DNA from: a virus
Taxonomy: Duplodnaviria; Caudoviricetes
Length of the DNA: 64,000 nt
IMG/VR virus record: IMGVR_UViG_3300043409_003117
Location: 947-64,946 of that record
Reading direction: 5' to 3' (one strand)
Shown here: positions 1 to 64,000 of the stretch, piece after piece
Layout: every line of letters starts with the position of its first letter
Numbering within the stretch: the first letter of the stretch is position 1
Program-made: the position numbers and the translations under genes
Notes under the pieces: model-generated
What the model was told of the DNA's origin: nothing
What the model saw: only the letters and a program-made list of their open reading frames with translations
Databases searched by the model: none

Positions 1-108
1 GGTAGCATTAACCAACAGGTTGTGTTTAACCGTAAAAAGAATCCAGCTTATGCAAAAAAGATGGAAAAGGTTAGAGCTGAAGTAAAACGTCAACTTGGTA
101 AAAAATAA
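1..108 (+). CDS. 3' end of a basic hypothetical protein (truncated by window edge)
   Basis: Frame 1 is open from base 1: GSINQQVVFNRKKNPAYAKKMEKVRAEVKRQLGKK, TAA at 106-108; next ATG at 115. Confidence 0.7.
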   Translation, partial: GSINQQVVFNRKKNPAYAKKMEKVRAEVKRQLGKK

Positions 109-114
109 TAACCT

Positions 115-390
115 ATGAGTCTGCCATTTCAAGAAACCGAGCTAGACAGTACAACCTCGATCAGGGTATTCGGTGCAGATATTGATCCGATTGAGCTTAT
201 GTGGCACAGAGACGATGAGGCCCGCACAATTGAAGCTATTAATTTTACAGATTGGCTCATACAATTAGAGAATTGTTTGCCTTTTGCAATAGATCACTCT
301 ATAAATATTAATAGACATGAATGGCACCGACTAATTAAGGGATCAGGCAGTTTAACCCTAAAAATTATAAAACATAAATATGAAACTTAA
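115..390 (+). CDS. small cupin-like phage protein
   Basis: ELMWHRD...WLIQL...HEWHRLIKG pattern resembles the two His-containing cupin motifs. Confidence 0.55.
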   Translation: MSLPFQETELDSTTSIRVFGADIDPIELMWHRDDEARTIEAINFTDWLIQLENCLPFAIDHSININRHEWHRLIKGSGSLTLKIIKHKYET

Positions 391-757
391 TATTGGCGAT
401 AAGGTTATTTTTCGAGCCAGTGCCGAGGAGCAACAAAATGCACTATTTGAATTAATAGATGGAGCATCAGCTACGGTAACTGAAGTTGACTCGCCAATTT
501 ATGCACCGCATATTAAGTTTGTTGAGATAAAATTAGATGAACCAGTTGAACTTAACGGAGAAATGGTTAAAATGGTTAGTGGCTTAGACCCAGATAATAT
601 TGAAAAATTAGATGCAGTATCTGAATCTAAATTGGCCAGAAATAAAGATAAAAAGTCTTTAAAAATAAAGAAAAAATCGGGCCGTAGGCTAATTTCTGAA
701 TTAAATGAACTTGCTGTCTATAAATTTAGTGATTGGGAATTAACTAAACTGCTTTAA
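380..757 (+). CDS. hypothetical protein (SH3-like N-terminus possible)
   Basis: 125-aa ORF overlapping the upstream stop; starts LNIGDKVIF; TATAAATA at 300-307 upstream. Confidence 0.6.
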   Translation: MKLNIGDKVIFRASAEEQQNALFELIDGASATVTEVDSPIYAPHIKFVEIKLDEPVELNGEMVKMVSGLDPDNIEKLDAVSESKLARNKDKKSLKIKKKSGRRLISELNELAVYKFSDWELTKLL

Positions 758-774
758 ACTAATATAATTAGATA

Positions 775-1338
775 ATGATATACGCAAATTCTTTTAGTCA
801 ATTTAACGAGGCTAATTCAACCGAACCTGAAAAGCCTAGCGAATTATCATGGTATTATGGAATAGCGGACTGTCACGGGCTTGAGTCTTTTATTAAAGAA
901 CCTAAACGTGAGGTATGGACCGAAGTTGACTTTTTTAAGTCGATTGGGGTATCTGATATAGGTTCAGCCGAGTTAGACGATAAAAAAGCATTTAATGGTG
1001 AATTAGGTAGGATGAAGTCGCGGTGTAGAGCAAATATGCAGAAGCACCCGGTTATATACCGAGTGCTAATGGAACCTAAAGATGCTGATATGGTACAAGA
1101 TCAACTAGCCAGGCGTACCGACGAAGGATATATTATGGGACTTAAGATTGTAAAAGCAAAGGCCAAAGGGATTCCCGAATTAATTAGCGGAAGCGGTGAA
1201 AATTCAAAATCACCCAATACAAGACACAGGCCCGAAGAACCTAAAGAGACTCCTGACCAACTTAAAAAGAAATGGGCTATGATTCCAAATCCTGATTTGG
1301 AATTTTCAGAGCCTGATGTGGATCCTATGCACAGGTAA
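775..1338 (+). CDS. hypothetical protein, possible head-internal protein
   Basis: 187-aa ORF; N-terminus ...SFSQFNE resembles a T4 capsid-targeting/cleavage sequence. Confidence 0.6.
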   Translation: MIYANSFSQFNEANSTEPEKPSELSWYYGIADCHGLESFIKEPKREVWTEVDFFKSIGVSDIGSAELDDKKAFNGELGRMKSRCRANMQKHPVIYRVLMEPKDADMVQDQLARRTDEGYIMGLKIVKAKAKGIPELISGSGENSKSPNTRHRPEEPKETPDQLKKKWAMIPNPDLEFSEPDVDPMHR

Positions 1339-1364
1339 CGTGTGGTTATTTCTATATTAATTTT

Positions 1365-1378
1365 TCGCTAATAAATAA
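1365..1378 (+). promoter_or_regulatory. late-promoter-like motif TCGCTAATAAATAA
   Basis: Identical 14-mer at 1365, 23039 and 24896, each 19-37 nt before a + strand ORF; resembles T4 late TATAAATA. Confidence 0.7.
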
Positions 1379-1400
1379 TATTAAATAGCAATTTTAATCT

Positions 1401-3461
1401 ATGTCTTTTTTAGATGCATTAGGCGATTTATTTTCTGGGTCCTATAATAAATTAGGCGGACTTACTGAGGATATTACTGATAAATCACGAGTTGATCAAA
1501 TCTTTAGTGGAATTAATTATTTACAAGCACTATCTAATTTTGATAGAAAGAGCTTACGTACTCATTTAAATAGCGGAGAATTTCAGTATTTTCCGAACAA
1601 TGATCCCCTTAAACAATCTAATAGTCTTGGTAATAAATCACTTCAATCTTCAAGCACTGACTCTATTTTTAATAAATTTTCAATTTTTGCATATCAAAAT
1701 TTTGCGTCAGGTGGTTCATATAAACCTGAATATCATTTTATTGGAGCATATAATTCGGATACTAAATTAAAAGCGGACACGTCTGATACAATTTCGTCTA
1801 AGGTTAATCTAATAGCGGCAGCTAGAGAAATAATGGCAATACGAGATAAGAATAAAACATATGGTGACACTATGGCCTATAAAGCCAGGACAAATAAATC
1901 TGCAGCTATTAGAAGAACCGCTACTACATTAATTAATCCAAATGTTAAAAATATTATTGAATGGGCAAATCAAACCTCAGCAGTTTCAGTAACAGGTTTT
2001 CAGCCGTATGCAATGACAGATTTTATGTTTTGTAGAAATTATGGAAAAATTCCAAACAATCGACTGGTTACACTGAGGCGATATCCATTTCCAATGGATG
2101 ATCAAATAAAAATGCTTCAGAATGGTGTCTATAAAAGCCCAATTCCAATAGCACAAGCCGTAACTTGGTTTGGTGGAGATACGGGCAATGTATTATCATC
2201 AATTGGTGTACAGAATTGGGGTATGAGTTATAAAGAATTAATAACAACAGAGCAAAAGATTGAAGGTAATGAAGTAACGGTAGATTCACTACAAAAACTA
2301 GTTGAAGGGCTTGGTGGTGGTAAAGTTGCAGAAGGAGTGGTTAAAGGTCTTAAAAATATACTGGTTGGCTTTGGAGAATCTGATGCACAGTTGCAACAGC
2401 TGAGTGGAATGGAAGAAAAGTTCCAAGCCTACGCTAGGAATCTATATACAACAGATGGGCCATATTGGAATAGAATTTTTGGGCCGGTTAATGTTGTTGA
2501 TAGAACAATGCAGAGAACTAGAGGAATGCAGGTCGCAACTTATTCAGCCGTATTTACTTTAAATTTCCATTATCAATTTAGATCATTTAATGGACTAAGC
2601 CCAAAGATTGTTGCCCTTGATCTTATTTCAAGCTTTTTAAATTTAACATATAATGATGCCCAATTTTTAGGTCAATTAGCTAGATATTTTCCAAAACTGG
2701 GTTTAAAATTTAACCCAACTATCACTGAGCAAATCGGTAAATTAATACAAACAGCCGGCATGTCATTTAATGCAGATGTAGCTGGGCAATTACTTGCCTT
2801 AATTAAATCAGCAAGCCAATCAATTACAGCAGCTTCATCTTTATCAAGATCTAAAGATCTGGTATCCCGTCTAAAATCAGGATTACAAAACACGGTTCAG
2901 GCAACGGTTATGTCAGTCCTTAAGCCGGCAATGCCTGAGATACTTTCATTTAGATCAGCTCTATCTGATAGACCGGTTGGTGAATGGCACTTAGTGGTAG
3001 GAAATCCAATGAATCCAATTATGGTAATGGGGGATTTACTTTGTAGTAATTGCAAAATGGTATTTGATACAGAAATTGGGCCTGAAGATTTTCCAACTGG
3101 AGTAACTTTTACGGTAAGCTTACAACAAGGTAAACCGCGAGATAAAGTTGCAATTGAAAGAATGTTTAATTTAGGAGAGAGCCAATTAATGAGAAATAAA
3201 TTAAAGGATCCTGCAAGTGCAGCTGATACATTTGGAGAAGAAAATACTAAAAGGTTTGAAGACTTAAAATCTGGTATAGATAAAAAAGACATAGCAAAAA
3301 CCGTTGAGAATAAAAGTTTTCAGCAATATCAAAATAGAGTTAGAAAATCATATGGATATAAGGCAGGTGGCGATTCATCTGGTAAAATTAATCAAAGTAA
3401 CGGCGATGTTAATGATTCATTGTTATATATGTATTTTGATAAATTATTTGATAAGCAATAA
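1401..3461 (+). CDS. putative baseplate/tail-tube-initiator-type virion protein
   Basis: 686 aa; first gene behind a late motif and directly before gp53-like and hub-like genes; function inferred from synteny only. Confidence 0.4.
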   Translation: MSFLDALGDLFSGSYNKLGGLTEDITDKSRVDQIFSGINYLQALSNFDRKSLRTHLNSGEFQYFPNNDPLKQSNSLGNKSLQSSSTDSIFNKFSIFAYQNFASGGSYKPEYHFIGAYNSDTKLKADTSDTISSKVNLIAAAREIMAIRDKNKTYGDTMAYKARTNKSAAIRRTATTLINPNVKNIIEWANQTSAVSVTGFQPYAMTDFMFCRNYGKIPNNRLVTLRRYPFPMDDQIKMLQNGVYKSPIPIAQAVTWFGGDTGNVLSSIGVQNWGMSYKELITTEQKIEGNEVTVDSLQKLVEGLGGGKVAEGVVKGLKNILVGFGESDAQLQQLSGMEEKFQAYARNLYTTDGPYWNRIFGPVNVVDRTMQRTRGMQVATYSAVFTLNFHYQFRSFNGLSPKIVALDLISSFLNLTYNDAQFLGQLARYFPKLGLKFNPTITEQIGKLIQTAGMSFNADVAGQLLALIKSASQSITAASSLSRSKDLVSRLKSGLQNTVQATVMSVLKPAMPEILSFRSALSDRPVGEWHLVVGNPMNPIMVMGDLLCSNCKMVFDTEIGPEDFPTGVTFTVSLQQGKPRDKVAIERMFNLGESQLMRNKLKDPASAADTFGEENTKRFEDLKSGIDKKDIAKTVENKSFQQYQNRVRKSYGYKAGGDSSGKINQSNGDVNDSLLYMYFDKLFDKQ

Positions 3462-3479
3462 AAATATTAATTGTTATAA

Positions 3480-4067
3480 ATGTTAAATTTAAAGACGCTA
3501 TTAAATAAACAGTCATTTACTAAACTAAATGGAGACAAGGTCGTTGATTTGGTTAGGCGATCAGTTTCGTTTTTGGGAATTAGATTAAATTCTGGTATTA
3601 CATATCAAGTAACTGATGAAAGCGCAATGCGAGCAGATCTTATTGCAAACTATTACTATCAAGACTCATCAAACTGTGATTTATTATTAAAATATAATGG
3701 TTATTCCAATCCATTTGCTATAGATATTAATGATGTAATTCGAATACCTGAAACTACAACACTAAGTTCGTATGGAGAACCTGGTTCACTATTAGAGATT
3801 GGAAAACCACGTAAAAAGAAAGCAACCACTGTATTTCAGCCAACTACTAAACAGGATAAACGTAGACTTGCTTTTTTAATTAAAAAGGCTGGAGTTGGAA
3901 CTGCCCCAATTCCTCCAAATATTGCAATTACCAATGGAGTTACTATTTCAAATGGTAAAATTATATTTGGAACAGATGTTACTAATATCAAAAAAGAAGA
4001 CTGCCCAGAACCAATTTCACGAACTAAATTAAAGGAATCACTGCTTAAAAATAAAATAAATAATTAA
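3480..4067 (+). CDS. gp53: baseplate wedge subunit, gp53-like (LysM-like)
   Basis: RADLIANYYYQDSSNCDLLLKYNGYSNPFAIDINDVIRIP matches the gp53/LysM pattern RxDxIAxxxY...W/L...N...NPF...LxIP. Confidence 0.7.
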   Translation: MLNLKTLLNKQSFTKLNGDKVVDLVRRSVSFLGIRLNSGITYQVTDESAMRADLIANYYYQDSSNCDLLLKYNGYSNPFAIDINDVIRIPETTTLSSYGEPGSLLEIGKPRKKKATTVFQPTTKQDKRRLAFLIKKAGVGTAPIPPNIAITNGVTISNGKIIFGTDVTNIKKEDCPEPISRTKLKESLLKNKINN

Positions 4068-4068
4068 A

Positions 4069-5580
4069 GTGGCAATTATTTTAAAAAAGCTTGATCCAAA
4101 AATCCAGCCAAGTCAAATTGAACTTAGAGATCTTGAAAGCCCAGAATCTAAAAATAAAATTACTTCACCTAGTACAGTTGGCTTCAAGCAAAATAGCGGA
4201 CTAGGCGAACCTCTTGTACAAATAGGTAGTATTAGATTAGCTCCTGGCCAAATTAGGTCATTAAAAATTTTACAAGATGAATTTGTTCCACGAATAATAA
4301 TTACGCTTATTGATAGGGATTCAGAATTTAGTGCTGGAAAATTTCCTATTTCAAATATATTAATTAGTGTATTTATAAAATCGGCGGTTAAAAAGCTTAA
4401 AAATTTTTCTTGTGATTTTATAATAACAAATATAAACTCATTTAATATATCAGATAGGGATATTCAATATACATTCACTGGAGATATGCATATTCCAAAA
4501 TTGCATAACAATATATCAAAAGCATTTAACCAAGTTACATCACGTGATGCACTATTACTAATTGCAAATGATTTACAACTTGGATTTTCCGACAATTTAA
4601 CTGAAAATACCAATGATAAAATGACTTGGTTAATTCCAAATTATTCATATAAATCTGCAATTACTCATATTAGTAAACTTGCATATAGTAATGAAACACA
4701 ATTTTTTGAATGTTTTATTGACCGATACTATATGCTAAATTTTATTAATATAGAAAAACAGTTTGAAAAATTAGATGAGGACTTAAACATTGCATATATT
4801 TTAGGGGATTCAAGTAATATAGGCGGAGCTGAACGAGCTAATCCTGATAAAGATTCGCTTGAACCAGCAAGTATGCCATTACAAATTACAAATTATCCAG
4901 GATTTCGTGATACTGAACTTTTTATACTGGAATATTCACTAGTTAGTAATCATGGAGAAATTTTAAAAAATAATTCATTACAGCGAAATTTATATTGGTA
5001 TGATCACGGCGGAAATATTGATAATGAATTAACTAAAACCTCTGACTTAGATTCAGATAATTTTAATGAACAGTTTATTGAGCCGCTAACTGGAAAACAG
5101 GATAATAATGGAACGCTTCCTCAAACAACTAGTGTTTCTGAATTTTTAGATAAAAAAACGGTAATCGGTCAATGGGTTGGAATTGATTATGGAAATGCTC
5201 ATACTCATTATAAATTTTCACAATTAATAAATGATCATAATCATAAAGATATTGAAAAAAATATGCTAAAGGTTAAATTATTTGGATTTAGCCATAATAT
5301 TATTAGAGGAAGTAGGTTAAGGGTTGAAATTTATATTGATCGAGAATCATCTGATATAGCAGAGAGTAACAGACTTGATGATGACTCAACTATTGAGCAA
5401 TCTAATGAAATTTCAGATTATAAAGGAAATACTGAGCAAATATTACGTGATAGCTTTTTATCAGATTCATATTATGTTAAAACAATTAATTATAGTTATA
5501 TGAATGGAATATTTGAAACTGATCTATTATTAACCAAAAGAAATTGGATACCAAGTATTAAAAATAAAATTAAAACCTAA
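4069..5580 (+). CDS. putative baseplate hub protein (gp27-like)
   Basis: 503 aa between gp53-like and gp5-like genes; C-terminal 'LSDSYYVKTINYSY...FETDLLLTKR' is typical of hub proteins. Confidence 0.55.
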   Translation: MAIILKKLDPKIQPSQIELRDLESPESKNKITSPSTVGFKQNSGLGEPLVQIGSIRLAPGQIRSLKILQDEFVPRIIITLIDRDSEFSAGKFPISNILISVFIKSAVKKLKNFSCDFIITNINSFNISDRDIQYTFTGDMHIPKLHNNISKAFNQVTSRDALLLIANDLQLGFSDNLTENTNDKMTWLIPNYSYKSAITHISKLAYSNETQFFECFIDRYYMLNFINIEKQFEKLDEDLNIAYILGDSSNIGGAERANPDKDSLEPASMPLQITNYPGFRDTELFILEYSLVSNHGEILKNNSLQRNLYWYDHGGNIDNELTKTSDLDSDNFNEQFIEPLTGKQDNNGTLPQTTSVSEFLDKKTVIGQWVGIDYGNAHTHYKFSQLINDHNHKDIEKNMLKVKLFGFSHNIIRGSRLRVEIYIDRESSDIAESNRLDDDSTIEQSNEISDYKGNTEQILRDSFLSDSYYVKTINYSYMNGIFETDLLLTKRNWIPSIKNKIKT

Positions 5581-7130
5581 TGGCTACTAATTTAGCAATA
5601 CCAATAAACGGAATTAACCGAAATGATACGTTTATTAAATCAGCAATGGATGATTTACAAGATCCATTATTTTTAACATTTAAACTTGATTTTTTTCCAG
5701 AAAGAGAGTCTTTTCCAAAAGGCGATGGATTATATAGTAGCAGTTTACTTAAACAGCCTGGAGTGTTTGATGCAGTAGATAAAGGCCGGGATCAAGGAGG
5801 TACCGTTGAATATTCTACCCAAGACTGGCTACAACAATATTACGGAACTGACTATTTAAGTGAAAATATTAAACAAGGTCACCCTAATCCATACCTAGCA
5901 CTGTATAAATTTAGAGAAGGACTGCGAGTATTACAAGATATGCCATGGTATTTCCAGTCTATTACTGGAGTTGGAGATCTTTGGAAAAGTGCACATACTG
6001 GAATAACAGATGGATATAAGAAACTGACTAGTGGTGGCTTAACTATTAACTGTTTAGAATCAGTAATGCAGCCACTGACTGACCTAGCTGAAAATTATAG
6101 ATATGCAATGTATGATCAAGACCGATTATCATATAGAGTTCCAGAAAATTTAAGATGGTTTGATTTGGTAATTGATCTGGTTGAAATTAGGGAGATTGTT
6201 GATCGCGGTGGTAATATATTTAAAACAGACCGTAAAGGTAATGTATTAGAGGGAATAAAGGTAATTCAATTTAGGTGTAAAATGTGTGAATTTGACTTTA
6301 GTGATTTCTTAAGTCCGGTTGGGGTAAGTGATTTTTATTCATATACTTCAGATAAACCATTTTATCCAAGTTTTAAAATTAAAGTAGGTTGGGTTAATCA
6401 AGAAGAGGTTAGTTTACAAGATGCCGCTGACCTAAAAACAGTTGGAACATTTTCAGCACTATCAAATATAGTAGGTAACCGAATTAATAGATTTATTCAA
6501 GGTGCAGGCAGATTACCTGGACAATTAATTGGGTCAGTACTTAATCCATTAACCTCAGGTCTTGTAGGTAATGTATTCGGTAATGCATATGAAGGAGTTG
6601 CATCAGATCTTAAAAACATACCAACACGAATAAGACCTGGTGTTAGACCTATTGCAGATAGACCTATTCCATATGATACTGCAATATTAGCTGGATTTGC
6701 TGATGCCTATCCAGATTCTCTTGAAGAAGCTGGTATTATTAAACGTGGACCACCAAATAGATTTAATCCAAATCCGCCTCCTCAAAATATATATGATGCT
6801 GAGATATTAGCTGGAACAGCCGATGTCTATCCAAATTCAAATAGAGAGCCGGTAATTGGGCCTCCAACTGGCAATGCGTATTCTAAACTAACTGAGCCAG
6901 CCGCTGGACCTCCAATTGGCAATGCGTATTCTAGCCTAACTGCAACAGCCGCTGGACCTCCAACTGGAACGGTTTATCCTAATCGAACTGAGCCAGCCGC
7001 TGGACCACCAACTGGAGATGTTTATCCTAATCAAACTGAGCCAGCCGCTGGACCTCCAACTGGAGATGTTTATCCTAATCGAACTGAGCCAGTCGCTGGA
7101 CCGCCAACTGGAACGGTTTATTCTACGTAA
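5580..7130 (+). CDS. putative baseplate/tail-tube-like protein with C-terminal Pro-rich repeats
   Basis: 516 aa in the baseplate operon; PWYFQSITG...LTINCLES core; 16-aa repeats at the C-terminus. Confidence 0.45.
   Translation: MATNLAIPINGINRNDTFIKSAMDDLQDPLFLTFKLDFFPERESFPKGDGLYSSSLLKQPGVFDAVDKGRDQGGTVEYSTQDWLQQYYGTDYLSENIKQGHPNPYLALYKFREGLRVLQDMPWYFQSITGVGDLWKSAHTGITDGYKKLTSGGLTINCLESVMQPLTDLAENYRYAMYDQDRLSYRVPENLRWFDLVIDLVEIREIVDRGGNIFKTDRKGNVLEGIKVIQFRCKMCEFDFSDFLSPVGVSDFYSYTSDKPFYPSFKIKVGWVNQEEVSLQDAADLKTVGTFSALSNIVGNRINRFIQGAGRLPGQLIGSVLNPLTSGLVGNVFGNAYEGVASDLKNIPTRIRPGVRPIADRPIPYDTAILAGFADAYPDSLEEAGIIKRGPPNRFNPNPPPQNIYDAEILAGTADVYPNSNREPVIGPPTGNAYSKLTEPAAGPPIGNAYSSLTATAAGPPTGTVYPNRTEPAAGPPTGDVYPNQTEPAAGPPTGDVYPNRTEPVAGPPTGTVYST
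6840..7127 (+). repeat. 48-bp tandem repeat, 6 copies (xTEPAAGPPTGDVYPN)
   Basis: Repeated actgagccagccgctggacc(t/a)ccaactgga...tttatcctaatc units. Confidence 0.9.
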
Positions 7131-7150
7131 ACAAACTAGTGTTAAATAAT

Positions 7151-7177
7151 AAACCCATTATTAAATTATAGTATAAT
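7151..7177 (+). promoter_or_regulatory. AAACC-N13-TAGTATAAT promoter-like motif
   Basis: Same architecture recurs at 28078, 45393, 45691, 49926 and 56839 on the - strand. Confidence 0.55.
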
Positions 7178-7182
7178 ATTAA

Positions 7183-8001
7183 ATGAATTACCACGAAGCC
7201 CAAGCAACATCAAACACTGATCATAATTTTAATGCCTATTATATAGGAAAAGTCGAGGCAATAGACGATCCTAAATTTGAAGGGCGATGTAAAGTTAAAG
7301 TATTTTCACTATTTGATGATATGGATATTGCTGATTTACCATGGGCAACACCGGCAGCAAAGCCTACAGTTTTTGGACAAGATGCGCGGGCTGGGTCAAT
7401 TTCAATTCCAAAAATAGGTGCAGTAGTTGGTGTTAAATTTAATAATGGAGATATTTATTCTCCAGAATATTCTCAAGTTCAAGAATTAGGCGAGGATATT
7501 AAGGAAGAATTAAAAAAAGGTAATACTCCAGAAACATTTAGAAAAAAATATGAAGGTTCTCATTTTATCCTATTTGATGGTGATGAAGAAATTAAATTTT
7601 GGTTTGACCGAGAAATTGGTTTACAAATGGAACTTAAGCAGTCATTTATTAGAATTGATAATGAAACTTCAAATATTTTAATAGAACATAAAGACAATCA
7701 TTCTCAAATTGGACTAGAAAATACGGTTATTAGAATAGTTGCGGATTCTGAAGTTAGAATAACCGGAACCTCTAAAATTACTGCAACTTCAAAAACCGCT
7801 CATATAAATTCAAAAACAACAATCCTTGGCGCAAGTGGAGTACAGTATAGTGCAGTATTGGGAGAACCTCTTTTTGCAATACTTAAAGTAATGGCTGCAA
7901 CAATTGATGCAAAAGTACCGTCTACGGCTGGAGCACTAAGTTCGGCAGTAGATGCAGCAAAAGTTCAAGTTCTGTCTAGAACAGTAACAATTGGAACTTA
8001 A
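7183..8001 (+). CDS. gp5: baseplate central spike, gp5/VgrG-like (OB fold, no lysozyme domain)
   Basis: YIGKVEAIDDPKFEGRCKVKV...LPWA...PKIGAVVGVKFNNGDIYSPEY is the gp5 N-terminal OB-fold signature. Confidence 0.85.
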   Translation: MNYHEAQATSNTDHNFNAYYIGKVEAIDDPKFEGRCKVKVFSLFDDMDIADLPWATPAAKPTVFGQDARAGSISIPKIGAVVGVKFNNGDIYSPEYSQVQELGEDIKEELKKGNTPETFRKKYEGSHFILFDGDEEIKFWFDREIGLQMELKQSFIRIDNETSNILIEHKDNHSQIGLENTVIRIVADSEVRITGTSKITATSKTAHINSKTTILGASGVQYSAVLGEPLFAILKVMAATIDAKVPSTAGALSSAVDAAKVQVLSRTVTIGT

Positions 8002-8828
8002 GAAACTATCTTAAATTCATTTTCACAAGAAATTAAGGGTGTAGATTTAGTAATTGAGTCTAGATCGCCAAGGTGAGCTCCTTTAAATTGAAGCAGCCCT
8101 GTTAATTTTGCACTGTCAATACTATCAGCCATTTCAGAAAGTTTATTTCGGTCTGGAAAATATCGACTTGATGCTAAATATTTAGATAAGAGGTCAGCCC
8201 TAACCATTTCCATATGATGCATTGAAATTTGACTGCGCTCAAATATTCTAGACTTAAAATATGAATCGTCTATCATTCCGCGAGTAGGGTCAATGCCTGA
8301 AAAAATAAATTGACTTGCATGGTGTCTGGATTGTGAGGTTATTCGATAAATAAATGGAACTCTCCATCTGGCATGACCTCGGTGTAGAGTTGGAGTAACA
8401 TAGTTTATATAGTGAACCGCTGTTGCATCTAAATTAAAAGTTTCAATTTCAGCCTTGGCCCAGCTAAACTCAGAGTCTCTATAAAACTCGTCTGCGTCCA
8501 TTGAAAGGTAATGAGTTGCACCTAATTTAAAGGCAAGTTCAAGACAACCTTGGCGCTTTACTAATTCAAATGACTTTGCCTGTAAAACTTCAGCTGGCGA
8601 AATTAATGAGCTTGGCTTAAAATTTTTAAATTCAATAAGTTCATCAATTAAGCCCAGATTTTGTAGCCTAGTAAGAGTCGGGATAAGTTCAGGATTCGCT
8701 AAGGTTCCTCCCCAAGAGGTGGTTTGATATGAGACTATTATAATATCAACCTGCAATCGGATTGACCGCAGAGAGGCTTCTAGTGTTTCAAGTCCATCAA
8801 ATACTACATATCCTGCTGCAAGTTTCAT
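7998..8828 (-). CDS. GT-A fold glycosyltransferase
   Basis: HYLSMDADEFY DxD motif; GT2-like N-terminus. Confidence 0.75.
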   Translation of the reverse strand: MKLAAGYVVFDGLETLEASLRSIRLQVDIIIVSYQTTSWGGTLANPELIPTLTRLQNLGLIDELIEFKNFKPSSLISPAEVLQAKSFELVKRQGCLELAFKLGATHYLSMDADEFYRDSEFSWAKAEIETFNLDATAVHYINYVTPTLHRGHARWRVPFIYRITSQSRHHASQFIFSGIDPTRGMIDDSYFKSRIFERSQISMHHMEMVRADLLSKYLASSRYFPDRNKLSEMADSIDSAKLTGLLQFKGAHLGDLDSITKSTPLISCENEFKIVS

Positions 8829-8842
8829 GAGTTTAATTTACT

Positions 8843-9577
8843 CTATTCAACGGTTATTGTTTCGCCACTTTGTCTAGCGCCTAATTGGTCGGCAAACACT
8901 GCTTTATATTGTACATATTCTCTAGTAGGATAACACTCTCCATAATTAGAAAACATTAATTGGTATATATGGAAATCTAAAGCCGCAGTCATTGGAGATG
9001 GGTACCAAATATTTTTATCTGTAAAGTTTGATCTTCTAAATGTAACTTGGGTAGAATCACATTTGCCGGCTGGTGCAGTAGGCCCATGGTCTATATTTAG
9101 ACTAACCGTTAACCTAACTTTTTCTATTTTTTGAAAGTCTTCAGTGGCAGTTTCAATTGAACCAGTTGTTGGATTATAGTATTTAACAAATGAATAAGAC
9201 CAGTTAATTGTAGGATTTTCAGTATAGAATTTATCTAATTTATTTAGTCCATCTGATATTAGTGCATCATCATCACACAGAATAACTATAACATCTGCAT
9301 CAGAATTTCTGATTGATTCATTCATAAAATGGCCATGCCTAGATCCGCCAACTGATTTCTTTATTTCGTCAGTATCATAGGTTGGAATATACGTTATTTT
9401 AGAATTATCTAAGCCGGCAGTTAAGAGAGTTTCTTTAAAAGAATCATCCCCAGAATCATCAATAAAATCTACATGCCAATTTTGATATTGTAGATTTTTT
9501 ATACTATTTAAAGCATTAAATACCATTACTGGCCGCTTGTAATAGGCAAGAATGATTAAAAATTTTATATTTTCCAT
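8843..9577 (-). CDS. glycosyltransferase family 2
   Basis: ILAYYKRP...ALNSIKNLQYQNW...IDDSGDD...ILCDDDAL. Confidence 0.85.
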   Translation of the reverse strand: MENIKFLIILAYYKRPVMVFNALNSIKNLQYQNWHVDFIDDSGDDSFKETLLTAGLDNSKITYIPTYDTDEIKKSVGGSRHGHFMNESIRNSDADVIVILCDDDALISDGLNKLDKFYTENPTINWSYSFVKYYNPTTGSIETATEDFQKIEKVRLTVSLNIDHGPTAPAGKCDSTQVTFRRSNFTDKNIWYPSPMTAALDFHIYQLMFSNYGECYPTREYVQYKAVFADQLGARQSGETITVE

Positions 9578-10221
9578 TATAAACCTCCAGTTATTTTTAT
9601 AGTTGAGCCATTAACATACTCCGTATCAATCAAATATTTAATTGTGTTTGCTATTTCTTCAGGTTTACCTAATCTTTTTGCAGGAATAGAGTTCACAATT
9701 GTTTCTATAAAGTCAGGGCTTAATGTATAGGTTAAACCTCCATCCATATAACCTAATTGAATGCAGTTAGCAGTTATACCGGTTGAAGCATTTTCCATAG
9801 ATATGGTTTTAACTAAATTTTCCATATATGCTTTAGATGCAGCATATACCCCGGTGCCCATTACATTACGATCAACTGTTATGCTTGATGCAATTATAAT
9901 TCTTCCAAATCTTTGCTCTCTCATAGATTTTAAAGCTCGAGTAATACTTTGGGTTATACCGGTTATATTGATATTGATTTGTTTTAACAATTGGTTATCC
10001 GTATCATTTGTATATTTATGCATAAACGAATTATAATTGTAATTATTAAAAATAATTAAGACTTCAATATCTTTATTATTTTTAAAGTACGAGTCTATTG
10101 TTTCTAAATTTTCAAAATTAACAAGCTTAGAGCCGACTACATCAATAGTATGTTCAGTTAAGTAATTTTTAACTTGGGATCCAAGACCACTCGTACCACC
10201 AAAGAATGCTATTTTTCTCAT
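9577..10221 (-). CDS. short-chain dehydrogenase/reductase
   Basis: FGGTSGLG Rossmann motif, YAASK catalytic motif, IPAKRLGKPEEIA. Confidence 0.9.
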   Translation of the reverse strand: MRKIAFFGGTSGLGSQVKNYLTEHTIDVVGSKLVNFENLETIDSYFKNNKDIEVLIIFNNYNYNSFMHKYTNDTDNQLLKQININITGITQSITRALKSMREQRFGRIIIASSITVDRNVMGTGVYAASKAYMENLVKTISMENASTGITANCIQLGYMDGGLTYTLSPDFIETIVNSIPAKRLGKPEEIANTIKYLIDTEYVNGSTIKITGGL

Positions 10222-11087
10222 ATTGTATGATTAAGTATATTTTTTGCCGATAAGTCTTTATCTGAAAATTCGCCTTTACTTCGGTTTGAAAATAATGGTG
10301 AATAGTAGTGGTCACAACCTTCAAAATAAAAGTGAGTGGCTTGAGCATATCTAGTAGAGTCAGGATTAGTGATCGGAGCTCCACCATGTAAAAGATTTGA
10401 AGCCCATATCAAAGTTTGCCCTTTCTTTCCTAACCAATTAACCTTTTCTTTTTTCATAGCTTTCATTAATTGAATTAAGAAGTTTTCGTACTCTTGATAA
10501 TTTTCAAATTGAGAACCGAATTTTGGTTTTTCCAAATTTATTGATTGAAAATCGTAAAAAGGTAATTTGTGACTGCCTGGTACTATATTAAGAGGACCAC
10601 AATCTTCAGTCATATCCTGTAAAGCGGTCCAGGTACCAACCATCCACCGTTCCGGCTGAGTGTAAAAATGAATAGCATCTTGATGTAACGGTTGATTACT
10701 ACCTTTTAAGAAGTTAATAGTTTGAAACGGTATAGGCTTTCTTCCATAAAGTAATTCCAGGGTAGATATAATTTTTGGGTGCCTTGCCAATTCTAAAATA
10801 AATGGATTGGTTTTCCAGCCTTCAAAAATTCTAGGCGAGTCTGAATAGTGATATCTAGGATCTTGCGTTTTAATATTCTCAAGTTCTTTATTGACTAACA
10901 TTAACAGATTATCAATATATTCATCAGTTAAGTCTAAGTCAACTACAGTATAACCGTTTTTGTTATAATATCGTAGGATTTCTTCTTCCTCTTTAGTGTA
11001 GTTGGAGTTCTCCATTATTGAATCAAAAAAAGGAGACTCAATCCATGGAATATCCATGGTATTTTTATCAATTAAATAGTTTTTCAT
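10218..11087 (-). CDS. PhyH-family Fe(II)/2-oxoglutarate dioxygenase
   Basis: LHQD (HxD), WTALQD...GPLNIVPGSH, LLHGG, TRY. Confidence 0.9.
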   Translation of the reverse strand: MKNYLIDKNTMDIPWIESPFFDSIMENSNYTKEEEEILRYYNKNGYTVVDLDLTDEYIDNLLMLVNKELENIKTQDPRYHYSDSPRIFEGWKTNPFILELARHPKIISTLELLYGRKPIPFQTINFLKGSNQPLHQDAIHFYTQPERWMVGTWTALQDMTEDCGPLNIVPGSHKLPFYDFQSINLEKPKFGSQFENYQEYENFLIQLMKAMKKEKVNWLGKKGQTLIWASNLLHGGAPITNPDSTRYAQATHFYFEGCDHYYSPLFSNRSKGEFSDKDLSAKNILNHTI

Positions 11088-11093
11088 TTGCTT

Positions 11094-11852
11094 TTATTTA
11101 TTTCCTACAGTATATATGAATTCTAATTCATCTACCGATTTTATTGAATATGGAAATTGACTACTATGATTAGTGTAGTTATCACATAAACAGTTAAAGT
11201 CAGGATGGTTTTTTAATACCTTCCCTTCTACGTTTAATCGACCTGTAAATTCTATTTCTAAATTTTCAAAATAGCCATAACTATTTATTGATTCTCTGTG
11301 CGCCGGTAATATATCATTTATGATTGAGTCTTTGGTATAAACATAAGACATCCATTGAGTTGAGGTTAATCCACAACCTCCGCCTGAATGCATTTTACTG
11401 GAACTACTATTAATCGTATAGTCAGAAATTGGAGCTAACGAAACAAAACTAACGGTATCTTTATTACTTTCAAAAAAGTCTACAAAAGACTTCATATATT
11501 GGTCCTTATGTATTAAAACATCATCTTCACAAAAGAACCAATGTGTGTAATCATTTTTGTATCGATAAAAAGAATCAAAATAACAGCCAAAAGAAGCTCC
11601 ATAATTATCTCTATTAAAGACGATTATCTTTCCATTTTTAGTTGGTAGGTTATTGTATTTAGCCAATGCACCATCTAGTTCAGGATTTCCACAATTATTA
11701 ACAGATATGATAACGTCAGTTGAATATCCATTGTCTATATTAATTTCATTTTCAATAACCAAATTAACAAATCCTAGTATATCTTTAGGATTGTTGTTGC
11801 TATCTCTTCTTTCTCCAAAATAACAAGCTATGACTTTTGCACATTTAATCAT
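11094..11852 (-). CDS. putative GT-A glycosyltransferase
   Basis: NYGASFG...YTHWFFCEDDVLI; lies within the GT cluster. Confidence 0.55.
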   Translation of the reverse strand: MIKCAKVIACYFGERRDSNNNPKDILGFVNLVIENEINIDNGYSTDVIISVNNCGNPELDGALAKYNNLPTKNGKIIVFNRDNYGASFGCYFDSFYRYKNDYTHWFFCEDDVLIHKDQYMKSFVDFFESNKDTVSFVSLAPISDYTINSSSSKMHSGGGCGLTSTQWMSYVYTKDSIINDILPAHRESINSYGYFENLEIEFTGRLNVEGKVLKNHPDFNCLCDNYTNHSSQFPYSIKSVDELEFIYTVGNK

Positions 11853-12418
11853 TTTGGAAATTTACAAAAATTTGGATCGTTAGCTAGATTAATAACGTTT
11901 TCTTTGTTTCTTGGTTTATGTAGAGCTAGAGGATTTCCTAAATACACATTCCAAGGTTCAAGAATATTTTTTGTATAGATAAAACTCTTAGCACCAACTG
12001 TGCAGCCTTCAGGAATTTTAACGCTTGGCATAACCATAACATCAGATGCAATACCTGAGTAATTTTCAAATGTTATATCGCCTCTGAATATTTTGTTTTT
12101 ACCCCAATACTCATTAACTGGTCCAAATTCTCCTGAATAATCTTCAGATGCACAAAATAATTTAGAACCATATCCAATAAATACCCAATCTCCTAATGTG
12201 ATTTTGTGGTTACTTCCACCACCTAATACTGCATGTGAACATATTTGAATATTGTCACCAGTTTCTAGTGCAGTTGTTATCAAGGTAAAAGGATCAATCC
12301 TTACATTATTACCTAAGTGTACGTTTTTAGGATTTGTGAATATAACATAGTGTCCGATAAACACATTTTCTCCACAAGAGCCCAATTCTTTTTTTATTTC
12401 TTCATTCCATCCTATCAT
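11849..12418 (-). CDS. hexapeptide-repeat (left-handed beta-helix) sugar acetyltransferase
   Basis: CGENVFIG/LGNNVRID/LGDWVFIG repeats; PWNVYLGNP. Confidence 0.88.
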   Translation of the reverse strand: MIGWNEEIKKELGSCGENVFIGHYVIFTNPKNVHLGNNVRIDPFTLITTALETGDNIQICSHAVLGGGSNHKITLGDWVFIGYGSKLFCASEDYSGEFGPVNEYWGKNKIFRGDITFENYSGIASDVMVMPSVKIPEGCTVGAKSFIYTKNILEPWNVYLGNPLALHKPRNKENVINLANDPNFCKFPK

Positions 12419-12421
12419 AAT

Positions 12422-13114
12422 TTATTTAGTTATTTTAAAAATTTCGTGAACATGTTCTCCCTGTGCGGTAAATGATATATGTTTATGTATTTTAAGATTA
12501 TTATTTTTACAATAGTCATTTAATTCTGATTCTTGTATATAACTTTTACCATAAAATCGTTCCCATATATGTGGTTCAGGACTTTCAGTTTTACTAAAGT
12601 CAGATGTAAAACAAGAAAAAATTATGTCACAGTTTGGGTTTTTATCAAAAACTTTAATTAATGTGTCTAATATCTGAGTAATATCACTAATAAGTAGATG
12701 AGTAAACACCGATATTAAAATAATTGAATCTATTTGTTTTGAAAGACAAAAATCTAAATCATCGTTAATTAATCCTAAAAAAACCCTTTCATCTTTAAAC
12801 AAATTTTTACCTAAAGCTATTCTTTCTTTTCCATGAGGTGTATTAGGTTCTAATCCATAGTAGTTAAAGTCGGATAATCTCTCACTTATAAAGTTACTTA
12901 AAATTCCGGCACCACACCCATAATCTAACACTGAAAAACCATTTGTAAATTTATCTTTAGCCGCATCTAAAAAACAACACATTCCAATTGACGCTAATGG
13001 TTCAATATTAGTACCACCATATGAAATTGCTGGTGGATTTGTTACAATCGGATTAGCGTTTTTAACTGACCAAAATAAATCCCATATTTCCATTACCATC
13101 CTTTTTTTATACAT
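12422..13114 (-). CDS. class I SAM-dependent methyltransferase
   Basis: VLDYGCGAG motif I; SVFTHL; the true start may be an internal ATG near the DegT stop. Confidence 0.85.
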   Translation of the reverse strand: MYKKRMVMEIWDLFWSVKNANPIVTNPPAISYGGTNIEPLASIGMCCFLDAAKDKFTNGFSVLDYGCGAGILSNFISERLSDFNYYGLEPNTPHGKERIALGKNLFKDERVFLGLINDDLDFCLSKQIDSIILISVFTHLLISDITQILDTLIKVFDKNPNCDIIFSCFTSDFSKTESPEPHIWERFYGKSYIQESELNDYCKNNNLKIHKHISFTAQGEHVHEIFKITK

Positions 13115-14259
13115 TCAACAATATATTGTCTCTCTTCTTCGGTTATCCACCAGCCAACTGGAATTGAAACAACTTTACCAATTGTTTTATCCAATGCAGG
13201 CAAACCGGTTTTAAATTCTCTTACGCATGAGTGCTTATCATTTCTTTCATGAACTTGAGAAACTACAATTCCACATTCTTGCATATGCTTCATAAATTTT
13301 TCACGATCATCAACTAAAAGGCTGTATATCCAAAATGCTGATTCATGACCTTCATGTCTTTTAAGTAGAGTTACTTTGCTAACGTCTTTTAAATTATCAT
13401 CGTAATATTTTGCATTACTTTGGTGTTTAGCAATAATTTCTTTTGCCGATTTAAGATTTTCAATACCTACAGTTGCACATACGTCATTCATATGGAATTT
13501 AAAACCCCATTCTTCAATATCAGATTCGCATCTAAAATCTTTTCGGTTTCCTTCTCTATCAATACCGTACCATCTAATTAATTTAGACCTATTGTAAAGT
13601 TCTCTATGAGGCAGAACTAAAACTCCACCGTCAATTGCGGTTATGTGTTTGATTGCCTGTAGCGAATACATAACAATATTATTATGATTTCCTAGATATT
13701 TACCTTTATACTTTGTTCCTAGTGAATGTGCGCCATCTTCAATTACAGCAGGTTTAAATCCATGTAAGTTTTTAGCCTTTTCTTGAATTTCTTTAATTCG
13801 ATCTAAGTCGCTAGGATATCCGCCCCAATGAACTAACACAATAGCTTTGGTTTTTGACGTAATTTTTCTTTCTAAATCATCCAAGTCCATATTTAAAGTA
13901 GTTGGATCTATATCAACCCATTTTATGTTTAAGTTGTTAGCTAGGATTGGGAAGTTTGAAGCCGTACAAGTTAAGGCTGTTGCTAAAACCTCGTCGCCTT
14001 CTTCAATACCTGGCCAATAATTTTCTGAATTTTGATTTCCTACCGGTTTCTTAAGTAGGTGTAAGGCTAAATGTAGTCCAGACGTACCAGAATTTAAAGT
14101 AACAACATAGTCTCTATCTAAAAAAGTTTTTAGATTAGATTCGAATTCATCTACTTTAGGACCTTGTCCTATGAATCCACTGTTTAAAACTTTTCCAACT
14201 TCTTCAGCAGCGGTTGGTGCCATAAACACTTTAAATAATGAAATTTGCTTTTTTTCCAT
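13093..14259 (-). CDS. DegT/DnrJ/EryC1/StrS PLP-dependent sugar aminotransferase
   Basis: NSGTSGLHLAL, VHWGG, IEDGAHSLG, SLQAIKHITAIDGG (PLP Lys). Confidence 0.95.
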   Translation of the reverse strand: MEKKQISLFKVFMAPTAAEEVGKVLNSGFIGQGPKVDEFESNLKTFLDRDYVVTLNSGTSGLHLALHLLKKPVGNQNSENYWPGIEEGDEVLATALTCTASNFPILANNLNIKWVDIDPTTLNMDLDDLERKITSKTKAIVLVHWGGYPSDLDRIKEIQEKAKNLHGFKPAVIEDGAHSLGTKYKGKYLGNHNNIVMYSLQAIKHITAIDGGVLVLPHRELYNRSKLIRWYGIDREGNRKDFRCESDIEEWGFKFHMNDVCATVGIENLKSAKEIIAKHQSNAKYYDDNLKDVSKVTLLKRHEGHESAFWIYSLLVDDREKFMKHMQECGIVVSQVHERNDKHSCVREFKTGLPALDKTIGKVVSIPVGWWITEEERQYIVECIKKGW

Positions 14260-14287
14260 AAATTTATTTTTTTTTAGTTATATGTTT

Positions 14288-14932
14288 TTATTTATTGTTA
14301 ATTATTTTAAATGCCTCTTCAGCTAAGTTTTTGGCATGAAATCCAAATGTATCGGTTGGAACATGAGTACTATCCATTGGTATTTCTACTGCAAATCTAG
14401 TGGCAAGTTCAACTGGGGCAATAGTCAAACCGGCATCTGCAATTTCAGTTTTATATACAACGGCAATAAGAACATCTTCATTTAACGTGCAGTTTAAGTT
14501 TTTTGTAAATTCTAATAATTTTTTACTACGTAAAGAGAATCCTCCATTTCCAACTTGCGAGCCAACAGTTGGCCAACCTATATACAGGGGCCATGGTGCA
14601 CCAATATAGTCATATTTTAAAAAGTCAGCTGACCATAACTCTGGATTAAGAATAAAGCCGTCATCTTGAAAAACTAAACAAAATTCAGTATCTACATAAC
14701 TATGTAATTTATTAATACAAAATTGTGAATATTCTTGAATTGTCAGCGGTTCAATCTGGATAAATTCAACTCCATCTACCATTGGATCCTCTAAACTTAT
14801 CATTTTTATTTTACCAAAAGTTACACAAGATAACATATACTTTAAAATAGTTTGATAATTGGCTTGCCTGGCCGGGTCAACAGGTCGCCCGTCTATACAA
14901 ATTGCAGTTACATTAGATAGGTCAAGTTTCAT
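14288..14932 (-). CDS. DUF5672-like (GT-associated) protein
   Basis: FQDDG...DFLKYDYIGAPW...VGNGGFSLRS...NED...FGFH. Confidence 0.8.
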   Translation of the reverse strand: MKLDLSNVTAICIDGRPVDPARQANYQTILKYMLSCVTFGKIKMISLEDPMVDGVEFIQIEPLTIQEYSQFCINKLHSYVDTEFCLVFQDDGFILNPELWSADFLKYDYIGAPWPLYIGWPTVGSQVGNGGFSLRSKKLLEFTKNLNCTLNEDVLIAVVYKTEIADAGLTIAPVELATRFAVEIPMDSTHVPTDTFGFHAKNLAEEAFKIINNK

Positions 14933-14935
14933 AAT

Positions 14936-15658
14936 TTAGTTATATAATTTTATGTAATCTAAAATTTCGTTAGGTATATTTCCAATTTGGTTATCTTTAC
15001 TGATACCAAAATTTTCTTCTAGCCTTTTTTTAAATATTTCCATTCCAGAATAAAATGTATTTTGATTTTTATTATCTATGTGATCTTTATCACGATGACC
15101 TTGTGTATAGTGTAAGTGATTAAAAATAATATTATGTGCGTGTATTAAGTATCCTTCTAAATGAGCAACGCACGTTAAATCAGTATCACAAAACATATGT
15201 TCATATTCTGGATAATATATCCAGGATTTTCTTTTTAAATATTCAGAAGAAAAAATTGGCATGGTGATTAGGTCAGTTCCAATACAGTCGCTAGTTTTAA
15301 TTATAAATACCGTATTACCTTCTCCAATACAGCTAATAATTTTTTTATCCCAGCCAGTAAAACAGTCAGTATCATCTGATATAATAAAAATTAAATCGCC
15401 GTCTATGTGCGGTTTACATCTATTTATAGCCTGAACGGTATTTGTATTGTCATTAATAATTAATTTTATTACTACATCAGTATATAAGGTAAGATCATTT
15501 AATACTTTTGTATACTGATCCTTTGTTGGATCAGTTTCATCAATTGATATTATAATAGAAAGATTTTTTGGATTACTAGATTCTTTTATAAATTTAGTAA
15601 GGACTTCTACTAGATTAGTAGGTCTTTCTCTAGAAGCAGCGACTAAATTTATTTTCAT
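14936..15658 (-). CDS. glycosyltransferase family 2-like
   Basis: ASRERP...IDETD...IFIISDD...MFCDTDL. Confidence 0.8.
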   Translation of the reverse strand: MKINLVAASRERPTNLVEVLTKFIKESSNPKNLSIIISIDETDPTKDQYTKVLNDLTLYTDVVIKLIINDNTNTVQAINRCKPHIDGDLIFIISDDTDCFTGWDKKIISCIGEGNTVFIIKTSDCIGTDLITMPIFSSEYLKRKSWIYYPEYEHMFCDTDLTCVAHLEGYLIHAHNIIFNHLHYTQGHRDKDHIDNKNQNTFYSGMEIFKKRLEENFGISKDNQIGNIPNEILDYIKLYN

Positions 15659-16494
15659 TTTTTTATCATATTATATATTATATCATCAGCTGAGTCTAAA
15701 GATTTAACTCTTTCTAAATTTTCAATAATATATGGCATCATTGATTCATAAAGGTCTGGAGTTAATGAGTCTACTCCTTTAAAATCTTCCCAAAAAATTA
15801 TTCCATTTGGATTAAAATCTTCACTAACCTTTTTGGTACCCCAATAAATTGGAATAGTCCCAGTTGCAAAACAGTCAGTTATTTTTTCAGTGTAATACTT
15901 ATCGTATACTGCATTTTCAAAAGTAACTGAAAAACGATAGTCTTTTAGGGCAGGTAATTTAGATCTCCACCAGTCTCCACTAGGGCCAATACCTTGACCT
16001 ATTCTTTGAGAACCATGTGCTCCACCAAATAGATCAATTTTATCTTTTAACTGGTCAGCAATTTCTAACCTAAATTGATGGCCTTTGGTTCTTGACTTTG
16101 GTGAACAAATCATTGAACAAGATTTTGTTTTTTGATAAATCTTCATTTCATCTAATTTTGTCCATGGTAAATTTGAACCCGGTGGAGCATATATGAAAAA
16201 TGGATCGGTTAATAAGGTTTCATCACATGTAAAAATTCCACTAAAATATTTTTTATAATGTTCAATATTTGATTTTATTTTTCGGTATTGATCATCACAA
16301 ATATCTCTAGATTCACATAGCCAGCCAAATTTAGTTGGAGTAGCTCTATCGAATAAGCCTTGATCAATTGCTCCATCTATATAAATTTTAATAGTTGAAG
16401 GCCCAGAGGTCCACTTAAATAATTTAGGTGATAAATTTGAACACGAAGAGTATTCCTGCGGAAATGGTAAGCCTATTCCTGTTATTTGTTCCAT
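15655..16494 (-). CDS. glycosyltransferase family 10 (fucosyltransferase-like)
   Basis: YRFSVTFEN...YYTEKITDCFATGTIPIYWG is the GT10 motif. Confidence 0.85.
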   Translation of the reverse strand: MEQITGIGLPFPQEYSSCSNLSPKLFKWTSGPSTIKIYIDGAIDQGLFDRATPTKFGWLCESRDICDDQYRKIKSNIEHYKKYFSGIFTCDETLLTDPFFIYAPPGSNLPWTKLDEMKIYQKTKSCSMICSPKSRTKGHQFRLEIADQLKDKIDLFGGAHGSQRIGQGIGPSGDWWRSKLPALKDYRFSVTFENAVYDKYYTEKITDCFATGTIPIYWGTKKVSEDFNPNGIIFWEDFKGVDSLTPDLYESMMPYIIENLERVKSLDSADDIIYNMIKK

Positions 16495-18206
16495 ATTTTA
16501 TCCCAGTTTTTTTCCCAATTATAATCTTCAGTTATTTCAATATCAGTAGAGTTAAGCTCTTTAGTTAAAAAATCATAAAAAAATATTTGATTACCGGATT
16601 CAACTATTAACTGTTTTAAATATTTTGATTTAGAGGCTTTTAATGATTCATCAAAACAAAATCTAATTCTACTGGTATTTGAAAAATTTAATAGACATGA
16701 ATATGCATTAATAAAAGCTGAGTCCTTTATCTCGGTAAACTTGATATTAAAAGTTTTAGTACCGGCACTGATATTCCAACGTTGATTATCGGTTAGTGAA
16801 TTTACTTTTCTAAAAACTTCACCTTTTTCTGGCATATTACTATTTCCATTATCAATATATCGACCATGAACAAAATCCATCCAATTATTGGATAATAATT
16901 TAACTGAAAATTCACTTTCTAATTTAGGAATAACATAGTGTTTAATTGCATCATGGTCTAATTCAACAATGCCTTTTGCTAGTGCACAGCTACTATGAAT
17001 TACCCATTCTCTAATTACCTTAAATGCCCCAATTGTGTAATTAAAAAATATAGGTGAAGCCTTTATTCCAGTCATATCTCCGCTATGGGTTGCCATGGCC
17101 AAGTCTTCACCTATATCATTAAATTCAGCAAATGGCTCCTTAAATGTAGTATCGCAGTCCATCCAAATTAATGACTTTTTATATTCAATTAACTTTTCTA
17201 AAATAAATTGAGGTTTCATTAAACAGTTTGAAGAATAGTCTCCAATTGGCTCTTTTTTTACAATATCGTGCTTTACTGAAAATTCAGCACACTGTCTTTT
17301 TAATTTTTCTGCAAAATTTAGATAATAGTTTCGGTTATTTGAGTCTGAATGAAAACTAACGATTAATGGGGTCATTTTTGCTAAGTTTGTTAACTTGCGT
17401 GATGATTTAATTAATGTAATTTCTTTAGTAATTGACGGGTCAGTGATTGATGGTTCATTGATTGATTGAATTGAATTAACAATAGATTTAGCAATTGATC
17501 CAGTTTTTTTAATAATTTTAGTTAATGAAGTAGATTTATTTTTATTAATATGAAGATCTCGTATTTGAAATAACTCTTTGAAATAAGGTTTTCCAACTGA
17601 ATCAAAAAGATCAATTGCAATAAGTTTATCAATATTAGGAGAGGCAGTAGTAACCGGTTCCCTAAATATAAAATAGTGACTAATTGACTTGTCTGAAAAG
17701 GACGGTGAATTTGCAATAAAATATGAAAACATTCCAATAATTGACTGTACTCCAAAATCGGCAATCGAAAATGCAGCAGTTGCGGCATTCGCAACAGTAC
17801 TATTTAAATTAACAGTAAATAGGCTAGATGAAATTGTTCCTGTATGGTTTTTATAAAAGGTATTTGCCGTATTGCTAATTGGAACTCTATTAACAATAAA
17901 AATATTTGGGTCAATTACTGTTAATCTATCAGCACCAGTATAAGAAAAGGCTGAAATAATTGATGGATTAATTATAAATTTACCAGTTGATCGTTTTTTT
18001 GCAAGTTTAGAGTTATAATCTGGATATAATTTAACTATATTAACTGATTGAGATAGGGCGGTTAATATTTTAGATGGAATTTCTGATTCTGAGCAAATTA
18101 CTAAATGGTCAGGTTCTTCATCTAAATTATAAATAAGTGATTCTATATTTTTAACAAAAATATCAACTACATTTTCTGAATAATAGGTAAAAATTGCAAA
18201 TTTCAA
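16482..18206 (-). CDS. multidomain nucleotide-diphospho-sugar transferase-like protein
   Basis: C-terminal half CLMKPQFILEKL...LIWMDCD (DxD); N-terminal half looks like a degenerate GT-A domain; TTG start. Confidence 0.65.
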   Translation of the reverse strand: MKFAIFTYYSENVVDIFVKNIESLIYNLDEEPDHLVICSESEIPSKILTALSQSVNIVKLYPDYNSKLAKKRSTGKFIINPSIISAFSYTGADRLTVIDPNIFIVNRVPISNTANTFYKNHTGTISSSLFTVNLNSTVANAATAAFSIADFGVQSIIGMFSYFIANSPSFSDKSISHYFIFREPVTTASPNIDKLIAIDLFDSVGKPYFKELFQIRDLHINKNKSTSLTKIIKKTGSIAKSIVNSIQSINEPSITDPSITKEITLIKSSRKLTNLAKMTPLIVSFHSDSNNRNYYLNFAEKLKRQCAEFSVKHDIVKKEPIGDYSSNCLMKPQFILEKLIEYKKSLIWMDCDTTFKEPFAEFNDIGEDLAMATHSGDMTGIKASPIFFNYTIGAFKVIREWVIHSSCALAKGIVELDHDAIKHYVIPKLESEFSVKLLSNNWMDFVHGRYIDNGNSNMPEKGEVFRKVNSLTDNQRWNISAGTKTFNIKFTEIKDSAFINAYSCLLNFSNTSRIRFCFDESLKASKSKYLKQLIVESGNQIFFYDFLTKELNSTDIEITEDYNWEKNWDKIWNK

Positions 18207-18288
18207 ATCTAATATTATTTTTTTGATTAAATAAACTTAATTTATATACTTAGTAATATACTTTAAAAATAATATTAGATTTACGGTT

Positions 18289-19170
18289 TTGAAAAATTAT
18301 TATGATATATTAGAAGTATCTAAATCAGCTGATCAGGATACAATTAAACAGGCTTATCGAACTCTATCAAAAAAGTTTCATCCAGATAAAAATCCAGATG
18401 GAGAGGCTAAATTTAAGGAGGTATCTGAAGCATATGATACACTAGGTGATGTTACAAAAAGAGCAACTTATGATAATCCACCGCGACAAAGCTATTCAAA
18501 TTTTTCAGGTTTTAATACAACCTTTACTGATTTCTCTTTTGCTCATACTAATTTAGCAAATCTTAATATACAAATAGATCGTAATTTTAAAATTGCTGAA
18601 TTAATGGCAGGAGTTGAGTTTACGGTTAATTATAAAATTTCAAAATCTAATTCCGCAGGGTCAACTGTTGAAGATAAGTCAATTAGAATAAAATTAAATT
18701 TATCAAATCAAGCCTATCCATTTACTCAGGTTGGTGCAGATAATGCAATTATTCTTAAAGTTAGAGGTGGAGGTTCTAGTCAAGTAACAAATAGTTCTGA
18801 TTTTTTCGGAAGACCGATACAGTCTCATGTTAATGGAGACCTAATTATTAGAGTAATAATAGATCTACAGGGTTTATCAATAGATGAAAGCGACTTGGTA
18901 CAACCGGTTGAAATTAGTTTATATGAATCACTATTTAATGATGAACTTGTATTGGAAAATCCATTAGGTAAAAAATACAGAATAAAATCATTTAATTCAA
19001 ATAATTTATCAGATTTAAAGGTTACAATACCCGGCCATGGATTATTTGCACCAAGCGGAGCTACTGGGTCATACGTATTTGATATTAAAATAAAAAAAAT
19101 AGACCTTTCTAAACTTAGCGAATCAGCTTTAGCCAATTTTAAAGAATTACTTAGTGAGTTTGATAAATAA
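18289..19170 (+). CDS. dnaJ: DnaJ-family co-chaperone (J domain, no Zn finger)
   Basis: NYYDILEV...KKFHPDKN...FKEVSEAY; DnaJ-C-like 'GDLIIRV'. Confidence 0.9.
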
Positions 19171-19205
19171 TGTTAGTATAGTTTATCTTTTTTAAGATAG
19201 TGCTA

Positions 19206-19213
19206 TATAAATA
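19206..19213 (+). promoter_or_regulatory. T4-type late promoter TATAAATA
   Basis: Exact T4 late consensus 19 nt before the protease gene. Confidence 0.7.
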
Positions 19214-19232
19214 ATTAAAAAGTCTCACTAAA

Positions 19233-21221
19233 TTGGCTAATACTACTATAACAAATTTAAATACAAAAAGCTTAGGTAAAGATCAAGTTTTTATTATTGA
19301 GAAAAGCAATCAGGCATTAGAAGCAACAACAAATGCAGATGGATCAATTATACTTGAGGGAATATGTGCAGTTTTTGGACAAAAAAATGAAAATAATCGC
19401 GTTTACGAAAAACAGGAGTATTTACCTCACTTAAGTTATCTAAATGAAAAAATAAGTAAAGGTCAACTGTTTGGAGAATTAGATCATCCTCAAAGTTTTG
19501 ATGTTTCTCTTAAAAATGTATCGCATGTAGTTATAGGACTAGCACATGACGAACCTAGCAATAGTATAAAAATTCGGCTTAAAGTATTAGATACACCATG
19601 TGGTCGTATTGCAAAAACTCTAGTTCAGTCAGGCTGTACAATTTCAAGTTCGTCAAGAGCAGCTGGTCAAGTTGGAGATGGTGGAAAGGTTAAGTTGCAA
19701 AAAATATTTACATATGACCTAGTTGCTGAACCAGGTTTTTCACAAGCTTCACTAAGTCAAGTATCTGAAAGTTTAAAGGGTAATTATTCATCACTATTTG
19801 AATCATTAGATACTTTAAAAATGACTTCTATCACAAATAATTTAAAAGATATATCAGAAAGCTTTAGTTTTGAAGATTCTGTTAAAATATACCAAATAAA
19901 TAACTCTGATATTATAAAAACACAACAAAATAACAAAAAGCACATGGCTACTGACTTTGTAACAAAAAATGAAATGAATCAATATTCTCAATTGGTTAAG
20001 AATAAATTTCAAAAACTTCAAGAGAATATTTCAAAGAATAATACTAAATTAAGTTCATTAAATGAAAATTCTGAAGATCCTCAAGTAACTGGTAAGTTAG
20101 TTGAATACGTTAATTATTTAGCAGGCGAAATGGAGAAAATGGTTGGATATACTAACTATTTGTCAACTATGTTAAATAAAGGAATTGACTATACTGAACA
20201 TGTTGCTGAAAAGGTTAATAATGTAATTGACTATAGCGACTATTTAGCTGAAAAAGTAGAAAAGAATATTGGATATTCTGACTATTTAGGCGAAAAAGTT
20301 AATCAGTCTATTAATTATGGTGAGTATATTGCAGAGAATGTTGAAAAGACAATTGCCTATACTAATTATCTTGCTGAGAACGTAGATAAAGGAATTCAAT
20401 ACTCTGAATACGTTGCTGAAAGTGCAGAAAAAGGAATTAAATATTCTAACTACCTTGCAGAAAACTTAGATGCAGCAATTAACTACTCTAATTATTTAGG
20501 AGAAAATTTACAGAAAGGAATAATGTATTCTGAATATATTGCTGAAACTATGAATGAAAAAATCACATCTAATGTTGATGTTAAAGCTCGTAGATTATTA
20601 TCAGACGTTAAAAAATTAAATGAAGGAGCAAATTATCAAGTTGATGAAACTTCTGGAGTTGATGATTTAACCAGTGCAGTTGATGGAATATTAACTCATA
20701 TTAAATCTAATTCAGCAAATACAGTTTTAGAGAATAAGTATCCATTTCTTAAATTGTTAAGCGAATCTAATAAACAAAAATTCTATGGTTTAGATCAACC
20801 AACTAAGGCTTCAATTGTTGAAACTATGAGAGGCGCTATCTTCTTTACTGAAGGAGAAGTTATTAATATCATGGAAGCAGTATTAAATAAGCAAACTGAA
20901 AATACTCCAAGCTATATTAAATTTATGCCTGAAAAATATAAATCTATAGTTGAAAGTATGAATGAGGCTGAATTAAATTGGATTTCGGCACAGGCTTCAA
21001 GCCTAGTAGTAAATACTCAATATCAAGCAAAAGCATTCTGGGATTCTCGCGATCTTCGCCCGATTACAGAAAGAATTGCTCAAGAATCAATTAATACATC
21101 AAACAATATTAACGAAAGCCACGGTAAAGAAGGTTTTGTTTCGTTAAAACAAGTAAATCAAAGTCTAAGAGGTTACTCAGATAACTACTTAGCTGCTCTA
21201 CAAAGAAGAGCACAAAATTAA
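19233..21221 (+). CDS. gp21: prohead core protease (gp21-like) fused to scaffold (gp22-like)
   Basis: NENNRVY, GELDHP, VSHVV, LDTPCGRIAKTL, SSRAAG, YDLVAEPGF; C-terminal 14-aa YxxYLAE repeats; directly upstream of the MCP. Confidence 0.9.
   Translation: MANTTITNLNTKSLGKDQVFIIEKSNQALEATTNADGSIILEGICAVFGQKNENNRVYEKQEYLPHLSYLNEKISKGQLFGELDHPQSFDVSLKNVSHVVIGLAHDEPSNSIKIRLKVLDTPCGRIAKTLVQSGCTISSSSRAAGQVGDGGKVKLQKIFTYDLVAEPGFSQASLSQVSESLKGNYSSLFESLDTLKMTSITNNLKDISESFSFEDSVKIYQINNSDIIKTQQNNKKHMATDFVTKNEMNQYSQLVKNKFQKLQENISKNNTKLSSLNENSEDPQVTGKLVEYVNYLAGEMEKMVGYTNYLSTMLNKGIDYTEHVAEKVNNVIDYSDYLAEKVEKNIGYSDYLGEKVNQSINYGEYIAENVEKTIAYTNYLAENVDKGIQYSEYVAESAEKGIKYSNYLAENLDAAINYSNYLGENLQKGIMYSEYIAETMNEKITSNVDVKARRLLSDVKKLNEGANYQVDETSGVDDLTSAVDGILTHIKSNSANTVLENKYPFLKLLSESNKQKFYGLDQPTKASIVETMRGAIFFTEGEVINIMEAVLNKQTENTPSYIKFMPEKYKSIVESMNEAELNWISAQASSLVVNTQYQAKAFWDSRDLRPITERIAQESINTSNNINESHGKEGFVSLKQVNQSLRGYSDNYLAALQRRAQN
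20106..20558 (+). repeat. 42-bp/14-aa coiled-coil repeat (~11 copies of YSxYLAExVxKxIx)
   Basis: YSDYLAEKVEKNIG / YSDYLGEKVNQSIN / YTNYLAENVDKGIQ etc. Confidence 0.9.
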
Positions 21222-21242
21222 AAAAAAAAATAATTTATAAAA

Positions 21243-22967
21243 ATGGCAACAAAAATTTTCAAAAGATTGAACGATGCTTCAATCAAAGAAACTTGGACCC
21301 CAGTATTAGAAGGTTATGGTGCAAACGTTTCAGCTCGCCCTTGGTTAGTTGACTACGCTCACAACCATGCAATTTTCGAAAATGCAGGTTCATTAAACGA
21401 AGCTTTAAACACAACAGGCTCAGCTCCAGGTTTGTTTTTACAACAACCAGGTTCTATCTCTTCAATCGGTGCAATTAGTTCTCCAACAAGTTCTATGACT
21501 CCTTTTACTGCAGGTTCTAAAAATGGTTACGGTGCTTCTGTATCTGGTTCTGGTGATAAATTCCCAAGCCTTTTACCAGTAGCAATTCAAGTAGCTGCTA
21601 AAACTGTTGGTTTCGACCTAGTTGGTGTAGTTCCGATGGATTCTCCAGTAGGTTTCTTACCTTATTTGGATTATGTATACCAAGGTGGTAATACTGATAC
21701 TCAGTACGAACCATTCTTAGTTAAGTTATCAAGTGCTCTTAATACAGCAATTGTAGCTGGAGAATATATCCAAGCAGAAACAGACGCTGCAAGTGGCGTT
21801 GGTGCATTTAAATTTCAATTCGTTGGAAAATCTCGTATAGACGGTTTACCAATACTTAAAGTAGTAACTGGAGCAACTGATTCAGTTAATACAACTACTG
21901 TAGCTACTGCGGTAACTGCATTAGATGACGCAACTCATAGTGGTAACCGTACGGATACTAGTAATAGTGCATTAGGTACAACTGCTCGTCCATGGTTAGG
22001 TTTTGGTGGAGCTGCAGGTATGACTGTTAGTTTAGTATCTGCATTAGAAAATCATATTACTGGTTTTACTTCAGTAAGTGATACTGACTATGCTGCTACT
22101 TCATTCCAAGGTCCTTTCTTAAACTCAAGTGAAAATCTTGAAATGGAAGGTATGACTCGTGCAACTGCTGAAAGTTCTAAATTCCGTCAAATGGGTCTTC
22201 GTATGTTTACGAAATTCATTGAGGCAAAAGGAGATCAAGTTTCTATTTCTGCAACAGTTGAGCAAATCCAAGATCTTAACCGAGTTTGGAATTTCGACGT
22301 AATGTCAATGTTAGAAAACGTTGCTGTTAACGAATTAGCTCAATCTATTAACAAAAAATTAACTGATAGAGTTTTATCGTTAGGTCAAACTCATGCTACT
22401 GCAGTTAATTCAGTTGAAGGTTCTGGAATTACCACTTTAAACTTAACAGTTGGAACTGGTTTTGAGAATATCTCAACTTTACAACGTCGTGTTGTTACTA
22501 AAATCCTTGAAATGGCTAACTTGATTTATCATAGAGGTCGTTTCGGTGCAGGTACATACATCGTAACAAATGGCCGTGTTGCTTCTGCTTTAGCAGATGT
22601 TGCTGGTTATACTTTCGCTCCGTTCAATAACGATTTACCTTCTGGTGCTGGTCAATTATACCCTGCTGGAAAAGTTCACGGTTTAACTGTGTATGTAGAT
22701 CCAAACTTGAAATTTAGCGATAACCGTATCCATATCGGCCGTAAAGGTGCAGATGAGGAGCCAGGTGTTAAATTCTTACCTTATATCATGGCAGAGAGTC
22801 TTCAAACAATTGCAGAGGGAACTTTCTCTCCAAAAATTGGTATGAAATCTCGTTATGCAATCACAGAAGCTGGATGGCATCCAGAAACTCAGTATATCAC
22901 TATGAACGTAACAGGTCTTGGTGTATTAACTGGTTCAGTTGCTCCATCTACTGGTTACTCTGCATAA
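21243..22967 (+). CDS. gp23: major capsid protein (gp23-like)
   Basis: DLVGVVPMDSPVG, TVEQIQDL, G.VHGLTVYVDP, PYI...TFSPKIGMKSRYA. Confidence 0.95.
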   Translation: MATKIFKRLNDASIKETWTPVLEGYGANVSARPWLVDYAHNHAIFENAGSLNEALNTTGSAPGLFLQQPGSISSIGAISSPTSSMTPFTAGSKNGYGASVSGSGDKFPSLLPVAIQVAAKTVGFDLVGVVPMDSPVGFLPYLDYVYQGGNTDTQYEPFLVKLSSALNTAIVAGEYIQAETDAASGVGAFKFQFVGKSRIDGLPILKVVTGATDSVNTTTVATAVTALDDATHSGNRTDTSNSALGTTARPWLGFGGAAGMTVSLVSALENHITGFTSVSDTDYAATSFQGPFLNSSENLEMEGMTRATAESSKFRQMGLRMFTKFIEAKGDQVSISATVEQIQDLNRVWNFDVMSMLENVAVNELAQSINKKLTDRVLSLGQTHATAVNSVEGSGITTLNLTVGTGFENISTLQRRVVTKILEMANLIYHRGRFGAGTYIVTNGRVASALADVAGYTFAPFNNDLPSGAGQLYPAGKVHGLTVYVDPNLKFSDNRIHIGRKGADEEPGVKFLPYIMAESLQTIAEGTFSPKIGMKSRYAITEAGWHPETQYITMNVTGLGVLTGSVAPSTGYSA

Positions 22968-22995
22968 TCTTAATTGATTAACTAATAACTAAAGT

Positions 22996-23028
22996 AAGAG
23001 GCTTTCCAAAAGAGAGCCTCTTCTTTTT
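22996..23028 (+). terminator. intrinsic terminator after MCP
   Basis: AAGAGGCTTTC-CAAAA-GAGAGCCTCTT hairpin followed by CTTTTT. Confidence 0.85.
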
Positions 23029-23038
23029 GTGAAAAGAC

Positions 23039-23052
23039 TCGCTAATAAATAA
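23039..23052 (+). promoter_or_regulatory. late-promoter-like motif TCGCTAATAAATAA
   Basis: Second exact copy of the 14-mer. Confidence 0.7.
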
Positions 23053-23089
23053 CTTTAGTAAATAATAACTTAAAAATAATAAATTACAT

Positions 23090-23449
23090 ATGAAATCAGT
23101 ACTAAGCTATGAGCAATACCTGTTTGAAAAAAAATCAAATAGCGATCTTGCAACCGGTACGCCTACAAAAGGTAAATCTGTTACTAAACAGGTAAATAAC
23201 AATTTAACTGCAGGTACACCAAAAGGAAAATCTGTTAAAAAATCAGTTAATTCAAGTACTTCAAGTTTACCAAAAGGTAAAGGATCTGTTCCAGGTAAAT
23301 CAGTTAAGACCAATACTTCAAGTTTACCAAAAGGTAAAGGATCTGTTCCTGGTAAAAACGTTGACTCTAAATTTGCAAAGATAACAGTTAAAGGAAGTTC
23401 AGTTAATAGGAAAGTTGATTCAGCAATGGCAAAGTTGCCAAGAAAATAA
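23090..23449 (+). CDS. Lys/Ser-rich repetitive basic protein, putative head-internal DNA-binding protein
   Basis: MKSVLSYEQYLFE leader, then 17-19-aa PKGK repeats (57-bp duplication at 23257/23314). Confidence 0.65.
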   Translation: MKSVLSYEQYLFEKKSNSDLATGTPTKGKSVTKQVNNNLTAGTPKGKSVKKSVNSSTSSLPKGKGSVPGKSVKTNTSSLPKGKGSVPGKNVDSKFAKITVKGSSVNRKVDSAMAKLPRK

Positions 23450-23459
23450 TTAATATTAT

Positions 23460-23954
23460 ATGAAATTTAGTGACGGTATGGAGTTTGATTTATCAGGCCC
23501 AATGCGAATTGAAGAGCGTAGTGATGGGTTATATGTAGTTGGCAATAATATGTTAATTCCAGTTAAGACAGTTGAAGATGGGTTATCAATAATAAAAAAA
23601 GAAGACCCAAATTATGAAATTGATGAAGATGATAATGATGATTCTATGCATAGTTATGCTGAACCGACCTTTGAATCATATACTTATCGTATAATAGCTG
23701 AAGGTAATTCAATAAAAGACCTGGTTGGAAAAGACGAAGGAGATGAATTAGATCTAGATGATGCCCGAGCAATTGGTCGTAAAATTTCTAAAATGAAAGG
23801 TGATGACCGTAAAAAATACGTAGGTATTGTTAATTTCATGGGAGCATCTTGTAGAATTTATAATGAAATTTGGGCAAACTATAAACCAGTTGATCCATCT
23901 ACTAAAAAGTCAAATCGCGGAAAAGAATTCCAAGGCGATAAAAACATCGGTTAA
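23460..23954 (+). CDS. hypothetical protein
   Basis: 164-aa ORF in the late operon. Confidence 0.6.
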   Translation: MKFSDGMEFDLSGPMRIEERSDGLYVVGNNMLIPVKTVEDGLSIIKKEDPNYEIDEDDNDDSMHSYAEPTFESYTYRIIAEGNSIKDLVGKDEGDELDLDDARAIGRKISKMKGDDRKKYVGIVNFMGASCRIYNEIWANYKPVDPSTKKSNRGKEFQGDKNIG

Positions 23955-23963
23955 CCTTATAAA

Positions 23964-24872
23964 ATGATTGGAGAAGGAATAATTGTTGAGTCAATTGCCA
24001 GCTTTAAAATTACATGGAAAAATCCAGGTAATGGAATGCAGGCAGTATGGGATCAAGAAAATCAGGTTATTGAACTTCACGGAAGCGATGTTTATCCAGA
24101 CTTAGAGTTTGTTAGTGCAACTGGTCTCTCTACCTATTTTACATATTCAACAGCTGACAAAATTATAGGTTTGTTAAAAGGAATTAACGAAGTTATTAAT
24201 ATTGAATTAACTGAATTATATAAGTCAAAGGATCAAGTCAATGAAGCTGATGTAGTAAGTCCTACACCAATTGATGCTGCTAATACAATCCCTGAAATTA
24301 AACCTGAGGAGGTTGATAAAAAAGATGAAGTTACTAATACTCAAGAACCTAAGGTTGAGCCTGAGGTACCCGAGTCGCCCAGTGAAGGATTTGCATATAC
24401 AGTAACTGTACACGGAGATAAATTAAGATTTATTGATGCCAGTGCAGAAAATTTCAGTTTAATAGTTAAGCATAAATTATCTAATAATATGGGAGTTAAA
24501 AAAGAAACTGGAGAAACATTAGATAATAGTTTAAGAATTTGGGCAACGGTACAGTTAAGTGGTTTATTTAGTGAGACTCATAGATTTAATTTTGAAAAAT
24601 TTAATAAACAAACTGACTCAACTTCTGAAAATTTATTGGTGCAAATAATTCCATCAATTCAGTTAACATTTAAGGCTGGAGAAACAATGACCGCTCCAAA
24701 TGCTGAGAAAGAAACATATGTTAGTAAAATTGAGCTTTCTAATAGTCAAGTTAAAAATAAAGACCTACAGAAACAAATTAATATATATAAAAAGCGGTTG
24801 GAAACGAACGGTACTCCCATGACAGATGCAGACCTTGCAGCAGAAATGGAAATTGAAAGAACCAAAAGCTGA
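23964..24872 (+). CDS. hypothetical protein
   Basis: 302-aa ORF in the late operon. Confidence 0.6.
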   Translation: MIGEGIIVESIASFKITWKNPGNGMQAVWDQENQVIELHGSDVYPDLEFVSATGLSTYFTYSTADKIIGLLKGINEVINIELTELYKSKDQVNEADVVSPTPIDAANTIPEIKPEEVDKKDEVTNTQEPKVEPEVPESPSEGFAYTVTVHGDKLRFIDASAENFSLIVKHKLSNNMGVKKETGETLDNSLRIWATVQLSGLFSETHRFNFEKFNKQTDSTSENLLVQIIPSIQLTFKAGETMTAPNAEKETYVSKIELSNSQVKNKDLQKQINIYKKRLETNGTPMTDADLAAEMEIERTKS

Positions 24873-24895
24873 CTCTAATTAATAATTAGCAAAGT

Positions 24896-24909
24896 TCGCT
24901 AATAAATAA
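24896..24909 (+). promoter_or_regulatory. late-promoter-like motif TCGCTAATAAATAA
   Basis: Third exact copy, 19 nt before the tail tube gene. Confidence 0.7.
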
Positions 24910-24928
24910 CTATAAAAAATAAGACAAG

Positions 24929-25540
24929 ATGGCAGGTCTACCTCATTTTAAAAATTCAACCGCTGGCCCCGCAAGGTATGAGCCAGTTTACCTTAATCAA
25001 TTTGAGGTAATTATAACCCCTCCACCCGCAATTAAGAGTAAAGCAGGATGGGCATCTAATTTAACATTAGAACACGTTAAAAGTGTTAAGTCTCTTCCTG
25101 AACTTGCAGGTAACGCAGGTGGTCAACTTGTTGTACAAAAATATAAATTTGCAGAAAGAGCCTATGCTGCGCCTAAACCGAGTACAACTCTTCATAAATT
25201 TACAATTGAATTTGAACTAAACTTAAATGCTACAAATGATAATTATATCTATAATGCATTTAGGGCATGGGCAGATTTAATCTATAATCCAATGACAGGT
25301 CAACAAGGTTTAAAAGTAGACTATGCAGGAACATCAGCAGATGCTGCTTCTGTACAGATTACAATGTTTAACCGAACTGGTGCAATATTTAGAGAATTTG
25401 TATTTAGTCCAGTATTTTTAGATATGACTAAATTTAATGAAACAACACTCGACTATTCATTAGATGGTTCAGCGGGTATTGCATCATTAACGGTACCGTT
25501 TGTTGCAGACCGATATGTTGAAACCCGAGTAGGTCAATAA
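24929..25540 (+). CDS. gp19: tail tube protein (gp19-like)
   Basis: EPVYLNQFEVII...FRAWADLIYNPMTG...DY...QITMFNRTG...LDYS...VPFVAD; 203 aa. Confidence 0.75.
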   Translation: MAGLPHFKNSTAGPARYEPVYLNQFEVIITPPPAIKSKAGWASNLTLEHVKSVKSLPELAGNAGGQLVVQKYKFAERAYAAPKPSTTLHKFTIEFELNLNATNDNYIYNAFRAWADLIYNPMTGQQGLKVDYAGTSADAASVQITMFNRTGAIFREFVFSPVFLDMTKFNETTLDYSLDGSAGIASLTVPFVADRYVETRVGQ

Positions 25541-25558
25541 AAAACATTTATATAAAAA

Positions 25559-26257
25559 ATGGAAATGTTTAATGTAAAGCGCCGAGATAATCCATCTATG
25601 GATAATTGGTCAGATATAAAGAAACCTGCCTTTGGTGGACCCAAAGAAAAGGCTGATTTTGATAAAGCAAAGAAAACTAAATTAAAAGAATACCAACGAA
25701 TTGTTGAGCGTAATCCTGATGCTGAAGGCGGGCGTTTCAATCCAAATTATGACTCTGCCTGGAAAGGATTTACGAGTGATATTATATATAGAACAGCAAA
25801 GAAAAAATCATATGAACCCATGTATGCAAAAACAACAATTGCAGTAATAGATGCAATAGAAGAAGGAAATATTATTAGATTCGAAGAATTTATTAATGAA
25901 AATTATATGTCAACAGAAGAAGAAGAAGAAAAATTTAATCCAAAGGGCGGTATGGCAGACGACAACTATTTAGAAGAATCTGAAGATGAAGATGAAGTTG
26001 ATACATTCAATGAATTCGAAGAAGAAGAAGAAAAAGTAGACTTAGGATATGAAGTAGATGAAGAGCAATTAGATAAATTATTAGAAGAGTTCGGAGATGA
26101 GCTTCAAACTATGATTACTAATATTTGTGAAACTATGGAAATGGAAAAATCTGAAGTTTGTGACTTATTATGTGCAGCAATTGAAAAGAAATGTAATGAA
26201 GAAGATTCAGAAGAAGATTCAGAAGATACTGCCAACAATAATGAAGATGATGTATAA
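25559..26257 (+). CDS. hypothetical protein with highly acidic C-terminus
   Basis: 232 aa; basic N-half, Glu/Asp-rich C-half after IRFEEFINE. Confidence 0.65.
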   Translation: MEMFNVKRRDNPSMDNWSDIKKPAFGGPKEKADFDKAKKTKLKEYQRIVERNPDAEGGRFNPNYDSAWKGFTSDIIYRTAKKKSYEPMYAKTTIAVIDAIEEGNIIRFEEFINENYMSTEEEEEKFNPKGGMADDNYLEESEDEDEVDTFNEFEEEEEKVDLGYEVDEEQLDKLLEEFGDELQTMITNICETMEMEKSEVCDLLCAAIEKKCNEEDSEEDSEDTANNNEDDV

Positions 26258-26283
26258 ATTTAACTAAAAAATAGTTTTATATT

Positions 26284-26314
26284 AAAGCAGAGATATTATA
26301 TTTCTGCTTTTTTT
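26284..26314. terminator. terminator between convergent genes
   Basis: AAAGCAGAGATA-TTA-TATTTCTGCTTT then T run. Confidence 0.8.
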
Positions 26315-26322
26315 ATTTAAAA

Positions 26323-26724
26323 TCATTGCCGTTTTTTTATAGTTTTAAGATTTGGAATATTCTCTAAATCTCCATCTAAATCAATTAAACTTGGATCAAA
26401 TACAACTGCTGGATAGGCGGCTATTAAAAAATCTAGAGTATTTAATATTGTATTTGGAGAAATATTTGAGTTAATATAAATTATCCTGCTATATTTACGG
26501 TTTCTAACATTTACTGCTTTGTCTATTAATTTCTTAATTTCATAATTTATTAAAAAAGATTGAATTTTATTTGGAACAACAATATCCTGCTCAAACTTTT
26601 CACGTATTATTTTAGTTACATTAAGAAGATAATCTGATTTTCCTTTTTTGTTTAGTGCATGTACAAACTGTTTTAAATCCCTTACGAAAACTATTTCGAG
26701 TGATCTATCTGTGTTATCGATCAT
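26323..26724 (-). CDS. hypothetical protein
   Basis: 133-aa ORF overlapping the dCMP deaminase stop. Confidence 0.6.
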   Translation of the reverse strand: MIDNTDRSLEIVFVRDLKQFVHALNKKGKSDYLLNVTKIIREKFEQDIVVPNKIQSFLINYEIKKLIDKAVNVRNRKYSRIIYINSNISPNTILNTLDFLIAAYPAVVFDPSLIDLDGDLENIPNLKTIKKRQ

Positions 26725-27187
26725 TTATGTCGATTTTTTTAACTTCAACTCCTGCTCTCCGCAAAAAGTCTAATCCGTTGGTATCACGGTATTCTTCTAA
26801 ATATACAACTCTGGTAATTCCAGCTTGCATAATTAATTTACTACAGTCAGTACACGGAGAGTATGTTACATAGAGAGTAGAGCCATTACAACTTTGAGTT
26901 GACTTCGCAACCTTTAAAATTGCATTGGCCTCGGCATGTAAAACATACCATTTTGTTTTATATTCTTTAAATGAGCCATCTTCATTATTAATAGCCTCTT
27001 CACATTCATTTTCAAAACCAGCAGGGGTACCATTATATCCATCTGAAATAATTGAATTATCTTTAACGATTAAGGCTCCAACTTTTTTACGGTTAGCATG
27101 TGATAATTGTGACCATGACTCTGCCATAGAGATATAAGTTTGGTCAAACCTGTGCTGTCTACTTGAGTACTTACGAGCAAGTATCAT
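26714..27187 (-). CDS. cd: dCMP deaminase
   Basis: KVGALIVKD...GYNGTP, HAEAN, SPCTDC Zn motifs. Confidence 0.95.
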   Translation of the reverse strand: MILARKYSSRQHRFDQTYISMAESWSQLSHANRKKVGALIVKDNSIISDGYNGTPAGFENECEEAINNEDGSFKEYKTKWYVLHAEANAILKVAKSTQSCNGSTLYVTYSPCTDCSKLIMQAGITRVVYLEEYRDTNGLDFLRRAGVEVKKIDINDR

Positions 27188-28071
27188 TTTTTAATTTTTG
27201 AAATATTTTTATAAATCCATTTAATTAGACTATTACCGTCTTGGAAAATCAGGTATTGTTTATCTTCACTACTTATTGACTCAAATAGGGTTATTAAATT
27301 TGAACTTGGAGTTCCATCTATCTCTATTAAATTAGTAATAGGTAACGGTAATGATTCTGGTTTAAATTCAAAATCTAACATTTTAGAAGAAATATCATAG
27401 TGCTTATCGTAGATATGGTATGAATTAGAGACATGGGTATATGAACCAAGTTTTAATTTTGGATAAAATTCTTTTAAGTGAATATACATCTGTAATTGTA
27501 ATGAACAGAAAAAGGCAACATCAGTTGGAGTACCCCAAATTGCATCATTACTTCTCATAAATACTGACATATAAAATTTATTGTTTCGTATATGACAATT
27601 TGCATACATTGTACATACAAAATCTTTATTATCAGAATACTGATGGATTGGCATGTTAAAGTGCATTACTGCCTGTCTAGTATTTGGGTCTTTTATTAAA
27701 CTTTGAATTGCCCATTGATATTGTGAATAATTATCAGAATTTTTAAGTGTAAAAATTAAATTACCATATGCTGAGTTAACTGTTCCATCTGAATTTTGAA
27801 TAGATTCCCAAAACTTGGCCCATTGTGAAATAAATTTAACATCATTACGACCTAAATAATACCATAACAGTTCAGCCGCAATATAGCCAGTTTGTGATCC
27901 TCGTGTTTCATTTGTATATAAACAACTCGTTGGATCCTCAATAACTAGAGCAACATCTAATAATTCTTTACTTGTAGTTCCACGAGCACCATTTGTTTCA
28001 CCATTAGCTAATAGGTAAGAAATTGAGTCTTTATAACAAGCGGCAAATGATTGACCATTAAATACTAACAT
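27184..28071 (-). CDS. thymidylate synthase-fold enzyme, dCMP hydroxymethylase/methylase-like
   Basis: VNSAYG, TRQA, KDFVCT (catalytic Cys), MRSNDAIWGTPTD, SYHIY; Asp at the position of E. coli ThyA Asn177. Confidence 0.8.
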   Translation of the reverse strand: MLVFNGQSFAACYKDSISYLLANGETNGARGTTSKELLDVALVIEDPTSCLYTNETRGSQTGYIAAELLWYYLGRNDVKFISQWAKFWESIQNSDGTVNSAYGNLIFTLKNSDNYSQYQWAIQSLIKDPNTRQAVMHFNMPIHQYSDNKDFVCTMYANCHIRNNKFYMSVFMRSNDAIWGTPTDVAFFCSLQLQMYIHLKEFYPKLKLGSYTHVSNSYHIYDKHYDISSKMLDFEFKPESLPLPITNLIEIDGTPSSNLITLFESISSEDKQYLIFQDGNSLIKWIYKNISKIKK

Positions 28072-28103
28072 ATTTAAATTATACTAAAAAAATAGATAAT
28101 GGT

Positions 28104-29768
28104 TTAGGCTGATTTGATATCAGAGAAATGATCAGAATTTTCAATTAATAACTTAATATCAAAAAACTCTTCAGGTAAAGGATCATGTGAAATTACAAAA
28201 ATAGTCATATTATATTTTTTAGAAAAGGTTTTTAATAGGTCTACGACTCTATAGATTGAATCTACATCTAACGATGAAAATACTTCATCTAAAAATAATA
28301 AATTAACTTTATGGTGTTTTAATTTTAGTAATTCTAAAATACATAATAGAACAATTAGATTCATTTTCTTTTGTTCACCAGCAGATAATGAATCTGGTGA
28401 TATTTGAATTCCTAAATGTGTAATAATTGGATTAAATTCCAAATCAAATTCAAATGCAAATTTAAATTCTAATAATTTAGAGGTTTTTAAAATTTTACGG
28501 TTTAACATTGGAATTATTTGACTCATTAATAGTCTCTTCATTCCATTATCTGATAGAATATCTTCCATTTCTTGAGAAATAGCCAATTTAGCAGAATAAC
28601 CAGCCTTATCGGTTGTTAAATTAGTAATTTCTGACTCAATTGTTGAAATTACTCCATTAATATATTCGGTACCAGTCCTTTTAGAGTCAATTTGGTTTAA
28701 CTCAGATAACTCACGATTAAGTGGGGATAATAGTCCATCAATTTTATAGAATGAGTCCCTAGATTCAACTTGTTCTGCCTTTTTTGTATTTAATTCAGAA
28801 TTAATTAAGTTAATATTTTCAACCAACCCAGGCAATAAGTCAGATTGAGTTTTCTTTTTATTTAATAACTTGTCTTTTATTGTAATATGGGTTTCATCAG
28901 TTAGGTCAGAAAGACAGTGTGGACACTTATTTTTAGAATATAGATCTAATTTTTTCTGAATCTCAGTAATTGTATATTGAGTTGAGGCTTTTAAATCACG
29001 AGCAACAGTAATACTCTTTTCAATAATTCCAACTTGTGAATTTAAGCTGGTATAAACAAGTCGCTTTTCTTCTTTTTGATTAGATAATTTAGTAATTTCA
29101 GCAGTAAGTTCAGAAATTCTAACTGCTTTAGCTGAATTTAAATCTAATTTTAAATTATCAAGTTGAGAAATTGAATTTTGTAAAATTGAATTATTATTTA
29201 CTAAAGTAGAATCAATTGAATGGATTGAAGTTCTTAAGTCTTTAACCTCTTCTTTAACTACTTTAGACATATCATTAACTATATCTAATCCAAATATTTT
29301 ATCAATGATTTGACGTTTATCGTGTGGACTTAATTTAACAAAGCTTTTAAAATCGTTAACTGATAGGCTAATTGTATTTGAAAATACGTTAAATGGAATC
29401 TTAGTTAATTCTTCTTCAATAAATTCATCAACTCTACGCTTATCAGGTAAATTATGTTCTGAATTATTAATTAATAACTTTGAAAAATTAGGCTCTAAGC
29501 CTCTTTCTATTTCAATTTTATCACCATTTGCTGCAATAAATTCAATATGAGTATAGGCATTTTTATTTATGCGGTTTGGAATCTCTTTGGTTTTACGAAT
29601 AGATGATTTACCATATAGTGCAACAGTTAATGCATCAGAAATTGATGATTTACCACTTCCATTTTTACCTTGAACTAAAATAAGTTGAGGATCTTCTGAA
29701 AATTTAAATGTTTGTAATTTGTTTCCATATGAACAAATATTTTTAAAAGAGAATTGAGTTATCTTCAT
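28104..29768 (-). CDS. gp46: recombination ATPase gp46 (SbcC/Rad50-like)
   Basis: GKNGSGKS, CPHC zinc hook, LSAGEQ, LLFLDEVFSSLD, VISH. Confidence 0.95.
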   Translation of the reverse strand: MKITQFSFKNICSYGNKLQTFKFSEDPQLILVQGKNGSGKSSISDALTVALYGKSSIRKTKEIPNRINKNAYTHIEFIAANGDKIEIERGLEPNFSKLLINNSEHNLPDKRRVDEFIEEELTKIPFNVFSNTISLSVNDFKSFVKLSPHDKRQIIDKIFGLDIVNDMSKVVKEEVKDLRTSIHSIDSTLVNNNSILQNSISQLDNLKLDLNSAKAVRISELTAEITKLSNQKEEKRLVYTSLNSQVGIIEKSITVARDLKASTQYTITEIQKKLDLYSKNKCPHCLSDLTDETHITIKDKLLNKKKTQSDLLPGLVENINLINSELNTKKAEQVESRDSFYKIDGLLSPLNRELSELNQIDSKRTGTEYINGVISTIESEITNLTTDKAGYSAKLAISQEMEDILSDNGMKRLLMSQIIPMLNRKILKTSKLLEFKFAFEFDLEFNPIITHLGIQISPDSLSAGEQKKMNLIVLLCILELLKLKHHKVNLLFLDEVFSSLDVDSIYRVVDLLKTFSKKYNMTIFVISHDPLPEEFFDIKLLIENSDHFSDIKSA

Positions 29769-30259
29769 TAGTTAACAAAATAAGTTAAGGTTTGACCTTC
29801 GGGTATATCTATTACTGATTTAAATATACAAAGTTTAGTAGTTGTATTAAATTCCCTAATCATATTTGGATAATCGCTAATTCCATATATAAGCCCATAA
29901 CCTAATGGAATATTATGTGATTTTAAATTACTTAATGAATTTATATTGATTTTTGATCTTAATATTTCTAAATAGTCAGCATTTGATAATTCACCTGAAT
30001 CTAATCTTTTTATTAACTCCATTTCACCAAGTTGGGTAAATACATTTAGTTCATTATCGATAACCGCTTGATTAAGTATTAATTTTTTACCAAATTCTGG
30101 ATTTGAGTTAGTTAATGTTATTGAATCTTTATTTTTTATGGTAAATACTGGACATACTTCAATTATTGTATTTTGCGGTATATATTGAGTAGCAACTGCT
30201 CGGATTGAGGTATCGGTTTTTATAATTCTAACATAACTACTAATAAATGGATTAAGCAT
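29768..30259 (-). CDS. SET-domain-like protein (degenerate)
   Basis: RAVATQYIPQNTIIEVCPV...LGYGLIYGISDYPN...DIPEGQTLTY follows the SET layout, but NHS is replaced by GIS. Confidence 0.6.
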   Translation of the reverse strand: MLNPFISSYVRIIKTDTSIRAVATQYIPQNTIIEVCPVFTIKNKDSITLTNSNPEFGKKLILNQAVIDNELNVFTQLGEMELIKRLDSGELSNADYLEILRSKININSLSNLKSHNIPLGYGLIYGISDYPNMIREFNTTTKLCIFKSVIDIPEGQTLTYFVN

Positions 30260-31367
30260 AGGTATTTTGGCTTTTTACAAATTGATGAATTTCTATAAAT
30301 TTTTTAGCTAAATTCATTTTAACATCTTGAGAATATTCTTTTGATTTTAAATACATTTTAAAAATATCAGAAATATTAAATCCATCTTCTGGATTAAAGT
30401 CAGACTTCATTTCAGCATCAGCTTCAGTTTGATCAGTATATGTAAAAAATTCTATTTTACGGTGAGGTATATTGGAAATTTCTTCTAGAAATCGGGTAAC
30501 TGATAATTTATTTGCAAAATTAATATTAATCATTATATCTATAAAATTATTATTAAATTTTTTATAGATTTCAGAAATTGGTAACTCTAATATATTCATT
30601 ATATCAAATTTAACAAAGGTTGGAGACTGTGTATTTTCAATAAATGTTTCAACTAAAACTGGTGAATCTACCTCCAATTGATAAAATCCTTTGATATTAC
30701 CAATATCTCCTCTATCCATTTGGTATGGAGTTCCAGTATATAAAATGTTATCACGCTCTTGTCTATGATGAATATGGCCTCCATATACCCGTTTATAGGT
30801 ATTTAGTGCATCAATTTCAATACCGTGCTCAACATGAGTCCATTTATTAAATTTTAAACCTTTAATATCAGCATGACATATTATATATTGACATAAATTT
30901 CTATAGTCATTAACCTTATTTGATAAAACCGACATGTCTTCTATCCATGGTAACATTAAGAAATTATGAGAATTGTTAATGGTTAATATCTCTGGGCTCT
31001 CAAATACATGAATATTATCGGCTAAATAACTTAATGATTTTAGTGAATGAATTTCATTTTTATCTTTATAATAAACATCATGATTACCTATAATGATATA
31101 AATTCCTCTTTTAAATTTTTTAGATAGTTTTTTAAAAATATCAAAGGCCTCATTTTGTATTCTGACATTAATAGATTCTCTAGAATGAAAAATATCTCCT
31201 TCTAAGATAAGTATATCACGGTTTTCATCAAAATCTTCGTCTACTTTTGTTAGTAAAAAATCTAATAAAAAGTCTCGTTGAATATTCATCCATTCAACTG
31301 AATTATTTCGAATTCCTAAATGAAGATCTCCAACTAGTGTTATTTTTCTAATATTGGTTAAATTCAT
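30252..31367 (-). CDS. gp47: recombination endonuclease gp47 (SbcD/Mre11-like)
   Basis: GDLHLG, GDIFH, GNHD, GGHIH, YTGTPYQ. Confidence 0.95.
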   Translation of the reverse strand: MNLTNIRKITLVGDLHLGIRNNSVEWMNIQRDFLLDFLLTKVDEDFDENRDILILEGDIFHSRESINVRIQNEAFDIFKKLSKKFKRGIYIIIGNHDVYYKDKNEIHSLKSLSYLADNIHVFESPEILTINNSHNFLMLPWIEDMSVLSNKVNDYRNLCQYIICHADIKGLKFNKWTHVEHGIEIDALNTYKRVYGGHIHHRQERDNILYTGTPYQMDRGDIGNIKGFYQLEVDSPVLVETFIENTQSPTFVKFDIMNILELPISEIYKKFNNNFIDIMININFANKLSVTRFLEEISNIPHRKIEFFTYTDQTEADAEMKSDFNPEDGFNISDIFKMYLKSKEYSQDVKMNLAKKFIEIHQFVKSQNTYA

Positions 31368-31369
31368 TA

Positions 31370-32026
31370 TTAAAACATTTTTAAGTTTTTAGATGATTTA
31401 TCTAGAAATGAATATTTTTTGTTTAATTCGATTAATAGAATTTCTTTATTATCATAAATCAACATATCAAATAGCTTTTTATATTCCATGCAGGTTAATG
31501 CGGATATTGTATCTAATACATGAATTGAACTTACAAATACACTAGCAGATTCGCCTACACTAACACCATTTAATATTATTTTAAATAAATCATTAATTTC
31601 AGATTTTATAAATTTCTTCTTAGCCGGTTCAGGTCCCAATATTAAATTAACTTCTTCTGATGTAGAAATAAATTTGTTTATATCAACTTGAGTTATTTTA
31701 AAATCAATACCATCAATATATTTTTCTTTATCATATAGATGATAGTCTGGAGAACTTGAATCTAATTTAATTTCATTATACGAATGGATTTCGTCTTCAT
31801 CTTCAACGAGAGTAGAACCTGCATTATATGAATTATTAAATATTTTATCTGTTTTTTTAAGTTTAGCATAGTCAGCTTTACGTCTATCTAATTCAACTTG
31901 GTCTTCTGACTCTAAATCATCTTCAACTTGGTCAGATTCATCAGAATCTAATAACTCTAGAGTAGAATCATCCTGGTCTTCAAATCCTAAATCTTCAAAT
32001 AGGTCATCATTTTTCTTTTTTGCCAT
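31370..32026 (-). CDS. hypothetical protein, acidic N-terminus (C-terminus weakly gp33-like)
   Basis: 218-aa ORF between gp41 and gp47. Confidence 0.6.
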   Translation of the reverse strand: MAKKKNDDLFEDLGFEDQDDSTLELLDSDESDQVEDDLESEDQVELDRRKADYAKLKKTDKIFNNSYNAGSTLVEDEDEIHSYNEIKLDSSSPDYHLYDKEKYIDGIDFKITQVDINKFISTSEEVNLILGPEPAKKKFIKSEINDLFKIILNGVSVGESASVFVSSIHVLDTISALTCMEYKKLFDMLIYDNKEILLIELNKKYSFLDKSSKNLKMF

Positions 32027-32041
32027 TATTTTAGTATTTTT

Positions 32042-33559
32042 TTAATTAATTAAACTTAATATATCATCATGTGAAGTATTAAACGGTCGGGCTAGAGCCT
32101 CTGCCATTGGAATTAAATTAGGAGGCAGGGTTGTTTGAGTTGTTTGGGCACTATGATATTGATTTCTCATTTGATTTTCTAAGGATTGAGTATCATCATC
32201 ATCTGAATAAAATTCTGAGGCTGGATCAGTCTCTTCAATTAATTTAGCAAATTCATAACTCATACGATACATTTTAAAACTTTCGTTATATCCACCATCT
32301 CTATTTGCAATCAATTTAATCTTCATACGTTTTTCCATAGGGCCTCTCATTAAACCAAATAGCGAATCTACTGTATGTACTAAACCAAATGACTCGGCAA
32401 TATCTGACATACTTAAGTCTTGATCATCTACTGCATCTCTTTTAATTTGAGTTGCTGTAATAATACACCATTCATTTCTAATTGCAATTGCTCTTAACTC
32501 TTCAGATATAACTTTAATTTTTTCATATGTACTACCCTGCTCTCGCATAGGTCTCATTAAGTTAATATAGTCAACTACAATAATTGTAAATTTCTTTCCA
32601 GTATTTTGTTGAACTTTTAAAAAATAATTCTCTATATCAATTGCAGTAGCGGTACCAGTCGGAAATTCTTTAACTTGTAACTCGCCAAGAGTTGAAACAT
32701 TTTCTTTTAATGATTTCATCTTATGAGTAACTTCATTTACTTGACTTGGGTCTAACATTGCATCATATTCTTTAAATGGAATACTTAACACCATTGAGCC
32801 TAATCTCTTCATGTATTTACGATCAGATAATTCAAGAGTAGCAATTCCTACTTGACAACCGGCAACAAAGGCTCGGCCTGCAATATTAGAAAGAACCATT
32901 GATTTTCCAACCTTTGGTCGGCCTTGAAAAACAACAAGAGTTTTTGGGTTCCAACCGCCGCCTAGCGTTTTATCAAAAAACTTAAAACCGGTAGGATTTC
33001 CTATTTTTGATAACTGAACGTGATCTACTGGATTAAAAAAATCTAAGCCCGATTCGGCATTAGTAAATGAAACATTTAATTTATCATTAAATTTAGAACG
33101 AACTTCATTTGTAATAAGTTCAACATTCTCAGGATTAATATCGGTTGTTTTTAAATAGGATAAGACATCAATAACTGATTCATTTAAATTTTTATAAAAA
33201 ATAAAGGCCTTTGTGTATTTAAATAAAAAGTCATAATTATAACTGGTTAAATCAACTGCAAATACCTTATTAAATTTATCCTCCGGTAAATCTAAATTTG
33301 CTAAATTTGCAAGTTCCCTAAGTTCGTTTTTAGTTGGGACTTTTTTGTATTCTAAAAAAAATTTCTTGGATTCTCTGTATAACCTTTGTAGGGTATCATC
33401 ATTAAAATAATTAGCCTTTATCATTGGTATGATTTCTCTTTTATCTAGAGAATCATAATTTTTTGGTTTAATTACAGTATCATTATCATCTTCCGTTAAG
33501 ACAAAATTGAAAATTATTCTTTCAAGTAATTCAATATTCTCTTTAAAATCAATCATCAT
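32042..33559 (-). CDS. gp41: replicative DnaB-like helicase gp41
   Basis: GRPKVGKS Walker A, TLELS, IVVDYINLM, TATQIKR, IAESFG. Confidence 0.95.
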   Translation of the reverse strand: MMIDFKENIELLERIIFNFVLTEDDNDTVIKPKNYDSLDKREIIPMIKANYFNDDTLQRLYRESKKFFLEYKKVPTKNELRELANLANLDLPEDKFNKVFAVDLTSYNYDFLFKYTKAFIFYKNLNESVIDVLSYLKTTDINPENVELITNEVRSKFNDKLNVSFTNAESGLDFFNPVDHVQLSKIGNPTGFKFFDKTLGGGWNPKTLVVFQGRPKVGKSMVLSNIAGRAFVAGCQVGIATLELSDRKYMKRLGSMVLSIPFKEYDAMLDPSQVNEVTHKMKSLKENVSTLGELQVKEFPTGTATAIDIENYFLKVQQNTGKKFTIIVVDYINLMRPMREQGSTYEKIKVISEELRAIAIRNEWCIITATQIKRDAVDDQDLSMSDIAESFGLVHTVDSLFGLMRGPMEKRMKIKLIANRDGGYNESFKMYRMSYEFAKLIEETDPASEFYSDDDDTQSLENQMRNQYHSAQTTQTTLPPNLIPMAEALARPFNTSHDDILSLIN

Positions 33560-33572
33560 AGGTTAAGTCGTA

Positions 33573-33911
33573 TTATGCTATTAAATAGTACTTTAAAAAT
33601 TCAGATTCTGGCATAAATATAAATTCTCCTTTTTTAATTAATAATCCAGTATCTAATAGGTCTTTAATTAAAATTTTTAATTTTGCTTTAAACGACTCAT
33701 TTTTCATATGATCGCCAAATACATATTTTAAAGTTTTGGTTGAAAACTTAATATCATTTGAGTCCCAGTCTTTCTCTTTTAATTCAGTTACTCTAACAAT
33801 ATGTGCAGCAACATCAAACATAAAATCTTGAGCGGATGGATAATTAGGCATTGCTGAATGAACACTTAATTTATATTTTATAGGTAACTCATCTTTTATC
33901 TTAAATATCAT
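33573..33911 (-). CDS. hypothetical protein (possible winged helix)
   Basis: 112 aa between UvsX and helicase; ends LLDTGLLIKKGEFI. Confidence 0.55.
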   Translation of the reverse strand: MIFKIKDELPIKYKLSVHSAMPNYPSAQDFMFDVAAHIVRVTELKEKDWDSNDIKFSTKTLKYVFGDHMKNESFKAKLKILIKDLLDTGLLIKKGEFIFMPESEFLKYYLIA

Positions 33912-35091
33912 CTGAGTCTTCAGTTAAGTCTTCTAATTCCGCAGTTTCTAATGTATCAATTCCATCTTGAGTTTCTGGAAATTTAAAAGTCGGTTTAATA
34001 ACTTTTTCGTCTAATTCAGTTAATACTTCATGTGTAAACAGTCTAGCTGAGAAAAATTCTTTAACTGGAACCGCATCGCCATTATGACGAATAATATAAG
34101 TTTTACCTAATTTTTTCGGTAAAAAATAAAAAGTTTCACCAGCAACTTCAAATTTTGAACACAGTTCAGATTCATCAGACTTAAGTTTAGAAAATTCTTT
34201 TTCAGTAAGTTTATTACCTCTACCGACTCCACATGATTCCCAATTAACATATTGTTCAAGGCCAACATACTGATTCATGCCTTTATGAAAAGAAATATGA
34301 AATTCAATATCAATTGGTCTGGATAATCTGTTCTTTTTTGTTTTAGAACGAACAATAATTCCAGTTGTAGTTTTAGCCTCATCGCGAAGAGTTCCTTTAC
34401 TTAACATCAAGATAATTGATGCAGAGAATTCTGGACCTCCACCGCCAGACATACCCTTTGGTGTATATTGATCCATTGAGGCATATGTATGATTTGTAAA
34501 AATAAAAGGAACTTTATAATTTGAAAGATCCAAGGTTAATGATTTAAATAGTGATCTCATTTCCTTTGCACGAAGTCCCATATCTGCAGCATTTTTACCT
34601 GCCTCCATATCACGTTGACTCTTATCAGTATCTAACATTCCTACTGAATCTACAAATAGTGCAAGCTTAAGTCCTGGATTCTCCTTGAGTGTTTCAATTA
34701 GATCATGCACATAGAATTTAACCTCACTAATAAGCCCCATACGTAAATATTTTAATTTAGTTAGGTCTACTCCAAATTTAACATAGTCACCTGAGTCAAT
34801 TGCACCTTCGGTATCAATGTAAATTACCATATAATCTTTTTTCTGCAATTCACGAACTGCATTTAGACATAAAAATGTTTTACCTGAACCAGAGTCTCCA
34901 GCAATTCCAATACTACGAGTATTAGGATATCCGCCAAATAGTGAGCCTGACATTTGTGCACTTAATAAATAATTTCCAGTTGGAATGTATTCTTCAATAT
35001 CAGAAAAACCTCTGATTTCGATTTTAGATTTTACCTTTTTCTCGAGCAAGTCGTTAAACTTTGCGAAAGCATCCATTGTTGATTTTGCCAT
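33901..35091 (-). CDS. uvsX: RecA-like recombinase UvsX
   Basis: AGDSGSGKT, IDTE, FVDSVGML, DMGLRAK, FTNHTY, MSGGGG. Confidence 0.95.
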   Translation of the reverse strand: MAKSTMDAFAKFNDLLEKKVKSKIEIRGFSDIEEYIPTGNYLLSAQMSGSLFGGYPNTRSIGIAGDSGSGKTFLCLNAVRELQKKDYMVIYIDTEGAIDSGDYVKFGVDLTKLKYLRMGLISEVKFYVHDLIETLKENPGLKLALFVDSVGMLDTDKSQRDMEAGKNAADMGLRAKEMRSLFKSLTLDLSNYKVPFIFTNHTYASMDQYTPKGMSGGGGPEFSASIILMLSKGTLRDEAKTTTGIIVRSKTKKNRLSRPIDIEFHISFHKGMNQYVGLEQYVNWESCGVGRGNKLTEKEFSKLKSDESELCSKFEVAGETFYFLPKKLGKTYIIRHNGDAVPVKEFFSARLFTHEVLTELDEKVIKPTFKFPETQDGIDTLETAELEDLTEDSDDI

Positions 35092-35142
35092 AGTGTTTTA
35101 GAGTTTAATTCAATATCTTGTACAATAAGATATATGCTAGTT

Positions 35143-35730
35143 TCAATTAAAATAAGAAACTAATAAAAAAGCACCAGATAGAATAGTTGAGTCAGAAAAG
35201 TCTCCATTTACAACTTGGTGAAAGCCAAGTTTTACAATTTCAGAAGAGTCTTTATTAAATGGAGACTTTGCTAAAGTTCTAGTAAAATTAAATTGACTAT
35301 CGGGTTTACTAATATTAGTTAAGTCAATTGCATAACACTTAAATTTAGAAGAAATTGGCGTACTGGTTGAAATATTACCTAGATAAAAAATATCGTCTTC
35401 AGTAATTCCAAGCTCTTCAATATTTAAACCGGCTTCTTCTAATAATGAGCGGTATATTGTATCAATTGGAGTTTGATCCTTAGATGGATCAACTGAATCT
35501 ATAAGTAAAGTTGTATCAGTTTGGCCAGTTGCATGATTTTCAAATTTTAATCCATAAATAGATTTTATTGTATCATTTGCAGTTTTTTCAAATGGTAAAA
35601 TTACAATATAATTGGTTTTACATGAAAGTACATTAGTCTTATCAGTGTCTCTAGTAAGAGAGATTATTTCAATTTCACCATTTATATTTGGTAAATTCGA
35701 TTTAGATATTTTAACTAATGGCTGTTGCAT
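35143..35730 (-). CDS. Nudix-fold protein (degenerate Nudix box)
   Basis: DSVDPSKDQTPIDTIYRSLLEEAGL...YLG...CYAIDLT; lacks the canonical first G and the E of RE. Confidence 0.55.
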   Translation of the reverse strand: MQQPLVKISKSNLPNINGEIEIISLTRDTDKTNVLSCKTNYIVILPFEKTANDTIKSIYGLKFENHATGQTDTTLLIDSVDPSKDQTPIDTIYRSLLEEAGLNIEELGITEDDIFYLGNISTSTPISSKFKCYAIDLTNISKPDSQFNFTRTLAKSPFNKDSSEIVKLGFHQVVNGDFSDSTILSGAFLLVSYFN

Positions 35731-36391
35731 TTATTTTCTTCTTTTTATCTTGACCAAATGACTTTACTAAAGAGTCTTTGATTGAATTTGTTGTTACACT
35801 ATTATTTATATACATAGATAACCGGTTTAAAAATTGTTCTTTATCCTGAGAATTTGTATACATCATCTTAAGTAGATTTTTACTGGGTAATTTAATTGAA
35901 ATGGTTAATGCTAATTCGGTATCTTCAAGTGCAAACATTCCAAATAAATCACCGGCATCAACCTGAGTAGTTGGAATAGGTGCTGGAATAGTCGCTGGAA
36001 CGGGTGGTTTCTCTTTAGCTGCATTAATTAAGTCATTTTTAAATTCGTCTGGAATTCCTGGAGCAATGCCATTAGCGTCACTTAGACTTGGAATATAATT
36101 AATTGATTGTATTTCAGCCATACTTAGTGCAGGTTGATCATCCATTAACATCATTAAGTCACTACTTAATCGGTCAGTATCAATTCGACTACCGTCTGAT
36201 AATTGGGCAATATATTTTCCACGATTGCCTGGTTCAATCTCTACTACACTTACAATTTTACCCATTTTTGAACGGTCTTGAGTCTTAATCCATTGAAGTT
36301 TATTTCCTTGGAAAGTATTTTTAATTGCCATCAATTCTTCTATATCCATACCAGTTATTATTTTTTTAAGTTTTTTTAGTAGATTTTTCAC
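35711..36391 (-). CDS. hypothetical protein
   Basis: 226-aa ORF overlapping the PolB end; start may be the internal MDIEE. Confidence 0.6.
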   Translation of the reverse strand: MKNLLKKLKKIITGMDIEELMAIKNTFQGNKLQWIKTQDRSKMGKIVSVVEIEPGNRGKYIAQLSDGSRIDTDRLSSDLMMLMDDQPALSMAEIQSINYIPSLSDANGIAPGIPDEFKNDLINAAKEKPPVPATIPAPIPTTQVDAGDLFGMFALEDTELALTISIKLPSKNLLKMMYTNSQDKEQFLNRLSMYINNSVTTNSIKDSLVKSFGQDKKKKINATAIS

Positions 36392-37757
36392 TGTCTAATT
36401 GCTCTTCTAATTTTTTCATTTCATTTTTTGTATCAACTCTACCGTTATACAGTTTGGTTAAAATAGTTCGAGCAGCTGAGTCAAATTTATTTGTAAATAT
36501 CGTACAATTCTTTGTTAAAATAGTTTCAGGATTTATTACAGTATCTGATTTAGATTTACCAACATATGAGTCTGGTGAAATATTAAACTGTATTTGAATG
36601 TTTGGATACATTGATGCAAAGTCAAAACATGAAACATATTTATAGAATCCTGGTTCTGGTTTTGCAACATAGGCACCATCATAAGTTGCTTCATTTTCAA
36701 CATCACGTTTATCATTTGCCATATAGCGGCCACGTGCTAAAAATTCACGACACATTAAGGTTTCAGTAATGAATACTGCACTAAATACTTTTGATACGTC
36801 AACTTTTGCAAATTTAGATATTGCAAAAGCTACATCAAGTAATCCTAATTTATCTTCAATTAATTTAACTAGGATTGTATCAATTATATTGTATTTTACG
36901 AAATTTTCAATATCTTGTTGAGCTTCCATCATTGTTGCATAGGCACTATGTAATTTAGTAGTTCCCAATACAAGATTTGCAATATAGTCTAATTTATAAT
37001 TCTCAACCACTTTATATGGTTTAGTATTCATAAATACCTCCATGTAATCTAATAAGCCTAAATGGATTGGCATTTTATTTTTACCTATTAATTTAGCACA
37101 TGGCATTTTTTCCATAGGGTCAATACCTAATCGCTTACACCGGTTAATTAAATACAACCAGTCAAAACCAATAACATTCCAGCCAGTTAAAAATGGAATT
37201 TTAGGAAGAGCTTTATGAAAAAACATATTTAACATATCTTCTTCTTTTTCAAAATAGACATATTTAATTGAAAAGATTTGACTGTGGGCTTTAAAATAGT
37301 CATTTACTTCATCTTGCATGGTAGAAACCGTTTTATTTGATAAGTCTTTCATGGTTGAAAGTACAAAACAAACGTTATCTTCATTTACAAATGTAATTAA
37401 ATTAACTGGCATTAGCGCCTTTGCTGGATCAGGAAAATCTTGAGAGGTTAATTGAATCTCAATATCTAAATAATATTTTTTAGGACTAAGATCTGAATAT
37501 ACTTTAGCTAATTCATCTGGTGTTAATCTGGTTTGGGTTAATTCTTCTAATCTAAATCGATTAAGCCACTTATTTTGGGCTTTTTTTAAATATCGGTTAT
37601 CCCAATTACGAAATTCAGTTGGGTTAGGCGTAAGCATCCAATTAAATAAGTCAGCTGACTGAATTGGCTTTTTGATAAAAGCAATATTACCAGTTTCATC
37701 ATAATATGAAATCATTAAGGTCGAGTCATCACTATTAAATTCAGTACTAATTATCAT
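36366..37757 (-). CDS. gp43: family B DNA polymerase, N-terminal subunit (split gp43)
   Basis: ExoI LDIE, ExoII GWNVIGFD, ExoIII YNIID, motif A DFASMYPN; ends at 463 aa without motifs B/C. Confidence 0.9.
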   Translation of the reverse strand: MIISTEFNSDDSTLMISYYDETGNIAFIKKPIQSADLFNWMLTPNPTEFRNWDNRYLKKAQNKWLNRFRLEELTQTRLTPDELAKVYSDLSPKKYYLDIEIQLTSQDFPDPAKALMPVNLITFVNEDNVCFVLSTMKDLSNKTVSTMQDEVNDYFKAHSQIFSIKYVYFEKEEDMLNMFFHKALPKIPFLTGWNVIGFDWLYLINRCKRLGIDPMEKMPCAKLIGKNKMPIHLGLLDYMEVFMNTKPYKVVENYKLDYIANLVLGTTKLHSAYATMMEAQQDIENFVKYNIIDTILVKLIEDKLGLLDVAFAISKFAKVDVSKVFSAVFITETLMCREFLARGRYMANDKRDVENEATYDGAYVAKPEPGFYKYVSCFDFASMYPNIQIQFNISPDSYVGKSKSDTVINPETILTKNCTIFTNKFDSAARTILTKLYNGRVDTKNEMKKLEEQLDSEKSTKKT

Positions 37758-37799
37758 TTATTAAAAATTAAGTGAATATTATATAGTTAATATACTAAA

Positions 37800-38252
37800 C
37801 TATGAACCGGTTGAGCCAAATCCACCAGCTCCACGAGCAGTTGCCTCTGAATAAACTTCAGATTCAGTTAAGCACTCAAGTATAGTAGGTTTTATAATTG
37901 GAGTTAATATAAACTGTACAAGTTTATCACCTGGGTTAATAGTAGCTGGAATCCACGGTGATGTATTATATACATGTAGATGAATTTCACCTTGATAATC
38001 ACAATCTACTACACATGCTCCAACTTGAAGTCGCTTTTTTGTAGCAATTCCACTTTTATTATAGGCAATAAGAGCTGTGTCTATTGGAATATTAACTCTA
38101 ATACCACTTGGAATAAGGGTTGATTCCCCAGGTGCTAAAACAATTTGAGTTTCACTGTTTGGTACAAAAAAATCTAGCCCAGCTGAGCCAACTGATCCAT
38201 ACTCTGGAGTTTTTACGTCTTTTGTTTTAATAAATTTAATAATAGATTGCAT
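37800..38252 (-). CDS. dut: trimeric dUTPase
   Basis: AGLD, KSG, VDCDYQGEI, KLVQ, RGAGGFGSTG. Confidence 0.95.
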   Translation of the reverse strand: MQSIIKFIKTKDVKTPEYGSVGSAGLDFFVPNSETQIVLAPGESTLIPSGIRVNIPIDTALIAYNKSGIATKKRLQVGACVVDCDYQGEIHLHVYNTSPWIPATINPGDKLVQFILTPIIKPTILECLTESEVYSEATARGAGGFGSTGS

Positions 38253-38344
38253 ACATGTATATATGATTTTGTTAAAATATAGTATTATATTGACTCTTTT
38301 ATCATAAAAGTGAAAAAGGTTTAACTTTTATTGAGTAAATCTTT

Positions 38345-38352
38345 TATAAATA
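38345..38352 (+). promoter_or_regulatory. T4-type late promoter TATAAATA
   Basis: Upstream of the tail sheath; a further GATAAATAAATAAC lies near 38404. Confidence 0.6.
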
Positions 38353-38440
38353 ACTTTAATAGCAAAGTCCAAACATTAAAATCATTAAAATTGGGAGTTG
38401 ACTGATAAATAAATAACTTTAAAAATAATAATAGATCGCG

Positions 38441-41400
38441 ATGGCACAGAAATTAAATTTGAATAATTATAAAGCTAGTGGTGTTTACACAGTTGAGATT
38501 GATGAAAGCTCAAATCTTAGCTTACCTTTATCTACTGGTAAATTAGTAATAGGTTCAAGTAAAAAAGGACCAATTAACTCAGTTGTATTGGTTAATGATA
38601 CTCGTACGTTAACTGCAGTATATGGAGAAATTGATAATAAATTAGAAAAAAACGGTAGTTTCTTTCATAGAACAATTGATGTTGCTCTAAGACAAGGACC
38701 GGTATATGCATTAAATGTATTACCAGTTAGTGCAACAGATAAAGCCTTTTTTAGAACATTTAATACTGAATCTGCTTCAAATAACTCAACTTTTAGTGAA
38801 AGTTCAAATGACAGTTCAATGTCAAATTTTTATAATAGTCAAAAATTATGGTTTGCAGACACAGATGCTGTTAATAAGTATAAAAATATTGAGTTAGGTG
38901 ATGATTATATTGCTAGTCCAACTACATATGGTGTAGCTGATCGCGATGCAAATAAAATTTTAACAATGGTAAATCTTTCAAAGAAAGATATTACAACATG
39001 GATTAGAATTGCAGACACTACAGGTTATGATATATCAGTTAAAGATTATTATAAATTATTAGGAGATACTGCTGAAGTTCCAGAATTTTTAAGCCCTGAC
39101 GATATTATTGCTGACTTTTTCGTTGAAATAATTGTAGTTGAAGGAGACTGGACTGATAATTTAAAATTAGCAAATGACCCAGTTTATAGTCAATATTTTA
39201 CAACAACTGGTATAATTGATGCTAAAATTGGAGATTTTGTTTCAATTAAAGAGGTTACACTGGTTGCAAAAGTTCAAGGAAGTATAATTCCTGAATTTAA
39301 AGACCTAACCGGCACAACGGTTTCTATTGATGCACTATTTAATCGTAGATTTGCTCAAAGTGGAATATATTGTGCAATTGACTATAAGAAAATTGATTTA
39401 ATGGATTTAACCAATGGTAGTTTTTCAAGCGGTTCAAGCACTGAGCCAATTGCAGAACAGCGCCTTGACTTAATTGGAGCTGGTGTTGATGAATTAAATT
39501 CAGGTACAACTGATTTAGATACAATTAATGAAACTAATTTATATACAGTAGATGACGATACTAATGTTCATCAAGCTGTAAATTTAATTGATGTCTTAAG
39601 TTATAAAAAACCAGTATCATCAGAGTTTTATTTTGAATTAGAGAGTATTACTGCAACTGCAGCAACTACCTATGCACAAGGTGACATTTATATTTTTGTA
39701 ACTGATACAGATACAATTATTGCAACTGAAGGAAGTAAGTTGTATAATGCATGGGCAAATGGTTTTGTTAAAAATGGAGACTATTTAAAATATAGTTCAA
39801 CTATTCTATATTTAGCAACTACTGGAGAAATTAAAACTAAAAATTCAGTTAACTATATTGTATTTGAAACATACAGTGATTTAACTAGAACAGTTCAGGT
39901 TAATGCAGAAGAAACCATGGTAAATGGAGTTAATTTCTTATGGATTCAACAAGCAGCGGACGAAGATTTTTTAATGGATTTTGACCTAACTGACACTGAC
40001 TATTTCGTTTCATATTCGTATTTAGCTCCAAATAAATTAATTTTTACAGTTGATCCTACCCTTTATGGTAACACAGCAAAAGGTGAATCTGCTACAGCAA
40101 ATCAAGCACTAGGAATACAATATAATGCAACTAAAAGAGTACTAGTTGATTCATATATGAAAGTTGGTCAATATATCAAAGCTAAAATTAAAACTGATGC
40201 AAATGGAGATCCTCTTTCTAGAAATAGAATGTTACAGATTAAATCAGTATACGCGCAAAAGGTATTAGATATAACTGGCGGACCATCAAATGTACCAGGT
40301 TTAATAAGTTTAAAGTATACAATTACTTTATCTTCACCAAGTGATCCAAATATATTAGGTATTAATTTTGAAAGTGATACAACAATTAGAGCATACAAAG
40401 GAATAAAGAAATATATTACAAGTTTAGCAGGTGCAAAAATACCTGCAATGAATTTATCAGAAGTTGATCTTTATCCAAATGGAACAGCTGCTCGTCAAAA
40501 TGATATTTTAGATTTCTTATTTGATAGTAGTAATTTAGCAACTACTCTTGCTGATAATGAGACTGTTGATTTTCGCTATATTATTGACTCTTTTGAAGGT
40601 CAAATCCAGTCTGGTTCAAAACAGCAATTGGCACAGTTAGCTGCCGATCATGGAAAAGCACTAGCAATTTGTAATGCACCTTCATTTGCACAATATGAAA
40701 GATCAGTAGATCCTAGCTTTATTGATTTTACAACTAGACTAGTTTCAACTGAAGCAATTTCAACCGGCGGAGACCTAACATCAAATCCGTCATTTACATT
40801 TGGATTTGCCACTGGAGATAAAGGCGGTATTGCAGTTTCTACCTATTCTGCCTATTTTATGCCAAATGTAGTTATTTTTGAAAATGGTAAGAATAAATCT
40901 ATTCCACCAGCAATGTATGTTGCAAATACCTTTATGAGAAAATATACAAGCGGTAATACATTCTCAATTGTAGCAGGTAAAAATGGTATTTTAGCTGAAC
41001 CAGAAATTAGTGGATTAGAATATGACTTAACTAATGATGATCGTGCCTATTTAGAGCCAGCCGGATTTAACTTAATTGTTAGACGTAGAGGTTTTGGAAT
41101 AATGATATTCTCTAATAATACAGGTTTTCAAAGAGTAAGAAGTGCCTTAAATAATATACATGTTAGAGAAGCCTTAGTTACAATTGAAAGAGACGTTGAG
41201 AGAATTTTACTTAATTTCTTATTTGAATTTAATGATGCAACTACCAGAATGAGAGTTAAAACCTTAGTTAAAAACTACCTATCTGCCGTTCAAGAAGCTA
41301 GAGGTATTGCATCTGCTGAAGTTATATTTGATGATTCAAATAATGGAGTTGAAGTTCTTGAAAATAATGCTGGAATAATTGATATTATTGTAGATTTCCC

Positions 41401-41494
41401 AAGAGGAATACACAAATTTATCAACCGTATTACAATCACAAGAGCTGGAGGTCAATTAGCTTCAAGTTCTTCAGGATTTACACCTTCATTCTAA
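38441..41494 (+). CDS. gp18: tail sheath protein (gp18-like, enlarged)
   Basis: ASGVYTVEIDES...KKGPIN N-terminus; IPPA, NIHVRE, FLFEFNDATTR, FDDSNN C-terminus; 1017 aa. Confidence 0.93.
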   Translation: MAQKLNLNNYKASGVYTVEIDESSNLSLPLSTGKLVIGSSKKGPINSVVLVNDTRTLTAVYGEIDNKLEKNGSFFHRTIDVALRQGPVYALNVLPVSATDKAFFRTFNTESASNNSTFSESSNDSSMSNFYNSQKLWFADTDAVNKYKNIELGDDYIASPTTYGVADRDANKILTMVNLSKKDITTWIRIADTTGYDISVKDYYKLLGDTAEVPEFLSPDDIIADFFVEIIVVEGDWTDNLKLANDPVYSQYFTTTGIIDAKIGDFVSIKEVTLVAKVQGSIIPEFKDLTGTTVSIDALFNRRFAQSGIYCAIDYKKIDLMDLTNGSFSSGSSTEPIAEQRLDLIGAGVDELNSGTTDLDTINETNLYTVDDDTNVHQAVNLIDVLSYKKPVSSEFYFELESITATAATTYAQGDIYIFVTDTDTIIATEGSKLYNAWANGFVKNGDYLKYSSTILYLATTGEIKTKNSVNYIVFETYSDLTRTVQVNAEETMVNGVNFLWIQQAADEDFLMDFDLTDTDYFVSYSYLAPNKLIFTVDPTLYGNTAKGESATANQALGIQYNATKRVLVDSYMKVGQYIKAKIKTDANGDPLSRNRMLQIKSVYAQKVLDITGGPSNVPGLISLKYTITLSSPSDPNILGINFESDTTIRAYKGIKKYITSLAGAKIPAMNLSEVDLYPNGTAARQNDILDFLFDSSNLATTLADNETVDFRYIIDSFEGQIQSGSKQQLAQLAADHGKALAICNAPSFAQYERSVDPSFIDFTTRLVSTEAISTGGDLTSNPSFTFGFATGDKGGIAVSTYSAYFMPNVVIFENGKNKSIPPAMYVANTFMRKYTSGNTFSIVAGKNGILAEPEISGLEYDLTNDDRAYLEPAGFNLIVRRRGFGIMIFSNNTGFQRVRSALNNIHVREALVTIERDVERILLNFLFEFNDATTRMRVKTLVKNYLSAVQEARGIASAEVIFDDSNNGVEVLENNAGIIDIIVDFPRGIHKFINRITITRAGGQLASSSSGFTPSF

Positions 41495-41515
41495 TTAATA
41501 AAGTTTAATACAAAT

Positions 41516-41547
41516 AAAAAAGGACCTCAATTTGAAGTCCTTTTTTT
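41516..41547. terminator. bidirectional intrinsic terminator
   Basis: AAAAAAGGAC...GTCCTTTTTTT between convergent genes. Confidence 0.85.
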
Positions 41548-41637
41548 GTTTAGGTCAAGCCAGTTAAGCCGTATCCACCAATCGGTTTAGAGGTCCGATA
41601 ACCTTATTTAAAATAATAACCAAGCCGGCAGGTTAAT

Positions 41638-41925
41638 TTAATCTTTAATTAATTGTTTTTTTGCTTCGCACTTATCAATACGTGAATCAACGTAAGAGTG
41701 AAGCTGATCTATTCTTTGACCTGTTTGCTTATGCAAGTCATCGACTAAACAATGTGTATCTTGGAAGTTTTTATCCAATCTATTTTCTGCATGGTGCATG
41801 TGATCTTTTATACTTTGTATTTGGTTTTGCTGTTTTAATACCTTCACAATACCCATAACAATAACTGTTAACATAATAACAGCTACTACAGAGAGTACTC
41901 CAAAAGTAAACGATAGTGTTTCCAT
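41638..41925 (-). CDS. small membrane-anchored coiled-coil protein
   Basis: N-terminal TM helix (FGVLSVVAVIMLTVIVMGIV) followed by coiled coil ending YVDSRIDK. Confidence 0.7.
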   Translation of the reverse strand: METLSFTFGVLSVVAVIMLTVIVMGIVKVLKQQNQIQSIKDHMHHAENRLDKNFQDTHCLVDDLHKQTGQRIDQLHSYVDSRIDKCEAKKQLIKD

Positions 41926-41965
41926 ATGTTTATTTTGTTTTTTTAGTTGCCGGCAAGGCTACTAT

Positions 41966-42556
41966 TTAATCTTTTAAATTGGTAAAGATCTCTTCCAATA
42001 CTCTAATTGTATCAGTTGAGTCATTATGAAAAACCGAGGTTCCACCAGCTGCGGCCCAATCCTCTAATTTTTTATGATTATCATCAATTAATATATCATT
42101 AGCTGACTTTGCAAATAGATATTTGTCTTTTGCAATAATAAGATGAGATTCATCAGTTAACCCGTCAGGTTTTAATACGGGCTTTTCGTTAATATTTAAA
42201 TTACGTTTTACCCATTCAGTTTTACCAGAGACTGAATGTTCTCCACGGCTTGGTGAAGTTAAAATAGTTGGATTATATCGGCTAAGATAGTCCCATAATT
42301 CGCGGCCGTCTTTTGTCCATGGCAGTTTTTCCCAAAATGCGGATCCACGATCATCAATTAGTTTCCAAATTGAGTTTTTTCCGTGTTTTTTATCGTATTC
42401 GTTAGGAGTCAAATGATCTGGATTTGACTTAAGTCGCTTAAAACCCCGTTTAAAGTCTACTAAAACTCCATCAAGGTCACAAAATATGCGCTTAGTGGCT
42501 ATTTTTTCCTCGGTTATGAACTGTTTAAATTTTTTAAGCATGGTCGCTGATTTCAA
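41966..42556 (-). CDS. HAD-family 5'(3')-deoxyribonucleotidase (NT5C-like)
   Basis: IFCDLDGVLVDF, ILTSP, K..W, ILIDD...W; likely start is the ATG at 42541. Confidence 0.85.
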   Translation of the reverse strand: MKSATMLKKFKQFITEEKIATKRIFCDLDGVLVDFKRGFKRLKSNPDHLTPNEYDKKHGKNSIWKLIDDRGSAFWEKLPWTKDGRELWDYLSRYNPTILTSPSRGEHSVSGKTEWVKRNLNINEKPVLKPDGLTDESHLIIAKDKYLFAKSANDILIDDNHKKLEDWAAAGGTSVFHNDSTDTIRVLEEIFTNLKD

Positions 42557-42866
42557 ATGTTGTGTCTATATCTTTATTTAACACCGCAACTAGATCATTT
42601 GCCATAACTACATGAAAATCTTCACCGGCCCATTTAACATTTAGGCCAGAGTATCTTTGGTATAGGACATAATCACCTTCTTGTATCGGACACTCAGAAT
42701 TTTTTGAAACCATATGGCCTACTGCAATAACAGTACCGGTATTTGGACGTTTTCGAGCCTCAACTGGTAAAATAATACCAGTCTCTGTCTTTTTTTCAAC
42801 TGAATCTGGCTTAATTAGAATTCTTTCAAACAATGGCTTAAAGCCGGTTTTTGCATCTGTACTCAT
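42534..42866 (-). CDS. groS: co-chaperonin GroES
   Basis: KPLFERILIKP...KTETGIILP...GTVIAVG...GDYVLY..YSG. Confidence 0.95.
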   Translation of the reverse strand: MSTDAKTGFKPLFERILIKPDSVEKKTETGIILPVEARKRPNTGTVIAVGHMVSKNSECPIQEGDYVLYQRYSGLNVKWAGEDFHVVMANDLVAVLNKDIDTTFEISDHA

Positions 42867-43975
42867 TAGTTTTTATAATTTTTTTTAAATTTAAAATAGT
42901 TAAATCGCTTTCTATCATTTAATTTAACTGAATTTGCAATAGCCTCGGTTATCTCGGTTGGAAACATTGCAGTATTTAATCTGATAATAGATCGATTACG
43001 TAATAGGTTATTCTGGATCGCTAGAGTTTCGCTAGGCTCATCTATTTTTAAGACTTCACATGTAATATTATTAAGAGTAGGCATAAACGCTGAGTCACCC
43101 GAATCAATTAGACTCTTAATTGTAGTCCAGTCAAATGATTCCTTAACCAGTTCAATTACTCTAGCTGTTTTGGCTGGAGTTAATTTTGGATGAACTCTTG
43201 GAATATTATCAGATTTGTCACCAGATAAAACTTTTGTTAAAATATCAAGAGCTGGATCAATTATAAAGTGTTTATAGTCTTTTTTAGTAAGATTCTCTAA
43301 TACATTTACCACAGTTGAATTATCTAATGAATCTATTTCAAAATTAAATAGGTCTACATCAGTATTTACAGAATCATTTATATCTGCAGTTGTATAGATT
43401 TTCTTAAATTTAGTCATCATTTTTGGCATTATCATAATTACTTTACGAGATCCACCTTCTAATAATTGAGTTAAGTCCGTATCAACTGACCAAATACAGA
43501 TATCTTCATTTAAATTTTCGCAAATGTATGCAATTAGGTCATCACCTTCAGCTCCAGTAACCCGATTAGATAGTATTCCATACTCTTCAGTTAGAGTAGG
43601 TAAAACTTCAGTTTGAAAATAGTCAAAAAATAGATAAATTTTGTCATCATATTTGCGGTTACCTTTATATGAAAAGTCTCCAGCTCCATGATCTTCAAAC
43701 TGCTCTTTTATAAATTTCTTTCTCCAGCTCTTTGAGTCAAATACAAAAAATACTGAAGAGATATTTTCTTTAAAAGGAGCAAAGATACTACCTAAATAAT
43801 TTAATGAAAATGATTTAAATGCATCTTTGCTAGCCTGTTTTAACATAAATTTATCAGTTGACCATAAATCTGAAACATAATATTTTTCGCCAATGCTTTT
43901 ATTTGTAGATAGAATATTTTTTACAATACTTACTGCCACATTCAAAAATGCATTACCGTCTATTACTATGTTCAT
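42866..43975 (-). CDS. rnh: 5'-3' exonuclease / T4 RNase H-like
   Basis: IDGN, FDSKSWRK, YKGNR, EGDDLI, SVDTDLTQL, GDKSDNIP. Confidence 0.92.
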   Translation of the reverse strand: MNIVIDGNAFLNVAVSIVKNILSTNKSIGEKYYVSDLWSTDKFMLKQASKDAFKSFSLNYLGSIFAPFKENISSVFFVFDSKSWRKKFIKEQFEDHGAGDFSYKGNRKYDDKIYLFFDYFQTEVLPTLTEEYGILSNRVTGAEGDDLIAYICENLNEDICIWSVDTDLTQLLEGGSRKVIMIMPKMMTKFKKIYTTADINDSVNTDVDLFNFEIDSLDNSTVVNVLENLTKKDYKHFIIDPALDILTKVLSGDKSDNIPRVHPKLTPAKTARVIELVKESFDWTTIKSLIDSGDSAFMPTLNNITCEVLKIDEPSETLAIQNNLLRNRSIIRLNTAMFPTEITEAIANSVKLNDRKRFNYFKFKKNYKN

Positions 43976-43978
43976 AAT

Positions 43979-44299
43979 TTAGTTTTTATCAATTGAATTA
44001 ACTTCTGGTTTTACACTTAATTTAGTAATTGATTTAGCAATTAATTCAGCTTCATCAATTGTATATGCTCCTTTTCCTTGAGCATGAGTTGCGGCTGCAA
44101 TTAAAACAATTACAGCGTGTTCAAGAGTTAAATTGTTTAAAAACTTATTGTAATCTTCTAGATTTTCATAGCTAATGCTTGATAGCAAAGTAGCTAATGG
44201 CTTCTTAGGATTATCTTCAGAATTTTCAGTTTCAGTCGTGATTTCTTCAACTTCAGGTTTAGCTGGAGCAGCGGTTGTCATGTATGTAGAGTCTTTCAT
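43979..44299 (-). CDS. hypothetical protein
   Basis: 106-aa ORF between gp32 and RNase H. Confidence 0.65.
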   Translation of the reverse strand: MKDSTYMTTAAPAKPEVEEITTETENSEDNPKKPLATLLSSISYENLEDYNKFLNNLTLEHAVIVLIAAATHAQGKGAYTIDEAELIAKSITKLSVKPEVNSIDKN

Positions 44300-44313
44300 T
44301 TTAATATAATTTT

Positions 44314-45357
44314 TTAAAGATCATTAAATATTGAATCTAATTCATCAACTTCAGGTTTAGCTGGAGCCGAGGTTGGTTTAGATGAGGTAGAGCCTAACAT
44401 ATTAGAGTCAATATCAATTGAGATAGAGGTACCCTTTGTTTGAGGAGCTGCTGGTGTAAATTCTAATGATTCTCCAGCTGGAGCAACCGTTCTTGAAATT
44501 GATTTTGTATTTGTAAAATGTTTCTTCATACGTTCATCCTTTAATCCACCTACTAAATTATCAATAATTTGTTTATATGGAACAATTGCTTTGATATATT
44601 CTGCAACTTTTTCATATTCATAATCAGTCCAATCTTTATAGAAATATTGAGTTAAGTCAGGCGAATTTTCTTTAAAGTATTTAGAGACAAATTGCATTAC
44701 CTTTGGATCATTAGAGGTTGGAATTTCCTTGCCTTGAGTTGTAATAATTAATGGGCTAACTTCGCTCATAAATTTACTTGAACTAAAATCTCTCCATGCT
44801 TTGGTTTTACGTTTAATAACTAGCACAAAATCTTTTCCAGCAGTTAATGAAAATGGATTAACTTTTTGAATAGTCATTAACTCAGATTCTGGATTAATTT
44901 CTTGTTGAATTAAATTATCAATAGTATATCCATATGAATATATTTTAATTTTACCTTCCATGTTTGGATATTGTGGATCCTTTTTAATGTAAATGCATGA
45001 ATAGAAATTATAGTATCGGTTATAATACTTTTTAATTTCTTCTACGATTGAAGGCTCATCTGTTGCTAATTTCTTTAATTCCATATCAAGAGACCATAAG
45101 ATTGATGGACTTCCATTCGTAGAAGGACAATCAACAAGTAGGCGCTCATTGGTTAAAGGGTTAATTAATTTAGCAGCATACTTTTTGTATTTGCTCTTTG
45201 ATGGATCTCCAACCCAAGGAATAAATCGAATAATCGATTTGTAAATTCCATTCTGTCCTTGATCTGGACCTGGATTGTAAATGTTGTCATCGGTTTTGCG
45301 TTGACTTGCGGCCTTGCCGGTAAAGTCGTCTGTGTTTAGATTGAATAGATCTTCCAT
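44314..45357 (-). CDS. gp32: single-stranded DNA-binding protein gp32
   Basis: IIRFIP, DCPST, IYIKKDPQYPNMEGKIKIY, NPFSLTAGKDF, acidic tail LDSIFNDL. Confidence 0.88.
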   Translation of the reverse strand: MEDLFNLNTDDFTGKAASQRKTDDNIYNPGPDQGQNGIYKSIIRFIPWVGDPSKSKYKKYAAKLINPLTNERLLVDCPSTNGSPSILWSLDMELKKLATDEPSIVEEIKKYYNRYYNFYSCIYIKKDPQYPNMEGKIKIYSYGYTIDNLIQQEINPESELMTIQKVNPFSLTAGKDFVLVIKRKTKAWRDFSSSKFMSEVSPLIITTQGKEIPTSNDPKVMQFVSKYFKENSPDLTQYFYKDWTDYEYEKVAEYIKAIVPYKQIIDNLVGGLKDERMKKHFTNTKSISRTVAPAGESLEFTPAAPQTKGTSISIDIDSNMLGSTSSKPTSAPAKPEVDELDSIFNDL

Positions 45358-45424
45358 TTTTCTTTTTATTGATTTTTATATTACTTATATAAATTATACT
45401 ATATAATTTAATTCTGGTTTCAAT

Positions 45425-45454
45425 AAAAAAGGGCATAGTGATTAGCTTGCCCTT
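45425..45454 (-). terminator. intrinsic terminator after Hc1-like gene
   Basis: - strand AAGGGCA...TGCCC followed by T6. Confidence 0.75.
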
Positions 45455-45476
45455 AATTTAATAATAAGTAATTAGA

Positions 45477-45668
45477 TTATGCCTTAGGAGCAGTAGTCTT
45501 TGTTGCTTGAATGTGGGTACGACCTTCTTGACATGAAGCTTTAATTTCTTGTAAAAGGGCACGAGAACGAGTTCCAGCTGTTTTATTACCTTTTTCGTAA
45601 AATTTAGTAGTTTCAGTTTCTAATTGACTGATTGAGTTTTTAAGGGTTTCTAACCATGTTGGTGTCAT
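45477..45668 (-). CDS. histone H1-like protein Hc1 (Bacteroidota type)
   Basis: KFYEKGNKTAGTRSR..LQEIK...QEGR is the Hc1-family motif. Confidence 0.8.
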   Translation of the reverse strand: MTPTWLETLKNSISQLETETTKFYEKGNKTAGTRSRALLQEIKASCQEGRTHIQATKTTAPKA

Positions 45669-45762
45669 ATTAATATAGTATTTTTAGAGTATTATATTAA
45701 GAAATATCACCCGGTTTTAAGTATATTAAAAAACATCACTAATTTTAACCTTTAGCTAGTGA

Positions 45763-46314
45763 TTACTTTGATCTTAAAAATACTACTTCTAAATTGTCAC
45801 TAGTTGGATTATTAAAATTGTCATCTGAATCAAATGTAACATCAACGGTACCTTTATCTACTCCAAGTAAACCATCCTTTACTTCTTCTTTAAACTCCGA
45901 GTAAATATTTGCAGGAAAGTCTCTTCTTCCAGCAAGGGCAGCCATTACTAAATCTTTATCTGATTCCATTTTATGAACCTCTAACCATTTAGTAAGAGCC
46001 TCTGGCTCTATTTCATATTGAGTAAATCGCTTAACTCCACCTTGGCCATCATGTGAACCAAACCATTTTTTATTCTCTGCATCCTGAATAAAAATAATTT
46101 TTGGAGAAGTAGTAGCCGCTGGCGTAACCGGCGCAGCATTTGGATCAGGCGGAAGACCAGCTCCCATATCTGGAGCAGGAGGCATTCCCATATCTGGTGC
46201 AGGAGGAGGTGGCGGTATTTCAGCTTCTGGTGCAGGAGGTGGTATTGCAGCAGCAGCAGCAGGTTCATCCTCTAATAATAAATTCTTAAATTCTTTAAAT
46301 TCTAATATTCTCAT
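45763..46314 (-). CDS. Pro-rich hypothetical protein, putative head-internal protein
   Basis: MRILEFKEFKNLLLE leader, PPAPDMG repeats; TATAAATA upstream at 46340-46347 on the - strand. Confidence 0.65.
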   Translation of the reverse strand: MRILEFKEFKNLLLEDEPAAAAAIPPPAPEAEIPPPPPAPDMGMPPAPDMGAGLPPDPNAAPVTPAATTSPKIIFIQDAENKKWFGSHDGQGGVKRFTQYEIEPEALTKWLEVHKMESDKDLVMAALAGRRDFPANIYSEFKEEVKDGLLGVDKGTVDVTFDSDDNFNNPTSDNLEVVFLRSK

Positions 46315-46348
46315 AGGTATTAATTATATTTTACTAGTTTATTTATAC

Positions 46349-46375
46349 AAAAAAAGCGGGAAATTAATTTCCCGC
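46349..46375 (-). terminator. intrinsic terminator after nrdJ operon
   Basis: Perfect palindrome GCGGGAAATTAATTTCCCGC (46356-46375) followed by T7 on the - strand. Confidence 0.85.
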
Positions 46376-46395
46376 CTAAATTAAGTTATAGATTA

Positions 46396-46602
46396 TTAAA
46401 GTCGTACAGTTGAACCGGCTTGATGGATTGGATCATATGGGCAGTGTTTACAACCATTTCCACAACATGAACCTCGCTTTGTATGATAGTGTTTAGTCAT
46501 TATTAGATTACCGCTTTTGTAATAATAGTCGGCATTTTTATAACTACTAATATATTCAACATATAACTGATAAATCCAGTCATATTTAGCTGGAATTATC
46601 AT
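46396..46602 (-). CDS. DUF5522-like small Cys-rich protein
   Basis: DYY...G.LIMT..YH.KRG.CCGNGCKHCPY. Confidence 0.75.
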   Translation of the reverse strand: MIIPAKYDWIYQLYVEYISSYKNADYYYKSGNLIMTKHYHTKRGSCCGNGCKHCPYDPIHQAGSTVRL

Positions 46603-48455
46603 TGTATTTCACAAGCTCCTCCAGCACAGGCTAATTCACCAGATAGGTCAGTATTATCAACCATTTCAATAACTTTAGATAAGTCAATTCCGGTTAAGGA
46701 TTTTAACATTTCTTCGTATTTTTCTTCTGAACAGTCCTCAAACGGAGCTTGAATATAGGTTCCGCCATTATATGGTAAAACCGATAAGCCATTATAGAAT
46801 GATTTATTATCCCACATCCATTCACCAACAGTTTCCCATTCGTCTGGTTTAATTGAAACTGTTGCAGAAATATTATGAGTATTTTGACCAGTACGATGAC
46901 CAGTTTTAACCCAATTTGAATAAAAAGATTTTACTCTTTCTAATAATTCAATTGCAGATTCATTTCTAAATATTGAACCGGCTGGTGCTTTTTGCGGAAC
47001 TGAAATTACAGCAGTATCATGTGGACGAAAGTACTCATCTTCAAGTAGTTCAGGATGATAAATTGCAAGATAAGAATAAATTGCCTCATTTTTTCCAACT
47101 CTAATTCTACGAATATAGTGGTCATTATGCCATGCATGAATTCCAGAAGAAGTTCCCAATACCAATGATGAAGTTCCTGATGGTTTAATTGTAGTACATC
47201 GGGCTGATGCATTTATCTTAATTTGTTTTGCAACTATTACATTGGTTTCTTTTACTAGGTCAGCAGCCTGCTTAAGATCAAATTTTTGGGCTGATCCTGA
47301 TCCTATACCAGTCATACCAACACCAATTAAAGCATCCTTTTCAGTAGTACGTTGCCAGATTGGACGTAAATAATGAAAATTAGTATAGCCAGCTTGCAGA
47401 GTTCCAATAAATGAAGCAGCTTTAACTCTTTCATTTAAGTCTTCTTGTGTAGTAATATCAGAGACATTAACTTCACATAAGTTACAAAACTGAAATGGTC
47501 TAAGTGCAATTTCACAACATGGATTAGTACCCCAATCTTTATCATTTGACAAATAAATTCCAGGTTCGCCAGTTCCACTTGCTTCAATTTTTTTCCATAA
47601 GTCCATAAAGAAGCTCTTAGTTATCTTATTTCTTAATAGGACAGCTGAGTTATTTGCTCGGCCCCTTTGTGGATTAAGTTCCCACCATGATCCACTCTTT
47701 GAAGAAATCATGTTTTCATCATCTGCACTAAATAAAGAAATTAATGCCGCTCGACGAATACCTCCGGCCAATACAGCATCTGCAATATGACAAACAATAT
47801 CGTGTACTTCAATACAAGATAATTTATCATTGTCAACTTTAGAGTCAAGAATTCCCTGTATTTTAATTAAACACTCTTTTAGAGGTTGAGGTCCTGGTGC
47901 TTTACCACCTGATGTAACTAATAGTGCACCTTTTTGGCGAATATCAGAAAAGTCAAAATTAATAGTAGAACCGCCTTCAAAATAAGACTTCATTAATAAT
48001 TTAACTGCATCTGCCCAGCCTTCAATTGAGTCTCCAATTAAATATCTACGAGATTTAGTGGTATTAGGTTTTCTAATTTCTGGAAGTTCGTCAACATGGT
48101 GTTTCTGTACTGAATAGCCTACACCAGTTCCGCCTAATAATAAAAACATAATTTCGCCAAATGCACGCCAATCATCGATTGGTAAATATGCACAATTGTA
48201 GATACGATTTGGAGAAATTTCAATTGGTTTACCGCCAAACTGTAAACTACGCATTGACGGTAGAATTTTTTTATCATACACAAATTTATAAGTCTCATTA
48301 ATCTCAGCAGTTAACTGTGGATATTTCTTTATGTGCATTTCTTTATTTCGAGTTACAAGTTCTTCCCATGTTTCTCTTCTCTGTACATCATTACGAAACC
48401 TGGCGTATTTCATATAAACCGTTACGTCTGATAAAATTTCACTTGCTAAATTCAT
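46599..48455 (-). CDS. nrdJ: class II (adenosylcobalamin-dependent) ribonucleotide reductase
   Basis: RRETWEE, PSMR, YNCA, GTGVG, GGIRRAA, TNPCCEI, TTIKPSGT, C-terminal CAGGAC; no beta subunit nearby. Confidence 0.9.
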   Translation of the reverse strand: MNLASEILSDVTVYMKYARFRNDVQRRETWEELVTRNKEMHIKKYPQLTAEINETYKFVYDKKILPSMRSLQFGGKPIEISPNRIYNCAYLPIDDWRAFGEIMFLLLGGTGVGYSVQKHHVDELPEIRKPNTTKSRRYLIGDSIEGWADAVKLLMKSYFEGGSTINFDFSDIRQKGALLVTSGGKAPGPQPLKECLIKIQGILDSKVDNDKLSCIEVHDIVCHIADAVLAGGIRRAALISLFSADDENMISSKSGSWWELNPQRGRANNSAVLLRNKITKSFFMDLWKKIEASGTGEPGIYLSNDKDWGTNPCCEIALRPFQFCNLCEVNVSDITTQEDLNERVKAASFIGTLQAGYTNFHYLRPIWQRTTEKDALIGVGMTGIGSGSAQKFDLKQAADLVKETNVIVAKQIKINASARCTTIKPSGTSSLVLGTSSGIHAWHNDHYIRRIRVGKNEAIYSYLAIYHPELLEDEYFRPHDTAVISVPQKAPAGSIFRNESAIELLERVKSFYSNWVKTGHRTGQNTHNISATVSIKPDEWETVGEWMWDNKSFYNGLSVLPYNGGTYIQAPFEDCSEEKYEEMLKSLTGIDLSKVIEMVDNTDLSGELACAGGACEIQ

Positions 48456-48562
48456 TTTCTTTTTTATTTTTTTAATGTTTCTAATTAAATATACTAAATT
48501 ACCTGGCCTGTAGAGATAACTTTTTAATTATGACCTACGGGTAAGTTCATTACTTAATTTAA

Positions 48563-48688
48563 TTAATGTTTTGTTAATTTACGTGATGCATTTTGAGTAC
48601 TTAGCCGAATTTTATAATTAGTTTGTTTGTTAATAATTTGACTAATTTTATAAAAATTCAACTTCTTAATTAAACTTGACTCTTGCAT
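48563..48688 (-). CDS. candidate 41-aa basic small protein (not in ORF track)
   Basis: MQESSLIKKLNFYKISQIINKQTNYKIRLSTQNASRKLTKH*; TAATAAATAACC lies immediately upstream. Confidence 0.35.
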   Translation of the reverse strand: MQESSLIKKLNFYKISQIINKQTNYKIRLSTQNASRKLTKH

Positions 48689-48722
48689 CTAGGTTATTTA
48701 TTATACCAATAACTGCTAAATA

Positions 48723-49907
48723 TTACGCGTTTATAAAATCTAATTTTAAAGTTTTACGGATAGTATCAACTTTAAGAATTTTAACTTCTCCATCATTAGG
48801 TATTCGGAATTTACCCTTAAGGTGATTTACATCATTTTTGAAAATTTCATTAGTTTCCGGAATAGTGATTTCTATGAAAAAATTATCTTTATTTAGGACA
48901 AAATTTAAGGTACGTCCTTCTATTTCTGTTTTTAGTTTTTGCCAAGTAATTTTTTCTTGATCTACTTTAGCTAAATCATTTGTTAAAATAATTCTAGGTT
49001 CACCTTTTTTAACAATAATATCCTTGATATAGAAATCTAATACATCGCCTGATTTAAAAGTACTGGTGTCTTCGATATAATTGGCAAATTCAGATTTATG
49101 AAGTAATCCAGTATAATAATTTTGAAATTCAATAAATATTCCAAATTCATATGGTTTATTTGTTAAAATTCCAGTATATTTTTTACCGAATTCTAAATCA
49201 TATACTTTTTGAGGAAGTGTATGTTTGATATATTTCTTGTATGAAATAATATATAAATCGTTAATTGAATCGTAATTTTCTATCATTACTGGAATCTCAG
49301 TATTTAAATAGTCATTAAAATCACGAATTACATTGGCTGCAGCATGAGAGCCAGGTAAGAAACATTTAACTGTTCCTTTGTATAGAGCTAAATACCCACC
49401 TTTTACCAAGCTAATAACTTTAACATAAAACCATTTATCAGTTTTTAAGAAGTCATTTAAGGTATCTCTATATGAAATTGCAGCACACTGTTTTTCAGAT
49501 GCATAAAATTCTCCACTATCAACTTTTGTAATAATGGCTTTAAATTCTCTAGGATAGTCTCCATTAACTAATAACGAAGGCTCTTCTGAAAAGTCTCTAA
49601 ATGGAATAAAGATTGAAGACTTTGAGTGTTTTTCATAAGTAACAATTAACTTATTATCAAAGTCAATACTCTTTGCAATCACTGTACATAATTGGCCTTC
49701 ACTAAAGTCTTTTATACTTATCATTGAATGAGAGCTATGACTTGAATACATTTCGTATAGGTCTTGAGCATAGTTTTCTTTACAATAAATTTTCATACCA
49801 GCTGCTGAGTCAGACTCAGTTAATTTTATTGAGGTATTAAATTTTGAATTTGTTTGACCGTATACTAGATCAAAATCTGGAGAATTTGGAATATGTGTAG
49901 TTTGCAT
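48723..49907 (-). CDS. S1 RNA-binding domain protein (ribosomal protein bS1-like)
   Basis: VKVISLVKGGY...KCFLPGS...IISYKKY; GIFIEFQNYYTGLLHKSE...GDVLDFYIKDI: about three S1 repeats. Confidence 0.8.
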   Translation of the reverse strand: MQTTHIPNSPDFDLVYGQTNSKFNTSIKLTESDSAAGMKIYCKENYAQDLYEMYSSHSSHSMISIKDFSEGQLCTVIAKSIDFDNKLIVTYEKHSKSSIFIPFRDFSEEPSLLVNGDYPREFKAIITKVDSGEFYASEKQCAAISYRDTLNDFLKTDKWFYVKVISLVKGGYLALYKGTVKCFLPGSHAAANVIRDFNDYLNTEIPVMIENYDSINDLYIISYKKYIKHTLPQKVYDLEFGKKYTGILTNKPYEFGIFIEFQNYYTGLLHKSEFANYIEDTSTFKSGDVLDFYIKDIIVKKGEPRIILTNDLAKVDQEKITWQKLKTEIEGRTLNFVLNKDNFFIEITIPETNEIFKNDVNHLKGKFRIPNDGEVKILKVDTIRKTLKLDFINA

Positions 49908-49971
49908 AGATTATTTGTATATAAAATTATACAGCAAATTAACTATTGGTTTTAATTAAACCATATATAAA

Positions 49972-52900
49972 TTAAAGAATATGAGGATATACAGCCGGAT
50001 TAATTGGTGGAATTCCTGGAAATATACCTGGAGACTTTGAACCAAATATTAAAGATCCAGTAGCATTCATTGAAAATTTCCAAGCCAATTCATCGAGAAA
50101 AATAGTAAATAATGGATTTTTATGAGTAAGCCTTTCCCATGGAGGAAGATCATCACTATTAAGTATTGGGTGAAATAGTCTAGCTGCCGTAACTGAAGAA
50201 AATGTAATAGGTGGAGCAAACACACATAGGCTAAGTGATGCAATCCAGGCAACCGGCGATAGGAAAGGCTCTGCCTGTTCGAGTGCAAATAGAGCACCAA
50301 GTTTAATAATATTGGTTAAAAGCGGATTTGGAATCATCATTTTATATCCAGGTGGAATTTCAGAGTCAATTTTCATTATTGCAAGTTTGATCAAGTTAAT
50401 TTGAAGAATACCTGCCTCTACTATATTATACGAAAATGTTTTTAAGGCCTTTGCAATATTAGCAATTACATCAACAATTGTTGCAATTGGAATAAGAATA
50501 TCTTCAAATACCAAAGTAATAAGTTCCCTAACTACTTCAATTAGATCGGCCGCGGTTAACAAATATAAGTATTCAGAAATATCTATTGGAAATAATGGTA
50601 ATTTAGGTAAACTAAACCTCTTACCTGTTTTTGAAATTACAGTTAGAACTACCCTTTTAAGTATTGGATTTCCATTTGTATCTACCGCAATTGTAGAATT
50701 TGAACCGGCTACTCCAACTATTTCAAGAGAAACGGTTGAGTCTTTTCCGCAAGCGGTAGTAAGAATTTGAGTTATTAAGTTTTTATCTACACTAGTGGTT
50801 GCCGTAATGGTTTGGGTTGAATTTGAACCTCCACCTACCGTAAATGTATCAGAGGTTATGGTAAGCGAGCCTAATTTATTAGCCCGTAATAATAATCTTA
50901 AAATTGCTTCAATTAGAGCGGCTAAGCCTAGTCCAACTAGTGCTTTGATTAATGGGTCTAATGGAATAACAATTGGAACAAGTGGGGGATGTAATGGATT
51001 TACTGATTTTAAAACAGATAATGATGTTACCATTGGTACTACTGACTGTATAATATATTGTAAAAAACCTGCAATATTAGGTAATGGAATTGGTGGAATC
51101 ATTAATATTAATTGCTCAATTATAATTGGAATAATTGCACTGGCTAAATCATTTGGGATTTGAGAAAGTCCCAATAGGTCCATAATACTTTCAGCAGTTA
51201 ATGAATTTATTAATGCATTAAACAGTTCGTAAATAAGAGCAAGAGCAATTGCTAAGTCTGGAGAAACACCTGGAAATAATTCAGTTGGTTTAACTTCACA
51301 GCACTTTTTATTTAGGTCAAATATATTTATTGCAGGTATACTAAGTAGAGCAACGGCAGTTGCTGATAATATTTTTTTAATTGTTTCTTGCCTAGCGGCT
51401 TTAGCCCTAAGTATTTCAGCTTTTTCAGCTTCACTAACGTCCTCATCGGTGTCATGGCCAACATCTTCTCCCTTTATATAGTCTAATATGCTTTTAAAAA
51501 AATCCTTTAATAAATCTTTAAATTCTTTAATGCCTTGCGCAGTATTAAGGTTAAATGATTGGTATTTTTGTAATAGATCTTTTACTTTTTTAGTTTCTAG
51601 AATTATTGCAATTAGTGTAATAATTTGTTCCTGTAGTGTTGATATCAGCGGTATAGCTGATCCCAGTGCAATTAACTCAATAATATCTTCAATACACTTA
51701 AGTACCTCAGGCAAACCTGGATTATGTTTAGATGCATCTTTTGGAAATTGTAAAATTCCAAATTTCATTTTTTTATCGTAAAAGTTAGTAAAATCTGCAA
51801 TTGTTGCATCAATTTGTTGTGGAATAGTTAGCGGATTTGCATTACGTGCAGCCTTTCTATCCTTTCTCTTTTTTTCTAAATTAGTTTCATTAGAGGCATC
51901 GGCTTCCTGTTCTCCTCTATTTTGTCTAACTCGGTCTTTAAGTGCAGAAATTGCATTAATTGGTATATCACCAATTTTATTAAGTTGTTTATTAATATTA
52001 CTTTGAAGCTTAACAATATCTCTAGTAAATTCACCTCCGCCATCTGCAATTAGCATGGCTAACATCATTTCAGCTTCACTTAATTTATCTAAAAATGGAA
52101 TTCTACCGGCGGCTATATCCTCAGCAATTTGAGCTAGTCTAGCTGCTTTGGCTGCAGCCGCAACCAGAGCTAAAGGAGAACTTAATGCACCTTTTATTAC
52201 CTGACCTTTATATGGATTCAATATATTTATTCCTAATGGGTTTCTGGAGTCTGGACCATTATCTAATTCATATCCAAGAACAAGCGGTTTATTAGTAGCT
52301 GGGTCACTATATAACCAAGTTGGATTGGTTGATGCTGCTAAATATTTATTTCCATCTGGTCCAAAATACAAAACATATATAGAAGGTATAGGTATAGGAA
52401 ATGGAACTATTTTAATTTCATCATTGTTTATATCAATTGTTTTTAGTTGGCTTACAGCTCCGGTAATACCTGCAAGTGATATAGGTTGTATAGGTTGTAA
52501 AGGAGTTCCCAATAACAATGATTGAGCAATTGAATTAGCAGTTGATAGAGCATCAATTTCAACTTGTTTGGTTGCGGATACTACGGCAGCAATTGGCTCT
52601 ATTACTGATTTTTTGCAAGTAATTGGTAATCCTAGTATTATTACAATTGTACCTAATGGTGTAGGTATTGAAATTAATGGTTTATAGAATTGAGGTAACG
52701 GTAGTGTAAGTATACCTCCAGGAATAGGTATAAATGTATTAATTGGATAATATCTAAATCCTAAATTTGCTGGAGGAGGTCCACTTAGGTCTGGGAATGG
52801 AAGTATTGCTACTTTATTTAAACTTTTTGTAAATTCTTTCCAATAACACTGTGATGTAATATCTGGAAGGCCTGAATCATTTCCATCAAGCGTTCTAATA

Positions 52901-55128
52901 ATAAATGGGTCCTTTCCTAATTGAAGTCTAGCCGTTACTTCACAATTTTCAGCGGGTTTTTTAATAGAAGCAGCTGCCGCTTTAAAACACGGAATAGCTA
53001 AAATTTTATCAGTTAAAATGGTTGGGTCTAGTGAATTTTCTTTAATTATTACCTCTAAATTTGCTAATTCAGTTTTGCAATCGGCTAGATTATTAGTAAT
53101 TAATAAATTTGATTGTAAATAATACCCGTATACAGTAGATAGAGTAGGGGATTCATTAAACTCTTTAATTCCTTGTGAATATTGAATATTAGAGGTTTGT
53201 GAATAGGTAACTGGTCTATAAAATTTTAAATATGAACTGTTAACTTTTTGTCTAAATATTGTTGCAACTTCTTTTTTTGCAAATTCTTTAATTATATTAG
53301 TAAATTCTAAAATTACAGATGGATAGGTTTGTTCACGCTCTATTTTAATTCTAGCGGCTGACTCTGCACCAAAGTCTTCATAAAATTTAGAATACGTTTC
53401 AATATTTGAAATATATAAAGTTCGTGTATTTGATGGGCTGTCATCATCTATCTTATTATTAATTTTTTCTTTAATAGTACCAGCCTCTAGCGAATCTTTA
53501 AATGAAGCGTCAATATTGATAGGACTAAGAGAAAGCCCGCGTTCTACTAGCGTAAATAAGTTATTAATTGGATCGGCTAATCGATTATATAGACCATTAT
53601 AGTATTCACCAGCAGCGCCATTATATAGTAAACCAGGTATACTTGCATAGTCGGCTCTTGGTTTTAAAAAAGGTAAATCATCTGGATCATAATATGAACC
53701 TGAGTCTTCAGTATCAGTAATTCTATCATTGGGGTCATCAGTGTCACTAAATTTTCTAATTACATAAACATTATCAAATATATTAGTAGTTAAATACGGG
53801 CTGTTTTTAATAGGAATAATAGTGTCAGGCGTTATATCTACTACTGGCTCTATTAACTTACCGTCTGATCCTTTAGCATTTATATAGCCAATTGATCCAT
53901 CTTCTAACTCAACTGGCAGTTTAATTTTTACAAAGTTACCATCAATAATTCTAGGAACTAATTTTAAATTAAATATTTCAATATTGTTAGGGATAATTTG
54001 AGTGGTTAATCCTAATGAGATTTGACCAGATATTTTTAAAAATGCTTCGGATAGTTCTGCATAAATAGTTCGGTCGGTTATGTCAATAATATCAATTTCA
54101 CTTAATATATTAGATTGAGCAACCAGTGCCTCATTTTCAAAATTTAGTTTTTCACGATATGCATATGCTAATTTTTTAAGTAATGTGATCCATGTATTTA
54201 GCTCAGGCAACTCAGTATTAAAATATTGTATATATTTAGTAGGTTCACTAATTATATAGTATTTGAGGTCTGAGTAATCAGGGTCGTCTGCTGTTACATT
54301 AATATTTAATAGAGTAAAGTTTTTATTGGTAGCATCGGCAGTATTAAATAGATTAAGAGTTGGACTAATTATTACTTCTAAATTGTCTGAAACTAAATTA
54401 TTTGAAATTAGATTATTAATTGCCTCATCAACAATAGTGTCATTTGGGTTTTTTAAAATTTCATAAGTAGAAATAGCAGTACCAGAGTCAATGATGGTTG
54501 AAGTTGGATATAGATTAGATAAACGGGCAATTCTAAAAATAATAGTTTTAATAAGAGATTCCTGTCTGTCTTTTTGGCTGTCATTTGGGGCTTGAGAAAA
54601 TTGATTGCCAAAATTAGTAGGTTTATATTTTACAAACGCATCTCTGGTATTTGAAATTTTAGCTGCAATGCTTTTAGTAATTTGATCAATTTCAATTTCA
54701 ATAGTATCAACTTCATCTTCCCAATACCTATATTGCGAGGCAAGAGGTTCAGTTATATCAACTATTGAATTAAAAAAATCAACCCTTTCCTGATTGTATA
54801 TTTTAATAATATCAAGGTTATCAATAAGCTCTTCAACTTTGGACTTAACAATTGCAGCTTTTATACTGGTTGGAATTTTTTTAGTTTCCTCTGCAATTAT
54901 CTCTTTAACTTTTTCAGTCGCGGCTGGAATACAACCTGTTTTAGAAAGTGTATCCTTTTCAATTTGTTCAAGAATTTTAGCGGTTGGGTCAGTAATTAAA
55001 ATATCAGGCTCAGCAACAGTCTGAATACAGGTTTTTGCCCTAACTAAATCAGCCTCAGTAAACATAATACTTGAGACCGCCTCACATTTAATCTGATTAA
55101 TTATAGCCTTAAATGTTAATTCTGCCAT
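49972..55128 (-). CDS. large hypothetical protein (1718 aa) with hydrophobic Pro-rich C-terminal half
   Basis: Long uninterrupted ORF; no recognised catalytic motif. Confidence 0.7.
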   Translation of the reverse strand: MAELTFKAIINQIKCEAVSSIMFTEADLVRAKTCIQTVAEPDILITDPTAKILEQIEKDTLSKTGCIPAATEKVKEIIAEETKKIPTSIKAAIVKSKVEELIDNLDIIKIYNQERVDFFNSIVDITEPLASQYRYWEDEVDTIEIEIDQITKSIAAKISNTRDAFVKYKPTNFGNQFSQAPNDSQKDRQESLIKTIIFRIARLSNLYPTSTIIDSGTAISTYEILKNPNDTIVDEAINNLISNNLVSDNLEVIISPTLNLFNTADATNKNFTLLNINVTADDPDYSDLKYYIISEPTKYIQYFNTELPELNTWITLLKKLAYAYREKLNFENEALVAQSNILSEIDIIDITDRTIYAELSEAFLKISGQISLGLTTQIIPNNIEIFNLKLVPRIIDGNFVKIKLPVELEDGSIGYINAKGSDGKLIEPVVDITPDTIIPIKNSPYLTTNIFDNVYVIRKFSDTDDPNDRITDTEDSGSYYDPDDLPFLKPRADYASIPGLLYNGAAGEYYNGLYNRLADPINNLFTLVERGLSLSPINIDASFKDSLEAGTIKEKINNKIDDDSPSNTRTLYISNIETYSKFYEDFGAESAARIKIEREQTYPSVILEFTNIIKEFAKKEVATIFRQKVNSSYLKFYRPVTYSQTSNIQYSQGIKEFNESPTLSTVYGYYLQSNLLITNNLADCKTELANLEVIIKENSLDPTILTDKILAIPCFKAAAASIKKPAENCEVTARLQLGKDPFIIRTLDGNDSGLPDITSQCYWKEFTKSLNKVAILPFPDLSGPPPANLGFRYYPINTFIPIPGGILTLPLPQFYKPLISIPTPLGTIVIILGLPITCKKSVIEPIAAVVSATKQVEIDALSTANSIAQSLLLGTPLQPIQPISLAGITGAVSQLKTIDINNDEIKIVPFPIPIPSIYVLYFGPDGNKYLAASTNPTWLYSDPATNKPLVLGYELDNGPDSRNPLGINILNPYKGQVIKGALSSPLALVAAAAKAARLAQIAEDIAAGRIPFLDKLSEAEMMLAMLIADGGGEFTRDIVKLQSNINKQLNKIGDIPINAISALKDRVRQNRGEQEADASNETNLEKKRKDRKAARNANPLTIPQQIDATIADFTNFYDKKMKFGILQFPKDASKHNPGLPEVLKCIEDIIELIALGSAIPLISTLQEQIITLIAIILETKKVKDLLQKYQSFNLNTAQGIKEFKDLLKDFFKSILDYIKGEDVGHDTDEDVSEAEKAEILRAKAARQETIKKILSATAVALLSIPAINIFDLNKKCCEVKPTELFPGVSPDLAIALALIYELFNALINSLTAESIMDLLGLSQIPNDLASAIIPIIIEQLILMIPPIPLPNIAGFLQYIIQSVVPMVTSLSVLKSVNPLHPPLVPIVIPLDPLIKALVGLGLAALIEAILRLLLRANKLGSLTITSDTFTVGGGSNSTQTITATTSVDKNLITQILTTACGKDSTVSLEIVGVAGSNSTIAVDTNGNPILKRVVLTVISKTGKRFSLPKLPLFPIDISEYLYLLTAADLIEVVRELITLVFEDILIPIATIVDVIANIAKALKTFSYNIVEAGILQINLIKLAIMKIDSEIPPGYKMMIPNPLLTNIIKLGALFALEQAEPFLSPVAWIASLSLCVFAPPITFSSVTAARLFHPILNSDDLPPWERLTHKNPLFTIFLDELAWKFSMNATGSLIFGSKSPGIFPGIPPINPAVYPHIL

Positions 55129-55170
55129 TAACTATGAGTATTTATTTTATTTTATCTATAGTCGTTTATT

Positions 55171-55208
55171 AAAAAGTAAATGCCTGAACAGATTACTCCG
55201 GTCAGGCA
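55171..55208 (-). terminator. terminator after groEL
   Basis: - strand TGCCTGACCGGA-GTAA-TCTGTTCAGGCA followed by TTTACTTTTT. Confidence 0.75.
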
Positions 55209-55240
55209 AGACTCGTCGATGGCTATGGACTATTATATAA

Positions 55241-57575
<2,335 letters not shown>

Positions 57576-57613
57576 ATTTTTAATTTAAAATTAGATTAAT
57601 TAATAAAAATATA

Positions 57614-57714
57614 CTAAGATTTTCAGAAATAGGCCTCTAAGGTATCTAAGGTAACTAAGAAACTAATTATCTTTATAATTTAATTAAAAAGAATAAGTAG
57701 ACTAAGAATCTAAG
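57614..57714. repeat. cluster of CTAAG direct repeats in divergent intergenic region
   Basis: CTAAG at 57614, 57637, 57646, 57655, 57702, 57710 (8-9 bp spacing within each group). Confidence 0.7.
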
Positions 57715-57830
57715 TCTCTATACCCACCCAACACCCTTTTTTTACAGTAACTATTTAAATAGTTTTAATTATTTTTCTGAAAACTCTATTTTTTTTACTA
57801 GTAGAATATGTAAAATGACTCGTATGAATC

Positions 57831-58499
57831 TTGTTAGTAATAGGAATAGATTTTTCAATACAATTTCCAGCAGTTTGCATCAGTAGAGACTTCAAAAGTT
57901 TCAACTGGATTGCCTGTGTCAATACTAAAACCACTAAAGTTCATAAAAAGTTTCTAGACGATATTGAGTTAGAGTATAAATCTATTAAATTTATTCATTT
58001 GCCTAGTAGAGAAAAGAACCATGCTACATATTCTGCAATTGAAAGGTCAAAGCTATCAAATTATTCAACCCTAGTAGACAGCCTTGTGACAGAAATACTA
58101 GCCCAAGTGAAAACTGACGATAGAGTAATAGTTTCTATTGAAGGCATTGCATATGGGGCGCAAGGCAATGCCCTTATTGATATTGCCCAGTCTACTGGTA
58201 TGTTAAGAAAGTCAATTTTAGATAGATTATTAACTGGTCATGCTGAAAAACTGTTTATATTTTCACCTGGCGAACTTAAAAATGCAATTGGTGCAAAGGG
58301 TAATGCCTGTAAATTTGATATTTATGAAATTTTTAAAAATTATCCTAAATTAGCAATAGGCAGCGATCTACATAATTCAATAAATAAATATAATGACCAA
58401 ATACTTAAAGGCCAAGACGTTAAATCTCCATTTATGGATATGATTGACTCGTATTTAGCTGTACTTAAAATATACGAATCACTAAAAGAACCCAACTAA
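57831..58499 (+). CDS. RuvC-like Holliday junction resolvase
   Basis: IGIDFS, SIEGIAYG, SPGELK...GKGNA.K, DMIDSY. Confidence 0.8.
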   Translation: MLVIGIDFSIQFPAVCISRDFKSFNWIACVNTKTTKVHKKFLDDIELEYKSIKFIHLPSREKNHATYSAIERSKLSNYSTLVDSLVTEILAQVKTDDRVIVSIEGIAYGAQGNALIDIAQSTGMLRKSILDRLLTGHAEKLFIFSPGELKNAIGAKGNACKFDIYEIFKNYPKLAIGSDLHNSINKYNDQILKGQDVKSPFMDMIDSYLAVLKIYESLKEPN

Positions 58500-58500
58500 T

Positions 58501-58944
58501 ATGGCTGAAGAACCTATTAAACCCAAGAGTAAAGCAAAACAGAGTAAATACTATATTAATAATAGAGACTTTACCAATGAAATTATTAGGTGCAAACACG
58601 GCAGACTAAATGCAGAAACTGGTTATCAGCACACAGCTGGCGAACTTTCACCAATTGCAATTAACTATTTTATACTACTTGCAAACCGGGCTATTTTAAA
58701 ATTAACATTTTCAAATCCATTAGATCGCGAGGACTGTATTCAGTCGGCTCTACTTGACCTATTAAGATATTGGAGAAATTTTAATGAAGAAAAGTCAAAT
58801 AATGCATTTGCCTATTTTACACAAATTGCAAAAAATGGATATGCTAAAGAATACAAAAAGATTCATAAACATATTGGTAAAGGCGAAAAGGTTGAATTTG
58901 TATCTTTAAGTTTTAGCGGAGACTCTGAAATTTATACAATTTAA
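58501..58944 (+). CDS. gp55: late transcription sigma factor gp55-like
   Basis: YYINNRDF, REDCIQSA..DLLRYWRNFNEEKSNNAFAYFTQIA. Confidence 0.88.
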   Translation: MAEEPIKPKSKAKQSKYYINNRDFTNEIIRCKHGRLNAETGYQHTAGELSPIAINYFILLANRAILKLTFSNPLDREDCIQSALLDLLRYWRNFNEEKSNNAFAYFTQIAKNGYAKEYKKIHKHIGKGEKVEFVSLSFSGDSEIYTI

Positions 58945-59044
58945 CCATTTATTACATGCGATCAATAAAACCTATTACTGGCGCTTTTAAATCTAATCGG
59001 CATAAATGTTTTGATAAATAACCCAAAGTACTCTAATAATAAAA

Positions 59045-62000
59045 ATGAATATTGATAATCTAGTATTTTTTGATAAAAATGGTGAATCTTATAACTTCGG
59101 CCGATCCAGTTCTGGTAATTGGGAAGGCGCCGACTATTTTTTACCAATATCACTAGAACTATATGATTGCTCCAATATTTTTATTTTAGAAAATACAAAT
59201 GGAGTATATACCTTTCCTAAAATGGAATCAGGTTCAAGCTTTGAAGTAAAGTGGAAAACTGCAAATAATAAAACTAATTTATTTTTATTTAATGTATTGG
59301 TTGAAGGAACTGGTACTGCTGCCTATAACTATCTTGAAAAACAGGAGTATATTACAATTAACCATAGTGATTTTGGACAGGCTGGAACCCTTGCTTTAAC
59401 CTATCCATTGCAGTTAAATATTGCATTTACTCCATCTGACGAAATTGCATACGCTAGAGTTTTACAAATTTATTATAAAACAACAACAGACTCAACCCTA
59501 GTATTAGAGCTTACAGTTTATGGAGAAGGCGAGGGCGAAGACGAGAGACTTCGGATATGGTTAGCTAACTTTGGCATTAAGTTTAATCGACAAGATGCTC
59601 TTTTATTAAAAGACTATGATTTAAAAGAAGCACTGGCAGATTATAAAGAGCTTAATGCGGTTAGAAAATTAATACTGGTAAACCGTGATCAAATCTATCC
59701 ATATATTGGAACCTATAAAGGTTTATTAAATATACTTAGCTTAATGGGTTATCGTGACGTATTAAGAGTAAAGGAGTATTGGCGAGATATTGATCCAAAC
59801 TCTTCGTATTATAATAAATTTGCAATGGTTGACTTTACTGATTTATTAGATAGCACCGAAGACACTACCTTTGATTTAGTTGATCAAAATAATCAAATAA
59901 AAACCGGCGGTAAATTTGAAAAAACTGAATTTCTTGCGTTAACCTATCAATTTTCAAAAGCTGGAGATACATATGACGATGATGGCTTACCTAATGTTAT
60001 TACAACTACTGATTTTACAGTAAATGAAATATTTTTTAAATTACATGGAGTTGTTGTAAAATTAAAAGATGAAATCATACCAATTAATGTAGTAATCAAG
60101 GATATTATAGGGGAATTTATCTATTTTGAAAAATTTAATATTAGATATTGGATAGATGAAACAACAATTGAATCCTTTAGCCTTAGTGATGAATATCAAA
60201 TTAATATAGTTGAACCGGCTGACTATGTTTCAAGCTATAACTATACACTTGACACTCCTGTAATTTCTAAAAAAATTAAATTATCAAGTCCACTTAATCC
60301 AGCAATTTTAGTAGGTCAATATATTCTACCGGAAGCGAGTAGTCAATATGGGCTACTTAAATTTCAATTTGTTAGAAAATCAAAAATAGACGGTTTACCA
60401 ATACTTAAAGTATTAACTAGTAATACAAATACAACTGGTTTATTTAACGATTATCAAGATCTACAAACGATAGCTGGTGCCGTAGCTGCATTAGATAATG
60501 TACAACATGACGGTACTCGTATTGATACTGGTTCTGATGCAACAGGTTCGATTACGCAGCCGTGGTTAGGTTTTGGTGGAATTAACGGTATGACTGCTAC
60601 TTTAATAGCTGATTCAGAACAAAATATTGTAGATACCATTCAAAATGCAAATTCTAACTATTTAAAAATTAGGGATCTTAAACCTCTTTATCGTAAAGCA
60701 AATGGAGTTTCAATATTTCCAGAAACATCATTTAATTTAGGACTAATTGACCCATATGACGATAGTCAATTTTATTCTGTTGATAAAAAGGATACCTTAA
60801 TCCAAACAATATCAGACTACTATTCAACGCTTAAATCATTTATCTTTGAATATCCAAATAGCGTAAGTCCGTTAGATCAAGGCGATGATACTTCAGATAA
60901 AATAGGGTGTCCAATTGTACTAGAGGCATATGTTCCAGATTTAACGCTACAACAGTTAGATGGAATACAATTTATTGATTTTATAACGGTTGCTGCAACC
61001 ACTTCATCGAGTACGAATACAATTGGTACCGGCCTTAAATATTTTAGTTGTGCAACCATACAGCCATTTGCAGTAGGTGACTATATTAAAGTATATCAAT
61101 CAGCTAATTATACTAATTATATGATAGGCCGAATTACTGAAATAAACCCGCCTAGTATGTCGGGTAATACAATATTAATAGATGTATATTCTTATAATGG
61201 AGAAGGTACACTCACCGGCTGGACCGTGCAGTTAATTGACAGACACTTTACAATTAACAATCTTAAATATAAAAATGTTTATGAAATTGAATGGATAATA
61301 ACCGGTCCTCAAGAGTATAGATTTGAATGGAGAACTAGTACTCTTGGTACTAGTAAAATTCCTCACATATTACCACATACTGGAGAATATACAATTGAGG
61401 TTAGAGCATATGATATGTCAGGGGCAGTCTCTAACCAATTTAGAAAAATTACAGTTTCTCCAGACCAACCTATTATTCAAGTGTTTACTAAAATATCTGA
61501 TAAATTTAGATATGATTTTAAGAACCTAGATAATGTAACAATTGGAGACTTAGCAGATAGCCCATTATATTATCCATATCTAAATGTAATAAATTCAGAA
61601 ATATCTTCAATTTCAAATCACTATTTAGATTGGAATACATACTCTAATTATTATGGAGTAGGTGCAAACCATAATGATATTAAACTTTCAACTACTGGAA
61701 ATTCATTAATTCCCTATTCTCAATCAACTGAAACCATTAAGAATAGCTGGGGAACAGGTTCAGCCAATGGGCAGGCCACCATTTCTAATTATTTAACTGC
61801 AAGTCTTGGTGATCTATACTATGTTAACTTTAGTAATTTTGGATTGACCGCTGACCAATTAGATGGATTCTATATTACACTAAGAGGCGAAGATTATCAA
61901 TATAATTTAAACTCAAATTTAGTAGCAATTAAATTTGGTGGATTTGATGAAATTGACTTAACTGCACTCGCTAATCCAACAATTGAAGAGGTATTAAATT

Positions 62001-63148
62001 ATTTACAAAATACTTCTGCACCAGGATTATCTAACTATTCATATCAAATAATTGAAACAACGTTTGGGCCTAGTGCACTTCCTCTTAGTCGAATAAAAGC
62101 AACTGCTACCTATCAGGATCCACAAAATCATTCAATTATTAAATTAATATCTATTGTAACCGGATTAGATTCAAGCCTGAATAAATGGACTCCAAGTTCT
62201 GCTAATTTAACAATATCATCAACTGATCCATTAATATATGGCCCATCTAGTTTACCTCAAACTGTATATGGCCCATCTAGTGTACCAGTACCTGCAATAA
62301 CTGATGGAGAATATACATTAACTGACTTTGGCGGTTCTGAAACTCTATATGGTAATACATATTTAGCAGTAGGCGACCGATTAAGAATTCAAAATGATAA
62401 TGGCGACTATATAGAAGGAACTATTACTCAAATGACAGTTGGCCAAACTGTTATTATAATTGATGAAGCTCACGGAGCAGGTATCCTATCTGATTTTAAC
62501 CTATTTTTAATTGATACAGTATATACGTTTAATAAACCAGTATCAGTATTTAATCAAACTGAAATTGATAAAATTCAACAGAATTTATTACAAACAAATT
62601 TAAGAATTGATGAAGATCTATTATTTTTAGACTGTCCATTTGATGATTGCCTACAGACCTTAAACCCATATACTCCAGCTGCTGCCTCTAATATTAATTA
62701 TTGGATTGATAAAGGCTTTGTTAAATATGATAATTCAGAAACCAGCCCATCGTCTATTCCAGCAAGTCAAACTGGTTATTTACCATCAAATTATGATGAA
62801 AATTCATTTAATTTAAGTAATATTAAATTAACATATGGTTCATTAATTGTTCCTTTACATCATCCTATTTTTATTACTATTGCAAACTTAGTTTCAAATA
62901 TTGAAACTGTATGGACTTTAAAATTAAATAATGAACTTATTGTAAAAGTTATTTCAACATCTTATTTTATATGGAGATTTACTAAACCTGGTACTTATAC
63001 ACTTGACATTGACTCAGTTGATACTAGAGGAAATCACTCAATTTCAAATTCTAGTATTATAATATCAACCCTAGTTACCCCAAATGAGTATAAAAATTAT
63101 ATTGAAAAACAATTAAACATTCGAAAGTATAAAATAGAGCATAGTTAA
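59045..63148 (+). CDS. large baseplate wedge-like virion protein (gp7-like) with an inserted capsid-derived domain and PKD/Ig-like modules
   Basis: EDERL...NFG...IGTYKGLLNILSLMGY wedge-type motif; GEYTIEVRAYD and PGTYTLDIDSVD PKD-like strands; GATAAATAAC late motif near 59013. Confidence 0.6.
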   Translation: MNIDNLVFFDKNGESYNFGRSSSGNWEGADYFLPISLELYDCSNIFILENTNGVYTFPKMESGSSFEVKWKTANNKTNLFLFNVLVEGTGTAAYNYLEKQEYITINHSDFGQAGTLALTYPLQLNIAFTPSDEIAYARVLQIYYKTTTDSTLVLELTVYGEGEGEDERLRIWLANFGIKFNRQDALLLKDYDLKEALADYKELNAVRKLILVNRDQIYPYIGTYKGLLNILSLMGYRDVLRVKEYWRDIDPNSSYYNKFAMVDFTDLLDSTEDTTFDLVDQNNQIKTGGKFEKTEFLALTYQFSKAGDTYDDDGLPNVITTTDFTVNEIFFKLHGVVVKLKDEIIPINVVIKDIIGEFIYFEKFNIRYWIDETTIESFSLSDEYQINIVEPADYVSSYNYTLDTPVISKKIKLSSPLNPAILVGQYILPEASSQYGLLKFQFVRKSKIDGLPILKVLTSNTNTTGLFNDYQDLQTIAGAVAALDNVQHDGTRIDTGSDATGSITQPWLGFGGINGMTATLIADSEQNIVDTIQNANSNYLKIRDLKPLYRKANGVSIFPETSFNLGLIDPYDDSQFYSVDKKDTLIQTISDYYSTLKSFIFEYPNSVSPLDQGDDTSDKIGCPIVLEAYVPDLTLQQLDGIQFIDFITVAATTSSSTNTIGTGLKYFSCATIQPFAVGDYIKVYQSANYTNYMIGRITEINPPSMSGNTILIDVYSYNGEGTLTGWTVQLIDRHFTINNLKYKNVYEIEWIITGPQEYRFEWRTSTLGTSKIPHILPHTGEYTIEVRAYDMSGAVSNQFRKITVSPDQPIIQVFTKISDKFRYDFKNLDNVTIGDLADSPLYYPYLNVINSEISSISNHYLDWNTYSNYYGVGANHNDIKLSTTGNSLIPYSQSTETIKNSWGTGSANGQATISNYLTASLGDLYYVNFSNFGLTADQLDGFYITLRGEDYQYNLNSNLVAIKFGGFDEIDLTALANPTIEEVLNYLQNTSAPGLSNYSYQIIETTFGPSALPLSRIKATATYQDPQNHSIIKLISIVTGLDSSLNKWTPSSANLTISSTDPLIYGPSSLPQTVYGPSSVPVPAITDGEYTLTDFGGSETLYGNTYLAVGDRLRIQNDNGDYIEGTITQMTVGQTVIIIDEAHGAGILSDFNLFLIDTVYTFNKPVSVFNQTEIDKIQQNLLQTNLRIDEDLLFLDCPFDDCLQTLNPYTPAAASNINYWIDKGFVKYDNSETSPSSIPASQTGYLPSNYDENSFNLSNIKLTYGSLIVPLHHPIFITIANLVSNIETVWTLKLNNELIVKVISTSYFIWRFTKPGTYTLDIDSVDTRGNHSISNSSIIISTLVTPNEYKNYIEKQLNIRKYKIEHS
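60275..60607 (+). repeat. dispersed copy of MCP segment 21720-22037
   Basis: Exact 27-mer ATAGACGGTTTACCAATACTTAAAGTA (21837/60386) and 18-mer TGGTTAGGTTTTGGTGGA (21993/60563); collinear protein similarity. Confidence 0.92.
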
Positions 63149-63187
63149 TATATGCTTAATAAATAATAAAGAAAAAATAAATAAAAC

Positions 63188-64000
63188 ATGACATTTACCG
63201 AAACAACCCTAGCTACCTCTTCATTATTGGAGACAACTTTTATCTCAGATATGAGATTAATAGTTAATGCAAATACTACAATTGTTAAATCTAAAGTAGA
63301 AGATATTATTAATGATCTTCAAATTGATTTAGTAAATAAATATATTGGTGTTGATATTCCGATTGAACAATTATATACCAATGATGCCGTTATTTCAAAT
63401 CAATTATTATTTAAAAGTGGTACTTCTGGTACTTCAGATACAATTGCTAGTTTAACTCAGACTGCCGGGACTTCAGCATTCTTAGCTGATAATATAAACT
63501 TTACCCGAACATTAACCTCATTAGCGGCTGGTTCTAAAGTATTAACTCCGTCCGTTGTTATTGGAACTACTGTAGGAAATGCAGCAGTTAGCTTTCCAAC
63601 CTCTGGTGGATCTGGAGTTGTAGATAGGGGTTTATATGTAGGTGATGCAACTACACCAATTAGTGCAAGTTTTTATGGAGAAGTTAATATTAAAAAACAG
63701 GCAGTGGTTCAAAGTTATAATACTGACTTTGATACAGTAGGTACAGTTAGAACACTAGAGTTAACCTCAGTAGATGTAACCCCAGTTTCAACCAGTGGAC
63801 TATACGCAAATTTAACACTTTCAAAAACTGATCCTCAGTTTATATATGTTAATTTAAAAACACCGGCTGCTTTTACCCTAGCTGCAACTAATTCAATTTA
63901 TTTACTATTACACGAAGATTTTACAACAACTACAAGTAGACCAGTTGCTGGTCAAACCTTTACTATTATTTTAAATAACTTAATTAATAATAGTAGTGTT
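63188..64000 (+). CDS. 5' part of a putative virion/tail protein (truncated by window edge)
   Basis: ATG at 63188, MTFTETTLATSSLLETTFISDMRLIVNAN...; Thr/Ser/Gly-rich and apparently open to the end; TAATAAATAA motif upstream. Confidence 0.65.
   Translation, partial: MTFTETTLATSSLLETTFISDMRLIVNANTTIVKSKVEDIINDLQIDLVNKYIGVDIPIEQLYTNDAVISNQLLFKSGTSGTSDTIASLTQTAGTSAFLADNINFTRTLTSLAAGSKVLTPSVVIGTTVGNAAVSFPTSGGSGVVDRGLYVGDATTPISASFYGEVNIKKQAVVQSYNTDFDTVGTVRTLELTSVDVTPVSTSGLYANLTLSKTDPQFIYVNLKTPAAFTLAATNSIYLLLHEDFTTTTSRPVAGQTFTIILNNLINNSSV

Follow-up and report, generated by a model that had tools for sequence, protein, structure and literature searches.

Receptor-binding or tail-fibre cassettes are exchanged among related phages by homologous recombination. 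Accessory Ig-like, PKD or BIG2 domains are reportedly common to phage capsid, tail and fibre proteins, as noted by Fraser and colleagues in 2006. Domain shuffling among phage structural proteins is known; the case described here differs in its donor, which belongs integrally to an essential capsid protein of the HK97 fold. The closest described relative of this donor is the insertion (I) domain of the major capsid protein (MCP) of the T4 superfamily, an insertion in the E-loop. According to the passages on the I domain in the T4 capsid paper, gp23 residues 132-160 form I-domain linker 1, the domain is a surface protrusion, and its documented role is that of an intracapsomer clamp and not of adhesion (PMC9546572). 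The corresponding passages on phage PhiM9 describe the I domain as the part of the MCP with the most variation (PMC4621102).

A second copy of the capsid insertion domain

The window, by which we mean the whole stretch of 64,000 nucleotides that was analysed, belongs to a freshwater jumbo phage, whose relatives infect Bacteroidota, and contains both genes of interest (Table 1). The MCP ORF is of the Gp23 type (Pfam PF07068 Gp23, E 2.7e-40, 139.4 bits with a cut-off of 24.4), falls into PHROG 138, major head protein, and matches the chains of T4 gp23 in phmmer at E 1.6e-12. Residues 90-146 of the MCP align to gp23 68-131 and residues 308-540 to gp23 243-479, the segment 153-272 lying in the gap between them. 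Since the MCP aligns to gp23 on either side of this gap, the segment takes the position of the gp23 I-domain linkers and of the I domain itself. It is thus the MCP I domain with parts of its linkers, and the gp23 alignment as well as the literature on T4 and PhiM9 agree with the original prediction, which had recognized a variable, surface-exposed insertion domain from T4 landmarks. The place in the MCP is the same as that of the I domain in T4 gp23 and gp24, between the PM.SP.G and MG...IEAK strands, without detectable sequence similarity between the T4 domain and the domain found here. Contrastingly to T4 gp23 and gp24, the domain is present here also outside an MCP, namely in a 1367-aa protein that does not have the capsid fold. 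A literature search found no published account of an MCP I domain within a non-MCP protein.

The presence of a copy of the capsid domain in the large ORF was confirmed. BLASTP aligns residues 411-539 of this ORF collinearly to residues 160-283 of the MCP with 62/131 identities (47%), two gaps and an E value of 2e-26, which agrees with the earlier estimate of about half identical residues, and at the DNA level the cassette and the MCP block are 67.5% identical over 357 aligned bases. The exact matches of 27 and 18 nt that had been reported at a distance of 38.5 kb, together with an intact reading frame, were verified as well: both words have two matches each in the window and none in 100 shuffles, the members of the pairs lie about 38.55 kb apart, and the contig itself holds exactly two copies of the segment. 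The homologous block is slightly wider than first placed (60275-60607), the empty-site alleles setting its limits at 60254-60628. The left junction may contain a short microhomology, which is weak evidence given the divergence of the sequences after the insertion. Naming an insertion mechanism from microhomology was rejected, 4 nt on the left side and none on the right being too weak.

Table 1. Positions of the two genes, the homologous segments and the junctions within the window
Feature	Position	Strand	Basis
Major capsid protein (MCP), gp23-like, 574 aa, donor gene	21243..22967	+	Pfam PF07068, PHROG 138, phmmer
MCP I domain, most of linker 1 and the first part of linker 2 (T153-I272); donor segment, hypervariable mosaic block	21699..22058	+	gp23 alignment, MCP alignment, dS
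1367-aa virion-module protein, host of the insertion, gp7-like position in gene order	59045..63148	+	ORF call, phrog_28177, homologues, synteny
Captured I-domain cassette (T404-I528, 125 aa), in place of 5 codons of the empty allele	60254..60628	+	empty-site protein and DNA alignment, BLASTP to MCP
27-nt stretch identical to MCP 21837-21863 (codons for IDGLPILKV)	60386..60412	+	exact match
18-nt stretch identical to MCP 21993-22010 (within PWLGFGG)	60563..60580	+	exact match
Left junction (LD/T), 4-nt microhomology possible (TGAT, shared by empty allele and MCP)	60247..60256	+	alignment
Right junction (NI/VDT), no convincing microhomology	60623..60631	+	alignment, empty-allele contig

The place of the host protein in the virion

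The 1367-aa protein belongs to the family phrog_28177, whose function is unknown, and has 318 homologues at E<=1e-5. In the relative G001 the large ORF is followed by genes for proteins of 382, 746, 1211, 2038 and 802 aa (fibre- or collagen-like) and then by a gp14-like neck gene. The window gene downstream of the large ORF codes for a protein 59% identical to the 382-aa protein of G001, which itself has no similarity to T4 gp8 in BLASTP. In PTm1, a gene annotated as a baseplate wedge subunit precedes the homologue of the large ORF by 1.3 kb. This arrangement may resemble that of T4 gp7 (PF23786): gp7 with its 1032 aa is of a similar size class, and in G001 the large ORF stands in a block running through fibre-like genes to the neck gene. 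However, the neighbour upstream of the large ORF is a gp55-like late sigma factor and not gp6, and no HMM or profile similarity to gp7 was found. Comparison with T4 gp7 and gp6 gave hhalign probabilities of 0.3 and 0.1, and searches of Pfam (including distant homologues), NCBIfam and PDB profiles (32 rows) yielded no baseplate wedge match for the large ORF. The HMM of PF23786 matched nothing at E<=10 in the contig, nor did it match in the control genomes. The nearest ESM Atlas clusters do carry PF23786 Baseplate_wedge with a score of 0.82, which is below the lead threshold of 0.9; a second ESM Atlas query with residues 528-1367 gave no usable match. Only the gene order and this sub-threshold lead point to a putative baseplate role of the 1367-aa protein, and the term baseplate-wedge-like of the original prediction is backed by these two but not by any HMM or profile match.

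At E<=0.01 the only Pfam matches on the whole 1367-aa ORF are sub-threshold ones to PKD and Y_Y_Y within residues 760-799. Other modules of the adhesion type occur in its homologues (DUF5122 beta-propeller, BNR, PKD-like), as does a further one that matches the solved structure of a capsid decoration protein at E 4.4e-7. The T4 late-promoter motif TATAAATA was found 10 times compared with 19.6 expected, with no occurrence directly upstream of the large ORF; a scan for sigma-70 promoters and terminators was uninformative.

Polymorphism and origin of the cassette

The cassette is not private to this phage. Besides the window's own, filled alleles were found in 10 full-length proteins and in fragments from ENA and Logan assemblies. 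The cassettes fall into at least five alleles, which are 70-88% identical to each other while their flanks are 92-97% identical, and five diverged alleles occur across several studies. A clean empty site is present in 17 of the 18 cluster representatives with at least 92% N-terminal identity, so the insert is dispensable, since most near relatives do without it. The flanks of the window's cassette are 99% identical to those of the empty allele P0009, and the other inserts are 69-75% identical to the insert of the window. Run X4 holds filled and empty alleles together, and in its empty-allele contig position 60252 is joined to 60629 with 16 other letters between them; a pattern search of viral contigs did not find the empty-site pattern. 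Filled alleles stand at no fewer than four separate places on the flank tree, which requires at least four changes, and this points to spread by recombination. The flanks in the 1367-aa gene are under purifying selection (omega 0.05-0.21).

The MCP I domain is, unexpectedly, itself a shuffled hypervariable cassette. It is the hypervariable region in the alignment of 58 unique MCPs, and when the MCP of the window is compared with near-identical MCPs, dS amounts to 0.11-0.57 inside the I domain and to 0.01-0.02 outside. The MCPs P0151, P0152 and P0156, which stand for the empty-site genomes, are cluster members, and their pairing with empty-site alleles of the large ORF, by equal length of the longest contig, is putative. 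A diversity-generating retroelement (VR/TR) was rejected as the source of the differences between copy and MCP, as the 137 mismatches are not confined to adenines but occur at every base (36 at adenines of the MCP, 51 at adenines of the copy), and it was rejected between MCP alleles, where the mismatches are likewise distributed over all bases. Mosaic receptor-binding and tail-fibre cassettes likewise show presence/absence and allelic polymorphism that departs from the flank phylogeny, and hypervariable blocks within conserved flanks; the difference is that one of the two hypervariable loci lies here inside the MCP gene.

Judging from synonymous sites, the donor is the phage's own MCP lineage, because the copy has a lower dS to its own MCP clade (0.44-0.57 to WIN, the window's own MCP, and to the compared MCPs L009, L011 and L010) than to the sister clade of L012, L018 and L019 (0.82-1.33), and because it shares the synonymous codons of the 27-mer with WIN, L009 and L011 only, L010, L012, L018 and L019 differing synonymously. 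This accords with the origin within the phage's own genome that had been proposed. The I-domain region exists in every MCP of the family (58 unique MCPs aligned). Of the 135 large proteins screened, most of them homologues of the 1367-aa protein, only 14 have the segment, and all 14 belong to one near-identical group. Such a distribution indicates transfer from the MCP to the host gene, and the absence from 121 of the 135 large proteins marks the segment as a lineage-specific insertion, the point for which an alignment of close homologues had been suggested. The copies all sit at the same site and have in common a 7-aa insert as well as 8 fixed differences, which argues for a single origin of the cassette. 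A fairly recent duplication, as the original prediction had it, is not supported: copy and MCP are separated by a dS of 0.44, there are five diverged alleles, and the presence/absence polymorphism does not follow the flank tree. Clock dating of the capture by setting this dS against the flank dS of 0.13-0.15 to L098 was abandoned because MCP I-domain alleles are far older than their own flanks.

Possible fates and roles of the captured domain

We consider it moderately probable that the locus as a whole results from an in-frame capture of the I domain from the phage's own MCP, with alleles that recombine, and that it provides an additional exposed binding module at the tail end of the virion. 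In an ancestor within the window's MCP lineage, illegitimate recombination would have inserted a piece of the MCP gene of about 360 nt. The target would have been a loop, variable and prone to indels, in a large structural protein whose gene lies in the tail/baseplate-fibre block; 5 codons there would have been replaced by the surface-protruding I domain and adjoining linker residues. The captured domain apparently kept its fold-determining core; it lost MCP-specific linker residues and gained new loops. Filled and empty forms of the gene co-exist in freshwater phage populations and apparently pass between near-identical genomes by homologous recombination in the conserved flanks; the original MCP I domain behaves in the same way, its deeply diverged alleles being shuffled into near-clonal MCP genes. 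Because the MCP I domain and the cassette behave alike, their outer loops are probably under diversity-maintaining selection wherever they are displayed. That original and copy are both hypervariable cassettes at the population level points to such selection on a capsid surface domain, and as capsid surfaces are usually regarded as structural, it is relevant to adhesion through the capsid and to the way in which hosts recognize capsid proteins. The co-occurrence of filled and empty alleles and of many MCP I-domain alleles in near-identical backgrounds amounts to a natural experiment on the role of the domain.

If the insert is exposed on its host protein, its most likely task would be weak, reversible attachment to variable host-surface structures. 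Ig-like, PKD and BIG2 accessory domains are likewise non-essential surface domains on head and tail proteins of a single virion, apparently shuffled and proposed to serve weak adhesion. The cassette differs from them in that it is uncatalogued (Pfam gave no match within residues 404-528 and no accessory domain of the Ig-like, PKD or BIG2 type), in that it is an integral part of the MCP-fold E-loop in the donor, and in that its source is the phage's own MCP and not a pool of mobile modules. One would argue against a binding role that the I domain of T4 is described as a clamp, that the insert is dispensable, and that the divergence of the alleles may reflect old alleles and recombination without positive selection. 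Additionally, the AF2 model of the isolated copy, built from an 11-row alignment, is poor (mean pLDDT 59.9): this model had no match in the PDB at E<=1e-3 in Foldseek and a best Z-score of 4.8 in VIA-align wide, and its top matches in BFVD, although T4-like capsid proteins, have weak E values of 0.05 and 0.12.

A tolerated passenger, which is rather unlikely in our judgement, would be a harmless accident in a permissive loop that drifts almost neutrally and is kept only because a frameshift or stop would cost the host protein its 840 essential C-terminal residues. The comparison of dN and dS between the copies, which the original prediction had called for, gave an omega of 0.95 for copy versus MCP and 0.14-0.47 between MCP alleles; at similar dS, amino-acid change in the copy is 2.5 times that between MCP alleles. 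These DNA statistics of copy versus MCP rest on one of the five cassette alleles. An omega close to 1 is also expected of a functionless passenger. The empty site in nearly all near-identical representatives fits this explanation too, as does the loop itself: P0021, P0023 and L097 have a separate 12-aa insert there, and in distant homologues the loop is smaller by about 25 aa. However, conservation in the copies mirrors that in the MCP domain site by site: in an alignment of 8 copies and 17 MCP alleles, 37 of the 113 columns without gaps hold one and the same residue throughout, columns that are invariant in the copies are over-represented among those invariant in the MCPs (45/27 versus 14/27, odds ratio 3.2, p 0.006), and site-wise conservation is correlated (Spearman 0.32, p 6e-4); a second comparison gave a similar result. 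This shared conservation argues for a folded domain under constraint. All copies keep the 11-residue motif PWLGFGG..GMT as well as KS.IDGLPILKV with little or no change, and the new linker residues, PVISKKIKLSS, do not vary between the five alleles. Moreover, the domain has not been eroded by in-frame deletion but has grown, by 7 aa, and by 10 aa in three of the five alleles, and diverged alleles have been kept in several studies.

An improbable explanation is that the cassette and the MCP exchange sequence by gene conversion, the cassette supplying capsid-surface variation or the reverse. The I domain would then be the variable face of the group, with outer loops that recognize something in the host or are recognized by it, kept at two places of the virion, and both loci together would make and store capsid-surface diversity in otherwise clonal jumbo phages, an extension to which we give a comparably small chance. 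The mosaic of diverged blocks in otherwise identical MCP genes would suit this, and so would one patch in which 23 of 24 nt of the copy agree with the L010 MCP and another in which it has the codons of WIN, L009 and L011, as well as the same residue variants (S/L, H/D) at the same positions in copies and MCPs. Yet the copies group apart, being only 47-58% identical to any MCP I domain, compared with 70-88% to each other; the longest identical tracts in the window, of 27 and 18 nt, both lie in conserved motifs; and a word-based search found no cassette-type I domain in any MCP, the only MCP matches being 43-49% identical. The MCP alleles of other phages suffice as a source of the MCP mosaic.

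There is a slim chance that the copy is a shared docking site, which displays the surface recognized by a capsid partner (a decoration protein or fibre) at the tail end, or which attaches directly to an MCP subunit, like the T4 I domain to its neighbour. The contact of the T4 I domain with the adjacent gp23 subunit covers 460-650 A2 (PMC9546572), and the motifs specific to this MCP subclade are kept in all copies. Against docking speak the low identity of the copy to any MCP I domain and the concentration of most of the 8 fixed differences in its linkers; in a closed capsid, to judge from the description of T4, each site would already be taken by the I domain of a neighbour.

An artefact or independent acquisition, that is, an assembly chimera or a widespread mobile domain taken up by both genes separately, both of which the original prediction had itself raised, has a negligible probability and is refuted by 0 matches among 1.84 billion representative proteins, by only 5 matches in a word-indexed search, all in the large-ORF gene or this MCP clade, by the filled alleles in the further proteins and fragments, and by contigs that span both junctions. 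The two copies could not be mis-joined, as they are too different at the nucleotide level. Of these contigs, X1 (17.4 kb) has 0 differences and possibly represents the source sample, and X2 (1040 nt), X4 (605 nt) and X5 (1934 nt) come from three other studies.

The captured segment and its insertion site

Our data confirm that the segment common to the gp23-like major capsid protein (MCP) and the 1367-aa ORF (hereafter the host protein) is genuine, has clear boundaries and is informative about evolution. The homology between the two, claimed in the original prediction, is borne out by BLASTP, which aligns host-protein residues 411-539 with MCP residues 160-283 (62/131 identities, E 2e-26), and by an exact 27-mer (21837-21863 and 60386-60412) and an exact 18-mer (21993-22010 and 60563-60580), each occurring twice against no occurrence in 100 shuffles. 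The whole contig holds two copies of the segment and no more. Its identification as the MCP insertion domain (I-domain) also stands, since gp23-alignable stretches flank it on both sides: MCP residues 90-146 align to T4 gp23 68-131 and residues 308-540 to gp23 243-479. According to PMC9546572, the intervening stretch of T4 gp23 contains linker 1 of the I domain (aa 132-160) and the I domain itself, a surface protrusion resting on the neighbouring subunit. When 58 unique MCPs, taken from 80 related loci, were aligned, this segment was by far the most variable MCP stretch in sequence and length, and the window-type variant was restricted to a small subclade (the window, loci L009-L012, L018 and L019, and protein P0006).

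Features of the window
Feature	Position	Strand	Remarks
ORF with DnaJ-like N-terminus	18289-19170	+	HPD motif by eye; phrog_14336, E 5e-25; shortly before the head gene block
TATAAATA motif	19206-19213		next to the prohead protease gene
Prohead protease	19233-21221	+	S80/S77-like N-terminus fused to long degenerate repeats (NYL.E.V.K.I.Y type); immediately precedes the MCP gene
MCP	21243-22967	+	574 aa; Pfam Gp23, E 2.7e-40
I-domain of the MCP	21699-22058
Very basic Lys/Ser/Gly-rich repeat protein	23090-23449	+	119 aa; directly after the MCP gene; without a family assignment
1718-aa ORF	49972-55128	-	no PHROG match at E<=1e-5
GroEL-type chaperonin	55241-56812	-	phrog_5725, E 5e-161; some 2.2 kb before the host-protein gene
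Host protein	59045-63148	+	1367 aa
Cassette	60254-60628		T404-I528 of the host protein

The alignment of close homologues shows that the segment is an insertion. Among 18 near-identical cluster representatives (>=92% identity over residues 1-400) 17 are empty, i.e. without the cassette (1209-1259 aa), and P0003 (1385 aa) alone is filled. The segment is absent as well from every homologue of the more distant relatives, namely four of four viral-contig homologues and those encoded by two genomes of 252 kb and 180 kb, with MCP identities of 85% and 83%. Empty alleles read ...YNYTLD[V/A]NNTIVDT... and the window reads ...YNYTLDT-[cassette]-NIVDT..., with MCP T153-I272 in place of five codons. The V/A-N-N-T residues of the empty alleles are missing from the filled ones, thus the empty alleles are not simple deletions. 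The insertion loop, about 25 aa shorter in distant homologues, is an indel-prone hotspot. The junction microhomology is 4 nt at best, on the left side. An unrelated 12-aa insert (NNLISFNG.. type) was seen at the same loop (60247-60260) in P0021, P0023 and L097 (L097:2667-2802).

The possibility of an assembly chimera, left open by the original prediction, is contradicted by contigs of four sequencing runs, stemming from three other studies, which bridge both junctions: 17.4 kb in X1, possibly the source sample, with 0 differences, 1040 nt in X2 (45 differences), 605 nt in X4 (35 differences) and 1934 nt in X5 (55 differences). Filled and empty forms are found together in X4, where a contig with the empty allele joins 60252 to 60629 via 16 other letters, and filled proteins of 1367, 1385 and 1397 aa are found in several ENA and Logan assemblies. 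A widespread mobile domain does not agree with the searches either: a two-copy profile gave no match at E<=1e-3 among 1.84 billion representative proteins, and a word-indexed search for longer proteins returned only five matches, two of them filled homologues and the other three MCPs from the window's subclade. When 58 I-domain types were searched by BLAST against 135 proteins of at least 650 aa, mostly homologues of the host protein, all 14 matches fell in the filled group. The I-domain is single-copy in five near-complete relatives (G001 and G010-G013, the last four having one MCP sequence in common) and in G005 and G006.

Capture and variation at two loci

All copies agree in where they are inserted, in having a 7-aa insertion and in fixed differences, most of which lie in the former linker (QYEP to PVIS and others); they hence go back to a single capture event. 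By Nei-Gojobori counts, dS between copy and MCP is lower for the window (0.44), L009 (0.46), L011 (0.53) and L010 (0.57) than for L012 (1.33), L018 (0.92) and L019 (0.82); over the 27-mer, the copy and the MCPs of the window, L009 and L011 use the same nine codons, and the other four MCPs carry synonymous differences. Hence the donor was an MCP of the window's own lineage.

There are at least five cassette alleles, 70-88% identical mutually and 47-58% to any MCP I-domain. Compared with the window in the same full-length proteins, the flanks are 91.7-96.8% identical and the inserts 69-75%. On a flank tree (insert columns removed; 7 filled, 16 empty and 2 outgroup rows) filled alleles occupy four separate well-supported places, forcing at least four changes, and the empty P0009 (99% identity) is closest to the window. 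The economical reading would be that filled and empty alleles are exchanged by homologous recombination.

The MCP gene itself proves mosaic when near-identical phages are compared: like the cassette in the host gene, I-domain alleles of deep divergence have been shuffled into MCP genes that are otherwise nearly clonal. Between the window's MCP and those of L009, L011 and L010 dS is 0.01-0.02 outside the I-domain and 0.11, 0.25 and 0.57 inside it, and mismatches to L010 number 0-1 per 60 nt outside and 9-18 inside. The L011 I-domain has a near-identical centre between two diverged sub-blocks. In 15 further MCPs (P0151-P0165) the cores are 98.2-99.8% identical (1-8 differences in 453 residues), while the 121-residue I-domain carries 5-26 differences, combined block-wise. 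A DGR was ruled out, because the mismatch spectrum lacks adenine specificity both between copy and MCP and between MCP alleles.

Purifying selection acts on the host-gene flanks (omega 0.05-0.21; dS 0.13-0.15 to L098). Omega is 0.95 for copy versus MCP, by the same counts, and 0.14-0.47 between MCP alleles; non-synonymous change in the copy is about 2.5-fold (dN 0.42 vs 0.16 at similar dS, 0.44 vs 0.61). Across 8 copies and 17 MCP alleles, 37 of 113 ungapped columns are invariant and identical and 8 are fixed differences. Column conservation in the copies tracks that in the MCPs (odds ratio 3.2, p 0.006; Spearman 0.32, p 6e-4), the tests being indicative as they ignore row relatedness. Judged by these columns, the captured domain is still constrained, its fold core kept.

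Host protein and possible role of the copy

In the host-protein family, phrog_28177, with 318 homologues found at E<=1e-5, about 390 aa at the N-terminus are conserved, as is the C-terminus, and the middle between them is variable; some homologues carry a DUF5122 beta-propeller, BNR repeats or PKD-like stretches. In P0118 (1380 aa) and P0120 (1865 aa) the middle holds a seven-bladed DUF5122 beta-propeller (E 7e-92) or BNR/Asp-box repeats. Residues 515-597 of L005:723-4028 (also L004 and L006) match the solved 'capsid decoration protein' 9nx3_A (E 4.4e-7; profile E 1e-4), which is a second link of the family to capsid-surface modules; we found no paper on 9nx3. The designation 'baseplate-wedge-like' is plausible, the chances being about even. 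The PTm1 homologue sits 1.3 kb past an annotated baseplate wedge subunit, and the ESM Atlas clusters nearest to residues 1-400 carry PF23786 Baseplate_wedge (score 0.82), which is a lead only; all sequence and profile tests of the host protein and its 382-aa neighbour against baseplate families gave no match. Upstream of the host-protein gene, the window encodes a RuvC-like resolvase and a gp55-like late sigma factor. Downstream in a 253-kb relative follow genes for 382, 746, 1211 and 2038 aa, an 802-aa fibre- or collagen-like protein and a gp14-like neck gene; the window keeps the first of them (382-aa type, 59% identity).

The comparisons show that the MCP I-domain was captured in frame from the phage's own lineage, after which the fold core was kept, loops and linkers changed fast and several alleles arose. 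Presence and absence of the cassette is a polymorphism decoupled from the flanks, and the donor locus behaves likewise. The outer loops may thus be under diversity-maintaining selection wherever the domain is displayed. The copy would be a putative additional binding module, exposed at the tail end, that most likely attaches reversibly to variable structures on the host surface, and the modular adhesion-type make-up of the family fits this reading. The main rival reading, in which the copy would be a tolerated passenger domain, agrees as well with an omega near 1 and with the dispensability of the cassette. A shared partner docking on both copy and MCP is possible but unsupported. The same applies to gene conversion between the two loci, against which stands that the word-indexed protein search found no MCP with a cassette-type I-domain.

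Accessory surface domains common to head and tail proteins are an established theme, as are mosaic host-recognition cassettes. Ig-like domains were reportedly the subject of work by Fraser et al. 2006. The present case differs from such domains and cassettes in two ways: an essential gp23-type MCP donated its E-loop insertion domain, and within the capsid gene this I-domain is hypervariable at population level. In searches of freely available full texts we found no description of I-domain capture or of capsid-gene I-domain hypervariability.

Source phage and relatives

CheckV rated the 64,946-bp IMG/VR contig, of which the window is all except the first 946 bases, 25% complete. The gp23-like MCP and many other genes tie the window to jumbo phages with genomes of about 250-270 kb. 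By tblastn, its nearest named relatives, all below 40% identity, are uncultured 'huge phages', Lak phages of Prevotella and jumbo phages of Tenacibaculum, Flavobacterium and Chryseobacterium; uncultured viral contigs are closer. Near-identical DNA occurs in 24 run rows from 20 studies, labelled as freshwater or lake metagenome in 20, only as 'metagenome' in three and unlabelled in one. The MCP query matches two places each in the huge-phage records LR756500.1, LR756501.1 and LR756503.1, and the second match may be a gp24-like vertex paralogue.
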